Shown one piece after another: positions 1-46,214 of a stretch of DNA of 46,214 nt. The notes under the pieces are model-generated. The model was given only the letters and a program-made list of their open reading frames with translations. It was not told where the DNA came from and did not search any database. The DNA is from Bacillota bacterium (GTDB lineage: Bacteria > Bacillota > SHA-98 > UBA4971). The stretch covers positions 12,618 through 58,831 of the forward strand of contig JBFMGS010000002.1 in the NCBI GenBank assembly GCA_040752635.1, in the 5' to 3' direction. Position 1 is the first letter of the stretch. Each line of letters starts with the position of its first letter. Position numbers and translations under genes: made by a program.

Positions 1-266
1 CGCTTGAATTCGTCAGCTATGCCAAGGGCTAGCGGCGTCTCGGGTCCGACGATCGTGAGGTCCACGTGGTGCTCCAGCGCAAATTGCCCGAGTGCAGGTA
101 TATCGTGGGTAGGAATGGGCACACAGGTGGCGAGCTTGGCGATGCCCGGGTTGCCGGGCGCAGCATACGTCTGCGAGACCCGCGGGCTCGCCGCAACCTT
201 CCAGGTGAGCGCATGCTCACGTCCCCCTTGCCCTACCACGAGCACACGAAGATCGTCTCGTTTCAC
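1..266 (-). CDS. purD: Phosphoribosylamine--glycine ligase, N-terminal part (runs off the window)
   Basis: Manual translation from GTG at 266: MKRDDLRVLVVGQGGREHALTWKV...APGNPGI...DLTIVGPETPLALGIADEF. GGGAGG SD upstream; follows purH. Confidence 0.95.
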   Translation of the reverse strand, partial: MKRDDLRVLVVGQGGREHALTWKVAASPRVSQTYAAPGNPGIAKLATCVPIPTHDIPALGQFALEHHVDLTIVGPETPLALGIADEFK

Positions 267-468
267 TGGCTTCCCTCCCGCAACGAATGGTTCCATGTCA
301 AGCATCCGACGAGAGGCACAAAGGAGCCCCTCAATCTTGCAACGATTGCCGTGTTTGCGTGAGAACGTCCGAAGTCCCCGTCGGCTGCCCGCTGCCCGTA
401 ACGCAGATTTGACCGGGGGTGCGAAGGGTGCACACCCCAGAAAGCCAGGCGGGTCTCCGGCAACCGAC

Positions 469-2073
469 CTAGTGCCTAAAGTGGCGCACACCGGTAAACA
501 CCATCGCTATGCCGTGCTCGTTTGCGGCCTCGATGCATTCCTTGTCGCGAATCGAGCCCCCGGGTTGGATGATCGCGGTTACGCCCATCTTCGCAGCTTC
601 GTCTATGCCATCCCTGAATGGGAAGAACGCGTCGGACGCCATAACCGACCCCCGGGCGTTCTGACCGGCCTGGGCAGCCGCTATCCTGACAGACCCTACG
701 CGGTTCATCTGGCCCGCTCCAACACCAATAGTGGCGTCATCCTTCCAGAGCACGATGGCATTGGATTTCACGTGCTTAACCACACGCATCGCGGACAGGA
801 GCCACTTGCTCTCCTGAGGGCTCGGACGCCTGATGGTAACCACCTGCGCCTTCTCTATAGAGAGGTCCCCTGACTCATCCGCCTGTTGCACCAGGAACCC
901 GCCCTCGACCCAGCGGACATCGATCCTGGGACCTGTCCTGGGCGCATCTCGAGGCACGATCAACACGCGAAGGTTGGGCTTTTCCGCAAGCACACGAAGG
1001 GCCTCGTCGGTGACGTCTTTCGCAAGAACCACCTCCACGAAGGTCTCCGCAATCCTCGCCGCAACTCCTTCAGTAATGACGCCGCCAAGGCCGACCACGC
1101 TCCCGAAAGCAGATACCGGGTCTGCTTCCCGAGCTTTCACATATGCGCGGGCGAGGTCGTCTCCTACTGCGACACCGCACGGGTTCGTATGCTTTATCAC
1201 CACCGCAGCGGGTTCAGTGAACTCGCGCATAATACGTAGCGCCGCGTCCGCGTCAAGTATGTTATTGAAAGACAGCGGTTTCCCCTGAAGCTGGCAAGCA
1301 CCGGCCAGCCCCAGGAACGGCGAATCCTCGAACGCATAAAACGCCGCCCGCTGGTGCGGGTTTTCCCCGTAACGGAGGTCGTGCACTTTCCTGCCCCGAA
1401 CGTAGAAGACCTCTCCGAAGGGGTTACCATCCTTGAGGCCCAAATCATGTGAACCGCCCCGCCCGGTCCCTGTCTCGCAAGCGCACGCCTCCACTTTAGA
1501 GCCAAGAAACTCGGCTATCGCACGGTCATATTCGGCGGTGTGACGGAAAGCCTCGAGAGCAAGCTGCATGCGAGTCTGGGCAGATACTTCACCGCTCGAC
1601 TCGAGCTCGGAGATTACGTCGGGATACCTGCGAGGATCCGTCACAATGGCCACGCGTTCAAAATTCTTGGCAGCCGCGCGCACCATGGTGGGGCCACCTA
1701 TGTCGATGTTCTCGATAGCAACCTCGAGCATGACGTCAGGGTTCGCTACGGTTTCCACGAACGGATAGAGGTTTACCGCCACGATGTCGATTGGCATTAT
1801 GCCGAGCCGTTCGAGATCGCATTCATGCTCGCGGGTGCCGCGCGCAAGTATACCGGCATGTATGGCCGGGTGCAGCGTTTTCACTCTGCCTCCAAGGATC
1901 TCAGGAAACCCGGTCACATCCGATATCCTCGTGACGGGCACGCCTGCCCGCTCCAAGACAGCGGCGGTGCCCCCGGTAGATACAATCTCGTATCCCAGCC
2001 GAGCGAGAGCCTGCGCGAAATCCACTACGCCGCTCTTGTCATAGACGCTGATTATTGCCCTCCGTGTTTTCAT
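469..2073 (-). CDS. purH: Bifunctional AICAR transformylase/IMP cyclohydrolase
   Basis: Motifs ISVYDKSG, STGGTA, GRVKTLHP, ENIDIGGPTMVRAAAKN, LRYGENPHQ, KHTNPCG, SDAFFPF, GVRHFRH. ATG at 2073 with GGAGGT SD. Confidence 0.97.
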   Translation of the reverse strand: MKTRRAIISVYDKSGVVDFAQALARLGYEIVSTGGTAAVLERAGVPVTRISDVTGFPEILGGRVKTLHPAIHAGILARGTREHECDLERLGIMPIDIVAVNLYPFVETVANPDVMLEVAIENIDIGGPTMVRAAAKNFERVAIVTDPRRYPDVISELESSGEVSAQTRMQLALEAFRHTAEYDRAIAEFLGSKVEACACETGTGRGGSHDLGLKDGNPFGEVFYVRGRKVHDLRYGENPHQRAAFYAFEDSPFLGLAGACQLQGKPLSFNNILDADAALRIMREFTEPAAVVIKHTNPCGVAVGDDLARAYVKAREADPVSAFGSVVGLGGVITEGVAARIAETFVEVVLAKDVTDEALRVLAEKPNLRVLIVPRDAPRTGPRIDVRWVEGGFLVQQADESGDLSIEKAQVVTIRRPSPQESKWLLSAMRVVKHVKSNAIVLWKDDATIGVGAGQMNRVGSVRIAAAQAGQNARGSVMASDAFFPFRDGIDEAAKMGVTAIIQPGGSIRDKECIEAANEHGIAMVFTGVRHFRH

Positions 2074-2252
2074 CCAGTGCACCTCCATATGCAAAGTGGA
2101 CGCGCAAAAGCATTCACTGCCTTGCGAAGGGTTACGAACACTCATGTGAGGTAGGAATGGAGATCTGGTGCTTTCACGCCAGCCGGATCTCTCCAGGGCA
2201 TCAGATGGGAGCGCAAACATTGTATCCGACCGCCGGTGCCGTCAGACAAGGC

Positions 2253-2948
2253 TTACGTTTCAATTGTAACCCGCCTGCCATCGCGGTGGACCTTGCCCTC
2301 TGCGATAGCTTTGATGCATTCCACGAGGAGTTCGTGCTCCTGCGTGAGGATCCGAGCCGAGAGGGCATCCACGGTATCATCGGGCAACACAGGCACAACG
2401 CGCTGGCCGATTATGGGGCCTGTGTCCACTCCACCGTCCACGAAGTGCACTGTGCAGCCGCTGTACCTAACTCCGTACTCAAGGGCCTGCCTTTGTGCAT
2501 CAAGACCCCGGAAAGCCGGAAGAAGCGACGGATGTATGTTAATAATCCGATCCCGAAACGCGCTCAGGAAGGTATCGCCCAGGACCCTCATAAACCCCGC
2601 AAGCACCACGAGATCCGGCGCGAACCTGCGAACCGCATCGACCAGGTCTCGCTCGAACTCTGACCGCGAGGCGTAACTATCGCGGGTGACCACCAGGCGG
2701 GGTATGCGGTGACGTGCGGCTCTTTCCAGAGCGGGTGCATCCGGGTTGTCGCACACAAGCCCCGCCACCTTCGCAAGCAGCCTCCCCGTTTCCGCTGCGT
2801 CGATTATGGCCTGGAAGTTCGTCCCCCGACCTGAGGCCAGCACCACGATACTGAACGGGGCGCCATTGGACCGGCCGCGGCCGAATCCGTCACGCGGGCT
2901 TCTACCCGACTCGCCGCGCGGCAAACTACCCGTTAACCTGCCCGCCAA
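2253..2948 (-). CDS. purN: Phosphoribosylglycinamide formyltransferase (start uncertain)
   Basis: [48 protein letters not shown]. Confidence 0.95.
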
Positions 2949-5391
2949 CGAAGCTCACCTCCCCATCGCCAGGGATCACTTCGCCCACGACATAACAACG
3001 CTCGCCCGCCGCCCTGAGGAGTGCCAGGGAGGCATCGATGTCCTCGGGTCTGAGCGCCACGAGGAACCCGATCCCCATATTAAAGGTCCGGCGCATCTCA
3101 TGGTCCTCCACGTTCCCCAGCCTCTGGATGAGGCCGAAGATCGGGGGGACGGGCCAGGATCCAGGGTGGAGCCTGATAGCAAGGCCGGGCGGCAGCATCC
3201 TCGGCGGGTTGTCGATGAGACCTCCCCCCGTGATATGCGCCATGCCCCGAATCCTGACCGCAGCCGCAAGGTCCAGGATGGCCCGCACATAGATCCGCGT
3301 AGGCTCAAGGAGTTCAGTCACCAGGGGGCGACCGAGGCCGTCCGGCTCGTCGTGAAGACCCAGGCCCGCAAGGTCAAACAGGACGTGCCTTGCGAGCGAG
3401 AATCCGTTGCTATGGAGCCCGGAAGACGCAAGCCCCACCAGGACGTCCCCTGGCTGTATCGAGCTTCCGTCTACCAGGCTGCGTCGCTCCACAACCCCTA
3501 CCGCGAACCCTGCCACGTCGTAGTCGCCGACCTGGTAGAACCCGGGCATCTCCGCGGTCTCGCCCCCGAGCAGGACGCACCCTGCTTGCCTGCAGCCTTC
3601 TGCCATCCCCGACACCACGCGCGCCACCTTATCCGGGTCGATCTTTCCTTGGGAGAGGTAGTCCAGAAAAAACACCGGTCTGGCGCCGCATGTAAGTATG
3701 TCGTTCACGCACATGGCTACAGCGTCTATGCCGATGGTGTCGTGTCTATCCGCTTCTATTGCCACGCGGAGCTTGGTCCCAACCCCGTCCGCCCCTGCTA
3801 CAAGAAGCGTTTCGCCACTGCCCGCGGCATCTAGACGGTAAACTCCCCCGAATCCGCCAAGCCCCCCGATGACATGGTGGTTCATCGTAGATTCCACGGC
3901 CTCGCGGATGAGATCAACAGCCTTCATCCCGCGGCCGATGTCCACCCCGGCATCGGCATACGTTGCACTCGACCCAGTCCACCCGGGCTCCGCCTTGAGT
4001 TCGACCGGGACAGGGTAGTCCCCATCGAAGCACGCTAGACAAAACCGCCTGCCCTGTCCCCCGGCACGGTTCATGGCCTCGAGCAAACCTTCCCTGCTGA
4101 GGTAGTGAAGGCTATCGGCCCCGGTCATGGCGAGGACATAATCCTTACCGTCGGACGCAGCCAACCTGTCCCCACGGCGCGAAGTGTCGATCCCGTAGAA
4201 GCACGGATAAGCTATCGGAGGTGATGCCACCATAAAGCCGATTGTTCTCGCCCCGGCCTCGCGCAGCAACCTCACCAATCTTGCGCTGGTGGTACCCCTG
4301 ACGATGGAATCGTCCACAAGCAGCACGCGCTTTCCTTCCACCACTCGCCTTACAGCGTTCAGCTTCAGTCTCACGCCCCGGCTGCGAAGGTCCTGACTGG
4401 GCTGGATGAACGTCCGGCCGAGGTAGCGGTTCTTGACGAGCCCGTATTCGAACGGGATCCCGCTCTCCCTCGAAAAGCCAAGACCCGCGGCAACGCCGGA
4501 TTCCGGAACGGGGACCACAACGTCTGCCTCCACTTTGTGTTCTCTTGCCAGCATACGGCCCATTTCGTACCTGGCCTCGTTTACGTTGATACCCTCAATG
4601 ACACTATCAGGCCGGGCAAAGTAGATGTATTCAAACACGCAGGTCGAGCGTCTCACCGCAACCGGACCTCGAACGGACCGAACTCCACCCTTGTCGATCA
4701 CAACGATCTCGCCCGGGTCGATCTCCCGTAATAGTTCCGCGCCAATAAGATCGAGCGCGCAGGACTCCGACGCAATGGCGTAGCCCCCGGGCAAAGCGCC
4801 GAGGCACAGCGGCCGGAACCCGTAGGGGTCGCGCATTCCGATTAGTCTCGCTTCGGTCATCATTACAACCGAGTACGCACCCTCAAGGTCGATCATACAC
4901 TTGAGGAGCGCATCTTCCAGGTCGTTTTGGGCATACCTTCCGAGAAGACAGCCCAGGATCTCCGTGTCCACGGTAGTCTGAAATACCGAACCTGACACGC
5001 CCAGGGACTTGCGCAGTTCGCCGGCGTTCACCAGGTTTCCGTTGTGAGCAAGGGCGAGATCGCCCCACGGGTAATGGAAAAGAAGAGGTTGAGCATCTGT
5101 GATCCCGGGCGATCCTGCTGTTGAGTAACGTACATGGCCGATGGCTGTGTTCCCCTGAAGCCTGCGGATGACATCAGGGTTGAACACCTCGGACACCAGG
5201 CCCATCGCCTTGTGGAGGCGGATCCCTGCGCCCTCGGACGAGGCGAGCCCCGCGCTTTCCTGGCCCCGGTGCTGAAGCGCATGCAGCCCATAGCAGGCAA
5301 GCTCTGCCGCGTCGTGGTTGCTCGTGCTCACTCCGATGACTCCGCAGTGCTCACGGATTCCAAAAGGTTCTGCTATGATTCCAGGGCCCAT
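2926..5391 (-). CDS. purF-purM: Fused amidophosphoribosyltransferase (PurF) and AIR synthetase (PurM), 821 aa
   Basis: N-half: propeptide then [35 protein letters not shown] and Fe-S cysteines (CVFE, PCFYG, CLAC). C-half: [52 protein letters not shown]. No stop codon between them. Confidence 0.93.
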
Positions 5392-7604
5392 CCTATCGCC
5401 CCCCGATACACTCTCGAGAGATCACCCACTGTCACGTCGACTATCCTCTGCGAACCGGGCCTCGTGGAGACGCCTTCCGCCGGACCTGCGTCAATCACGA
5501 TGCGCGACCCCCCAACCTCGCCGATGATGGAGAAAGCAACGTTCTCTCGGGAGGCCAGCCTTTTCACCTCGGCAAGCGCAGAAGGATGGAAAGAAACGAG
5601 CGCCCGCGCGCCGGATTCGCTGAAGAGATAACGATCCGCGCGCATACCAGAAAGCCTGACCCTGGCCCCAATCCCACCGAGGATACACGCCTCGGACAGC
5701 GCAACAGCGAGGCCTCCCTCGGAGAGATCCAGGCACGATGAAACAAGCCTTCCGGAGATGAGGGAAAGAACCAGGTTGAGCGTGGCTCGCTCCATCTCGA
5801 GGTCAACGGCCGGCACGCGTCCTCCCTCGATTCCATGGACCACAGCCAGGTACTCGCTTGCGCCGATCTCATCCTTCGTGCGGCCGAGAACCGCGATGAC
5901 GTCGCCTGCACGCTTGAAGCCCGGAGTAGCAAGGCAGGTCAGGTCCTCGATGAGGCCCACCATACCCACCACCGGCGTAGGGTGAACAGCCACACTCGAC
6001 GACTCGTTGTAGAAACTTACGTTGCCGCCGGTCACAGGAATCCCGAGAACCCTGCACGCATGTGCCATGCCTTCAACCGCCTTTCGGAACTGCCAGAAGG
6101 CCTCGAGCTTCTCGGGGTTGCCGAAATTCAGGCAATCCGTGACCCCAACCGGTTCTGCACCAACGCAGGCGAGATTCCTTGCGGCTTCGGCCACAGCATG
6201 GGCGGCTCCGGCCCACGGGTCGAGGTAGCAGTACAGTGAATTCGCATCGCACGTCAGGGCCAGCCCCTTGTTGGTTCCCGGGACTCTGACGACCGATGTC
6301 CCTTGCCCTGGCAGCACTACCGTGTTCGTTCCGACCTGGTGGTCGTACTGGCTGTAGACCCACTCTTTGCTGGCGATGCGGGGCGAGGCGAGAATGCGTT
6401 TCAAGGCATCCGTGTAGTCATCGGGCTCGGGCACCTCCGCGAGATTCCGAGCCTGCTCCTGGTGGAAGTATTCAGGCTCGCGCGCCTCGCGAGTATATGA
6501 TGGCGCCATCTCCGTCAGGGCCGCCGCGGGCACCTCGGCTACGATGGCATCGCCGTCCCGAATTCGAAGAACCCCATCCCCAGTAACGCGGCCCACCGTC
6601 GCCGCCTCAAGCCCCCACTTGCCAAATACGCGCTCAACCTCGTGCTCGCTTCCGGCCTTCACAACCACGAGCATCCGCTCTTGAGACTCCGAGAGCATGA
6701 CCTCGTACGGAGTCATCCCCTCTTCACGCCTGGGAACCCTTGCAACGTCGATCTCCATCCCGACGCCGCCTCTCGCTGCCATCTCGCAGGACGAGCAGGT
6801 CAACCCTGCGGCGCCCATGTCCTGGATTCCTATGACGACCTCGCCGAGTCCATATAGCTCGAGACAGGCCTCGAGAAGCAGCTTCTCCATGAACGGGTCC
6901 CCCACCTGGACGGCGGATCGTTTCGCCATCGCTTCGGGAGAAAGCTCCGCCGATGCGAATGTAGCGCCGTGTATGCCGTCCCGCCCGGTGCGGGCGCCGA
7001 CTACCATCACCGGGTTCCCCGGGCCCTCGGCGGCTGCCTTCTTTACAGAGTCTACTCGGGCGATTCCAACGCACATCACGTTCACAAGGGGACTCTCCCG
7101 GAAGCTCTCATGGGTTGCAACCTCGCCTCCGACAGTAGGAATGCCGATGGAGTTCCCGTAACCCGCGATACCTGCAACTACCTGGGTGAAGATTTGCCTT
7201 GAGCGGGCATCCGAAAGGGGGCCGAACCGCAGCGCGTCGAGGAGCGCGATGGGCCGCGCGCCCATCGTGAAAATGTCGCGGATTATGCCGCCAACCCCCG
7301 TGGCCGCCCCTTGGTATGGCTCCACGGCAGAAGGATGGTTGTGGCTCTCTATCTTGAACACCACGGCGAGCCCATCCCCGATGTCCACAACGCCGGCGTT
7401 CTCGCCAGGCCCCTGAATCACGCGACTTCCGGTGGTCGGCAGGAGCCGAAGCACTTGCCTGGAATTCTTGTAGCTGCAATGTTCGGACCACATGACCGCG
7501 AACATTCCGAGCTCGACGAAATTCGGCTCCCGTCCAAGGATCTCAAGGATGCGGCCATATTCCTCAGTGGATAGCCCCATCTCCTGCCACACGTGGCTGC
7601 CCAA
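5373..7604 (-). CDS. purL: FGAM synthase large subunit
   Basis: [59 protein letters not shown] start at 7604 inferred. Confidence 0.96.
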
Positions 7605-8301
7605 GCTCCACACCCCCTGAAAGGAACTGGATGGCCGAGGCAAAGATCCACCTGCCGTCGGTTCCACCAAGCAACGCCTCGCACGCCCTCTCTGGATGAG
7701 GCATCATCCCGAGCACGTTCCCGCGCTCGTTCACGAGCCCTGCGATGGAGTTTCGGGAACCGTTGGGGTTCGCTTCGGGGGTCGGATGGCCGTCCTCGTC
7801 CGCATAGCGAAAGACAACCTGTCCGCGCCGCTCCAGGCGTTCCAGGGTGACGTCGTCCGCGTAGTAATTGCCCCACCCGTGCGCTATCGGCATCCTGAGG
7901 ACCTGCCCGCTGCGGCAGAGCCCGGTAAAAGGCGTGCTTGCGTTCTCAACGCGAAGCAGGACCCTGTCGCATCTGAACCTGGGGACCACGTTCGGGAGCA
8001 TCGCGCCGGGAAGCAGCCCACACTCGAGCAGGATCTGGAAGCCGTTGCAGATCCCCAGGACAAGCCCGCCCGCTTCGGCGTACCTCACCACGTCGCTCAT
8101 AACCGGTGCAAACCTCGCTATCGCGCCTGCGCGCAGGTAATCCCCATAAGAGAACCCGCCCGGAAGGACTATGAGATCGTACCCCTCAAGGCTCTGTTCC
8201 GCATGCCACACATACCTCACTTCTACCCCGAAGGACTTGAGGGCGCGGTAGCAGTCAGCATCGCAGTTGGAGCCCGGGAAGACCACCACCCCGAATCTCA
8301 C
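7564..8301 (-). CDS. purQ: FGAM synthase glutaminase subunit
   Basis: [39 protein letters not shown]. Confidence 0.97.
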
Positions 8302-8564
8302 CGTGCGTCACCTCCCACTGCCTGCACTTCGAGAGAGAAGTTCTCGATGACAGGGTTGGCCAGCAGCTTGTCGGCGATCTCCTGGGCCTCACGCCCTGCG
8401 GACTCGGCGTCATCCGCCGACAGCATCAGCTCGATGTGTTTGCCTATCCGCACGTCGAGGACATTACGGTAGCTCATCGAGTGAAGCGCCTTTTTTACGG
8501 CGGAGCCCTGTGGGTCAAGTATGGATTCCTTCAAGGTCACCTTGATTTCTGCCTTGTATTGCAC
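8298..8564 (-). CDS. purS: FGAM synthase PurS subunit
   Basis: [22 protein letters not shown] at 8564 after GGGAGG. Confidence 0.95.
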
Positions 8565-8653
8565 GGCTCGCCCCCCTCCCATCCCGATGTTGCGCGGAGG
8601 CCGACTCGTCCACTGGGAATTCGCGCTGCATCTGAGCGTATGGAATCCACGGC

Positions 8654-8720
8654 GTGCTTCCGGTGTTGCACCACACCTTGTGCAACCACCGGCAACCTCT
8701 CCAAAGTTTCAAACACTCCG
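8654..8720 (-). repeat. Copy 1 of intergenic bulged-palindrome family
   Basis: Minus strand: GAGTGTTTGAAACTTTGGAGAGGTTGCCGGTG-G-TTGCAC, 8-nt loop, GTGCAACACCGGAAGC. Confidence 0.7.
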
Positions 8721-8791
8721 CACCGACTTACCACAGACTTGCCTGGTAATAGCCCTCTGCTGGTGGCAGCTCTTATGCTCCTTCGATTTCT

Positions 8792-9535
8792 CTATACTGC
8801 GCTCCCCCTGCTGGAAACTGCACTGCTCTTGCCGGTGACACGTTTCAGAACCTCCACATACGCCTCTTCCACACCACCCATGTCGCGCCTGAACCTATCC
8901 TTGTCAAGCCGCTCCCCCGTGGCAGCGTCCCAGAGCCTGCAGGTGTCGGGTGAGATCTCGTCTCCGAGCACAAGCTCTCCATCGCACCAGCCGAATTCGA
9001 GCTTGAAGTCAACCAGAGTCAGCCCTATCGCGCCAAAAAACGGCTCGATCTCCCGGTCTACCGCAAGGGCCGCCTCCCGAAGCTCAGTGACAAGCTGACG
9101 CGTGGCAATTCCGAGCGCAACAACGTGGTCCTCGGTAACCAGTGGATCCCCCAGCTCATCGCTCTTGAAGTAAAACTCTACGATCGGGAACGCCGGTTTC
9201 GTGCCTTCGGAGATCCCGAGTCTCCTCGCAAGGCTCCCGGCCACCAGGTTTCTCACCACGACTTCAAGGGGGACCATCTTGAGACCCCGCACAACCATCC
9301 TGTTCTCGCCATCAAGCCTCTCGAAATGTGTTCGCAGGCACCGCGAATTGAGATGCGAGAAGAGCACAGCAGATACCTGGCAATTCACGGCGCCTTTCCC
9401 CTGGATCACTCCCTTCTTTCGGCCGTCCTGGGCCGTTGCATCGTCCTTGAACTCGATCAGGTAGTACCTGGTGTCTTCCATGGAATAGACCCTCTTCGCC
9501 TTTCCTTCATAAACCAGTCGTCCGCGATCTATCAT
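8792..9535 (-). CDS. purC: SAICAR synthetase
   Basis: YEGKAK, FKDDATA, PLEVVVRN, LVDFKLEFG, DEISPDTCRLWD, DKDRFR. Confidence 0.97.
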   Translation of the reverse strand: MIDRGRLVYEGKAKRVYSMEDTRYYLIEFKDDATAQDGRKKGVIQGKGAVNCQVSAVLFSHLNSRCLRTHFERLDGENRMVVRGLKMVPLEVVVRNLVAGSLARRLGISEGTKPAFPIVEFYFKSDELGDPLVTEDHVVALGIATRQLVTELREAALAVDREIEPFFGAIGLTLVDFKLEFGWCDGELVLGDEISPDTCRLWDAATGERLDKDRFRRDMGGVEEAYVEVLKRVTGKSSAVSSRGSAV

Positions 9536-10080
9536 GCCTGCACACTCCCCTCTTCCCTGTCTTGACCAAGTGCTACCATCACACGCCTGTGTTTTGCTTC
9601 AACTTCCTGCGCGAGGTGGTCCCGGTACTCGGTGAGCTTCTGGGTGAGAGCTGGATAGGAAATCGCAAGAATGGCGATAGCAAGGAGCGCAGCGTTCTTT
9701 GACGCGTTCACGCCGACGCACGCCACCGGCACCCCGGGCGGCATCTGGACGGTCGAGTACAGCGCGTCTATCCCTGAAAGCGCAGAACCGCCGCAGGGCA
9801 CCCCGATCACCGGAAGCACCGTTGCGGCGGCTAAGACTCCGGCAAGGTGCGCTGCTCCCCCAGCGGCCGCGATGATCACCCGGACCCCTCGACCTGCAGC
9901 GCCTCTCGCATATGAGATCGTGCGCTCGAGAGAGCGGTGCACAGACCCAACCACAACTTCGCAATCCACCCCGAAGCGTTCCAGCGTCTCGACGCATTCA
10001 CGCATAACCCCGAGGTCCGAGTCACTCCCCATCACGACCATGACCTTTGGCTGGTCACCTGACGCGCCTTCCAGGTCCAC
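9532..10080 (-). CDS. purE: N5-CAIR mutase / AIR carboxylase
   Basis: MGSDSD, AGGAAHLAGV, PVIGVP, STVQMPPGVPVA, NAALLA. Confidence 0.95.
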   Translation of the reverse strand: MDLEGASGDQPKVMVVMGSDSDLGVMRECVETLERFGVDCEVVVGSVHRSLERTISYARGAAGRGVRVIIAAAGGAAHLAGVLAAATVLPVIGVPCGGSALSGIDALYSTVQMPPGVPVACVGVNASKNAALLAIAILAISYPALTQKLTEYRDHLAQEVEAKHRRVMVALGQDREEGSVQA

Positions 10081-10111
10081 TGCTGACGCCCCTTCATGGT
10101 AGATTCAAGGA

Positions 10112-10166
10112 CAAATGATTAAGCCCCGGCGGATAGGTTTCGAGTGAAACCTATCCGCCGGGGCTT
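10112..10166 (-). terminator. Riboswitch-controlled intrinsic terminator ahead of purE
   Basis: Perfect 21-bp inverted repeat AAGCCCCGGCGGATAGGTTTC/ACTC/GAAACCTATCCGCCGGGGCTT followed by AATCATTT. Its 5' arm is the 3' end of the aptamer. Confidence 0.85.
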
Positions 10167-10262
10167 TTATCCCTCAAGGTGTAGCGCCGCAATCTGCGGG
10201 CCTGCATCGCTTGGACCGAACCCCGCCCTTTGCGGCCAGGTGGAACCCTAGATGCACTTTCC
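10144..10262 (-). ncRNA. ykkC-family riboswitch aptamer, probably PRPP-sensing (subtype 2b)
   Basis: GGAAAGTGCATCTAGGGTTCC...GGTCCAAGCGATGCAGG...TACACCTTGAGGGATAAAAGCCCCGGCGGATAGGTTTCAC matches the ykkC hallmarks (CUAGGGUUCC, ACAC, GGGAUAAAAGCCC) with the extra terminal pairing of subtype 2. Lies upstream of de novo purine genes. Confidence 0.9.
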
Positions 10263-10351
10263 CTCGCGTGCCGACACGCCCACCCCTCGCCGTGAAGGAA
10301 ACACCGGCTGGCAACGTCGGCACTACATGGTATTTAGTTTTCTTTGTCTTC

Positions 10352-10381
10352 ACAATAGCATACGACACTCAGAGGTGTCAA
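10352..10381 (-). promoter_or_regulatory. SigA-type promoter of the pur operon
   Basis: TTGACA-18 nt-TATTGT with extended -10 TG. Confidence 0.7.
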
Positions 10382-10523
10382 GACCACCAAACTGCAAAAA
10401 ACGAAGAATGAGGGCTCAACTACATACGCCGAGATACATACGCGGACGGGTTCAGGCTACTACGGTAGGAGGCAAGCCCGCCGTTCCAAATGGCAGGCGG
10501 TCACTTGGTCTCAGTTCGGGGAG

Positions 10524-11125
10524 TCACAAGGTGTTCTGTGAGCGGTACACGCCAGCCCCATCGAGTTCCGCGGCCTCATATAGTTGCCTCGGCATTCCTT
10601 GAAGCCCCGCCAGAAAGATCATCATGCTTCCGCCGACGGTCCAGAGGCTCTTTACGACAAGCGTCGGTTTCGACCAGCGCTCTGACCCCAGCCACAACGG
10701 GCTGCGTACCCCAAAGAGTCCCAGAATGTGGCCTATGAGGCCGTGTTCGGGGTTAAACATCCATACCCAGAAGACCGTCGAAGACCGCCGCCGCGATGGC
10801 GGGCACTACGGTAGGCAGATAGAACCCGGTTCGAAACAGCCACACCCCACGGATCCTCTGGTTCAGGTGCACAGCAAGCAGCAATGAGATAACCACCTGG
10901 AGAGGTACGCTCAGGAACACGAAGTAGAAGGTATTGTACAAGGCGGTACAAAACTGGCCATCGCCAAGCATCTCGCGGAAATTCGCAAGGCCTATGTGTG
11001 TCGGCTTGTCGAGGGCGCTGAAATCGCTGAATGCATACCTGATGGAAACCAGCATGAGCCACAGCATGAGCAGCGCGAACCCGACGAGCCACGGCGATAT
11101 GAAGAGGTAGAACGTCAATCCCTCT
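10524..11125 (-). pseudogene. Frameshifted, truncated carbohydrate ABC transporter permease (MalF/UgpA-like)
   Basis: Frame 1: FYLFISPWLVGF...IGLANF...ALYNT...FRTGFYLPTVVP. Frame 2: FNPEHGLI...WL...IFLAGLQGMPRQLYEAAELDGAG (EAA loop), then an early stop. No partner ABC genes nearby. Confidence 0.85.
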
Positions 11126-12070
11126 TTAATCCCGGAAGTGAGTCTCGGGAACCCCTTCACGTAGGCGAGCAAGAACCCGTGCCATGTCGTCTGGCAGCGG
11201 AGCTGCGAACTGCATCCGCTCACGCGTGCGCGGGTGTTCGAAGGCGAGTGAGGCCGCATGCAAGGCCTGGCCGGACATGCCCAGGGCATCTTTGCGGCGG
11301 CCGTAAACCCCATCCCCGATAACGGGGTGACCTATGTGGGCGAGGTGCACCCTGATCTGGTGAGTCCTGCCTGTGACCGGATTCAGCCTGAGAAGAGCGT
11401 ACCCCTGTAGACGTTCGATCACCTCATAGTGAGTTATCGCCGGCCTCCCCTGCCCCTCAGGAAGCACCGCCATTTTCTTCCTGTGCGTGGGGTGGCGCCC
11501 GATCGGGGCGTTGATCGTACCCCTTTCCTCCTTCGGCGTACCGTGAACGATAGCAAGGTATGTCTTCTCCACCCTGCGCTGCTTGAGGTCTCGCGCAAGC
11601 GCCAGGTGGGCGGCGTCGTTCTTGGCAGCAACGATGACTCCCGAGGTGTCCTTGTCAAGCCGGTGCACTATTCCGGGACGGATCTTTCCGCCGATGCCTG
11701 AAAGGTCCTTACAGTGGGCCAACAAGCGGTTGACGAGAGTTCCCGACCAGTTTCCGGCACCCGGGTGAACCACGAGCCCCCTCGGCTTATTGACCACGAT
11801 AATGTCCTCGTCTTCGTAAAGGATGTCAATGGGCAAGCCCTCTGGCAACGTGTCCAGCGGCTCGGGTTCCGGGATGGTCACGGCCACCACATCGCCCGCC
11901 TTTACTCGCCTGCCAGGTTTTTGGCGGCCTCCGTTGACCAGGACCCAACCCTCATCGATGAGCCTTTGCACTGCAGAACGAGAGAGGGCAAGCCGCTCTG
12001 CAACGTACACGTCTAGGCGCTTGCCCTCATCGGCCTGTTCAGCATGGATGTCAACGGGTTCCCGGCCCAT
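11126..12070 (-). CDS. rluD: RluA/RluD family pseudouridine synthase
   Basis: N-terminal S4 domain (RLDVYVA), NKPRGLVVHP, IVHRLDKDTSG, TGRTHQIRVH, LHA. ATG at 12070. Confidence 0.93.
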   Translation of the reverse strand: MGREPVDIHAEQADEGKRLDVYVAERLALSRSAVQRLIDEGWVLVNGGRQKPGRRVKAGDVVAVTIPEPEPLDTLPEGLPIDILYEDEDIIVVNKPRGLVVHPGAGNWSGTLVNRLLAHCKDLSGIGGKIRPGIVHRLDKDTSGVIVAAKNDAAHLALARDLKQRRVEKTYLAIVHGTPKEERGTINAPIGRHPTHRKKMAVLPEGQGRPAITHYEVIERLQGYALLRLNPVTGRTHQIRVHLAHIGHPVIGDGVYGRRKDALGMSGQALHAASLAFEHPRTRERMQFAAPLPDDMARVLARLREGVPETHFRD

Positions 12071-12074
12071 TCCG

Positions 12075-12836
12075 TTATCGCCCCGCGGCCTGCGACTGGC
12101 GGACACCCTCGCCTGAGAGAATCGCAATGCACGCAAAGGCGCCGAATGCCAGGAGTATGCTCGCAAGCTGCGCGATAGACAGCGGGCCTATCATCCGCGG
12201 CACATCCCGGAAGATCTCCACGATAAAGCGGGAGATGGAATAAAGGCCCACGTAGAGGAACATGAGGTAACCCGGGAACTTCTTGTGGTTCCTCAGTCTG
12301 AACAGAATAGCGAAAATCACAAGACTCAGGACGGCCGCGTATAGCTGCGTCGGGTGGCGCAAGGTCTCGTCGCCCGCACGGGCTGCAAGTGCCCACGGTA
12401 GATCGGTGGGCAGACCGTAGCAGCAGCCGTTCAAGAGGCAACCGACCCGGGCAAGAGCGTAGCCCAGCGGAATCAGCGGCGCAGCAACGTCAGCCATGAC
12501 CCACGGGTTTATCTTCTCGCGGCGACAGAACCATATGCCAACCAGGATAGCGCTTGCAAGCCCACCCTGGAACGAGAGCCCGCCGTCTCTGAGGTTGATA
12601 ATCTTTATGGGGTCCTGAAAGTAGGTAGGAATGTCAAGGAGGACAAAGAGGACCCTCGACCCGATTATCCCCGCTATACATACGTACAGGGCGAGATCGA
12701 TCACCTTGTCAGGGTCAATACCCCTGCGCCGCGCCTCTCGTACCCCCAGGATGGTCCCGACCACAAACGCACAAGCCAAAAGAAAGCCGTAGGAAAAGAC
12801 TGGTATCCTCCAAATCTGGAACAGTATTGGCCTCAC
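12075..12836 (-). CDS. lgt: Prolipoprotein diacylglyceryl transferase
   Basis: MRPILF, SYG, GGLSFQGG, RVGCLLNGCCYG, HPTQLY, RFIVEIFR. Confidence 0.93.
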   Translation of the reverse strand: MRPILFQIWRIPVFSYGFLLACAFVVGTILGVREARRRGIDPDKVIDLALYVCIAGIIGSRVLFVLLDIPTYFQDPIKIINLRDGGLSFQGGLASAILVGIWFCRREKINPWVMADVAAPLIPLGYALARVGCLLNGCCYGLPTDLPWALAARAGDETLRHPTQLYAAVLSLVIFAILFRLRNHKKFPGYLMFLYVGLYSISRFIVEIFRDVPRMIGPLSIAQLASILLAFGAFACIAILSGEGVRQSQAAGR

Positions 12837-13336
12837 CGGCTACTCCTCCTCCCAGGTTTCCTCTGCACAGCTCCGTACACCAGCACAAGCGCTCCCACAG
12901 TTATCGCTGCGTCCGCCAGGTTGAACACGGGCCAAAATCGCAGGTCTATGAAGTCAATGACATACCCCGCGCGCACCCTATCGATGAGATTGCCGATAGC
13001 CCCTCCGAGGACCAGCGCAGTTCCGGTTTGGAACACCGTCCCGAGGTGAAGGCGCCTTCGGCTGCACGCAAGAACAGCCCAGGAGGCAATGAGAATGGCA
13101 GTTACAACGATCGGCACCGTGCCCGTGGCAAACACGTTGAAAGCTGAGCCTGGATTCTGGACGTGCGTTATGTAGAAAACTCCCTCTAAGACAGGGAAGC
13201 TCGCGCCGCCGGGAACAGTGTTTTGCACGAGCGCCTTTGCTACCTGGTCAACTGCGGCAACGGCGACGATGAGAATTGCCGACCACAACGCCACAACCTC
13301 TCCCGGCTGGCCTTGCCTATTTGACCTGGCCAGCAA
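12833..13336 (-). CDS. lspA: Signal peptidase II
   Basis: DQVAK, NPGSAF, GAIGNLIDR, VIDFID, FNLAD. Confidence 0.95.
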   Translation of the reverse strand: MLARSNRQGQPGEVVALWSAILIVAVAAVDQVAKALVQNTVPGGASFPVLEGVFYITHVQNPGSAFNVFATGTVPIVVTAILIASWAVLACSRRRLHLGTVFQTGTALVLGGAIGNLIDRVRAGYVIDFIDLRFWPVFNLADAAITVGALVLVYGAVQRKPGRRSSR

Positions 13337-13351
13337 GAATTCGCTGTGGGT

Positions 13352-13380
13352 ATTCTAACATACATCACACGTGAGTTCAA
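13352..13380 (-). promoter_or_regulatory. SigA-type promoter for lspA-lgt-rluD
   Basis: TTGAAC-17 nt-TAGAAT with extended -10 TG. Confidence 0.55.
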
Positions 13381-14057
13381 GGACGGGCTCGCTGGGCATC
13401 CGGGTCAGGCGGGATTTCGTCTGGGCTTTCTGCCATGATAAGGTCAACCTTCTCCACTGCACCCTCGACCTCGTCAGCGCCAATGAACACCTCGCCGTAC
13501 TCCTTTGCCCCCTGGACGTCCTGCGGCGTGTTGGCCGTGCCATACCTCGCCACATCCTGCCAGATGTCCTCTCCGTCCAGGCCAGGGCTCCTGCCGTCAA
13601 GTATATGACGTCCAAACGGGGGACCGATCACTTCCTCCTCGACAGGCCGTCCGCCCCGTTCGGGCGCCTCGCGCTCTAGCTCTTGCTGACATTGGCTACA
13701 AAGCGACGTGTACGGAATGGCCCGGAGCCTCTCTTCGTCGATGTCCTTCCCGCACCTCTCGCACGCGCCGTACTCGCCTGACCGTACTCTGTCGATAGCC
13801 TTGTCAATGATTCTGAGGAGCACGCGCGCGTCGTCGCGGAACCTGATATCCTTTTCCCGTTCAAAGAGCTCTGAGCCAACGTCGGCAGGGTGGTTGTCGT
13901 ACAACGAGAACTCCCTGATGGAATCGGACATTGACTCACGAAGTCCACCTGCGCCGTCTCTGCCCTCGAGAAAATCGATCCTGCGCCGCATCCGTTCTTT
14001 CTCCTTGAGCAGCGCCCTCATGTATCCATCGAGCGCCCGCTTGTCCATGTACTCCAA
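13377..14057 (-). CDS. yteA: YteA-family sporulation protein, TraR/DksA C4 zinc finger
   Basis: SLYDNHPAD, YGACERCG...RLRAIPYTSLCSQC, RPVEE, DGEDIWQDVARYGT. Confidence 0.85.
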   Translation of the reverse strand: MEYMDKRALDGYMRALLKEKERMRRRIDFLEGRDGAGGLRESMSDSIREFSLYDNHPADVGSELFEREKDIRFRDDARVLLRIIDKAIDRVRSGEYGACERCGKDIDEERLRAIPYTSLCSQCQQELEREAPERGGRPVEEEVIGPPFGRHILDGRSPGLDGEDIWQDVARYGTANTPQDVQGAKEYGEVFIGADEVEGAVEKVDLIMAESPDEIPPDPDAQRARP

Positions 14058-14135
14058 CTCCTTGGACCTCGGGGCGGCACGTAGCCAAACGTCCGCCCGG
14101 ACCCCGCCGATTTCCTCGTTGTCCTCGTAGAATCC

Positions 14136-14462
14136 CTACCTGACCTTGAGATTGTTGGAAACGATTCTGACTATCTCCGCAATGTACCTGCCGATCACCG
14201 GGAGGTTGAACTGCACGAGCCGGGTCAGCAGCAAGAGAAAGACCGCAGCAAGAACCGTAGCGCCGATGCCGATCCCGAAACCCCGAGCGAGCCCGCCAAG
14301 GAAATTCACGTATATGATCCGCCGCGGGTTTCTTAAGAACTCCACGTACTCGGCGATGTTCATTTTATCCATCGCAAGCGAGAGTTCGGCGATGCGACGG
14401 ACAAGCGTATTCACCGTATGTGCGTCAACAGTCGTTTTGGCCTCCACCTGTTTCCTCGGCAT
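14136..14462 (-). CDS. DUF5665-like small membrane protein
   Basis: MNIAEYVE...NPRRIIYVNFLGGLARGFGIGIGAT...LPVIGRYIAEIV. Confidence 0.75.
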   Translation of the reverse strand: MPRKQVEAKTTVDAHTVNTLVRRIAELSLAMDKMNIAEYVEFLRNPRRIIYVNFLGGLARGFGIGIGATVLAAVFLLLLTRLVQFNLPVIGRYIAEIVRIVSNNLKVR

Positions 14463-14535
14463 TGCCCTGGCTCTTTGGGTTCGCCCCCGGACTTGCGTGG
14501 TGCAAGTTCTTTGACCTAGTGTGTCCCGGCTGACT

Positions 14536-14832
14536 CTACTTTAGTTTCGCAAGTGCGTCATCGACGTCAGCTTGCGAGAGACCATCTACGAGGACGACCT
14601 TATCTCGGGACTTCTTGCCAACTCCCACCCTGACCAGGGACTTTCCGACGCCGAGGAGGCTCGCCACAAGCTCGCACACGGCGCGATTAGCCCGTCCTTC
14701 CAGTGGCGGTGCATTCACTCTGACCACGAGGACACCGTCCTCCAGCCCGACCACCTCTGTAACAGACGAGCGAGGCTTGACCTTCACTGTAAGCCTCGCT
14801 CGGCCTCCCTTCTCCCCTCGAACCATCAGCAT
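14536..14832 (-). CDS. yggU: DUF167/YggU family protein
   Basis: VKVKPRSS, APPLEGRAN, GKKSRDK. Confidence 0.88.
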   Translation of the reverse strand: MLMVRGEKGGRARLTVKVKPRSSVTEVVGLEDGVLVVRVNAPPLEGRANRAVCELVASLLGVGKSLVRVGVGKKSRDKVVLVDGLSQADVDDALAKLK

Positions 14833-14842
14833 CCGCTCCGCT

Positions 14843-15094
14843 CTACGTGGTCACAGCAGACCTCACCTTGACGCCCCGGATGTTGCCGAGCTTGCCTGTA
14901 AGACTCCCAATCTCGTCGGTGGTGCCATCAACTATGAGGGCTATGACGGCGACATCCTTCTCTCGGTACGGAATGCCCATGCGTCCAAGGATCATGTCCG
15001 CGTGGAAGCCCAATATCTCGTTCACCTTCGGGGCAGCCCGGCTTCTATCCTCCACAAGTATGCCCACAACAGCGATCCTGCGCTCCTGACTCAT
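14843..15094 (-). CDS. TM1266-family putative iron-only hydrogenase system regulator (ACT-like)
   Basis: RIAVVGILVEDR, ILGRMGIPY, IGSLTGKLGNIRGVKVRS. Confidence 0.85.
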   Translation of the reverse strand: MSQERRIAVVGILVEDRSRAAPKVNEILGFHADMILGRMGIPYREKDVAVIALIVDGTTDEIGSLTGKLGNIRGVKVRSAVTT

Positions 15095-15372
15095 GGACGG
15101 TCCCCTGCTTCTCGGCGAAGATTAACGAGAACGCGGCCTTTGCGGGTCTCGCCTGTCACATCTACAAGTATCACACTTCCCCTTCTCTCGAGTGTTATGA
15201 CGTCCGCAGGTTTGACGGCAAACGACGGATCGACCCTGGGAACCTCGTTCACCCGAACACGCCCTCGCCGGATCTCTTCAGCCATCGCTGTGCGCGACAC
15301 GCCGAACCCGAGGCTTGCAACAGCGTCGAGCCGCAGCCTTGCCACAGTGCCTGTAATCGTCCTATTTCCCAT
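15091..15372 (-). CDS. Stand-alone S4 RNA-binding domain resembling the YlmH C-terminus
   Basis: TVARLRLDAVASLGFGVSR...GRVRVN...DVITLERRG...GETRKGR; located downstream of sepF. Confidence 0.8.
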   Translation of the reverse strand: MGNRTITGTVARLRLDAVASLGFGVSRTAMAEEIRRGRVRVNEVPRVDPSFAVKPADVITLERRGSVILVDVTGETRKGRVLVNLRREAGDRP

Positions 15373-15497
15373 CTCTGAACACTCTTTTCCCCTTTCGAGG
15401 CGTGTTCGCCAATGCCGAGAATGCGGACGGGGCATCTCCCAAAGCTGGGTCTATGCACAAGCGTTCATCTGACTCCAATGAGGATCAGTGCTGGAGT

Positions 15498-15926
15498 TTA
15501 GCGATGCTCGAAGATCCCGGATGAACTCGCCGCCACCTCCGCCCTTGCCGGCACGTCTAGGCCGATTTCGAAGTTGCTCGGCGTAAACAGGAATATGCCG
15601 TCGCTGACCTTCTGCATACTTCCATCCAGCGCATACGCGGCTCCGCCGGCGAAGTCCAGAACACGCCGGGCGAGATTTCGGTCTATCTCGGATACGGTGA
15701 TGATGACCGGTCGGTGCCTCTTCAAATGGTCCAAGATGCCCGGGATATCGTCAAACGATCTCGGTTCTGTCACTACCAACTTCGCCCTGGGTGACTGGTG
15801 AAGCGCTACGACACCCCGTCCGGTTCTATGCTTGGGTGGCGGCACGAATCCTTCATCTTCTTCCTCGTCAGGAACCTCGCCAAACCCCATGAAATCCAGG
15901 ATCCTGTCGATGAGCCCCTTTCTCAC
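15498..15926 (-). CDS. sepF: Cell division protein SepF
   Basis: N-terminal amphipathic helix (LIDRILDFMGF), EPRSFDD, ARRVLDFAGGAAYALDG, IFLFTP. Confidence 0.93.
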   Translation of the reverse strand: MRKGLIDRILDFMGFGEVPDEEEDEGFVPPPKHRTGRGVVALHQSPRAKLVVTEPRSFDDIPGILDHLKRHRPVIITVSEIDRNLARRVLDFAGGAAYALDGSMQKVSDGIFLFTPSNFEIGLDVPARAEVAASSSGIFEHR

Positions 15927-16642
15927 AGCGCCACCCCCCTCTGCCGCGGTCCGAATATACCTGTGCCTATCCTTACCATAGTGGCGCCTTCCTCCACGGC
16001 GACCTCGAAGTCTTGCGTCATCCCCATCGAAAGGTGTGCCTCGCCCGGTCGAAAGAGACCTTCATCTCTAATTCTACGAAAGACCTCCCTGGCCGCACGA
16101 AAGTACGGTCGGGCTTCGTCCTTCACCTCAACCACAGGCGCAATCGCCATGACCCCCGCCAGCTTGACTCTGTCGAGCGTGGAGACTTGCTTTGCCAGCT
16201 CGAGCGCGCCGGCCGGCTCCACGCCAAACCTGGAGGCTTTGCCCGAGACGTTGACTTCGAGGAGGCATTCCACCGTCCTGCCTTTCCTCTCAGCGGCGCG
16301 CTCGAGCTCGCAGGCAAGTCTCCATGAATCGAGCGAGTGAATGAGGCTGAAAACGTCCAGAGCATGCCTGACCTTGTTCGTCTGGAGATGCCCCACGAGG
16401 TGCCAAGCGATCTCCCTGCCGTTGACGTGTGTGCCGAGAATAGCGTATTTTTGTCTCGCTTCCTGGACCCGGTTCTCGCCGACGAGCGATATTCCCGTCA
16501 GCACTGCTTCGCGTATCATCTCCACCCCGACGTCCTTCGTAATCGCCACAACCGCAACATCACTCGGGTCGCGGCCGGACGCCATCGCAGCAACCTGGAT
16601 CCTTTCACGGATGGACTTCAGCCTATCGGCGATCTCACTCAT
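15923..16642 (-). CDS. yggS: PLP homeostasis protein YggS/YlmE
   Basis: AITK, GENRVQE, WHLVGHLQTNK, LSMGMTQDF, GATMVRIGTGIFG. Confidence 0.95.
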   Translation of the reverse strand: MSEIADRLKSIRERIQVAAMASGRDPSDVAVVAITKDVGVEMIREAVLTGISLVGENRVQEARQKYAILGTHVNGREIAWHLVGHLQTNKVRHALDVFSLIHSLDSWRLACELERAAERKGRTVECLLEVNVSGKASRFGVEPAGALELAKQVSTLDRVKLAGVMAIAPVVEVKDEARPYFRAAREVFRRIRDEGLFRPGEAHLSMGMTQDFEVAVEEGATMVRIGTGIFGPRQRGVAL

Positions 16643-16660
16643 AGCCGTCCGAACCTCCGA

Positions 16661-18058
16661 TCACCGCCAGATGGTGACGCGTGTCTCATGGACCATTGAT
16701 GGATTTGTCACCACGCGCTGTCCCTCGCGCAAGCCCTCGACAACCGCCCATTCGGCGTCAGCGGCCTTGACGCTCACAGGCCTTCTCACGACCCCGAGAT
16801 TGACCGGCACGTATACGATATCCCCCTCACCGGTATGGACGACCGAGCGCCTGGGAATCACCAGGCCTGAGACGGTCTTCCCGATGATGTTCAGACGAAT
16901 GCGGCGCCTGTAATAGAGGTCCTCGGGGAAGCCGGAGATCTCGAGCAACATGGCCCGCTCCCCGTCGGGCGCAGCCTCGCGCGTGTAGAATACCTTCGAT
17001 GCGAGAGACGGTCCGCCAGGAACCGACGCAAACCTCACACGGAGGCCACGCGACGAGTCAAGCTCGGCAACCTGGTCGGCACGGGGGAATACAAGAACAA
17101 AAAGGCGGTAGTTGTCTATCAAACGAAAGATGGGCTGTCCCGCATCAACACCCGCCCCGGCCTGAATCCGCCCGGGTGAAGGGACCAGGGATCGGGCCTC
17201 GTCGGGTCCCAGGTCTTTGCAGGTGCGAGGTGAAAGAACGTGCTCGAGACCGTCGAGTTCGAAACTAACGACCCCGGGGCTTTCGGCGCGCAGTTGGAAC
17301 ACAACCCGCCGGTAGGTTGCCTCGCACTGCTTGACTTTATCAGCAAACGACTGCCCTTTGATCTCAAGCGCTTTCTTCTCGCGTTCCAACTCCTGGACGG
17401 CCATGTCTAACGCTTTCTTCGCCTCGGCCAGGGCAGACGTATGTTCTCTTACCCCTTGGGCGTCGCCGGATGACCTGGCGCGCGCAAGCGCTCGCTTTTC
17501 ATTCTCCACGTTGAGCCTGCACGCTGCGACCTCTTTGCCAAGTTGGTCAAGCCTGCCACGAGCGTATGCATCCAACTTCGCAAGTTCCTCCCTCGCCTTC
17601 TTTAGTGGGAGCTCAACTCGGAGCCTCGCCTGTTCTTCCGCCACCTCCGCAATGATTGACCCAACTCTCACCTTTTCGCCCTCGGAGGCCACCAGCTTGA
17701 CGGTCCCGGAAACTGGGGTCACAAAGACCTTTTCATCTCTCACCACGATGCCATCGAGCTCGAGAGCCTGTTCCACCGTGCCCCACGTAGCCCGCGCACA
17801 CTCCAGCCGCTTCTCAACAGCCCAGATGCTGGACCCTCTGTAAAGGGACCAGACAGCGAGCGCGACAACAGCAAGGAAAAGAACTGCAGCGCTCGCCACG
17901 AGCGGCCGCGAACGCTTCCCCCTCCTCGCCTCTCTGATGTCAGCTTCGGTCTCAAGAGCCTTATCCGCAACGACACGCAGGTGAGGCGAATAGCAGAGCA
18001 CACGTTTTCTGTGGCTCATGCAACCGCGGCTTTCCGCCCCACCCGGCACGCGCAACAC
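16661..18058 (-). CDS. HlyD/membrane-fusion-like protein (start uncertain)
   Basis: Single TM helix, lipoyl-like halves (SGTVKL..EGEKV; SPGVVSF.LDGLE) around a coiled coil; this family typically sits upstream of yggS in clostridia. Confidence 0.75.
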   Translation of the reverse strand: MLRVPGGAESRGCMSHRKRVLCYSPHLRVVADKALETEADIREARRGKRSRPLVASAAVLFLAVVALAVWSLYRGSSIWAVEKRLECARATWGTVEQALELDGIVVRDEKVFVTPVSGTVKLVASEGEKVRVGSIIAEVAEEQARLRVELPLKKAREELAKLDAYARGRLDQLGKEVAACRLNVENEKRALARARSSGDAQGVREHTSALAEAKKALDMAVQELEREKKALEIKGQSFADKVKQCEATYRRVVFQLRAESPGVVSFELDGLEHVLSPRTCKDLGPDEARSLVPSPGRIQAGAGVDAGQPIFRLIDNYRLFVLVFPRADQVAELDSSRGLRVRFASVPGGPSLASKVFYTREAAPDGERAMLLEISGFPEDLYYRRRIRLNIIGKTVSGLVIPRRSVVHTGEGDIVYVPVNLGVVRRPVSVKAADAEWAVVEGLREGQRVVTNPSMVHETRVTIWR

Positions 18059-18078
18059 CTCCTCACGATATCCTAGTT

Positions 18079-18105
18079 TTTCTACAGCGCGTCATGAAGT
18101 CCTGC
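18079..18105 (-). promoter_or_regulatory. Possible SigH promoter
   Basis: GCAGGACTT-11 nt-GTAGAAA versus consensus RNAGGAWWW-N11/12-RNNGAAT. Confidence 0.4.
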
Positions 18106-18231
18106 CTGCTCGCAGCAGCCCTTTGAGAGCAGCGTTCGCCTGAGTTCGATGTCTATCGACATAAGATCCGGCCATGCTCCGGGCATCGCCAATGATCGCC
18201 ACGACTCCCGCCAGTATAGTTTGCCGTCATG

Positions 18232-19041
18232 CTACTCAGGAATGAACATAAGCGCGGCCATGCGGCCAGTTGTGCCTGAAGCGCCGCGGTATGAGAAGAA
18301 AAGGTCCTCTCGACAGGAGGTGCAGAGCGTTGATACGAGGATGTTGTCGCGCGCAAGCCCGGCTATCAGGAGCTCCTTTCGACACGCCTCCTTGAGATCC
18401 AGGCGAAACTTCCCCCGTCCGGCGGGTAACGCCACGTCCGCGCTGCGAGCGGCTGTCTGGCAAGCGACTGCGACCTCCCGACCGACTTCGTAGCAGCAGG
18501 ACCCGATAGACGGTCCGATCCCGGCCAGAATGTCGCCGGGCTTGAGGCCAAACGCCCTGCAAAGCGTCGCTACAGCCTGCCCCGGAGCATTCAGGGCAAC
18601 GCCTCTCCATCCTGCATGAACCAGTCCGATCGCGCGACCCCCTCGATGGACGAGGAAGATTGGCACGCAATCGGCAACATAGCACGAGAGCACGACCCCG
18701 GGGTACGATGTGACAAGGCTGTCGGTGGCGGGTATCCCCGGAGAACCCGGGGCCCACTCACACCCCCGGTCATTCGGCCCGACAACAGCCGTATGGCTAC
18801 CATGCACTTGCACGCCGGCGACCAGAGCGTCGGAAGGCGCTTCGACGGCCCGAAGCACCCTCTTTCTGTTCTCCCCCACACACGCGGGATCATCGCCCAC
18901 GTGGTAGCCCATGTTGAGCGTGGCAAAAGGCCCGACGCTCACCCCACCCAGCCTCGTTGTAAACGCGTGGGATACCACGCCGAGTGCGGATAGCTCGGGA
19001 AACACAAGGTACGATACACCATCGCTCAAACGTAACTCCAA
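18232..19041 (-). CDS. pgeF: Peptidoglycan editing factor / purine nucleoside phosphorylase PgeF (YlmD)
   Basis: FTTRLGG, QVHG, ADCVPI, HAGWRG, IGPSIG.CCYEVG, FFSYR. TTG start after GAGGAGG. Confidence 0.93.
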   Translation of the reverse strand: MELRLSDGVSYLVFPELSALGVVSHAFTTRLGGVSVGPFATLNMGYHVGDDPACVGENRKRVLRAVEAPSDALVAGVQVHGSHTAVVGPNDRGCEWAPGSPGIPATDSLVTSYPGVVLSCYVADCVPIFLVHRGGRAIGLVHAGWRGVALNAPGQAVATLCRAFGLKPGDILAGIGPSIGSCCYEVGREVAVACQTAARSADVALPAGRGKFRLDLKEACRKELLIAGLARDNILVSTLCTSCREDLFFSYRGASGTTGRMAALMFIPE

Positions 19042-19056
19042 CTCATGTCCTCCTCG

Positions 19057-19151
19057 GGGGTTGTCGGTGATTGCATTGGGGGCAAACAGCGTCAGACCAC
19101 GGGCGGTGGCAAGCTCCGAGTGGGAACCCAGGATGCAACACCGGCAACCCC
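19057..19151 (+). repeat. Copy 2 of intergenic bulged-palindrome family
   Basis: GGGGTTGTCGGTG-A-TTGCAT, 56-nt interior, ATGCAACACCGGCAACCCC. Confidence 0.75.
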
Positions 19152-19345
19152 AGCAGCGTTCGTAATCAGTACTGCCCTGTCACGTATGCGTTCCTTGCCA
19201 GAATCATGGGTTCGAAGGCCACTGACGCAGTGACTCCCCGGCCAAATGGTGCAACCAGAGCCGCTGAACCGGGTTGTCGTTCCGTATCTGACAAAGCGGT
19301 ATTGGGAGTGGCATGGACTCTTGGCGACTAACGTAGCAAGATGGC

Positions 19346-19801
19346 CTATTCCTCTTCGTGGAGTTTCTTGAGTTCTTGCATAAATGTGTCTATATCCTTG
19401 AATTCCCTGTAAACCGAGGCAAAACGCACATAGGCCACCTTGTCAAGGCTTCGCAGCTTGCGGACGACCATCTCTCCGATAACTTCGCTCGATACCTCTG
19501 GATCCAGACGCCCCCGCAGTTCTCGTTCGACTTCGCTGGTCACCTGCTCCAATACGTTCATGGGAATAGGGCGCTTCTGGCACGCTTTCATCAGACCGGT
19601 TAGAATCTTGTTGCGATTGAACGGCTCTCTCCTGCCGTCCTTCTTGACCACCATGAGAGGGACCTCGTCAACCGTTTCGTAGGTGGTGAACCTTCGCTCG
19701 CACGAAAGGCATTCGCGCCTTCGCCGAATTGCGGAGCCCTCGTCAGTCGCCCGGGAGTCTACAACCTTGCTCTCCGGGTATCCACAGTACGGGCACCTCA
19801 T
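19346..19801 (-). CDS. nrdR: Transcriptional repressor NrdR
   Basis: [30 protein letters not shown] cone, [13 protein letters not shown]. Confidence 0.98.
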
Positions 19802-19841
19802 GCTGTTCCCTCCGACAGGTCGGGTTTACCAGGGGAAGTCC

Positions 19842-19896
19842 CTTCTACATATCGTGACTTACTCTCATTATAGCCCTCAACATCTGGCATGTGCAA
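19842..19896 (-). promoter_or_regulatory. nrdR promoter with tandem NrdR-box-like sites
   Basis: TTGCAC-18 nt-TATAAT; CTACATATCGTG (19845) and CAACATCTGG (19878) resemble the CwAtATaTwGtg core and flank the -10. Confidence 0.55.
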
Positions 19897-19959
19897 TCCT
19901 GTCTGACATCTCGGTCCAAACGATAGCCCCACTCGCAAGCACTACGTAGCAGTTCAAAA

Positions 19960-20049
19960 GCATTTCCGACTTTGCCGGAGGTTGCCGATGATTGCACGAG
20001 GGGCCTTCGGAATTCGGCAAGTGACGGAACGCAACACCAGCAACCCCGG
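19960..20049 (+). repeat. Copy 3 of intergenic bulged-palindrome family
   Basis: AGCATTTCCGACTTTGCCGGAGGTTGCCGATG-A-TTGCAC...GCAACACCAGCAACCCCGG. Confidence 0.7.
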
Positions 20050-20218
20050 GCAGAGTGTGCCGTAAAAAGTGGTGTGGATTCCTGACGGCCTGTTTACCAT
20101 CCTTGGATGTGTTTAGGCCTCATACATGTGCAGAGCATTTGACTTTGCTCATTGTCGCGACCCGAGACGCCTTCAGCCGTAACAGTGCTAATTGAGCTTG
20201 CTGAGTTAGGTTCTGCCA

Positions 20219-20248
20219 GAATAAAAACGAGTTCAAGAGGCAATACTT
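20219..20248 (+). promoter_or_regulatory. SigF/SigG-type promoter of sigG
   Basis: GAATA-15 nt-GGCAATACTT, matching the forespore sigma consensus. Confidence 0.65.
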
Positions 20249-20289
20249 CTACTGAAGTTGAGATATTCTGGAAATGCGGAGGGACCCCT

Positions 20290-21063
20290 ATGATGGTGAA
20301 CAAGGTTGAGATCTGCGGGGTCAATACGTCCAAGCTGCCAGTGCTCAGCAACCAGAAAATGCGCGAATTCCTTGAACTCGTGAAAAAAGGGGATAAAGAC
20401 GCGCGCGAAAAGCTCATATACGGAAACCTCCGCCTGGTGCTCAGTGTGATACAGCGGTTTAATAACAGGGGCGAGTACGTGGACGACCTCTTTCAGGTCG
20501 GATGCATAGGCCTCATGAAAGCGATCGATAACTTTGATCTGTCACAGAATGTGAGATTCTCAACGTACGCCGTCCCGATGATAATCGGAGAAATCAGGCG
20601 GTATCTCCGCGACAACAACCCGATCCGGGTTTCCCGATCCTTACGGGACGTGGCTTACAAGGCCCTTCAAGTAAGAGATGCGCTCGTCAGCCGGAACTCT
20701 AAGGAACCGTCCATCAGCGAAATCGCTGAGGAACTTAAGCTTCCGCGCGAGGAGATCGTGTACGCGCTCGACGCCATTCAGGACCCGGTATCGCTCTTTG
20801 AACCCATATACCACGACGGCGGAGATCCAATCTATGTTATGGACCAGGTAAGCGACGAGAAAAACCAGGACTCCACGTGGCTCGAGGGTATATCCATAAG
20901 GGAGGCAATGGAGAAACTCAACGAAAGAGAAAGGCTGATCCTGAAGCTGCGCTTCTTTGAGGGAAAGACCCAGATGGAGGTCGCGGAGGAGATAGGAATC
21001 TCCCAGGCCCAGGTGTCGCGACTGGAGAAAGCTGCGCTGAAACATATGAGACGGTTCATGTAG
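20290..21063 (+). CDS. sigG: Forespore sigma factor SigG
   Basis: NKVEICGVNTSKLPVL, GNLRLVLSVIQRF, DDLFQVGCIGLMKAIDNF, EIRRYLRDNNPIRVSRSLRD, GISQAQVSRLEK. ATG at 20290 after GGAGGG. Confidence 0.98.
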   Translation: MMVNKVEICGVNTSKLPVLSNQKMREFLELVKKGDKDAREKLIYGNLRLVLSVIQRFNNRGEYVDDLFQVGCIGLMKAIDNFDLSQNVRFSTYAVPMIIGEIRRYLRDNNPIRVSRSLRDVAYKALQVRDALVSRNSKEPSISEIAEELKLPREEIVYALDAIQDPVSLFEPIYHDGGDPIYVMDQVSDEKNQDSTWLEGISIREAMEKLNERERLILKLRFFEGKTQMEVAEEIGISQAQVSRLEKAALKHMRRFM

Positions 21064-21085
21064 ACGGCCCACGGAGGTGACCGCA

Positions 21086-21919
21086 TTGCGGGCAAGGATC
21101 GCAGTATGCGTTCTTATACTTCTCACTACCGTAATCGCAATACTAGCCTCGGCTGCAGTGTTCGATGCCAGGCTGTTCCCTCAAGAAGTGGGAGCCCCAA
21201 AGGCGTTCAACACTCACAACCTCATTCGATTGCATGTCGTGGCAAACAGCGATAGTGAAGAGGACCAGTCCCTGAAACTGGACGTCCGAGACGCTGTAGT
21301 CGCAAGGACGGAGGAACTCCTGGGCAGGGTGAAAACAAAGGAGGAGGCCTGGCGTATACTGCTTGATAATCTTGGTGAGATCCAGGCCGTTGCCACAAAT
21401 GAGATCAGAAAAGCGGGCAGGCATTACCAGGCGCTGGTTGAGATGGGGACGTTCGCCTTCCCCGAGCGCAAGTATGGCGGGCTCACCTTACCCGAAGGAG
21501 ACTACGAAGCGGTAAGGGTGGTGCTTGGCGCCGGCAAAGGCCGGAATTGGTGGTGTGTGCTCTTTCCGCCACTTTGCTTTATAAAGATGAATGAAAACAG
21601 AGAAGTAGAGGGGCTGAAATACGAGCTCTCCCCCGGGGAGGCCCTGGCGAAGCTTCGCCTGGACCTGACAGGACCATCCTCGCCTCAGGCTGCACGGACT
21701 CTGGGGACGAGTGAATATGTACCCCTCGTTCCGGTTTTTGGCGCGTCCGTTCCCCATCTTCTCTCCTGCAACACAATACCCGCCATAATGTTCTTTTCAG
21801 CACCTTACCTGCCGGAGCCCGTAAAGCCGAGCCTCTCGTGCCTCCTTTCACTGGGTAGCTCGGCGCGGGCTCTCAACCATCGCACCGCCGCTCGAACCGG
21901 GCAAGCTGCCGTCCTGTGA
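21086..21919 (+). CDS. spoIIR: Stage II sporulation protein R
   Basis: Signal peptide, IRLHVVANSDS..DQ.LKL.VRD, FP...YG...PEG.YEA, GRNWWCVLFPPLC. TTG after GGAGGTGA. Confidence 0.95.
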   Translation: MRARIAVCVLILLTTVIAILASAAVFDARLFPQEVGAPKAFNTHNLIRLHVVANSDSEEDQSLKLDVRDAVVARTEELLGRVKTKEEAWRILLDNLGEIQAVATNEIRKAGRHYQALVEMGTFAFPERKYGGLTLPEGDYEAVRVVLGAGKGRNWWCVLFPPLCFIKMNENREVEGLKYELSPGEALAKLRLDLTGPSSPQAARTLGTSEYVPLVPVFGASVPHLLSCNTIPAIMFFSAPYLPEPVKPSLSCLLSLGSSARALNHRTAARTGQAAVL

Positions 21920-22001
21920 CTCTTCACTCCATTTCAAAGCGAAAGGTTCCAGGGCGAGTTCAAGGTTCAGTATGATCCAACCAATCCTGGCCGGAGGCAC
22001 G

Positions 22002-22029
22002 CACAGACCCCCACTGCGGTGCATATAAT
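22002..22029 (+). promoter_or_regulatory. Possible SigK/SigE-type promoter of ylmC
   Basis: CACA-16 nt-CATATAAT. Confidence 0.5.
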
Positions 22030-22060
22030 GGTTTATGCAGGCTCGTGGGGGGTGATTGCC

Positions 22061-22321
22061 ATGCTCGTGCGAATATCGGACCTTCGAACCCGTGAGGTGG
22101 TAAACGTGGTAGACGGCCGGAGGCTGGGGCCGATCTGCGACATCGAGGTGGACCTTGCCACAGGCCAGGTGAAGTCGATAATGGTGCCCGGCCCGGCGAA
22201 ACTTATGGGTATTCTGGGGCGGTATAACGACTATGTCATCCCCTGGGAGAAGATTCGTAGAATAGGACTTGATGTCATCCTTGTAGAGGCAAGCGAGTAC
22301 GCCGAACCTTCAAAACAATAA
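22061..22321 (+). CDS. ylmC: YlmC/YmxH family sporulation protein (PRC barrel)
   Basis: ISDLRTREVVNVVDGRRLG.I.D.EVD, IPWEKIRRIGLDVILV. Confidence 0.93.
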   Translation: MLVRISDLRTREVVNVVDGRRLGPICDIEVDLATGQVKSIMVPGPAKLMGILGRYNDYVIPWEKIRRIGLDVILVEASEYAEPSKQ

Positions 22322-22322
22322 T

Positions 22323-22404
22323 GGGGTTTCCGGCAAGCGGTCGGGCCTCGAGTGCCCTCAAGCAAGCACCGGCAACCCCCGTCCCCCAAAATGGCGAACA
22401 CTCC
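22323..22404 (-). repeat. Copy 4 of intergenic bulged-palindrome family
   Basis: Minus strand: GGGAGTGTTCGCCATTTTGGGGGACGGGGGTTGCCGGTG-C-TTGC...GCCGGAAACCCC; lies between convergent genes. Confidence 0.65.
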
Positions 22405-22411
22405 CATAAGC

Positions 22412-23797
22412 CTACTCGCCCGCGGCTGCCACCACCCTCTCCTTTGCCTTCTGGTAATCGCTCTCCCAAGCTGCATCCGCGATCTTGCCGTACGCTTCGG
22501 CATACTCGTCTAGCTGCCCCGCAAGCACTGTTGTGACGCAATCGGCGCCCGCATGGGTCGGACGCGCTCCATGCTTTGCAACGAGTTCCCTCAGTATGCG
22601 AGGGTTATCTATGATCATGCAAGGTCTCAAATGATTACTGTTGAAGGGCATTCTCGACTTGATGTCCATGAACAGCGGGGACTTTATTACTTCCTTCAAA
22701 GTGGTATTCTTGATGTTGTCCACCGCGAAATGCACGAAGACGCAAGGCTCGATGTCACCGTTGGCGTTTATGTGCAGGTACGACCTCCCGCCAGCGATAC
22801 AACCCGCGGTTAGCGGGCCATCGTTCCAGAAGTCTGCAACGAATATCGGTCTCGTTTCCCGGATATGAAGCACGTGCCGACGCATGCGGTCGCGCTGTTC
22901 GGGCGAGCACATCAGGCTCATGTCTGCGTCCTTGCCGACGGGCACGAACGTGAAGAACCACCCGTATAAAGCCCCCTTATCGATGAGCATATCGATGAAC
23001 TCGTCGCTCGCCACAACATCCGTATTCTGGCTGGTGTATGTAGCGGAGAATCCGAAGACAGCCCCAGCGTCTCGGAGATTGTCCATGGCCTCCATGACTC
23101 TGGCAAATGTCCCGGGTCCTCTTCTCGCGTCAGTCTCTTTCTCGAAGCCTTCAATGCTGATCGCGGGAGAGATATTCCCGAGTTCGGATAAGCGTCGCGC
23201 GGTGGCCGTGTCGATGAGGGTGCCGTTGGTATACACCATAAAGACCACGTCGTCGTGGCGTTCAGCCATATCCAGGAGATCCTTCCTGGTAAACGGCTCC
23301 CCACCCGATATGACTATGAAGTATATGCCAAGATCCTTGGCTTCTTCGATGATTCTGTTGAAGGTCGCCGTGTCGATTTCATCGTGCTTCGTGTAGCGGC
23401 CCGCGTAGCACCCCGTACACTGAAGGTTGCACCGCATTGTAGGGCTGATTACAAGCAGCGCCGGCACGTGGGTACCCAGTTTCTCGCTGTGTTTCTTGCG
23501 CTCCTGGTACCCCATATAGACTTCGTTCACGAACAGGTTAACAAGGCCCCGCGTTCGGAAGTTCGGGTGGAGGGAGGAAAAGGCTCTCTGGGCGTAGCGA
23601 GTCCAAACGTGCTCAGGGTTCTCGAACGCCTCCTTCGCCATCTGGATCTGTTTCTTGTGTTCAGGCGTTCCCGCAAACGCATCCAGTATCTTTGTTAGCG
23701 TCAGGAGGTGGCGTTGAGGATCTTTTGCAAGCAGTGAAAGCATATAATCAACCGCCTGGGTCGCAACATACTTCTTCATAAGATCATACGCTTTCAT
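22412..23797 (-). CDS. Radical SAM protein with SPASM/twitch-like C-terminus
   Basis: CNLQCTGC (CX3CX2C), SGGEP, YTNGT, SIEG, GCIAGG..Y.HINANGDIEPC, RPCMIID. ATG at 23797 after AGGGGGG. Confidence 0.92.
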   Translation of the reverse strand: MKAYDLMKKYVATQAVDYMLSLLAKDPQRHLLTLTKILDAFAGTPEHKKQIQMAKEAFENPEHVWTRYAQRAFSSLHPNFRTRGLVNLFVNEVYMGYQERKKHSEKLGTHVPALLVISPTMRCNLQCTGCYAGRYTKHDEIDTATFNRIIEEAKDLGIYFIVISGGEPFTRKDLLDMAERHDDVVFMVYTNGTLIDTATARRLSELGNISPAISIEGFEKETDARRGPGTFARVMEAMDNLRDAGAVFGFSATYTSQNTDVVASDEFIDMLIDKGALYGWFFTFVPVGKDADMSLMCSPEQRDRMRRHVLHIRETRPIFVADFWNDGPLTAGCIAGGRSYLHINANGDIEPCVFVHFAVDNIKNTTLKEVIKSPLFMDIKSRMPFNSNHLRPCMIIDNPRILRELVAKHGARPTHAGADCVTTVLAGQLDEYAEAYGKIADAAWESDYQKAKERVVAAAGE

Positions 23798-23889
23798 CAA
23801 GGACCCCCCTCTTCTTGGTTGTACGCTGTCCACAGTGTCTACTGCTCCTCAAGGATGCCCAACGACATGCTAGACACGGTAATGGCTTG

Positions 23890-23908
23890 CCCAAAAGACC
23901 AAAAAGCT
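23890..23908 (-). promoter_or_regulatory. Putative operator, copy A (upstream of radical SAM gene)
   Basis: AGCTTTTTGGTCTTTTGGG; 18/19 identical to the site at 24714-24732. Confidence 0.65.
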
Positions 23909-23980
23909 TCCTCCGCAACACCTCCCCGGGTTCGACATGGTTGCTGGAACCCCAGTCAATCCGTCACGCACGCGCCTGTA

Positions 23981-24703
23981 TCATGTGACGCTGGCCATTT
24001 CTCGGACGAACTCCAGCAGGACAGCCCTCTCCTGACCGTCCAGGCTGTCAACATGCCCTTGAAATCTTCTCAGGTAGTCCGCTATCTTCGAGGTAATGCC
24101 AGTGGATTCGGGAACACGCACGAGAAGCATCCCTATGATCGCACCGGAAAACAATGTAAGCGCGCTATGTGCATCGACCGTCGTTCTTGTCAGTTGCATT
24201 ACGGCGCTGAAGTTGTCTCCCCCCAGAAAACGTGCGCACGCGAGGAGCAGAACCACCATGTAACCGCAGAAAGCCGCCGGCCCCTTCGCCTCGTCTAGTC
24301 TCTCCATGAAGCTATCCCAAAACTCCTGCGCCGCCAAGCTTGGTAATTCTGAGAGGTAGTTTAGAAGCCTTCTCTTGAGGGTGTGGAGTTCATCGCTGAA
24401 AACAAGGCGGCCGCCTCCCCCTTCCGATTCTGGCTTACGACCAGATGGTCCGTCAGATAGGTCCCCTGGGTACCGGGGACAAAAAACCACCATCGACCTT
24501 CCAGGCGTCCTCGATTCCCTGTTCAGGATGTACTCGACCCGGACCAGCCCGTCGGCTGCCAGTTTCCTGAGCATGTCATATGCAGTCCATTTGCTCACTC
24601 CCACGGCCCGTGCCACTGCCTCGTAGTGAACCGGCCCGCTCTGTTCGTCACACAGTTTACGGAGCGCTGCGAAAAACTCTTTGCTGCGGTCGGTCAAGCT
24701 CAA
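23981..24703 (-). CDS. Winged-HTH transcriptional regulator
   Basis: PVHYEAVARAVGVSKWTAYDMLRKLAADGLVRVEY...GRS (wHTH), then a helical C-terminal domain. TTG start inferred. Confidence 0.85.
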   Translation of the reverse strand: MSLTDRSKEFFAALRKLCDEQSGPVHYEAVARAVGVSKWTAYDMLRKLAADGLVRVEYILNRESRTPGRSMVVFCPRYPGDLSDGPSGRKPESEGGGGRLVFSDELHTLKRRLLNYLSELPSLAAQEFWDSFMERLDEAKGPAAFCGYMVVLLLACARFLGGDNFSAVMQLTRTTVDAHSALTLFSGAIIGMLLVRVPESTGITSKIADYLRRFQGHVDSLDGQERAVLLEFVREMASVT

Positions 24704-24713
24704 GCTGATTTCC

Positions 24714-24742
24714 CCCAAAAGACCCAAAAGCTCTGCCCAAAG
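24714..24742 (-). promoter_or_regulatory. Putative operator, copy B (overlapping regulator SD)
   Basis: CTTTGGG..AGCTTTTGGGTCTTTTGGG; tandem CTTTTGGG repeats. Confidence 0.65.
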
Positions 24743-24780
24743 TCGAACTGGCGCCGATGCCTCGCGCGCCCGCTACTACA

Positions 24781-24810
24781 AGGGTAGTCCACGCAAGGGA
24801 TAGGTGTCAA
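24781..24810 (-). promoter_or_regulatory. Possible SigA promoter of the regulator
   Basis: TTGACA-18 nt-TACCCT. Confidence 0.45.
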
Positions 24811-24861
24811 ACTCTCAGATCCCGGAGAATCCTTCTATATAGCGTGATTCTGACCGACATT

Positions 24862-25602
24862 TTACTCTGCCTTTCTCATCTCCCTCCGAAGCTTCCTGAT
24901 AATCCTCTTCTCCAGCCGGGATATGTATGACTGTGATATGCCCAAGAGGTCAGCCACTTCTTTCTGGGTTTTCTCGGTGCCGTCGCGAAGCCCGAACCTC
25001 AGCTCCATAATCCGTTTTTCCCTGGTGGAAAGCCTCTGCATGGCATCATCCAGCAGTGATCGGTCAACCTGTTCCTCTATGGATTTGTACACAACATCGT
25101 TTTCTGTTCCCATGACGTCGGATAGGAGCAGTTCGTTTCCGTCCCAGTCAACGTTGAGCGGTTCGTCGAAGGAGACTTCAGCCCTCGCTCTGCTTGTTCT
25201 CCGCAGGTACATGAGGATTTCGTTCTCAATACACCGCGAGGCATATGTGGCCAGCTTGATCTTCTTAGAAGGATCGAACGTGTTCACAGCCTTGATTAGG
25301 CCTATGGTGCCAATGGATACAAGGTCCTCAACTCCGATCCCCGTGTTCTCGAACTTCCTCGCTATGTACACGACCAGCCTGAGATTCCTCTCGATGAGTT
25401 CGCCCTTTACCTGCGAGTCTCCCCGCTCGAGCCTTGCCAGGAGTACGCTCTCTTCGTCACTGGAAAGCGGCGGCGGCAGGGTTTCCCCATTCCCGACGTA
25501 CAGCACGACATAGCCACGAATGAGCCCACGCCGCAACGCGCCAAGCACCAGTCGAACTCGAAAGGCAACAAGCCTCTGTTGAAGGCGCAATCCTGTGATC
25601 AT
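24862..25602 (-). CDS. sigE: Mother-cell sigma factor pro-SigE
   Basis: Basic pro-sequence, [76 protein letters not shown]. Confidence 0.98.
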
Positions 25603-25646
25603 TCTGGTCTCCTCCCCGGGCAATGCTGGCGCCGTCGAACTCGCTT

Positions 25647-26525
25647 CTAGGATGCCTTTGCCAGGACGTCGGGGTGAAGGAGGGCAGCAAAAGCCCCCTC
25701 CGGGGAGAACCGTCTAGTGTGTATTCCCACTACTATATTCCGGCTGGACAGCACGTGCGAACCATTGAGCAACCTGATCTCATCTGCTCGGAAGCCCACC
25801 AGCAACCCCTTCTCATCCCCCACCGAAACGAAAGGGATCACGCGAAACCGGGGCAGCCAGGTTGAGTCCGCGAGCAATTCCGAGACCAGACCAAGGTCCC
25901 CCGCGTAGAAGGCCATAAATGCGCGCCTTACCTCTTCTGGCAGGGAATGCGCTATAGCCCCGTATTCCAGAAGGATCACCGGGGAACCGGTGATCGGGTC
26001 CCTCAAGTGGTTTCCTGTATCAATTAGCGCGTTAACCTTGAGGTGCACTTCCCCAAGACGAATCTCTATCGGCACGTAGAAGAGCCAGTCCCGGACCCTG
26101 CGATGCACCAAGCCCCAACCGATTTCCGCCGTCAAGAGCACGGTGCCGATGAGACCGATGAGCGTTGGCACGAGTCGCCACCCGGTCAGGTAGGCCGCAG
26201 CCGAAGCGCCCCCGAAGGCGACGAGGCTGATGCCGAGCACGTGCGCGCAAGCTATCATCAGCCTTGGCGCGGAGGACGGGCGGAACGATATTGTTATCGC
26301 CGGTACAATAGACAGCAGGGCAAAAGGTACAGCGGCTCGCGCCGAAACGTATCCTGCGAAGAACATTACCATGACCGCCGCATCGACTAAGCCTGCTACC
26401 GCTCCCCCGGCGAAGAACCGCAAGGGCTTCACCTTATAGCCAAGCACTCCGGCGGTCGCCCACAGAGTGAGCCAGTGCATGGTGAGCGTCATCACGCAGG
26501 CGTTTAGAATGACTCCATAGCCCAT
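25647..26525 (-). CDS. spoIIGA: Pro-SigE processing aspartic protease
   Basis: Multiple TM helices, [22 protein letters not shown]; directly upstream of sigE. Confidence 0.9.
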
Positions 26526-26619
26526 TTGTCCGCCCCCCAAGACTACCTCTCTTTTCCCGTCTTTTCCCGGCCTGTTGTCGTCCCTATCCTTCAATCAACG
26601 GGCATCCTTTCCTCCCTAA

Positions 26620-26653
26620 AGTATACAGCCCTGGCAAAGAAAAATATGTCGAA
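26620..26653 (-). promoter_or_regulatory. spoIIG promoter with Spo0A box
   Basis: TCGACA-21 nt-TATACT, with over-long spacing as in B. subtilis PspoIIG; 0A box TGTCGAA at 26647-26653 on the opposite strand, over the -35. Confidence 0.75.
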
Positions 26654-26682
26654 AATGAAAAGCCCCGGCACAAGCCGGGACT
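26652..26682 (-). terminator. ftsZ intrinsic terminator
   Basis: AGTCCCGGC-TTGT-GCCGGGGCT followed by TTTCATTTT. Confidence 0.8.
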
Positions 26683-26729
26683 CAACCTACGAAGCCTGCT
26701 GGAAACTCCTGCAGCCTGCCTGGTGCCGG

Positions 26730-27791
26730 CTATTTTCTCTGCCTTTGCGCGCGGCGTAGGAAAGCCGGAATCTCGATATCTTCCGCCCCGGCAAAGTCGC
26801 TGATCTCCACTTCCTGGAGGCCAACCTTCTGACGGGGCTTCGGCTCGAAACCGGTTGCGATCACCGTAACCCTGATCTCATCGCGCAAGGACTCATCGAT
26901 CATCGCGCCGAAAATGATGTTAGCGTCGGGGTCCGCCGCCTGAGCGATGATCTCGGCCGCCTCGTTCACCTCGAACAGGCCCAACGTGCTATTGCCGGTA
27001 ATGTTCATTAGCACGCCTTTTGCGCCGTCTATCGACGTCTCAAGGAGCGGGCTCTGTATCGCGGCCCTCGCCGCCTCCTGGGCGCGGTTTTCGCCCGTTG
27101 CCACTCCGATTCCCATGAGCGCCGAACCAGCGCTGCTCATGATTGTTCGTACGTCGGCAAAGTCCACGTTTATCAGACCGGGGACGGTGATAAGGTCAGA
27201 AATGCCCTGAACACCGTGTCTTAATACATCATCGGCAAGCCGGAACGCATCGAGGATCGATGTCTTCTTCTCACTAACCTGCAGGAGACGGTCGTTGGGA
27301 ATGGTTATGAGCGCGTCCACCTTCGCCTTGAGACTATCGAGGCCGACCATCGCCTGGGCCATCCGCCTGCGTCCTTCAAAGGCAAACGGCTTTGTCACGA
27401 CACCCACCGTAAGTGCCCCGAGCTCTTTCGCTATTCCAGCAACCACCGGCGCACCCCCCGTGCCCGTGCCGCCACCCATGCCTGCCGTGATAAAGACCAT
27501 GTCCGCCCCTTCAAGTGCACGGCGCAGCACGTCATAGCTTTCCTGGGCGGCCTGCTCGCCGATCTCGGGGTTCGAACCTGCGCCAAGGCCTCTTGTGAGC
27601 TTCTCTCCAACCTGGATCTTCACGTTCGCGTCAGATGCCGCGAGGGCCTGGGCGTCCGTGTTGATTGCGACAAACTCAACCCCAGACAGCCCTGCAGCGA
27701 TCATGCGATTAACGGCGTTGGAACCTCCGCCCCCAACGCCGACCACTTTTATGTTGGTGAACTGCTCCATCTCGAGCTCCAGGTTGAACAC
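26730..27791 (-). CDS. ftsZ: Cell division protein FtsZ
   Basis: [33 protein letters not shown]-terminal DIEIPAFLR. Confidence 0.99.
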
Positions 27792-27853
27792 AAGCTATCC
27801 CTCCTGCTTTTACGGGGCGAGCGGGAAAACCCGGCCGCCACCCGCGGAACAAC

Positions 27854-29014
27854 TTAGAAGAAGTCCTTTACGAAATCGGCAAACCACCCCCGAACCGCAG
27901 AGAACATCTCCCTGACCGGCGAGGGCTTCATCTCTCTCGACAGCCCGAAAACAGAATCGTTCGCGACGTATTCCACGATCCCGAGAGCCGTGGAGGATAA
28001 CCTTTGTCCGTCTCTGCCGCGAGGTGATTTAGTGTCAACCGGACCCCCTATCCTCGCAGGCAAGCCGAGGATCTCGCCAGCGAGGTCGAGCAGGCCCGGT
28101 ATGAGCGAGCCGCCGCCCGCGAACACCAGGCCGCAAGGCGCAAGACCTTTATTCCTGACTTCTCTCGTTTCCACATCGACAAGCTCCAGGATCTCCCGCA
28201 GCCTCGCATCTATGATCGTTTGGAGAAGGCTGTCAGCAAGCTCGCCCTGCTTCTTCATACTCTCGGCCTGCTCTACTGGAACCTTCATGCCCACAGCAAT
28301 GTCATTAGTAACGTGGACGCCGCCAGCAGGAACCCACGCAAACTGAACGGGCCCCCCCTCGCAAAATGAGACCACCTGCGTGATTTGTCCGCCGACATCT
28401 ACGAGGATCACGCCTCTCTCCATCTCATCAGGAGTCAAGACCGCTTCAGCCACCGCAATGGGATCTAGTACCAGTCCACCGATGGCAAGGCCCGCCCGCG
28501 CAACGCTTGCTGTGATGTTCTCAAGCACCGTGGCCTGGCCCATGATGACTCTGGCATCTACTTCCAGTCTGATACCCGTCATGCCCTCCGGGTCTCTGAT
28601 CCCTCCAACCCCGTCCACGATATACTCCCTCGGCAAAACGGAGATTATCTCCCGGTCAGAGGGAACTGCGAGCACCCCCGCGGCGTCCAGCGCCCGTTTC
28701 ACGTCGGCGCTGGTGATCACCCCGTCCGGGCTGCTAACGGCAGTAACTCCCCTGCTCCCAACGGACGTGATGTGCGTGGCCGGGACCCCTACGTAGACCC
28801 TGCGGACGTCTAACCTCGCCGTGTGGCAGGCCCGCTTGTTTGCAAGCTTAATGGCCCCGGCCACAGAATCGATATCTGTGACGAGGCCTCGCCGGAGACC
28901 CTGGCATGGCGCCTCGCCTATGCCAATAATCTCGATGTCGCCCGAAGGTGCGATCCTCGCTATGACTTCTGCTACCTTTGTGCTGCCGATGTCAAGCCCG
29001 GCGATGATGCTCAT
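27854..29014 (-). CDS. ftsA: Cell division protein FtsA (divergent)
   Basis: GLDIGSTKV, 1C domain (VDG..GIRDP.GMTGIRLE), VTNDIA, C-terminal amphipathic helix; precedes ftsZ. Confidence 0.92.
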   Translation of the reverse strand: MSIIAGLDIGSTKVAEVIARIAPSGDIEIIGIGEAPCQGLRRGLVTDIDSVAGAIKLANKRACHTARLDVRRVYVGVPATHITSVGSRGVTAVSSPDGVITSADVKRALDAAGVLAVPSDREIISVLPREYIVDGVGGIRDPEGMTGIRLEVDARVIMGQATVLENITASVARAGLAIGGLVLDPIAVAEAVLTPDEMERGVILVDVGGQITQVVSFCEGGPVQFAWVPAGGVHVTNDIAVGMKVPVEQAESMKKQGELADSLLQTIIDARLREILELVDVETREVRNKGLAPCGLVFAGGGSLIPGLLDLAGEILGLPARIGGPVDTKSPRGRDGQRLSSTALGIVEYVANDSVFGLSREMKPSPVREMFSAVRGWFADFVKDFF

Positions 29015-29033
29015 ACATGCCACCTGTCAAGTA

Positions 29034-29060
29034 ATTCAACGGATCGGGTGCTACTCCTCT
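29034..29060 (-). promoter_or_regulatory. SigH-type ftsA promoter
   Basis: AGAGGAGTA-11 nt-GTTGAAT, in the position of the SigH ftsA promoter of B. subtilis. Confidence 0.6.
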
Positions 29061-29062
29061 TT

Positions 29063-29434
29063 CTATGCTGTAACATCACGAGAGCCTCCAGAAGTGCGTC
29101 TAGGCCGGGCATGCAGAAGGTGTCGCCGGATGATCCCGACGTTGGTGAAGATCCTTATGCTGAACGCCACGGTGGCGCCCAGGAAAAGGTCTACTCCGAG
29201 CTTGTCGCCAACCAGGGTCAGAGATGCCGCCAGTGCCATGTTCACTATGAAACCGGATACGAACACGACCCTGTCGAACCTGTCCTCCAGGCCCGCCCGG
29301 ATCCCGCCGCAAACAGAATCTAGCGCCGCCAGTATCCCGACGGCCATGTAGTCCGAGTAGACCGTAGGAAACCTCACGGGCGTGAAAAGTGCGATCACAA
29401 TTCCGATGAGAAGCCCCAATATCGGCAACATCAC
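29063..29434 (-). CDS. sbp: Small basic protein Sbp (DUF1290)
   Basis: Y.AVGILAALDS.CGGIRA, FVSGF..N, LGVDL, RIFTN..IIRR. Confidence 0.9.
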   Translation of the reverse strand: MMLPILGLLIGIVIALFTPVRFPTVYSDYMAVGILAALDSVCGGIRAGLEDRFDRVVFVSGFIVNMALAASLTLVGDKLGVDLFLGATVAFSIRIFTNVGIIRRHLLHARPRRTSGGSRDVTA

Positions 29435-30156
29435 TTCTGCGCCCCTTCCAAAACCGGCTTTGCGTACTGGAAGTACAGGCTCCCCTTGTACGCCGGAACG
29501 CGAACCGTGGTCACCTTCTGCACCTTCGCCTCAATACCCCACGTCCGGAGGGTGTCAAGGATTCCGTCGCGCATGCGAAGCGCGTTGTCCAAAGTCGTGG
29601 GATCGCCGATGGCGGTTATTTCATACGGAGGACCGATGCGGACGTTGTTGACGGAAATGACAGGGCCGGCGCACCTGACCTCAGTAGTGGCGATGACGCG
29701 CTGGCCGTTGATGGAGATCGCCTCTGCCCCCGCCGCGAAGAGCTCGTTCACGATCTTGAGGATGTCCTCGTCGTGCACGAGGAAAACCTCGGGGCTCTCA
29801 CCCGGCTCAGCCTGGCGTTTGCTGTCATCGAGCACGACCGTGACCCCCGGGCCCTCGACGGCTACAAGCCCTGCACCCATCCTGGCCTTCTCGAGTTCAA
29901 GCCGGACCGCCTCGGCCGCCCGCTCGCCTTCGCCAACCGCTGCAAGTTGCTTGCGCAGCGCATCGACCTCCTTCTCGAGAAGCTCGCGCTCTGCATCAGA
30001 CCTGCGCAGCATGTCGCTCAGGTCCTCGAGCCTCCTGGACGGGATTTGCGCGCGGCCTATATACTCTTGCGTTCGAAACTGCGCAACAAGGAGCACGCCA
30101 AGGACGACACACACCCCGGCGACGTAGAGCTCAAACTCCCGGGCCTTCTTCCTCAC
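29431..30156 (-). CDS. DUF881 family division-initiation protein (YlxW/YlxX-like)
   Basis: TM plus coiled coil, AG...VEGPG, VHDED, VNEL.AAGAEAISINGQR, PYEITAIGD. Confidence 0.9.
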   Translation of the reverse strand: MRKKAREFELYVAGVCVVLGVLLVAQFRTQEYIGRAQIPSRRLEDLSDMLRRSDAERELLEKEVDALRKQLAAVGEGERAAEAVRLELEKARMGAGLVAVEGPGVTVVLDDSKRQAEPGESPEVFLVHDEDILKIVNELFAAGAEAISINGQRVIATTEVRCAGPVISVNNVRIGPPYEITAIGDPTTLDNALRMRDGILDTLRTWGIEAKVQKVTTVRVPAYKGSLYFQYAKPVLEGAQK

Positions 30157-30221
30157 GTTCTCTCCCCCTGGCGAGGACCATAGATTCTCCCTAAATTATA
30201 CTACAGCCCGGGGGTTTGTCA

Positions 30222-31016
30222 CTATCTCCTGTCCCTCACAACCGGCCGTTTTTCGAACCTCACATCTATGTAAGTGGCCTGCCTTCCTTCCTCCTCGAGT
30301 CTGGACAAGATGGCTTCCAGCACTTTGATGCGGGAAGCTAGTTGGCGCAGGTCCCCTTCGCCCAGAATCACGCGAGTCCCGTACTGCATGTGCAAGGAAA
30401 AACCCCGCGCCGCGTCAAAGTTGATCTCCGACACTTGCGCAAGGAGTTTCTCGGGCAGGCTCTTGGCGATTCCAAGGGCCAACGAAAGCTCCGGCGCCTC
30501 TACCGTGTGGCCTACCCTCACTGCCTGCACCGCCAGCCCGGTCACCAAGGGCAGCCGGCTATCCCGGTAACCTTCGAGGAGCCCGACGGCAAGGCCCGTG
30601 TTGTCAACCTGGACGTAGTACCCGGCGTAGGGCAACACCGCTACCGGGACGCGTTCTTCTATCTCCACCATGATCGTGCATGGGAGGCGGCGCCGGACGA
30701 CGACCTTGTCCACCTTTGGGTTAGCCTTGATTCGACTGGCAATCATTGCGAGGTCAACATCGAAGATATTCTCATTCCGGCCGAGGCCGCACGACACGAT
30801 GATCTCCTGGGCCGTAAGGTCGCGGATTCCGTGCACCTCGATGTTCTCAACGTGAAAATAGGGGGACCTCAGTAACGTCAGCGCCGCGCTTGCCAGGACG
30901 AGAAGGATGAGCGCAGCAGCTGTAAGACGGCCTGTAATCGCATGTCGCGGCGATGCCGCCTCAGCGATATCTCCTTCGATGTCTCCTTCGGTCGGAAATG
31001 GTCCTCTTTCGTTCAC
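30222..31016 (-). CDS. ftsQ: Cell division protein FtsQ/DivIB
   Basis: TM, SPYF, POTRA domain, RRLP..I...IEER, YIDVRF. Confidence 0.88.
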   Translation of the reverse strand: MNERGPFPTEGDIEGDIAEAASPRHAITGRLTAAALILLVLASAALTLLRSPYFHVENIEVHGIRDLTAQEIIVSCGLGRNENIFDVDLAMIASRIKANPKVDKVVVRRRLPCTIMVEIEERVPVAVLPYAGYYVQVDNTGLAVGLLEGYRDSRLPLVTGLAVQAVRVGHTVEAPELSLALGIAKSLPEKLLAQVSEINFDAARGFSLHMQYGTRVILGEGDLRQLASRIKVLEAILSRLEEEGRQATYIDVRFEKRPVVRDRR

Positions 31017-31044
31017 CGTTTTACCCCTGACACTCCTGTCCCCG

Positions 31045-32319
31045 TCATCCCGCCTGGCGCTCAGCCTGCCCTACCCTCCTGATGGCGGCGCCGAGCTGGG
31101 CAAGCTTCCCTGGGAGATCCTCGTAGCCCCTGTCGATATGATGGACGCCGGAAAGTCGGGTCGTGCCCTGAGCGGCGAGCGCCCCCAGTATGAGGGCCGC
31201 GCCCCCGCGGAGATCCGGTGCCTCGACTTCGGCTCCGGACAACGCCGGCACGCCCTCGATGATCGCCACTTTGCCCTCCACCCTGATGTTAGCGCCCATC
31301 CTCCCAAGCTCGTCTGCGTACTTGAACCTGCTCGGGAAGATCGTCTCCGTTATAACGGACGTTCCCCGCGCGACGCTCATGGCAGCTGCGAACTGCGGCT
31401 GCATGTCCGTGGGGAACCCGGGGTAAGGCAAAGTCCGCACACTTGTAGCGCGGAGCCTCTGCGGCCCCTTTACGTGAACGTACGACTCTCCCTCGACGAC
31501 CTCCGCGCCCGCCTCGCGCAGCTTCGCCGTGAGCGCTTGTACGTGCTCGGTGATGACGTTCTCTACGCGGGCATCGCCACCTGTCATAGCCACGGCAACC
31601 ATGAAAGTCCCCGCCTCGATCCTATCGGGAATCACTGGGTAATCCGTCGCACCCAGGTTCTCTACGCCCTGAATCCTGATGGTGTCGGTTCCCGCCCCTT
31701 TTATCCTGGCGCCCAACCGGTTTAGAAAGTTCTGCTGGTCTACGATTTCCGGTTCCCTCGCCGCGTTTCTTATGGTGGTCGTGCCTTCAGCAAGACAGGC
31801 TGCGGTCATGATATTCTCGGTGGCGCCCACGCTCGGAAAGTCCAGGAGAATCTCGGCGCCCCGTAGCTTCTTTGCACAGGCGCAGACATAACCATGGTCT
31901 TCGCTGATATTCGCACCAAGAGCGGCAAAACCCTTCAGGTGCAGATCAATCGGCCGAGGACCTATGTTACAGCCTCCGGGCTGCCTGGCGCGGGCGTAGC
32001 CCCGGCGCGCGAGAAGCGGCCCCATGACCTGTATGGAAGCGCGCATCTCCCTTACGAGTTCCTCAGCGGGCTCCGAGCAATCTACGTAAGAAGGATCAAT
32101 GCTTATGGCGCCATCTAGCTGCTGATCAACTCGGGCTCCGAGACCGCGGAGCACCCCAACCATGGTGTCTACGTCTGTGATTCGGGGCACGTTGGAAAGC
32201 CTGCACACCCCTCCGGCCAACAAAGAGGCGGCCATTATCTTCAGAGCGGCGTTCTTGGCACCCCCAACCTTCACCGCCCCAGAGAGCGGCCTCAAACCGG
32301 TGATTACCAACTGCACCAC
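31045..32319 (-). CDS. murA: UDP-GlcNAc 1-carboxyvinyltransferase
   Basis: GAKNAAL, MRAS, PGGCNIGPRPIDLH (active-site Cys), SVGATEN, PDRIEAGT, YPGFPTDMQ, IDRGYE. Confidence 0.97.
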   Translation of the reverse strand: MVQLVITGLRPLSGAVKVGGAKNAALKIMAASLLAGGVCRLSNVPRITDVDTMVGVLRGLGARVDQQLDGAISIDPSYVDCSEPAEELVREMRASIQVMGPLLARRGYARARQPGGCNIGPRPIDLHLKGFAALGANISEDHGYVCACAKKLRGAEILLDFPSVGATENIMTAACLAEGTTTIRNAAREPEIVDQQNFLNRLGARIKGAGTDTIRIQGVENLGATDYPVIPDRIEAGTFMVAVAMTGGDARVENVITEHVQALTAKLREAGAEVVEGESYVHVKGPQRLRATSVRTLPYPGFPTDMQPQFAAAMSVARGTSVITETIFPSRFKYADELGRMGANIRVEGKVAIIEGVPALSGAEVEAPDLRGGAALILGALAAQGTTRLSGVHHIDRGYEDLPGKLAQLGAAIRRVGQAERQAG

Positions 32320-32337
32320 GCAGTCACCTCCGGACGC

Positions 32338-33249
32338 TCACCCTCCGAGGACCCTCAGCTCAGGTTCAAGCGTCACCCCGAATCTCGAATGTACTGCATC
32401 TTGCACCTTCTCCATCAGGGAAAGGACATCCTTTGCGGTGGCGCCGCCGGTGTTCACTATGAAATTGGCGTGGACCCGGGATACCTCGGCTCCGCCGACC
32501 CGTGTGCCCTTGAGACCAGCCGCATCTATGAACCGTCCCGCTCCTTCCCCAGCCGGGTTCTTGAAAGCGCATCCTGCGCTAGGAAGAGAAAGGGGCTGTC
32601 GCCTGGAACGTTCCTCGAGGTACCTCTGCATACGTTCAGCGATCGCGTCCGGGTCATCGTGTCGGAGCGCGAAGTCCGCTTCGACCAGGATGAGCGGATC
32701 CTGGAGCACCCTGGTGGTCTTTACGCCGGGTTCCAGCTCGTCCCGACCAAGCTCAAGGCAATGTCCCTCATAGGTTATGGCCCTCACCATCTGCACGACC
32801 TCGCATATAGAAAAGCCATATGCGGCCGCGTTCATGGCAATCGCGCCGCCCACGCTGCCCGGTATTCCGCTGGCGAATTCGAGTCCTGCGAGCCCCCACG
32901 ACGCCGCTTTGTGGCAGACCTCCGGCAAAGGTGTACCTGCCCCGCTTCTCACGACGCCCTCTTCCTCCCTGGTGACACCAGAGAAGGTGCCAGCGATTTT
33001 GATAACCGCTCCCCTCACCCCCTCGTCCCTCACGAGGAGGTTGGTTCCCGCACCGATCACGTAGAACGGCACCTGAAGATCGGAAAGGACCTGCAGTAGG
33101 GTTATAAGATCCTCTTTATCCTTGGGCAACACGAGTGCATCAGCCGGGCCGCCGATGCGGAACGAAGTGTGACGCCACATGGGCTCGTCGGCGTATACGT
33201 GCCCGCGGACCGCTTCCTTCAGCCGTAGAGCTAGGTTTGTGCTTGCCAA
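32338..33249 (-). CDS. murB: UDP-N-acetylenolpyruvoylglucosamine reductase
   Basis: HTSFRIGGPA, GAGTNLLV.D.G, GLEFASGIPGSVGG, QP...PSAG..FKNP, HANFIVN, LEPE. Confidence 0.93.
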   Translation of the reverse strand: MASTNLALRLKEAVRGHVYADEPMWRHTSFRIGGPADALVLPKDKEDLITLLQVLSDLQVPFYVIGAGTNLLVRDEGVRGAVIKIAGTFSGVTREEEGVVRSGAGTPLPEVCHKAASWGLAGLEFASGIPGSVGGAIAMNAAAYGFSICEVVQMVRAITYEGHCLELGRDELEPGVKTTRVLQDPLILVEADFALRHDDPDAIAERMQRYLEERSRRQPLSLPSAGCAFKNPAGEGAGRFIDAAGLKGTRVGGAEVSRVHANFIVNTGGATAKDVLSLMEKVQDAVHSRFGVTLEPELRVLGG

Positions 33250-34619
33250 TCGTTCCTCATCCTTTGTACTAGTTCTTGGGCGACGGTATTGATGTTGCCC
33301 GCGCCCATCGTCACTACGAGATCGCCCGGCTGTGCGACAGAAAGAAGCCAGGGCGCTATATCGCCGAGGTCGGCGATGAAGGTTACCTGTCGATCTTGGT
33401 ACGCTTCCACCGCTCGAGCTAGCTTCTCCCCGTTGACATCTGGTATGGGGTCCTCGCCCGTCCCTTGATGGAATATCTCGGTGATCACCACGACATCGGC
33501 CGCGAGAAACGCCCGGGCAAACTCGTCAAAGAGCAGCTTCGTCCTGGTAAACCGCTGGGGCTGGAACACCGCGATGATCCGCCTGCCAGTGGTTTCCTTG
33601 AGAGCCGTCAGAGTCGTCTTGATCTCGGTGGGGTGGTGCGCGTAGTCATCCATAACGAGGACGCCTCCAACTTCACCCAGGATCTCCGAGCGCCTTCTCG
33701 CCCCTCTGAAGACGGAAAGAGCCCGGCGCATAACCTCGAAGGGAACCCCGAGTTCCATTCCCACCGCAACTGAAGCAAGGGCATTAGATATATTATGCCG
33801 CCCTGGTACTGCAAGTTCCAGGCGGCCAAGCCGCGTGCCGCATAGTACCACGTCGAAGCTGTAACCCAGGCCCGAGATGGCTGGGCGTTCAGCCACAAGT
33901 TCCCCCGACGTTATGCCGTACAGGGTTTTCCTGCACCTGACTTCTTTTTCTATGGACATGACGCGCGCGTCGTCTGCCGCAAGAACAGCAAGGCCGTTTT
34001 CGGGCAGATGCGTGAGGAACGAGAGGAAAGCCCGGGTAATCGCATCGGGACTACCGTAATAGTCGAGGTGGTCGTTATCTATGTTGGTAACCACCGCGAT
34101 CTTGGGCCACAACTTGAGGAATGAACCAAATGCCTCATCTGCTTCCGCCACGACGAACTCGCTCTTGCCATGCCTTCCACCACCAGGGACTGTGTCCACT
34201 TCCTCCCCTAGTATGGCCGTGGGGTCCAGCCCGCCAGCTATCAGGACCGTGGCCACCATGGACGAAGTCGTGGTTTTGCCGTGGGTTCCGGTCACTGCGA
34301 TTCCGAACCTATCGTTCATGAGTTTTGCCAGCATCTCCGCCCGGGTTACCGTGGGAATGTCGAGCTTGCGGGCATGTGACACCTCAACATTATCCCGCGG
34401 GACCGCGGCGCTCACCACCACAAGCCCCGCACCCTCCACCGAACTTGCGCTGTGGCCGACCTGGACGCGAGCTCCGAGTGCGCCAAGCGCCCTGAGCCTG
34501 GGAGAGTCGGACACGTCGCTGCCGCTCACCACGAACCCCATCTCCAGCAACACTTTGGCGATGGAACTCATTCCGTGGCCCCCGATCCCCACAAAGTGGA
34601 TCCGGCCTTGCATCTTCAT
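33231..34619 (-). CDS. murC: UDP-MurNAc--L-alanine ligase
   Basis: HFVGIGG.GMS, GTHGKTTTS, EADE, NIDNDHLD, DDYAHHPTE, FQP.R, MGAG. Confidence 0.96.
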   Translation of the reverse strand: MKMQGRIHFVGIGGHGMSSIAKVLLEMGFVVSGSDVSDSPRLRALGALGARVQVGHSASSVEGAGLVVVSAAVPRDNVEVSHARKLDIPTVTRAEMLAKLMNDRFGIAVTGTHGKTTTSSMVATVLIAGGLDPTAILGEEVDTVPGGGRHGKSEFVVAEADEAFGSFLKLWPKIAVVTNIDNDHLDYYGSPDAITRAFLSFLTHLPENGLAVLAADDARVMSIEKEVRCRKTLYGITSGELVAERPAISGLGYSFDVVLCGTRLGRLELAVPGRHNISNALASVAVGMELGVPFEVMRRALSVFRGARRRSEILGEVGGVLVMDDYAHHPTEIKTTLTALKETTGRRIIAVFQPQRFTRTKLLFDEFARAFLAADVVVITEIFHQGTGEDPIPDVNGEKLARAVEAYQDRQVTFIADLGDIAPWLLSVAQPGDLVVTMGAGNINTVAQELVQRMRNDWQAQT

Positions 34620-34811
34620 GAAACCTACTCCTTCCCACCCGCGAGGTTCCGGGCGCCGGATGCAGCAGCAGCGGCAGCAGCAGGCGGGCAGATCGTATCA
34701 CGTATTCATGGTATGCCGCGCCGCAGGGCGCTGCCACACCGGCCGACCGGGGCCTGCAGCTTGTCCGCTTGCGAGGCTCCGTGTCCCGCCATGGCATCTC
34801 GAGACACACCT

Positions 34812-35927
34812 CTAGTGCCTCGATGCAAGCTGAGTGATGACGTCTACCAGAGCATCCGCAGCGCCGGGTCGGCCGAGCATCCGTGAGCTCCGGGACATGC
34901 TCTCAAGGCGCGCATCGTCGTCGAGCAGATCTTCGATGACACGCAGGAGGACTTCGCCCGTCAGTTCCCGCTGGAGCATCACCACGGCCGCACCGGCCCT
35001 CTCAAGAGCACGAGCGTTCTTCTCCTGGTGTCCTTCGGCGGCCCCAGGGAAAGGGATAAGCACGGCAGGCAGGCCGCGCGCTGTGATTTCGGCTATCGAT
35101 ATAGCACCCGCGCGGCTTACGACAAGGTCCGCGCATGCCATCGCTTTATCCATTTGGTACAGGTACGGCTCGACGATAAGCCGGGACACCCCCGCTTGAA
35201 GCACTCCCCTGGCTTCGAGCTCCCGCATGACCCAGGCGTGATCGTGCCTACCGGTTTGATAGATGACCTGAACGCCCCGCCGTTTCACAATGCCGGGCAA
35301 AGCGCTGACCATGGCCTCGTTTATAGCTCGTGCACCCTGGCTACCGCCGAACACAAGAACCGTAGGCCGGTCGCCGTCAAGACCCATCGCCTTCGCACCT
35401 TCGCGCCTCGTGGTGGTGAGGATGGACTGTCTTACGGGGTTTCCCGTTACTACCACCCGGGACTTTCGCGCAAGGTACCTGGCAGACTCGTCGTAAGTCA
35501 CGGCTACCCTGCTTGCAATGCGAGAGAGCACACGTGTGGTGGCGCCGGGAAGCGCATTCTGCTCGTGAATAAGGGTTGGAATACGCATCATCCACGCAGC
35601 GAGTACCACCGGGCCTGACACGTATCCCCCTGTGCCGACCACCACATCAGGTTTCTCCTGCCTTAGAATAGCAAGGGACTGAGCAAGACCCATGCAGGCC
35701 CGAAACGCTGTGAGGATGGTCTCCAGCGACAGCCTCCGCTTAAAACCCGCGACTTCTATCGTCGCCAGACGGAATCCTTCCCTCGGTACGATGTCAGCCT
35801 CAAGACCCTTGCTCGTGCCGATAAACAGGACCTTTACCCCCGGGTCCCTTTCAAGAAGCGTCTTCGCAATTGTGACGCCGGGGTAAACGTGGCCTCCGGT
35901 GCCACCCCCGGCGATGATTACTCTCAT
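34812..35927 (-). CDS. murG: Undecaprenyl-PP-MurNAc-pentapeptide GlcNAc transferase
   Basis: GGGTGGHVYP, GGYVS, HEQN, GNPVR, GGSQGA, RAGA, HQEKNA. Confidence 0.97.
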   Translation of the reverse strand: MRVIIAGGGTGGHVYPGVTIAKTLLERDPGVKVLFIGTSKGLEADIVPREGFRLATIEVAGFKRRLSLETILTAFRACMGLAQSLAILRQEKPDVVVGTGGYVSGPVVLAAWMMRIPTLIHEQNALPGATTRVLSRIASRVAVTYDESARYLARKSRVVVTGNPVRQSILTTTRREGAKAMGLDGDRPTVLVFGGSQGARAINEAMVSALPGIVKRRGVQVIYQTGRHDHAWVMRELEARGVLQAGVSRLIVEPYLYQMDKAMACADLVVSRAGAISIAEITARGLPAVLIPFPGAAEGHQEKNARALERAGAAVVMLQRELTGEVLLRVIEDLLDDDARLESMSRSSRMLGRPGAADALVDVITQLASRH

Positions 35928-35932
35928 GCGCC

Positions 35933-37051
35933 TCACCTGATAGAAGAGTATTTCGAGATGTTGAGCAGCACCCCTATGGAGGCGAGCGTGGTCACGAGCG
36001 AAGACCCGCCAAAACTGATGAGCGGCAGAGTTATCCCTGTAATCGGGAGGGTTCCTGAGACGACCCCGATATTGATCATGGCCTGAAGCACTATCATGCT
36101 GGTTATGCCCACCGCCAGCAGGCTGCCAAACGTGTCCGGCGCACCTATTGCTATTCGCAAGCCTCGCCATGCGAATAGAAAATACAGGACCACGACCGAC
36201 GCCGCCCCCACGAACCCAAGTTCCTCGCCGATTATGGCGAAGATGAAGTCCGTGTGCTGCATGGGAAGGTAGAGGAACTTCTGCCGGCTCCTGCCCAGGC
36301 CCACCCCCAGTATCCCACCAGATCCCAGTGCTAGAAGCGATTGGATGATGTGGAACCCTGAACCAAGCGGATCTTCCCACGGGTGGAGGAACGCGAGGAA
36401 ACGGCGTACCCTGTAGGGAGCAGCCATGGCCACTGCCACAAGGGCTGGAGCCCCCATGACCGCGAGGATCCCGAGGTGAGACAGGCTCGCTCCTGCAGCA
36501 AACATAAGCAACAACGAAATCCCGACGATGGTCCCGGCCGTACCCAGATCCGGTTCAAGCATGACCAGGCCGAACACGATCCCGAGGATCAATAGTGGCC
36601 CGAGGAGCCCCTCGGAAAAGCGTTGGATCCTATCGGTGCGGCCCGCGAGAAAGCTCGCCATGAAGAACACCATGACGATTTTAGCGACCTCTGATGGCTG
36701 AAAGGTCAGCGAGCCCGCCCCCAGCCACCTCCGCGAACCCCGAATCATTATGCCCACCCCGGGGACAAGCACTGCCACAAGAAGCACCAAGCTCAGAAGC
36801 AAAGCGGGCCACGCCAGCTTCCTCCACAGCCGGTAGTCCACCTCCATGGCGACGCACATGGCCCCAAGGCCGATGGCGGCCCAGGCAAGTTGCCTCTTGA
36901 GGAAGTAGTAGGTATCCCGGAAGATCTCATAGGCGCTCACTGAACTTGCGCTAAAGACCATGATAATCCCCAGGCTCAAGAGAGCAAGGGTGATGAGAAA
37001 GATCACGACGTCTGGCGCATGCTTCTCATGAGCTTTTCGTCTTGCCGCCAC
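35933..37051 (-). CDS. spoVE: SEDS protein SpoVE/FtsW
   Basis: MVFSAS, RRW, FQPSE.AK, EPDLG, GLG.S.QK..YLP..HTDFIF.IIGEELG, P.TG.TLP.IS.GGSS. Confidence 0.92.
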   Translation of the reverse strand: MAARRKAHEKHAPDVVIFLITLALLSLGIIMVFSASSVSAYEIFRDTYYFLKRQLAWAAIGLGAMCVAMEVDYRLWRKLAWPALLLSLVLLVAVLVPGVGIMIRGSRRWLGAGSLTFQPSEVAKIVMVFFMASFLAGRTDRIQRFSEGLLGPLLILGIVFGLVMLEPDLGTAGTIVGISLLLMFAAGASLSHLGILAVMGAPALVAVAMAAPYRVRRFLAFLHPWEDPLGSGFHIIQSLLALGSGGILGVGLGRSRQKFLYLPMQHTDFIFAIIGEELGFVGAASVVVLYFLFAWRGLRIAIGAPDTFGSLLAVGITSMIVLQAMINIGVVSGTLPITGITLPLISFGGSSLVTTLASIGVLLNISKYSSIR

Positions 37052-37149
37052 AGCTCTCACCCTCCCAAGCCACGTGGGCCAGATTACACAAATCATAAAC
37101 CCCGCCTGGGGTTGCCCCTCCCAAATTCGTAGTACTCCCCGTGCACACC

Positions 37150-38127
37150 TCAGAATGTCCGAAAACTTATCAGCCCGAGCACCGAGAAGATGAGCCCCAA
37201 AATCCAGAATCTCGTCACGACTTTCGGCTCCTGCCACCCGGACAGTTCAAAGTGATGGTGAAGCGGGCTCATCTTGAAGATGCGTCTGCCGCGCGTGAGT
37301 CTGAAGTAAGTCACCTGGATCATGACAGACAAGGTCTCGATGACGAACACGCCGCCAACCAGGAGTAACAGGAGTTCGGTCTTCGTAAGTATAGCGAGGG
37401 TTCCAAGCGCCGCACCAAGCGCAAGCGACCCGGTATCCCCCATTATCACCTGAGCCGGGTGGGAGTTGAACCACGAAAACCCCACACAGGACCCGGTAAG
37501 CGCGGCGGCGAACGCTGCTAGATCGCTTGCGCCGAGCGAGGCAGCGATGATGCTATAAGTGAAAGCCGCAAGAGCCACCGTGCCTGCGGCGAGGCCATCC
37601 AGGCCGTCGGTAAGGTTAACCCCGTTTGACGCACTGATCATCACGAGCACCGCGAATATCACGTAGCCGAGCCCGAGATCCACCTGGTGGTGCAAGAACG
37701 GAATACGAACCGAACTGCCGAGGTGGGGCTCAGTTATCGTGAAGAGGCCCAGAAGCCCGGCGAGAATGACCTGGGCGACGATCTTATACCTCGCGCGGAG
37801 TCCCAAAGGCCGCCTGGCTACAACTATGATGAAGTCGTCTGCGAGCCCGATAGCCCCGAATCCCAACGTTATAAAAAGAGCCCATGCCGCGTCGGTCGCC
37901 CTCTCAGAAAACAAGAGCGTCGCAACCAGGACCGCGATGAGTATCATGATGCCGCCCATAGTCGGCGTGCCCGCCTTCTTCTGGTGGGTAGCCGGCCCAT
38001 CGGTCCGTACCGATTGTCCGAATTTCATTCGACGCAATATCCTGATGGACGCGGGGGCTATCAGGACCACCACGGCAAAAGCACACAGGGCAGCATACAT
38101 CTCACGTAGCACCGGGCCCGCCTCCAA
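37150..38127 (-). CDS. mraY: Phospho-MurNAc-pentapeptide transferase
   Basis: GP..H.KKAGTPTMGG, DD, NGVNLTDGLDGL, MGDTGSLALG, ETLSVMIQV, PLHHHFE. Confidence 0.98.
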   Translation of the reverse strand: MEAGPVLREMYAALCAFAVVVLIAPASIRILRRMKFGQSVRTDGPATHQKKAGTPTMGGIMILIAVLVATLLFSERATDAAWALFITLGFGAIGLADDFIIVVARRPLGLRARYKIVAQVILAGLLGLFTITEPHLGSSVRIPFLHHQVDLGLGYVIFAVLVMISASNGVNLTDGLDGLAAGTVALAAFTYSIIAASLGASDLAAFAAALTGSCVGFSWFNSHPAQVIMGDTGSLALGAALGTLAILTKTELLLLLVGGVFVIETLSVMIQVTYFRLTRGRRIFKMSPLHHHFELSGWQEPKVVTRFWILGLIFSVLGLISFRTF

Positions 38128-39514
38128 TACCCTCTACGAGGGCCGACACGACTTCCTCCATCTTCATGGCGCGCGACCCTTTAACCAGGATCACGTCGCC
38201 AGGCCTTGCCAGCCACTCAACAGCCCGAGCCGCCTCGCCCCTATCGTCGAACATGAGCACGCTGCCCGCCGCCTTGCCCAGACGAAGCGCCTCTTCACCT
38301 GCGAGACGCGCAAGATCCCCCACAGTCACCAGTACGTCGCACGGTAATGCCATCGCCGTGCGACCGAGATCCCTGTGAGCCTCCGCCGAGATCTCCCCCA
38401 GCTCCAGCATATTACCCAGGACTGCGATCTTCCGCCTCGAGCCCGCGACTTGCCGCAGAGTGGATAGAGCAGCTCTCATGGATGCGGGGTTGGCGTTGTA
38501 GGTGTCATCTATCACGATATATCCCTGGCGAGTCTCGATGATCCCGAGCCGCTGGTGCGCAGGTTCGAAGTGATCGAGCCCGTCTGCGACTGCAAACGAA
38601 TCCAAGCCCAGAACAAACGCAGCCGCACTCGCCGCGAGAGCGTTGTAGACGTTGTGCATGCCTGGAGCGGGCACGTGAACCCTGAAGGATCTCTCGCCAT
38701 AGGACATGGTGAAGTTCGTGCCTTCTGCCCCCAAAAGCTCAATCTCGCTCGCCTGCACGTCTGCAGCCTGCTCTACCCCGAAAAACGTCACCTTTGCCGA
38801 AGTCTTGTCCTTCATCGCCGCGGTATGAGGGCAGTCGCTGTTCAGCACGGCGATGCCGTCAGCCCCGAGCGCTTCCACAAGCTCTGCCTTAGCAGCAGCT
38901 ACGTTCTCGATGGACCCCAGGAGTTCCACATGGCTGGGCCCCACGTTGGTGACGACCCCTACGTCAGGGCGGGCGATCTCGGCGAGGTCCCGGATCTGCC
39001 CGCTGCCCCTCATGGCAAGCTCCACCACGCAGACCTCGTGATGGGGTTCAAGGCTGAGCAGAGTCAGCGGGACACCCACTTCGTTGTTGAAGTTCTCCTG
39101 CGTCTTCGCGCAGCGCACGCGTTCGGCGAAGATACTGTAAGCCATGTCCTTGGTCGTAGTCTTGCCCGTGCTTCCGGTTATTGCGACGACAGGTATACCC
39201 AAGCGACACCTGTTATACGTGGCGAGCTTCTGCAGGGCCTTTAACGTGTTGTTCACGACAATGACCGCGGCCGTCCCCGGTAGGTCACCTGTTCTTTCCC
39301 TGGACGAGATGACTACTCCCCTTGCGCCTCTCTCAACGGCGTCCTTTGCGAACTGGTGACCGTCGAAGTTCGGGCCTGAAAGCGCAAAGAAGATCTCCCC
39401 GCCGGCGACTTTACGAGAGTCGGTAGTAACCCCCGAGAATGACGGGTGGGCCCCTGTCGCCTCGCAGCTACCCCCTGTGGCCTTTACAACTTCATCTAGG
39501 CTGAACTCCGCCAC
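38102..39514 (-). CDS. murF: UDP-MurNAc-tripeptide--D-Ala-D-Ala ligase
   Basis: TDSR, FDGH, TGSTGKTTTK, NFNNEVGVP, DTYNANP.SM, LGNMLELG, VKGSR. Confidence 0.96.
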   Translation of the reverse strand: MAEFSLDEVVKATGGSCEATGAHPSFSGVTTDSRKVAGGEIFFALSGPNFDGHQFAKDAVERGARGVVISSRERTGDLPGTAAVIVVNNTLKALQKLATYNRCRLGIPVVAITGSTGKTTTKDMAYSIFAERVRCAKTQENFNNEVGVPLTLLSLEPHHEVCVVELAMRGSGQIRDLAEIARPDVGVVTNVGPSHVELLGSIENVAAAKAELVEALGADGIAVLNSDCPHTAAMKDKTSAKVTFFGVEQAADVQASEIELLGAEGTNFTMSYGERSFRVHVPAPGMHNVYNALAASAAAFVLGLDSFAVADGLDHFEPAHQRLGIIETRQGYIVIDDTYNANPASMRAALSTLRQVAGSRRKIAVLGNMLELGEISAEAHRDLGRTAMALPCDVLVTVGDLARLAGEEALRLGKAAGSVLMFDDRGEAARAVEWLARPGDVILVKGSRAMKMEEVVSALVEGIGGGPGAT

Positions 39515-41045
39515 GACCTGCGCGCTCCTTCAGAAGGTTCCTGGCAACCTCCCGATCGTCGAAATGAATGGTATGATCCCGGAATACCTGGTAGGTCTCG
39601 TGGCCTTTGCCTGCGATGACCACCACGTCGCCCTCTCTGGCTTCGGAAATCGCCCTTGCGATGGCTTCGGCCCTGCTGACTATGACCTCATAGCCCTCGC
39701 CCGGCCGCCTTGCGCGAAGGATCCCTTCCTCGATCTCGCGGCATATCGCGTCCGGATCCTCGGACCGGGGGTTATCCGACGTCACTACCACGAGGTCGGC
39801 AAGGTTCGCCGCTATTTCCCCCATGATCGGGCGCTTGGTTCTGTCACGGTCCCCACCGCAGCCGAAAACGGCTATGACCCGACCCGAGGCGAGCCCGGAC
39901 GCAGCCTTTAGGATGTTTTGGAGGCTATCCGGTGTGTGCGCAAAATCAACTATGACGGCGAAAGGCTGCCCTTCGTCTATCGTCTCGAACCGTCCGGGCA
40001 CCCCCTGGACGCTCTCGACCCCTGCCTTGATTTCGTCCAGGCCGACCCCTGCCGCAAGCCCGCATCCGATGGCGGCAAGCGCGTTATGCACGTTGAACAT
40101 GCCCGCGAGGTTCAGGCAGACCTGGGTTTTGCCCTTGGGCGTACGGGCGGTGAACCGGGCGCCTCGAGGGAGCAGCCTCACGTCCTCGGCCTTAATGTCG
40201 GCGCTCGCCATGACGCCGTAGGTCAAGACATCAGCGCGAGTCCTGGAGATAATGTGGCCTGCATGGGGGTCGTCCAGGTTCACCAGAGCAGTTCTCACCT
40301 GACCCTTACGCGAGACCCCGTCTCCTAGAGATTCGAAGAAAGCAGTTTTCGCACCGAGGTAGTTTTCAAATGTCCCGTGGAAATCCAGGTGATCATGGCC
40401 GATATTGGTGAACACGCCCATGTCAAAGTCCACACCCAAGACGCGATCGAGCACTACCGCGTGAGACGAGACCTCCATCGCGGCTGCACGCTGGCCCCTA
40501 TCGTGCATCTGGCGAAGCATTCTCTGTACGTCGAGAGACTCCGGGGTGGTATGCTTAGCGTGGACTACCTCGTCTCCAATGACGTGCCCCACGGTCCCAA
40601 TGATACCGCAACTGCGCCCGGATGCATCGAGCACGCCCTTGATGAGATAGGTCGTGGTTGTCTTTCCTTTGGTGCCGGTGACACCCACGCAAAGCATAGA
40701 GGCCGACGGATCACCGTAGAAATTCCGGGCTATGACGGCAAGAGCCCGCCGCGACTCGAGAGCTCTCGCCACCTGCACTCCCTCAGGAATCGCCATGTCT
40801 TCCTCAACAACCAGCGCCACCGCTCCGCGGGAGATTGCATCGCCGATGAAGTCGTGCCCGTCATGCTTCTCCCCCTTAACGCATACGAAAAGGTACCCGG
40901 GGCCGACCTCGCGCGAATCGTAGGCAACGCCCCGGACTATCGCTCCCGTATCTCCAAGGACTTCCCGGACTTCCACTCCTTCGAGCAAGTCCCCGAACGT
41001 ACACACAGCTCTCGGCATCCTCCAGCGTTCTCTTGACAGTACCAT
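39492..41045 (-). CDS. murE: UDP-MurNAc-dipeptide--meso-DAP ligase
   Basis: YDSR, GVTGTKGKTT, HTTPES, MEVSSH, DHLDFH, DFAHTPD, GCGGDRD, SDNPR (DAP-type), GKGHE. Confidence 0.97.
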   Translation of the reverse strand: MVLSRERWRMPRAVCTFGDLLEGVEVREVLGDTGAIVRGVAYDSREVGPGYLFVCVKGEKHDGHDFIGDAISRGAVALVVEEDMAIPEGVQVARALESRRALAVIARNFYGDPSASMLCVGVTGTKGKTTTTYLIKGVLDASGRSCGIIGTVGHVIGDEVVHAKHTTPESLDVQRMLRQMHDRGQRAAAMEVSSHAVVLDRVLGVDFDMGVFTNIGHDHLDFHGTFENYLGAKTAFFESLGDGVSRKGQVRTALVNLDDPHAGHIISRTRADVLTYGVMASADIKAEDVRLLPRGARFTARTPKGKTQVCLNLAGMFNVHNALAAIGCGLAAGVGLDEIKAGVESVQGVPGRFETIDEGQPFAVIVDFAHTPDSLQNILKAASGLASGRVIAVFGCGGDRDRTKRPIMGEIAANLADLVVVTSDNPRSEDPDAICREIEEGILRARRPGEGYEVIVSRAEAIARAISEAREGDVVVIAGKGHETYQVFRDHTIHFDDREVARNLLKERAGRGGVQPR

Positions 41046-41103
41046 TATTCCTCCTGTCATTGGCTACTATGCCAAATTAAGGCTATGAAGCGCTGACCTA
41101 CTG

Positions 41104-43233
41104 TCATGGCGCACCAGGCGCTTGCGGGCCCGGCGGTTCAAATCTGACTACAACCACAGACCCCCGGGGCACCGCCGTCCCCGGCTTCGGGTCCGAGGAG
41201 CGAGCAACTCCCGTGCCTTCCGCCTGCATACGCAGGCCCGCTCTCGTAAGAAGAAGGGCCGCGTCTTTCATCGTCTTGCCCGTAAGGTCCGGGACCAGCA
41301 CGTTTTCTTCCTCTACATTATAGAGGGCGCCCATATCCAAGTAAAGCACAACTGTGGTCCCCCGGGCGACCCTGGCGCCCGGCCGCGGGGTCTGATCGCG
41401 CACCACGTTGCCTGAGCCCTTCACCCGGACCTCGAGCCCGAACTCGGTTACAAGAGCTTTCGCAGCATCCTCCGAGGACCGACCTATAAGATCGGGAACA
41501 GCCACGAGCTCGACGCTCCGGCCGGCTTCCCCCTGTTCGGGAGGTGAAGTAGGCGGTACCCCCATGTACCTCAGCGCGTCGCGAACAACGGCCTGAAAAA
41601 CCGGGGCCGCGAGAACGCCCCCGTACCTTATCCCGACGTCCGGCTCATCCCAGACGACGAGGACTGAGATCTTAGGGTCCTCAACAGGGGCGAAGCCAAG
41701 AAACGACGCCACCCGCTTTTCGCCGTATACTCCCGCCTCGGGCTTCTCCGCCGTCCCGGTCTTGCCGGCAACGCGGTAACCCGGTATTTTCGCCCTGTAC
41801 CCAGACCCGTTGACCACCACGGATTCCAGGATGAGCGAGAGCTCGTGGGAGGTCTCCTTGCTGATGACCTGCCGCAGAGGCTCGGGCGAGAACTCCTTCA
41901 CGAGGCTACCATCCGGAGCGATGATCCGGGACGCAAGATACGGGCGCATGAGAACGCCGCCGTTTGCGATGGCGTTCAGGGCTGATAGGAGCTGGATCGG
42001 GGTCACAGAGATCCCTTGCCCGAAGGAAATGTTTGCAATCTCCACGAGCCCGACATTCTTCTCCTGTTGGAGCAGGCCTGCCGCCTCCCCGGGGAAATCG
42101 ATCCCCAGGGGGCTTCCGAACCCGAAGGCCCGGATGTACCTGTAGAACCGTTCAGTGCCGAGGCGCAGCCCGAGGGTGGCAAACACCACGTTGCACGAGT
42201 TCTCGGTTGCTTCTATGAAGGTTTGGCTGCCATGGCCACCTCCGAGCCAGCATCGGACGTGCCTGTCCTCCACCCTGATAAAACCGGGGTCGAAGAAGGT
42301 ATCGGTCGGCTTCACTACCCCCTCCTCCAAAGCGGCTGCCGCCGTGATGATCTTGAAAGTAGAGCCTGGCTCATACACGTCAGATACAACGATGTTGCGT
42401 CTGGCACTATCTGGATAATCAAAGTAATGGTTGGGGTTGTACGTGGGCCTTGCGGCCATGGCCAGCACCGCTCCGGTTTTCGGGTCCATCGCCAGAATCA
42501 TGCCACGTTTTGCGCGGGTCTCTACCATTCCACGATCGAGTTCGCGCTCCACAATATACTGGATCACTTCGTCTATGGTAAGATACAGGTCATTGCCATC
42601 GACAGGCGGGATGAACCTCGACACTCCCCCCGGGATCTCCTTGCCAGCAGCGTCGCGCTCGGCTACGATCTGGCCACGCGTGCCACGCAGGAACGCATCG
42701 TATTGCACCTCCAGGCCCTCGAGCCCCTGGTTATCGATGCCCGCAATGCCCAGGATGTGCGCGGCCAGCCTGTCCTTGGGGTAGAACCGCTGGCCGCGCT
42801 CGGTGAATCCTATACCCTTGAGGTCCAGCTTTCGAAGTGCGGCCGCCTTGTCTGGATCCACCCTGCGGTCGATCCAAACCGTCGCAGCCTTCTGCGTGAG
42901 CTTCGCTCGGATGCTTTCGGGGTCCTGCTCAAGGACGCGCGCGAGCGTCCGTGCAGTTTCGGAGGGGTCTCTCACTTCTGCGGGGACAGCATAAACAGAG
43001 TCAGCGCTCACGCTTACGGCAAGCTCCCGGCCTTCACGGTCGCGTATGGTTCCCCTGCGGGCATCCACAGGAACGGGATAAAGCCTCTGATCCAGTGCGA
43101 GCTTGCGAAAGCGATCGCTCTGGGCGACCTGCAGCCACGAGAGCCGGAACACCAGCAGTATGGCAGCGATCCCCCACATAACAAAAAGCCAGGCCACCCT
43201 CTTTTTGACGGTAACGCCTGAGTATACCGACAC
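41104..43233 (-). CDS. spoVD: Class B penicillin-binding protein, SpoVD/FtsI type, two PASTA domains
   Basis: RGTIRDR, RFYP, GLEGLE, YEPGSTFK (SxxK), SCN, KTGT, C-terminal VPDL repeats. Confidence 0.9.
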   Translation of the reverse strand: MSVYSGVTVKKRVAWLFVMWGIAAILLVFRLSWLQVAQSDRFRKLALDQRLYPVPVDARRGTIRDREGRELAVSVSADSVYAVPAEVRDPSETARTLARVLEQDPESIRAKLTQKAATVWIDRRVDPDKAAALRKLDLKGIGFTERGQRFYPKDRLAAHILGIAGIDNQGLEGLEVQYDAFLRGTRGQIVAERDAAGKEIPGGVSRFIPPVDGNDLYLTIDEVIQYIVERELDRGMVETRAKRGMILAMDPKTGAVLAMAARPTYNPNHYFDYPDSARRNIVVSDVYEPGSTFKIITAAAALEEGVVKPTDTFFDPGFIRVEDRHVRCWLGGGHGSQTFIEATENSCNVVFATLGLRLGTERFYRYIRAFGFGSPLGIDFPGEAAGLLQQEKNVGLVEIANISFGQGISVTPIQLLSALNAIANGGVLMRPYLASRIIAPDGSLVKEFSPEPLRQVISKETSHELSLILESVVVNGSGYRAKIPGYRVAGKTGTAEKPEAGVYGEKRVASFLGFAPVEDPKISVLVVWDEPDVGIRYGGVLAAPVFQAVVRDALRYMGVPPTSPPEQGEAGRSVELVAVPDLIGRSSEDAAKALVTEFGLEVRVKGSGNVVRDQTPRPGARVARGTTVVLYLDMGALYNVEEENVLVPDLTGKTMKDAALLLTRAGLRMQAEGTGVARSSDPKPGTAVPRGSVVVVRFEPPGPQAPGAP

Positions 43234-43253
43234 AGGTCTTACCCCGCCTTGCT

Positions 43254-43793
43254 CTATTTTAACCGGACCCTCGGATGATTGCTGTCGGGGATATCGTAGA
43301 ACCACCTTGCAACGAAGGGCGAGACAAGCCCTATCAGGGCATCCCCGGTTCGAGCTAGAAGGCCCTTTTCAAGTCCGGACGGTTCCCGGAGACCAGGCGT
43401 GTTTGCATCCTTGCCGGCACCCTGGTTGCGACCACCGGGAGCTACTACGACGTACTCTGCAAACACCGGGTCTGTCATGCCGAGCCCGGCCCTGGCAACC
43501 TCCTCTACCCTCTCCAGGGAGCGAAGGTGCGTAGCCGACAGGTTCAGCCGGTCGTATTGCACCTGTGTGGCTGCGAGGGCTTGTTCAAGCTGGCTTAACC
43601 TGTATCCTCTGTTGATGGTCTGGGCGCGCAACGCCAGGTTGCCGAGGAGAAGCCCCGTAGCCAGCAACGCTGCAAGTGCGGGCCTCCCGAGGCGAGCCCG
43701 CTTACATGGCTTCTGCGACCCCGCCAGCATTGCGCGTGCCCCTCTTTCTTGCGTCACCAGGAGCCTGAGGGGCCTGGCTTCGGCCGGTACCAT
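43254..43793 (-). CDS. ftsL: FtsL-like cell division protein
   Basis: TM, coiled coil (GYRLSQLE...L.SLERVE..AR..LGM..P); between rsmH and the PBP. Confidence 0.8.
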   Translation of the reverse strand: MVPAEARPLRLLVTQERGARAMLAGSQKPCKRARLGRPALAALLATGLLLGNLALRAQTINRGYRLSQLEQALAATQVQYDRLNLSATHLRSLERVEEVARAGLGMTDPVFAEYVVVAPGGRNQGAGKDANTPGLREPSGLEKGLLARTGDALIGLVSPFVARWFYDIPDSNHPRVRLK

Positions 43794-43815
43794 CTGTATT
43801 CCCTCCCCAATTCGC

Positions 43816-44769
43816 TTAGAACTTCTCGGCCGCACGTAACTTCGCACTGCGAGACCTGGCATTCGCCCTAACTTCCTCTTCACTCGGAACAAGGGGCCTG
43901 GTGGTCAGAATCCTCAGGCGCCCCGAACCCGAAGTATGACCCGGGACCCCCTCCGCATCGCGCCGCGCTGCGTGCCAGGAGAGTTTCTTCTTTACGATGC
44001 GGTCCTCCAGAGAGTGGAAGGAGATTGCCACCAGTCTCCCTCCAGCTCGAAGGACGTCTACCGCCTGGTCGATGCCTTTCTCGAGATTGTCCAGCTCGTT
44101 GTTGACCGCGATGCGAAGGGCCTGAAAAGTGCGCCTCGCCGGATGCGGCCCGGTTCTCCTCGCTCGAGCCGGAACCGCCTGTTTGATGATGTCCGCGAGT
44201 TCCCCCGTGGTGGTGATGGGACGCGACTCGCGCCTCGCCACTATGAACCGGGCGATCCGGGACGCCCATCGCTCCTCACCATACTCACGTATAATCCTGG
44301 CAATATCGTCGAAGGGGAGAGTATTGACAAGATCCCGGGCAGATGGCCCGGAATTCGTATCCATCCGCATGTCGAGAAGCGCATCGCCCATGTACGAAAA
44401 ACCTCTGCCAGGATCATCGAACTGCCGGCTTGACGCCCCGAGGTCGAACAGGACCCCATCAACAGACCCTATGCCGAGGTCCCGAAGCAGGGTTTTGAGG
44501 TCGGCAAAGTTCCCACACACCAGGGTAAACGAGCCCTCGAAGGAGGAAAGCCTGCGGCTGGCAAACTCGATGGCTTCCTGGTCCCTGTCTATGCCCACCA
44601 GGAACCCGCCGGGTGCAACACGCTCCAGTACAGACGCAGCATGACCGCCGCCGCCCACGGTGCAATCGACGTATGTTCCGCCTGTCCTGGGCCTTAGCAT
44701 CCACAACACCTCATCCCTCATCACCGGGATGTGATACTCGCCGTGCCCGCTCTCGCAATCTGGCGTCAT
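43816..44769 (-). CDS. rsmH: 16S rRNA m4C1402 methyltransferase
   Basis: HIPVM, DCTVGGGGH, DLG.SS.Q, RGFS, LDMRMD, YGEE, FQALRIAVN, SFHSLEDRIVK, RSAKLR. Confidence 0.97.
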   Translation of the reverse strand: MTPDCESGHGEYHIPVMRDEVLWMLRPRTGGTYVDCTVGGGGHAASVLERVAPGGFLVGIDRDQEAIEFASRRLSSFEGSFTLVCGNFADLKTLLRDLGIGSVDGVLFDLGASSRQFDDPGRGFSYMGDALLDMRMDTNSGPSARDLVNTLPFDDIARIIREYGEERWASRIARFIVARRESRPITTTGELADIIKQAVPARARRTGPHPARRTFQALRIAVNNELDNLEKGIDQAVDVLRAGGRLVAISFHSLEDRIVKKKLSWHAARRDAEGVPGHTSGSGRLRILTTRPLVPSEEEVRANARSRSAKLRAAEKF

Positions 44770-45227
44770 ACCTTGTCAACACCGCCGTGAACGAGCTTCT
44801 CCGCTATCTCCTCATAGGATTCCTCAGCTTTGGTCGAGTAGTCACGCCACACCTCCCGGCTCCAGACCTCCACCCGGTTCATCACACCGATGACGACCAC
44901 GTCCTTATTAATCGCTGCATACTCGCGAAGGTAGGGAGGTATGTTGATTCGCCCTTGCCTGTCAAGTTCGCATTCACATGCTCCTGCAAAGAACAGCCTG
45001 CTGTAAGCGCGCGCATCTCGCATCGCTAGAGGGAGCGACGCAAGCTGCTCCTGTTGTTTCTCCCACTCGCTTTCGGGAAAGAGAAAAAGGCATCTGTCCA
45101 GCCCCTTTGTAGCAAAGAACCGCTCGCCCAGGCCGTCCCTGAACTTTGCAGGAATCGCCAGCCTGCCTTTGTCGTCCACGTTATGCTCGTACGTCCCGAT
45201 GAACCTTGGGGATGCTGTCTCCACCAC
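44766..45227 (-). CDS. mraZ: Division/cell wall cluster repressor MraZ
   Basis: FIGTYEHNVDDKGRLAIP.KFR, LDRQGRINIP, RVEVW. Confidence 0.96.
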   Translation of the reverse strand: MVETASPRFIGTYEHNVDDKGRLAIPAKFRDGLGERFFATKGLDRCLFLFPESEWEKQQEQLASLPLAMRDARAYSRLFFAGACECELDRQGRINIPPYLREYAAINKDVVVIGVMNRVEVWSREVWRDYSTKAEESYEEIAEKLVHGGVDKV

Positions 45228-45247
45228 TTTTCCCCACTTTGCCCCAC
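45222..45247 (-). promoter_or_regulatory. MraZ-binding repeats
   Basis: GTGGGG-CAAA-GTGGGG-AAAA-GTGGTG at 10-bp period. Confidence 0.85.
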
Positions 45248-45262
45248 ATTGGCAACGTTTCT

Positions 45263-45289
45263 CTTCTATGTCACTGCGGGAAATCCTTC
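45263..45289 (-). promoter_or_regulatory. Possible SigH promoter of the dcw operon
   Basis: GAAGGATTT-11 nt-ATAGAAG. Confidence 0.5.
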
Positions 45290-45516
45290 TTCTCCGAATA
45301 ACTTTTTTCGAAACCAGAGACTCGCAGGATTGCCCGCGTTTGCACGTATGTGGGGAGCGCCCGCGCATGCATGAGAAGGCGTGTGAAAGCCCGAGAAGTG
45401 GTGCGAGTTTTCGGTGACCACTTCGTGCGAGGGGGAGTCGGTTGTGAGATAACCGAGAAGAGAGTGGTCCCGGCGATTGTGCCAGGACCACTGTAACGAA
45501 CTTGTTTCTCTTGCCC

Positions 45517-46059
45517 TCACGATGCCGCCTGGCACCGCGAGCTCTCGATGAAGCCCTTCCTGTCGAGAGTCATAAGTATTACCTTCTTCGAAGGCCCTCC
45601 GTCCTCAAACTTTCGAGTGACGACCCATTCCTTCCGGAACCCACACTTCTCAAAGCACCTGATAGCAGACGTATTCTCCTGGAACACGCGCAGGTATACC
45701 CGCGCCAATTTCGTATGGTTGAACGCATACTCGAGCAACGTGTTGACGGCTTCAGTACCATAGCCTCTACCCCGATACCGCTCATTGCCGATGAGGACCA
45801 CAAGCTCGGCCTCGCTCTTTCGCCAACTGATCTCCACAAGGCCGATACTGCCGATGAGGGTGCCGTCTTCGGCTTCGATGGCGAACATCCTCGCCGTCTT
45901 TGCGCCGCCCTTATTCCCTTGACCTTGGGACTCTGAGAGGTGCCGGTTTCGACCGTTTCCTGGCACAGTTGCAGCATAGTATTCCGATTCCCAGCAGCTT
46001 GTAATTTCCGCGTCTTTCTCGCCCAGCGGGCGAAGTGCTACTCTTGCTCCTTCTATCAC
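45517..46059 (-). CDS. GNAT (RimJ/RimL-like) N-acetyltransferase
   Basis: V.LRPL, IG.I.L, YRGRGYGTEA, YAF, N..AIRCFEKCGF. Confidence 0.88.
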   Translation of the reverse strand: MIEGARVALRPLGEKDAEITSCWESEYYAATVPGNGRNRHLSESQGQGNKGGAKTARMFAIEAEDGTLIGSIGLVEISWRKSEAELVVLIGNERYRGRGYGTEAVNTLLEYAFNHTKLARVYLRVFQENTSAIRCFEKCGFRKEWVVTRKFEDGGPSKKVILMTLDRKGFIESSRCQAAS

Positions 46060-46214
46060 TTGCGCGACACCTCTTCTTGCTATGCTTCACCTCCTCACCT
46101 GTCGTATGATAAGTTCGACCTTGCCCTGCCGATACCTTCATGTAATTATATCCGCTTCTAGCATCAGCGGCCATGCGCCTGCCACAGCCGGGTCAGTCCG
46201 CAGCAGCATCCCCC

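Follow-up and report, generated by a model that had tools for sequence, protein, structure and literature searches.

A single gene encoding PurF and PurM in an uncultured groundwater member of the Bacillota: a probable bifunctional purine enzyme that most likely arose by loss of a stop codon

How did two enzymes that catalyze non-consecutive steps of purine synthesis come to be encoded by one gene, and what follows from their being joined? The question is raised by an uncultured groundwater bacterium in which both enzymes, steps 1 and 5 of the pathway, are encoded by a single gene in the window (the whole 46,214-nucleotide stretch of DNA analyzed here; Table 1). The first-pass annotation had described an in-frame fusion that starts with a complete PurF, and this description stands, the fusion being complete on both sides: the frame translates with no internal stops across the 821 aa of the protein (P0001), and both equivalog models are matched, with the NCBIfam purF model TIGR01134 covering residues 16-460 (model positions 1-432 of 432, 513.6 bits, cut-off 350) and the purM model TIGR00878 covering residues 477-806 (model positions 2-330 of 332, 423.1 bits, cut-off 236.35). 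The Pfam domains found on the chain are GATase_6/7, Pribosyltran (288-388), AIRS (PF00586), and AIRS_C (PF02769), while no PurD (GARS) domain was detected with Pfam. The fused gene is the sole purF and the sole purM above cut-off in the source genome, which is 87% complete; together with the conserved residues described below, these sole copies suggest that each half is catalytically active within the fused chain. With a probability that we put at roughly 75%, the protein is a bifunctional enzyme that originated when a stop codon was lost within a pur operon of the Bacillus type and consists of two modules on a flexible tether.

Table 1. Coordinates in the window of the fused gene, its modules and key residues, and the neighboring pur genes
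Feature	Position	Strand	Basis or remark
purF-purM fused ORF (P0001)	2926..5391	-	single ORF, 821 aa + stop, ATG start
PurF propeptide (predicted), residues 1-15	5347..5391	-	mature B. subtilis chain starts at query Cys16
PurF module, residues 16-463	4003..5346	-	Ntn glutaminase and PRTase domain; TIGR01134, 1GPH alignment
Cys16, N-terminal nucleophile of glutaminase domain	5344..5346	-	1GPH/1AO0 alignment
Cys251	4639..4641	-	aligned with B. subtilis Cys236; invariant in A1
Cys397	4201..4203	-	aligned with B. subtilis Cys382; invariant in A1
Cys451 and Cys454 (CLAC)	4030..4041	-	aligned with B. subtilis Cys437 and Cys440; both invariant in A1
Linker, residues 464-476 (13 unaligned)	3964..4002	-	codons; pLDDT; without conservation in relatives
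PurM module, residues 477-821	2929..3963	-	AIRS and AIRS_C; TIGR00878, 2Z01 alignment
purE	9532-10080	-	upstream operon part
purC	8792-9535	-	upstream operon part
purS	8298-8582	-	upstream operon part
purQ	7564-8301	-	upstream operon part
purL	5373..7670	-	directly upstream; longest ORF overlaps fused-gene start by 19 nt; NF002290, 1007 bits
purN	2253..2948	-	directly downstream; longest ORF overlaps fused-gene end by 23 nt; TIGR00639, 248 bits
purH	469..2220	-
purD, 5' part only, leaves window	3..491	-	TIGR00877 model positions 1-85

Over their full length, the N-terminal 463 residues can be aligned with Bacillus subtilis PurF, with which they share four cysteines in matching positions, a propeptide, the cysteine nucleophile, and the loop for PRPP (DDSIVRGTT), in agreement with the first-pass annotation, which had recognized a Bacillus-type PurF with a propeptide, a catalytic cysteine, and four further cysteines. 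The mature B. subtilis enzyme (PDB 1GPH, 1AO0) matches the query with an E-value of 2e-148, residues 1-449 of 1GPH being aligned, and because residue 1 (Cys) of the mature chain aligns with query Cys16, residues 1-15 are predicted to form the propeptide. Bacillus-type PurF undergoes propeptide processing, and the B. subtilis propeptide is 11 residues long, compared with the 15 predicted for the fused protein. Residue conservation was assessed in an alignment of 51 fused proteins (A1), in which Cys16 is conserved in at least 90% and D360, D361, S362, V364, R365, G366, and T368 of the PRPP loop of the type I PRTase fold are invariant. We take Cys236, 382, 437, and 440 of B. subtilis PurF to be its [4Fe-4S] ligands, which would assign the same role to C251, C397, C451, and C454 here. 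Beyond position 449 of its 465 residues, the B. subtilis chain has no counterpart; the fused chain instead continues into PurM.

The C-terminal half is equally recognizable, with residues 5-345 of Geobacillus kaustophilus PurM (2Z01) aligned to query residues 476-817 (E 1.7e-117) and both AIRS domains shared with stand-alone PurM from this organism, Bacillus anthracis (2BTU), and Escherichia coli (1CLI). Y478, G482, and V483 of the N-terminal Y..AGVD motif, the nearby G488, and the glycine-rich stretch DGVGTKL (D535-L541) are invariant in A1. Unlike that of stand-alone PurM, the N-terminus of PurM in the fusion is not free, the linker being followed by a PurM that has lost only about four residues of the usual N-terminus. 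Since AIR synthetase dimerizes through its N-terminal domain, with the active sites located at the interface so formed (PMC8449271), the fusion point falls on the domain responsible for dimerization.

The surrounding genes follow the order purE-C-S-Q-L-(F-M)-N-H-D of a Bacillus-type operon, in which purF and purM are adjacent. The TIGR00639 match to purN begins at residue 33 of its ORF, for which the longest-ORF start was taken. A search of the whole window against Rfam at gathering thresholds returned no purine riboswitch upstream (0 matches).

A gene of this kind could in principle result from a missed stop or a frameshift that merges two ordinary genes during sequencing or assembly, and the source is indeed a fragmented metagenome-assembled genome of 196 contigs. 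Contigs from other studies (runs X3, X5/X7, and X6), however, cover the junction with no gaps, and no indel, one of the signs by which the first-pass annotation expected a false junction to be recognized, appears in these independent contigs. Among the sequencing runs listed as containing the stretch, none is an RNA run. The X6 contig is that of a variant, differing by 32 substitutions within the 601 bases compared across the junction, and a 95%-identical variant of the fused protein (P0002) is likewise 821 aa long. The fusion also recurs, with differing linkers, in 16 other species genomes of the family to which the window belongs and in 18 genomes of a second, neighboring class. An artefact was thus refuted in practice by the independent gap-free contigs and the fused relatives, and we assign it a practically negligible probability.

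Within the window's family the genes, far from being split in all relatives, are fused in 17 of 18 species genomes; the eighteenth also lacks purL. In the neighboring class, 18 of 21 genomes carry the fusion; the three genomes without it are 75-84% complete, and in two of them purL lies at a contig end. The two sister families that share a class with the window's family (f2 and f3, four genomes) have purF and purM split and in different frames. Nor is the architecture common, being found in 21 of 401 genomes sampled across the phylum. A further 54 genomes of this sample carry purF and purM in one frame with one or more stop codons between them; the 30 that were inspected are all split, with just one stop codon between the genes in 27. 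The other 24 were counted from matches alone, and some of them may prove to be fused, with a stop that lies at the alignment edge, as it did in two in-frame matches of this kind (G005 and G180). A search of genome contigs for related loci recovered 80 loci, 54 of which contain both genes, and the genes are fused in two of these 54, one being a member of the window's own family.

The divergence between the two fusion-bearing lineages is about 45-50%, and no reversion to split genes was seen within either. In the gene tree all 20 fused genes of the species genomes fall into one clade (SH-aLRT 99), with the class-mates f2 and f3 outside it, a topology that raised the possibility that the family had acquired the fused gene horizontally. 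This idea was dropped on two grounds. An AU test did not reject a clade uniting the family with its split class-mates (lnL difference 3.1, p 0.46), and in the RpoB tree both fusion-bearing classes lie together to one side of a branch with support of 100, so that descent from a common ancestor with a single loss explains the distribution equally well. Two changes between the fused and split states are needed on the RpoB tree.

The linker itself points to how the two reading frames were joined. The first-pass annotation had located it at about 3960-4017, which is correct to within a few codons of the unaligned spacer, and the protein letters quoted there do occur in the translation. Linkers across the fused relatives are hypervariable, ranging from 0 to 59 aa; in the window's family (16 genomes) they measure 11-59 aa (median 28.5), and at 12 loci of the second class (11 genomes, one having been entered twice) 14-31 aa (median 18). 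The window's own linker, with 13 unaligned residues, is the shortest in its family. Hypothetical read-through of 30 in-frame split spacers would yield linkers of 11-33 aa (median 24.5), and the observed lengths match those expected from read-through of an in-frame purF/purM spacer.

Whether the product remains in one piece is a separate matter, as the linker could be cleaved post-translationally, or PurM could also be made from an internal start, either of which would restore ordinary separate enzymes. Such an outcome would be in keeping with the propeptide processing that PurF of the Bacillus type already undergoes and with the disordered, exposed state predicted for the linker by AlphaFold2, which was run on the naturally paired alignment and gave pLDDT values below 50 at residues 1-14 and 465-476. 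Against an internal start, a codon-by-codon check confirmed the first-pass annotation's reading that the junction has neither a stop nor an in-frame start, with no ATG, GTG, or TTG in frame at residues 455-482 and no stop in the linker. The first in-frame start codons past the junction are GTG (V483), which falls within the invariant AGVD motif, and ATG (M489), and initiation at either would remove the invariant N-terminal PurM motif formed by Y478, G482, V483, and G488. Against cleavage, the linkers of the fused relatives were seen to have no conserved motif, including any cleavage motif. We consider separation of the halves by either route very improbable.

The same AlphaFold2 model has a mean pLDDT of 85, with both halves well folded, and a pTM of only 0.56, which leaves the mutual position of the PurF and PurM halves unfixed. 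A complex prediction of PurF residues 1-465 with PurM residues 474-821 (51-row alignments), run without controls, twice gave a score of 0.00, the mark being 0.32, and speaks neither for nor against an interaction.

Taken as a bifunctional enzyme, the protein would consist of an N-terminal [4Fe-4S] glutamine PRPP amidotransferase (step 1), a short disordered spacer, and a C-terminal AIR synthetase (step 5). Most likely, an ancestor with purF and purM in one reading frame lost the stop codon of purF, the spacer between the two genes would have become the linker, and the fused state would then have been inherited in the window's family and the neighboring class. The PurF and PurM halves would act as independent catalytic modules on a flexible tether, and the immediate effect of the fusion would probably be obligatory 1:1 co-synthesis and co-localization of the two activities. 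Direct channeling is not expected, because steps 1 and 5 are not consecutive. A point against a freely moving tether is that 13 residues is short between an oligomeric PurF and a dimeric PurM. The fused state should be hard to reverse, because fission requires a new stop, a new start, and a new ribosome-binding site together, and long persistence alone is therefore no proof of advantage, although selection for the fused state could account equally well for its persistence over about 45-50% divergence and its near-fixation in two lineages.

The first-pass annotation had proposed a purinosome-like scaffold or a link of PurM to the oxygen-triggered turnover of PurF. An adaptive role along these lines has been considered in the form of a scaffold, in which the fusion is kept for a higher-order purine-synthesis assembly, with PurF tetramers cross-linked by PurM dimers and recruiting PurD, PurL, and other enzymes, or in which the abundance of PurM is tied to Fe-S-dependent turnover of PurF. 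Near-fixation in both lineages (17/18 and 18/21) despite their divergence, with no reversion seen, speaks for such a role, as does the oligomeric nature of both partners, the PurF entries 1GPH and 1AO0 containing four chains and AIR synthetase being a dimer (PMC8449271). As both are oligomers in solved structures, a short tether must constrain quaternary structure. The hypervariable length and sequence of the linker, by contrast, argue against a scaffold, as do the lack of a confident mutual placement by AlphaFold2 (pTM 0.56), the non-consecutive steps that are joined, and the rarity of the fused state elsewhere, even though 54 sampled genomes have the genes in frame and 27 of the 30 inspected are one stop-codon change away. 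On balance, a scaffold seems unlikely, and the data favor a simpler origin and a loose tether. A more specific proposal, which we regard as improbable, is that a four-chain PurF and an obligate-dimer PurM joined by the roughly 13-residue tether of this genus form an extended or lattice-like metabolon core whose abundance is governed by the Fe-S cluster; with so short a tether between these oligomers, the protein may be unable to close into a small particle. If true, this would signify a purinosome-like organization achieved by covalent fusion in anaerobic subsurface Bacillota, bringing steps 1 and 5 together with an abundance governed by the oxygen-sensitive Fe-S cluster of PurF.

GART, PAICS, PurH, and large PurL are among the textbook pathway fusions of purine enzymes. 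In line with the first-pass annotation, to which no characterized PurF-PurM fusion was known, a literature search found no published description of one, and the fusion seems to be undescribed so far. The consulted part of an archaeal purine review lists other fusions and none of PurF with PurM, and the terms "purFM" and "purF-purM" (for example, in reviews on riboflavin in B. subtilis) apparently represent operon notation rather than a protein fusion. The nearest parallels are eukaryotic GARs-AIRs (fungal Ade5,7) and the trifunctional GART (PurD-PurM-PurN), in which an enzyme of a non-consecutive step is likewise N-terminal to PurM and dimerization is supplied by PurM (PMC8449271). In GART and Ade5,7 this partner is PurD (step 2), with E. 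coli GARs being a monomer, whereas the bacterial fusion, which originated independently, uses PurF (step 1), an enzyme with an Fe-S cluster and a processed propeptide whose solved entries contain four chains. The similarity of GART proteins to the fused chain is confined to its PurM half, covering 52-75% of the queried region.

The fusion thus adds a bacterial example in which a committed, feedback-regulated, Fe-S first enzyme is joined to a dimeric mid-pathway enzyme. With two related lineages fused and dozens of other families in-frame split, by a single stop in 27 of the 30 cases inspected, it also constitutes a natural experiment, and through this contrast it can be tested directly whether joining non-consecutive steps carries a cost or a benefit. 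Annotation pipelines label the fused proteins as "amidophosphoribosyltransferase" only, and metabolic reconstructions of subsurface genomes may therefore wrongly call purM missing.

The fused gene encodes a protein (P0001) that is translated without an internal stop and carries Pfam domains in the order GATase_6/7, Pribosyltran, AIRS and AIRS_C. Of the NCBIfam equivalog models, TIGR01134 (purF) aligns over its positions 1-432 of 432 with residues 16-460 in the PurF half (513.6 bits against a cut-off of 350), and TIGR00878 (purM) over its positions 2-330 of 332 with residues 477-806 in the PurM half (423.1 bits against a cut-off of 236). Among solved structures, residues 16-463 match B. subtilis PurF best (1GPH and 1AO0, E 2e-148), and residues 476-817 match G. 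kaustophilus PurM best (2Z01, E 1.7e-117). Cys16 aligns with residue 1 (Cys) of the mature B. subtilis PurF chain, and since that chain starts there, residues 1-15 are assigned as the propeptide. C251, C397, C451 and C454 align with B. subtilis PurF cysteines 236, 382, 437 and 440, which serve as the [4Fe-4S] ligands. A codon-by-codon check found no ATG, GTG or TTG among codons 455-482, and the earliest in-frame starts past this stretch, V483 (GTG) and M489 (ATG), both fall within the conserved PurM N-terminus. The first-pass annotation had described an in-frame fusion of two complete halves, with the propeptide, catalytic Cys and four cysteines of a Bacillus-type PurF and a linker holding neither stop nor in-frame start. 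This description is correct, as borne out by the open frame and the two end-to-end equivalog matches, by the alignment to 1GPH/1AO0 and by codons 455-482, which hold none of either.

The surrounding minus-strand cluster reads as a tightly packed Bacillus-type pur operon, in which overlaps with the fused gene are longest-ORF figures that depend on putative starts. PurF catalyzes step 1 and PurM step 5 of the purine pathway, and as purF and purM are adjacent in the operon, the fusion links neighbouring genes rather than consecutive reactions. The purC gene comes straight after purE (window 8792-10080), with neither purK nor purB between them; in B. subtilis these two genes separate purE from purC. 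No Rfam family, purine riboswitches included, reached threshold anywhere in the window.

Genes of the pur cluster and their coordinates in the window
Feature	Coordinates	Strand	Remark
purE	9532-10080	-	
purC	8792-9535	-	
purS	8298-8582	-	
purQ	7564-8301	-	
purL	5373-7670	-	longest ORF overlaps fused gene by 19 nt
purF-purM fused ORF	2926..5391	-	821 aa, ATG start; from ORF listing
purN	2253-2948	-	longest ORF overlaps fused gene by 23 nt
purH	469-2220	-	
purD	3-491	-	start of gene only

The source genome was assembled from a metagenome into 196 contigs and is 87% complete; the sole purF and sole purM matches above cut-off in it are the two halves of P0001. The junction, which the first-pass annotation had marked for checking, was compared over window 3700-4300 with contigs of public sequencing runs from other studies. 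A contig piece from run X3 spans 3925-4300 with 0 differences, one from X5 and X7, which look like a single data set filed twice, spans 3809-4028 with 1 substitution, and a 7646-base contig from X6 spans all of 3700-4300 without a gap, at 32 substitutions. Neither insertions nor deletions were found in any run compared over this interval, and the protein collection holds a protein of equal length (P0002) that is 95% identical to P0001. The fusion is thus real and not an artefact. This interval or close variants of it occur in groundwater and subsurface metagenome contigs from several studies (X3, X5/X7, X6), which points to a subsurface habitat for the source organism.

The fusion is ancient and lineage-wide. 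The window's class comprises 22 species genomes, and in its own family (f1) PurF and PurM share one open frame in 17 of 18 genomes, the window's included; of the related genomes in which the first-pass annotation proposed to seek the fusion, those of the family thus share it. The contig of f1 genome G010 stops inside PurM, with the junction itself fused. In the four genomes of the sister families f2 and f3, purF and purM are adjacent and their frames differ. A second, neighbouring class (families f42, f68, f90 and f111, together one entire class of 21 species genomes) carries the fusion in 18 of 21; the other three are 75-84% complete, with purL at a contig end in two. Two genomes, G008 (f1, 94% complete) and G321 (f68, 84% complete), have no purF, purM or purL match, and either the operon contig is missing from these bins or de novo purine synthesis has been lost.

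For the phylum at large, 401 evenly sampled genomes were searched for a one-frame match over both halves (E<=1e-200). Such a match was found in 75, comprising 10 in f1, 11 in f42, f68, f90 and f111, all fused, and 54 interrupted by one or more stop codons. ORF analysis of 30 of these 54 (loci L111-L131 and L142-L151) showed the two genes to be split, in a shared frame, every time, separated by a single stop in 27 genomes and by a short codon run with more than one stop in three. In many lineages a single point mutation therefore separates the genes from the fused state, which has rarely become fixed. Both genes are present at 54 of 80 loci from named genomes and fused at two of these, and the fusion is absent from the cultured genera among the 80 (Veillonella, Sporomusa, Clostridium, Faecalibacterium and others). 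The best 120 matches to the junction region in the protein collection include 51 clusters of full-length fused proteins (795-916 aa), mostly called 'amidophosphoribosyltransferase' where named at source; none of the 51 lists UniRef as its source. One fused protein labelled 'Betaproteobacteria bacterium' (P0009) has the same linker as locus L012 of f1 genome G013, and its source bin is probably mislabelled. Locus L094, filed under 'Bacteroides faecis ... cleanbin', is likely bin contamination: its purF and purM, on an end branch of 0.058, lie beside those of Ruminococcus sp. CAG:488 and of an uncultured Eubacteriales contig (support 91), within a clade of Clostridia sequences supported at 100.

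A FastTree tree of concatenated PurF and PurM (119 rows) needs four changes of the fused state, three forced by well-supported branches, and places f1 and the second class within one clade of 52 fused rows, with three small fused groups nested amid split genes. An IQ-TREE 'quick' tree built on 56 species-genome rows (8 of 17 f1 genomes as representatives; L112 removed as a duplicate of L018) gathers the 20 fused genes, without exception, into a single clade (SH-aLRT 99) apart from f2 and f3, and an AU test does not reject a clade of f1, f2 and f3 (lnL difference 3.1, p 0.46). An RpoB tree covering 30 genomes (rpoB loci L152-L181; the window's genome is L172) groups f1, f2 and f3 together (support 95) and likewise the second class (support 98), and a branch with support 100 sets both groups apart from 11 other families. 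The two fusion-bearing lineages are thus neighbours, and the fused state requires two changes on this tree. A single ancient fusion, later replaced or split in f2 and f3, is possible, as are two parallel fusions or transfer of the fused gene. RpoB frames span 1227-1320 aa in the two classes; of the 11 other families sampled, 10 have frames of 1114-1178 aa and one, represented by G063, has 1236 aa. The additional length falls between about model positions 288 and 892 of the match and may represent an insertion common to both classes, which would mark them as relatives.

The origin of the fusion is most likely mundane. Linkers, measured from where the BLAST alignment of one half ends to where that of the other begins, range from 0 to 59 aa; they abound in Ala, Gly, Ser, Pro and Glu, and no motif is common to them. 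They measure 11-59 aa in 16 f1 genomes, with a median of 28.5 and the window's own as the shortest, and 14-31 aa at 12 second-class loci (median 18) from 11 genomes, one of which is counted twice (L110, L133). Stop read-through in the 30 in-frame split relatives would yield linkers of 11-33 aa (median 24.5), a similarity that fits a simple origin in which the purF stop codon would have been lost and the translated spacer turned into linker. The 50-59 aa linkers of genus g3 (L021, L022 and L023, from G016, G012 and G014) consist of short acidic Pro/Glu/Asn/Ser repeats with PEN- and PEK-like units that vary by species, which suggests rapid expansion via slippage.

The closest known counterparts are eukaryotic, namely the GARs-AIRs and GARs-AIRs-GARt proteins, in which, according to passages of PMC8449271, a non-consecutive purine enzyme is likewise N-terminal to PurM. 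Membership of P0001 in this family was rejected, as it differs in having no PurD domain (Pfam) and GART proteins match it over the PurM half only. The first-pass annotation named no characterised PurF-PurM fusion, and a search of literature outside subscription journals gave no description of one; nor does it appear in the fusion passages of an archaeal purine review (PMC3261824). The PurF-PurM chain joins the multifunctional purine enzymes, a known kind, and is itself absent from the literature searched.

Proposals on how the fusion works draw on sequence and predicted structure. The four cysteines are invariant throughout the 51 fused proteins, as are the PRPP loop (D360, D361, S362, V364, R365, G366 and T368) and, in PurM, N-terminal Y478/G482/V483 and D535-L541; Cys16 is conserved in at least 90%. 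Both halves retain their family-defining residues. As these are the only purF and purM copies in the genome, both halves are very likely active. An AlphaFold2 model of P0001 from the naturally paired alignment of fused proteins (mean pLDDT 85; whole-chain pTM 0.56; pLDDT <50 at residues 1-14 and 465-476) predicts two confident domains whose mutual placement carries no confidence, and PurF and PurM may be pictured as two catalytic modules joined by a disordered tether. Direct channelling from PurF to PurM is unlikely, because purine steps 1 and 5 are non-consecutive; the fusion's certain consequence is 1:1 co-synthesis and co-localisation of the two enzymes. PurF structures 1GPH and 1AO0 contain four chains per deposited entry, and AIR synthetase is described in passages of PMC8449271 as a dimer with active sites at the dimer interface, so the 13-residue tether must constrain how the two oligomers combine.

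Follow-up and report, generated by a model that had tools for sequence, protein, structure and literature searches.

The gene order spoIIGA-sigE-sigG is among the most conserved in endospore formers, and in the canonical locus of Bacillus subtilis sigG sits directly downstream of sigE on the same strand. In the 46-kb stretch of DNA analysed here (the window), sigG instead lies on the strand opposite to sigE and 3.8 kb away from it, the two being separated by a radical SAM gene and a gene for a 248-aa protein. The host otherwise shares ftsA, ftsZ, spoIIGA, sigE, sigG, ylmC, pgeF/ylmD, a ylmE-like gene and sepF with the canonical locus. This arrangement raises the questions of how the sigG-spoIIR-ylmC block came to be turned around, whether it still turns, and whether the repeats found at its ends are responsible. 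Among the papers listed by our literature searches, none describes an inverted sigG block. Our analysis indicates that the change, in a very conserved locus, is a lineage-specific rearrangement of an ordinary kind and reveals no new mechanism.

We used NCBIfam profiles for the three block genes and the nine adjoining minus-strand genes. The block opens with sigG (20290-21063, plus strand), which encodes the 257-aa forespore late sigma factor (TIGR02850, 509.5 bits, cut-off 457) and whose product is 88-95% identical to SigG of family relatives. It is followed after a gap of 13 nt from its stop codon by spoIIR (21077-21919, plus strand; TIGR02837, 172 bits, cut-off 152; PF09551), the product of which is the forespore signal for pro-sigma-E processing. 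Because the gap is so short, we infer that the two genes probably share one transcript. The third gene, ylmC/ymxH (ORF 22019-22321, plus strand), encodes a PRC-barrel sporulation protein (TIGR02888, 84 bits, cut-off 44; PF05239) and likely starts at the ATG at 22061, the profile match beginning at residue 18 of the ORF. The left neighbour of the block is nrdR (19346-19801, minus strand; TIGR00244, 205.6 bits), which has a sigma-70-like promoter match at 19895-19867 on the minus strand (10 of 12 positions agree). To the right lies the radical SAM/SPASM gene (22412-23833, minus strand); it occupies this place only in family f1, and its orthologues in the sister families are on other contigs. Next comes the gene for the 248-aa protein (23981-24727, minus strand), present in genera g1 and g2 with none detected in g3. 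Its product gives a weak N-terminal winged-helix match, with TrmB and Fe_dep_repress both below cut-off. Beyond it are sigE (24862-25623, minus strand; TIGR02835, 401 bits, above the equivalog cut-off) and spoIIGA (25647-26594, minus strand), for which the best match, TIGR02854 at 117 bits, falls below the cut-off of 209.55. Elsewhere in the window, 32 of 34 long minus-strand ORFs matched Pfam, the families being those of the pur operon, dcw cluster and ylm genes, whereas the 10 longest plus-strand ORFs beyond the block gave no Pfam match at all; ARAGORN detected no tRNA in the window, and no Rfam RNA reached the gathering threshold there. Given these matches, the three block genes are the sole credible plus-strand genes of the window, as a first-pass annotation of this DNA had noticed.

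All 17 of the family's other species genomes carry the inversion, which with the host makes 18 genomes in three genera. The class comprises 22 genomes in all, and the four outside the family belong to two sister families. In family relatives sigG, spoIIR and ylmC are on the plus strand and are flanked by minus-strand genes, nrdR or mfp at one end and the radical SAM gene or sigE at the other; in G009 sigE is 12 kb off and on the opposite strand, and in G010 the contig holds no sigE and both minus-strand neighbours are present. Flipping the block gives spoIIGA-sigE-sigG-spoIIR-ylmC-nrdR, the order retained on one strand in the sister families (4 of 4 genomes). Outside the class, sigE is followed by sigG on one strand in 19 of 22 phylum relatives and, among the matches listed, in 75 of 80 named Bacillota loci; in these 80 loci the homologues of the 12 query genes, among the matches listed, are all on the sigG strand. 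The sigE-holding loci outside the family, 97 among the matches listed, consist of 94 with sigE and sigG co-oriented, one in which the spoIIGA-sigE pair is flipped (G023) and two further loci, and sigG is inverted in none of them. Since all 17 relatives are inverted and none of these 97 listed loci is, the inversion is fixed and family-wide, a clean synapomorphy of the family. The first-pass annotation had claimed that spoIIGA-sigE-sigG is co-oriented in nearly all spore formers, that flipping the block restores this order and that the change could be a fixed event. All three hold, the last with a single orientation in all 18 family species genomes. It was also right that sigG is uncoupled from spoIIG read-through: with sigG on the plus strand and sigE on the minus strand, transcription of spoIIGA-sigE is unable to reach sigG.

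The inverted block retains a predicted forespore-type promoter ahead of sigG (20219-20248, plus strand), consisting of GAATA (20219-20223), a spacer of 15 nt and GGCAATACTT (20239-20248). The motif is putatively of the sigma-F/G type, judged by the consensus of such promoters and by a spacing of 14-15 nt, the latter given in PMC5942855. All 18 genomes of the family and three of the four from the sister families keep the motif, with no conservation upstream of it, and it adjoins sigG whether the genome is inverted or canonical. This conservation supports the proposal that the block carries its own promoter, and in keeping a predicted forespore-type promoter of its own sigG would resemble that of the canonical locus.

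The window holds four copies of a short repeat, all intergenic. A search of the whole window with an 11-nt seed and a 20-nt minimum missed the repeats at the junctions; they were found with an 8-nt seed (19000-23500) and with a 21-nt degenerate pattern, which at up to three mismatches matches 8681-8701 (minus), 19055-19075 (plus), 19976-19996 (plus) and 22361-22381 (minus), with no match in 100 shuffles. Copy 1 (8656-8701, minus strand, about 46 nt) lies between purS and purC, and copy 2 (19057-19151, plus strand, 95 nt) between nrdR and pgeF. Copy 3 (19978-20047, plus strand, 70 nt), which is MITE/REP-like, separates the divergent promoters of nrdR and sigG, and the degenerate copy 4 (22324-22379, minus strand, 56 nt) lies where ylmC and the radical SAM gene converge. 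The annotated placement of opposed repeats at the two ends of the block is thus accurate, as both bounding intergenic spaces are occupied. Copies 3 and 4 are each an imperfect palindrome with two arms, left and right; in copy 4 one arm is the exact 13-nt core and the other, judged by eye, has three mismatches. The MFE fold pairs the arms in three of the four copies, including copies 2 and 4, and leaves those of copy 3 unpaired with each other; the fold z-scores of the four, from -0.35 to -2.11, are unremarkable.

These flanking repeats are members of a dispersed, hairpin-forming MITE/REP-like family. The exact 13-nt core occurs 51 times in the host genome, against 0 for a reversed-core control; with up to one mismatch the counts are 113 and 8, and with up to two mismatches 340 and 121. 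At up to one mismatch there are about 84 elements in the genome, and 42 paired elements range in size from 35 to 283 nt, with modes near 69, 117 and 206 nt. Copy 3 has 81% identity to a consensus built from 17 elements sized 60-80 nt and matches other genomic copies at 74-84%. Core counts per genome run from 1 to 169 in genus g2 and from 0 to 7 in g3, where three of eight genomes have none, and the genomes of both genera are all inverted whatever their core count. The elements resemble REP/BIME and MITE-like sequences in being short and non-coding, in having terminal inverted arms that are conserved and interiors that are modular, and in numbering tens to hundreds per genome with copy numbers that differ strongly between related species. 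They differ in that a RAYT or a parent IS would be expected, whereas the genome gives one partial match to a Y1-transposase (RAYT-type, PF01797; C68), a fragment with no core at up to two mismatches beside it; nor do the elements match any Rfam family in the window.

The locus very probably reflects one ancestral inversion of the three genes that became fixed, after which sigG was expressed from its own promoter, the repeats being inserted long afterwards. The family ancestor would have undergone a single local inversion of exactly sigG-spoIIR-ylmC, with breakpoints in the interval between sigE and the sigG promoter and in that between ylmC and nrdR, and this form would then have gone to fixation in the family. 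From then on sigG, probably together with spoIIR, would have been transcribed solely from the forespore-type promoter, divergent from nrdR, as read-through from spoIIGA-sigE would have become impossible. The small palindromic non-coding elements with their 13-nt terminal core would have entered intergenic spaces of the host lineage long after the inversion. This order of events is suggested by sequence divergence: four-fold degenerate sites of the host are only 0.33-0.53 identical to those of g2 and 0.15-0.31 identical to those of g3, which amounts to saturation. Because neutral sites have reached saturation throughout the family, yet copy 3 retains 81% identity to its subclass consensus, we infer that the repeats are younger than the flip.

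The first-pass annotation had instead proposed that recombination between the oppositely oriented copies 3 and 4 flipped the block, a cause that we now consider highly improbable. The two copies do fall within both breakpoint intervals and are inverted relative to each other, as such an event would leave them, and nowhere else in the genome do three of the 84 elements lie within 3.5 kb, as they do around the block. However, copies 3 and 4 share a stretch of merely 27 nt at 81% identity, with no long exact run, and the score of the pair does not exceed the best of 30 shuffles. When the orientation of the relatives was checked, all 17 proved to be inverted, but the repeat core (up to two mismatches) occurs at the junctions of none of them. 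Both junctions are available for 15 relatives; the right-hand spacer is 0-4 nt in seven of them, and the other 8 show no inverted match above shuffles. Genus g3, moreover, is almost without the element family. Since the order of the genera is not settled, parsimony alone would allow for ancestral junction repeats that were lost once, but this single-loss scenario is disfavoured by the saturation argument, copy 3 being a typical member of its subclass. The branching order of the three genera remained unsettled in a tree of FtsZ, SigE and SigG, from which we draw no conclusion; the long branch formed by G006, G009 and G010 in that tree is artefactual, as their rows hold partial or missing genes. 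Repeats that flank a rearrangement need not be its cause, and dispersed small elements occupy whatever intergenic space exists.

It is less probable still that the block is a switchable inversion, programmed or driven by recombination, that toggles the coupling of the forespore genes within host populations. As in invertons, repeats in opposite orientation bound a gene block that has a predicted promoter of its own. Invertons, however, are flipped by a site-specific recombinase, whereas the window's 46 named ORFs include no recombinase or invertase gene, and the repeats, short and diverged, are not a dedicated pair but belong to a dispersed family with about 84 elements. The orientation, moreover, is invariant in the 18 species genomes and in the contigs of three studies, although contigs drop rare forms. 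The sequencing-run evidence comes from assembled Logan contigs of four runs (X1-X4), a material in which rare variants are dropped and a minority orientation could be missed. Single contigs in X1 and X2 cover 18900-23900, and in X3, an independent study's metagenome about 99% identical to the host, contigs at 19135-21486 and 21457-23023 bridge the two junctions and agree with the host orientation. The assembled contigs of the four runs, from which rare variants are dropped, list no joint at which the strand changes. The switch envisaged in the first-pass annotation is therefore not borne out.

As for the inverted orientation being an assembly artefact, the host assembly is fragmented (196 contigs) and has repeats at both ends of the block, but the same arrangement in 17 independent assemblies of related species, the separate study's contigs bridging both junctions and repeats that share far too little exact sequence to mislead an assembler lead us to reject misassembly as having next to no chance of being true.

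A single fixed inversion also bears on the regulation of sigG. A whole family with sigG facing away from spoIIG means that spoIIG read-through is dispensable in nature, which agrees with experiments in B. subtilis described in PMC5942855. Rather unlikely, in our estimation, is the further suggestion that the inversion was not neutral and that, with the convergent pair of radical SAM gene and regulator in between, it would protect the forespore module against read-through of mother-cell or pre-divisional origin. If this were true, the family would be a natural experiment in which the production of sigma-G and SpoIIR relies on the forespore promoter alone. It is much less likely that the young, opposed element copies now permit low-frequency re-inversion in the host species.

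Some joints in the run contigs were considered as local variants of the repeats. A joint from 20004 to 20208 in X4, read as an empty site of copy 3, was too weak to retain (depth 4.5, side 25), and joints from 20004 to 19134 with other letters between them represent further copies of the element in the genome and not rearrangements. Separately, a different repeat nearby (19166-19303) shows a presence/absence joint in contigs of both X3 and X4.

The window covers the dcw/ftsAZ-spoIIG-ylm-pur region in the genome of an uncultured, spore-forming member of the Bacillota; the runs that contain it carry groundwater, subsurface and biofilm metagenome labels. NCBIfam models place sigG (20290-21063), spoIIR (21077-21919) and ylmC/ymxH (ORF 22019-22321, likely ATG start at 22061) on the plus strand. 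On the minus strand they place mfp (16661-18058), pgeF/ylmD (18232-19041), nrdR (19346-19801), a radical SAM/SPASM protein gene (22412-23833), sigE (24862-25623), spoIIGA (25647-26594), ftsZ (26730-27791) and ftsA (27854-29023); a 248-aa minus-strand ORF (23981-24727) has winged-helix matches at sub-threshold level only. Pfam matches were obtained for 32 of the 34 long minus-strand ORFs in the rest of the window, including the pur set (purH/N/F-M/L/Q/S/C/E) and rluD, lgt, lspA, sepF, a ylmE-like gene, ftsQ, murA/B/C/G, ftsW, mraY, murF/E, a PBP gene, mraW and mraZ. Outside the block, the ten longest plus-strand ORFs all lack a Pfam match, tRNA and Rfam searches of the window returned nothing, and the plus-strand GC skew is near 0 over the block and -0.08 to -0.15 in all other parts of the window. 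Because of these ORF, RNA and skew results, we agree with the first-pass annotation that credible plus-strand genes of the 46 kb are limited to sigG, spoIIR and ylmC.

For all 22 species genomes of the organism's class, 18 in its family (genera g1, this genome; g2; g3) and four in two sister families, and for 18 more distant members of the phylum, we extracted roughly 20 kb of sequence around sigG and placed 12 window proteins on these loci by tblastn. The sigG(+)-spoIIR(+)-ylmC(+) arrangement recurs in each of the 17 other genomes of the family. Its left neighbour is minus-strand nrdR (mfp in genomes that miss nrdR), and to its right lie the radical SAM gene and/or sigE, also on the minus strand. 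One locus (G013) covers only the right junction before its contig ends, and another (G010) has both neighbours of the block and no sigE on its 3.9-kb contig. In a third (G009; L039, G009:C11:7400-27200), sigE is on the opposite strand at a distance of 12 kb from sigG, and the roughly 9 kb that follow spoIIR yielded no ylmC, radical SAM gene or sigE; additional DNA therefore seems to have been inserted within the block or next to it. All four sister-family genomes carry spoIIGA-sigE-sigG-spoIIR-ylmC-nrdR on one strand, which is exactly the order restored by flipping the block, as had been proposed. Among the 22 loci outside the family, sigE precedes sigG on the same strand in 19; two have no sigE in the stretch examined, and in one, from a different family of the phylum (G023; L053, G023:C6:6000-25700), the spoIIGA-sigE pair is the flipped part relative to ftsZ and sigG, an independent rearrangement that likewise uncouples sigG from spoIIG. 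Among the matches listed by a separate scan, 80 named Bacillota loci were compared: sigE precedes sigG on the same strand in 75, five have no sigE in the stretch examined, and no locus has one of the 12 homologues facing the other way from sigG; ylmC (65), pgeF (51) and nrdR (26) were found downstream of sigG among these matches. The inversion is therefore real, derived, rare and fixed at the family level.

The closest known arrangement is the canonical spoIIG-sigG locus, and the block is a family-specific variant of it, with the same genes and the same promoter on the opposite strand. Among the results listed by a full-text literature search, no paper reports a sigG block in inverted orientation. 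The rearrangement is ordinary though uncommon, in a highly conserved locus.

The repeats at the block's edges were located with a degenerate 21-nt pattern (up to 3 mismatches), which has four matches in the window and none in 100 shuffles: copy 1 (8681-8701, palindrome about 8656-8701, minus), copy 2 (19055-19075, palindrome 19057-19151, plus), copy 3 (19976-19996, palindrome 19978-20047, plus) and copy 4 (22361-22381, palindrome 22324-22379, minus). Copies 3 and 4 do occupy the intergenic spaces bounding the block on the left and right, with their best matches on opposite strands, and have just 27 nt in common at 81%, a match that only equals the best of 30 shuffles when spacer is compared with spacer. 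All four copies are imperfect palindromes, built of two arms (left and right) around a variable interior. Arm pairing is seen in the MFE folds of three copies and is missing from that of copy 3, and fold stability is not unusual (z -0.35 to -2.11). The 13-nt arm core occurs in the 2.58-Mb genome 51 times exactly, 113 times at up to one mismatch and 340 times at up to two, compared with 0, 8 and 121 for the reversed core. Arms usually run plus copy then minus copy, and 42 elements paired in this way occur (35-283 nt, size modes about 69, 117 and 206 nt); a slight asymmetry of the arms gives each element an orientation. Merging of arms yields 84 elements. The repeats are a dispersed MITE/REP-like family and not a dedicated pair. 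Copy number, arms and size match the general description of such elements. A transposase partner was not found: the sole Y1-transposase match in the genome is partial and is not bordered by the core. The three elements at 19057-22379 around the block form the only trio within 3.5 kb among the 84.

Whether the block is fixed or switchable had been left undecided; a fixed event agrees with the inverted state of all family genomes. Orientation was also judged on assembled contigs of four metagenome runs (X1-X4) aligned to the window. X1 and X2 may be the source samples; in each, a single contig runs across 18900-23900 with no differences. X3 comes from another study and is about 99% identical; its contigs covering 19135-21486 and 21457-23023 carry both junctions, copies 3 and 4 included, in the assembled orientation. 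Flipping at low frequency could have escaped this analysis since contigs drop rare variants, but no strand-changing joint is among those listed for the four runs, no recombinase is found among the window's named genes, and nothing supports a switch. The likeness to an invertible switch, which has both orientations, a recombinase and a dedicated repeat pair, is superficial only: the 18 family genomes and the contigs of X1-X3 have a single orientation. The 27-nt match between copies 3 and 4 does lie inside the breakpoint intervals, and it belongs to a dispersed family. Misassembly is excluded because 17 independent assemblies and the X3 contigs agree.

The inversion is a fixed event that was not driven by the repeats. 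Recombination between them had been proposed as the cause, to be refuted if related genomes had the inversion and lacked the repeats, and this is what they show: all 17 relatives share the inversion, and at up to 2 mismatches the core is found in none of their junction spacers. Both junctions are covered in 15 relatives. In seven of these, all g3, the ylmC-radical SAM gap is 0-4 nt and so leaves no room for any repeat; in the other eight, the best inverted matches score 6-9, within shuffle range. Core counts are 51 in this genome, 1-169 in g2 and 0-7 in g3 (0 in three g3 genomes), and all these genomes carry the inversion. A repeat pair present at the junctions in the family ancestor and later lost once is compatible with parsimony alone, as the locus tree gives no resolved branching of g1, g2 and g3, but divergence excludes it. 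At the four-fold degenerate sites of sigG, ftsZ and sigE, this genome has an identity of 0.33-0.53 with g2 and of 0.15-0.31 with g3, at or near saturation; neutral sequence of the inversion's age could not have kept copy 3 at 81% identity to the consensus of 17 elements of 60-80 nt (range 0.47-0.91), or an exact core match in one arm each of copies 2 and 4. Given this preservation, the window copies are most likely insertions later than the inversion.

The last 75 or so nt before the sigG start codon can be aligned across the family and its sisters. They contain the motif GAATA (20219-20223), 15 nt, GGCAATACTT (20239-20248), and after it a leader and a ribosome site, GGAGG; all 18 family genomes and three of the four sister genomes have the motif. 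A promoter of the block's own, as the first-pass annotation had it, is backed by conservation; its candidate assignment to sigma-F/G draws on the 15-nt spacing and on the fit of both boxes to the sigma-F/G consensus. According to PMC5942855, that spacing is the common one in sigma-F promoters. Because the motif is conserved and nothing upstream of it is, the left breakpoint lies between the nrdR start (19801) and 20219. Copy 3 sits there between the divergent sigG promoter and a sigma-70-like site for nrdR (19895-19867). The right breakpoint falls between 22321 and 22412, where copy 4 separates two convergent gene ends. In this family sigG can receive no read-through from spoIIGA-sigE, so the proposed uncoupling holds; the loss of coupling is plausibly neutral. 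With 13 nt between the sigG stop and the spoIIR start, the two genes are likely co-transcribed.

Since orthologues of the radical SAM gene in the sister families (59-73% identical) lie on other contigs, the ancestral lineage of the inversion also moved or inserted this gene at the sigE-side breakpoint. G002 has no radical SAM gene at the block, and its ylmC and sigE are convergent, 37 nt apart. The sister-family orthologues (L151-L153) each contain one in-frame stop (TAA in G019, TGA in G018 and G020), which could point to selenocysteine, to a frameshift in the alignment or to a pseudogene.

Copy 2 has a neighbour in the pgeF-nrdR spacer, a dispersed repeat of another kind (19166-19303, about 137 nt) with eight further genomic copies at 75-85% identity. 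In X3 and X4, contigs run from 19164/19166 straight to 19306 and lack this repeat, suggesting that close strains differ in its presence. Upstream of purE, about 670 nt (10081-10752) hold no credible gene; this gap is associated with a perfect 21-nt hairpin (10121-10166) and a 32-nt direct repeat (10459/10805); it has no Rfam match, so we do not call a purine riboswitch there. An apparent purF-purM fusion (2926-5391, minus) is a single 821-aa frame with PurF domains (GATase_6/7, Pribosyltran) followed by PurM domains (AIRS, AIRS_C). SpoIIR has 280 aa, of which the family domain spans only residues 20-175; relatives' matches end near residues 200-250, and the C-terminal tail of about 100 aa (21602-21919) is variable and lineage-specific.
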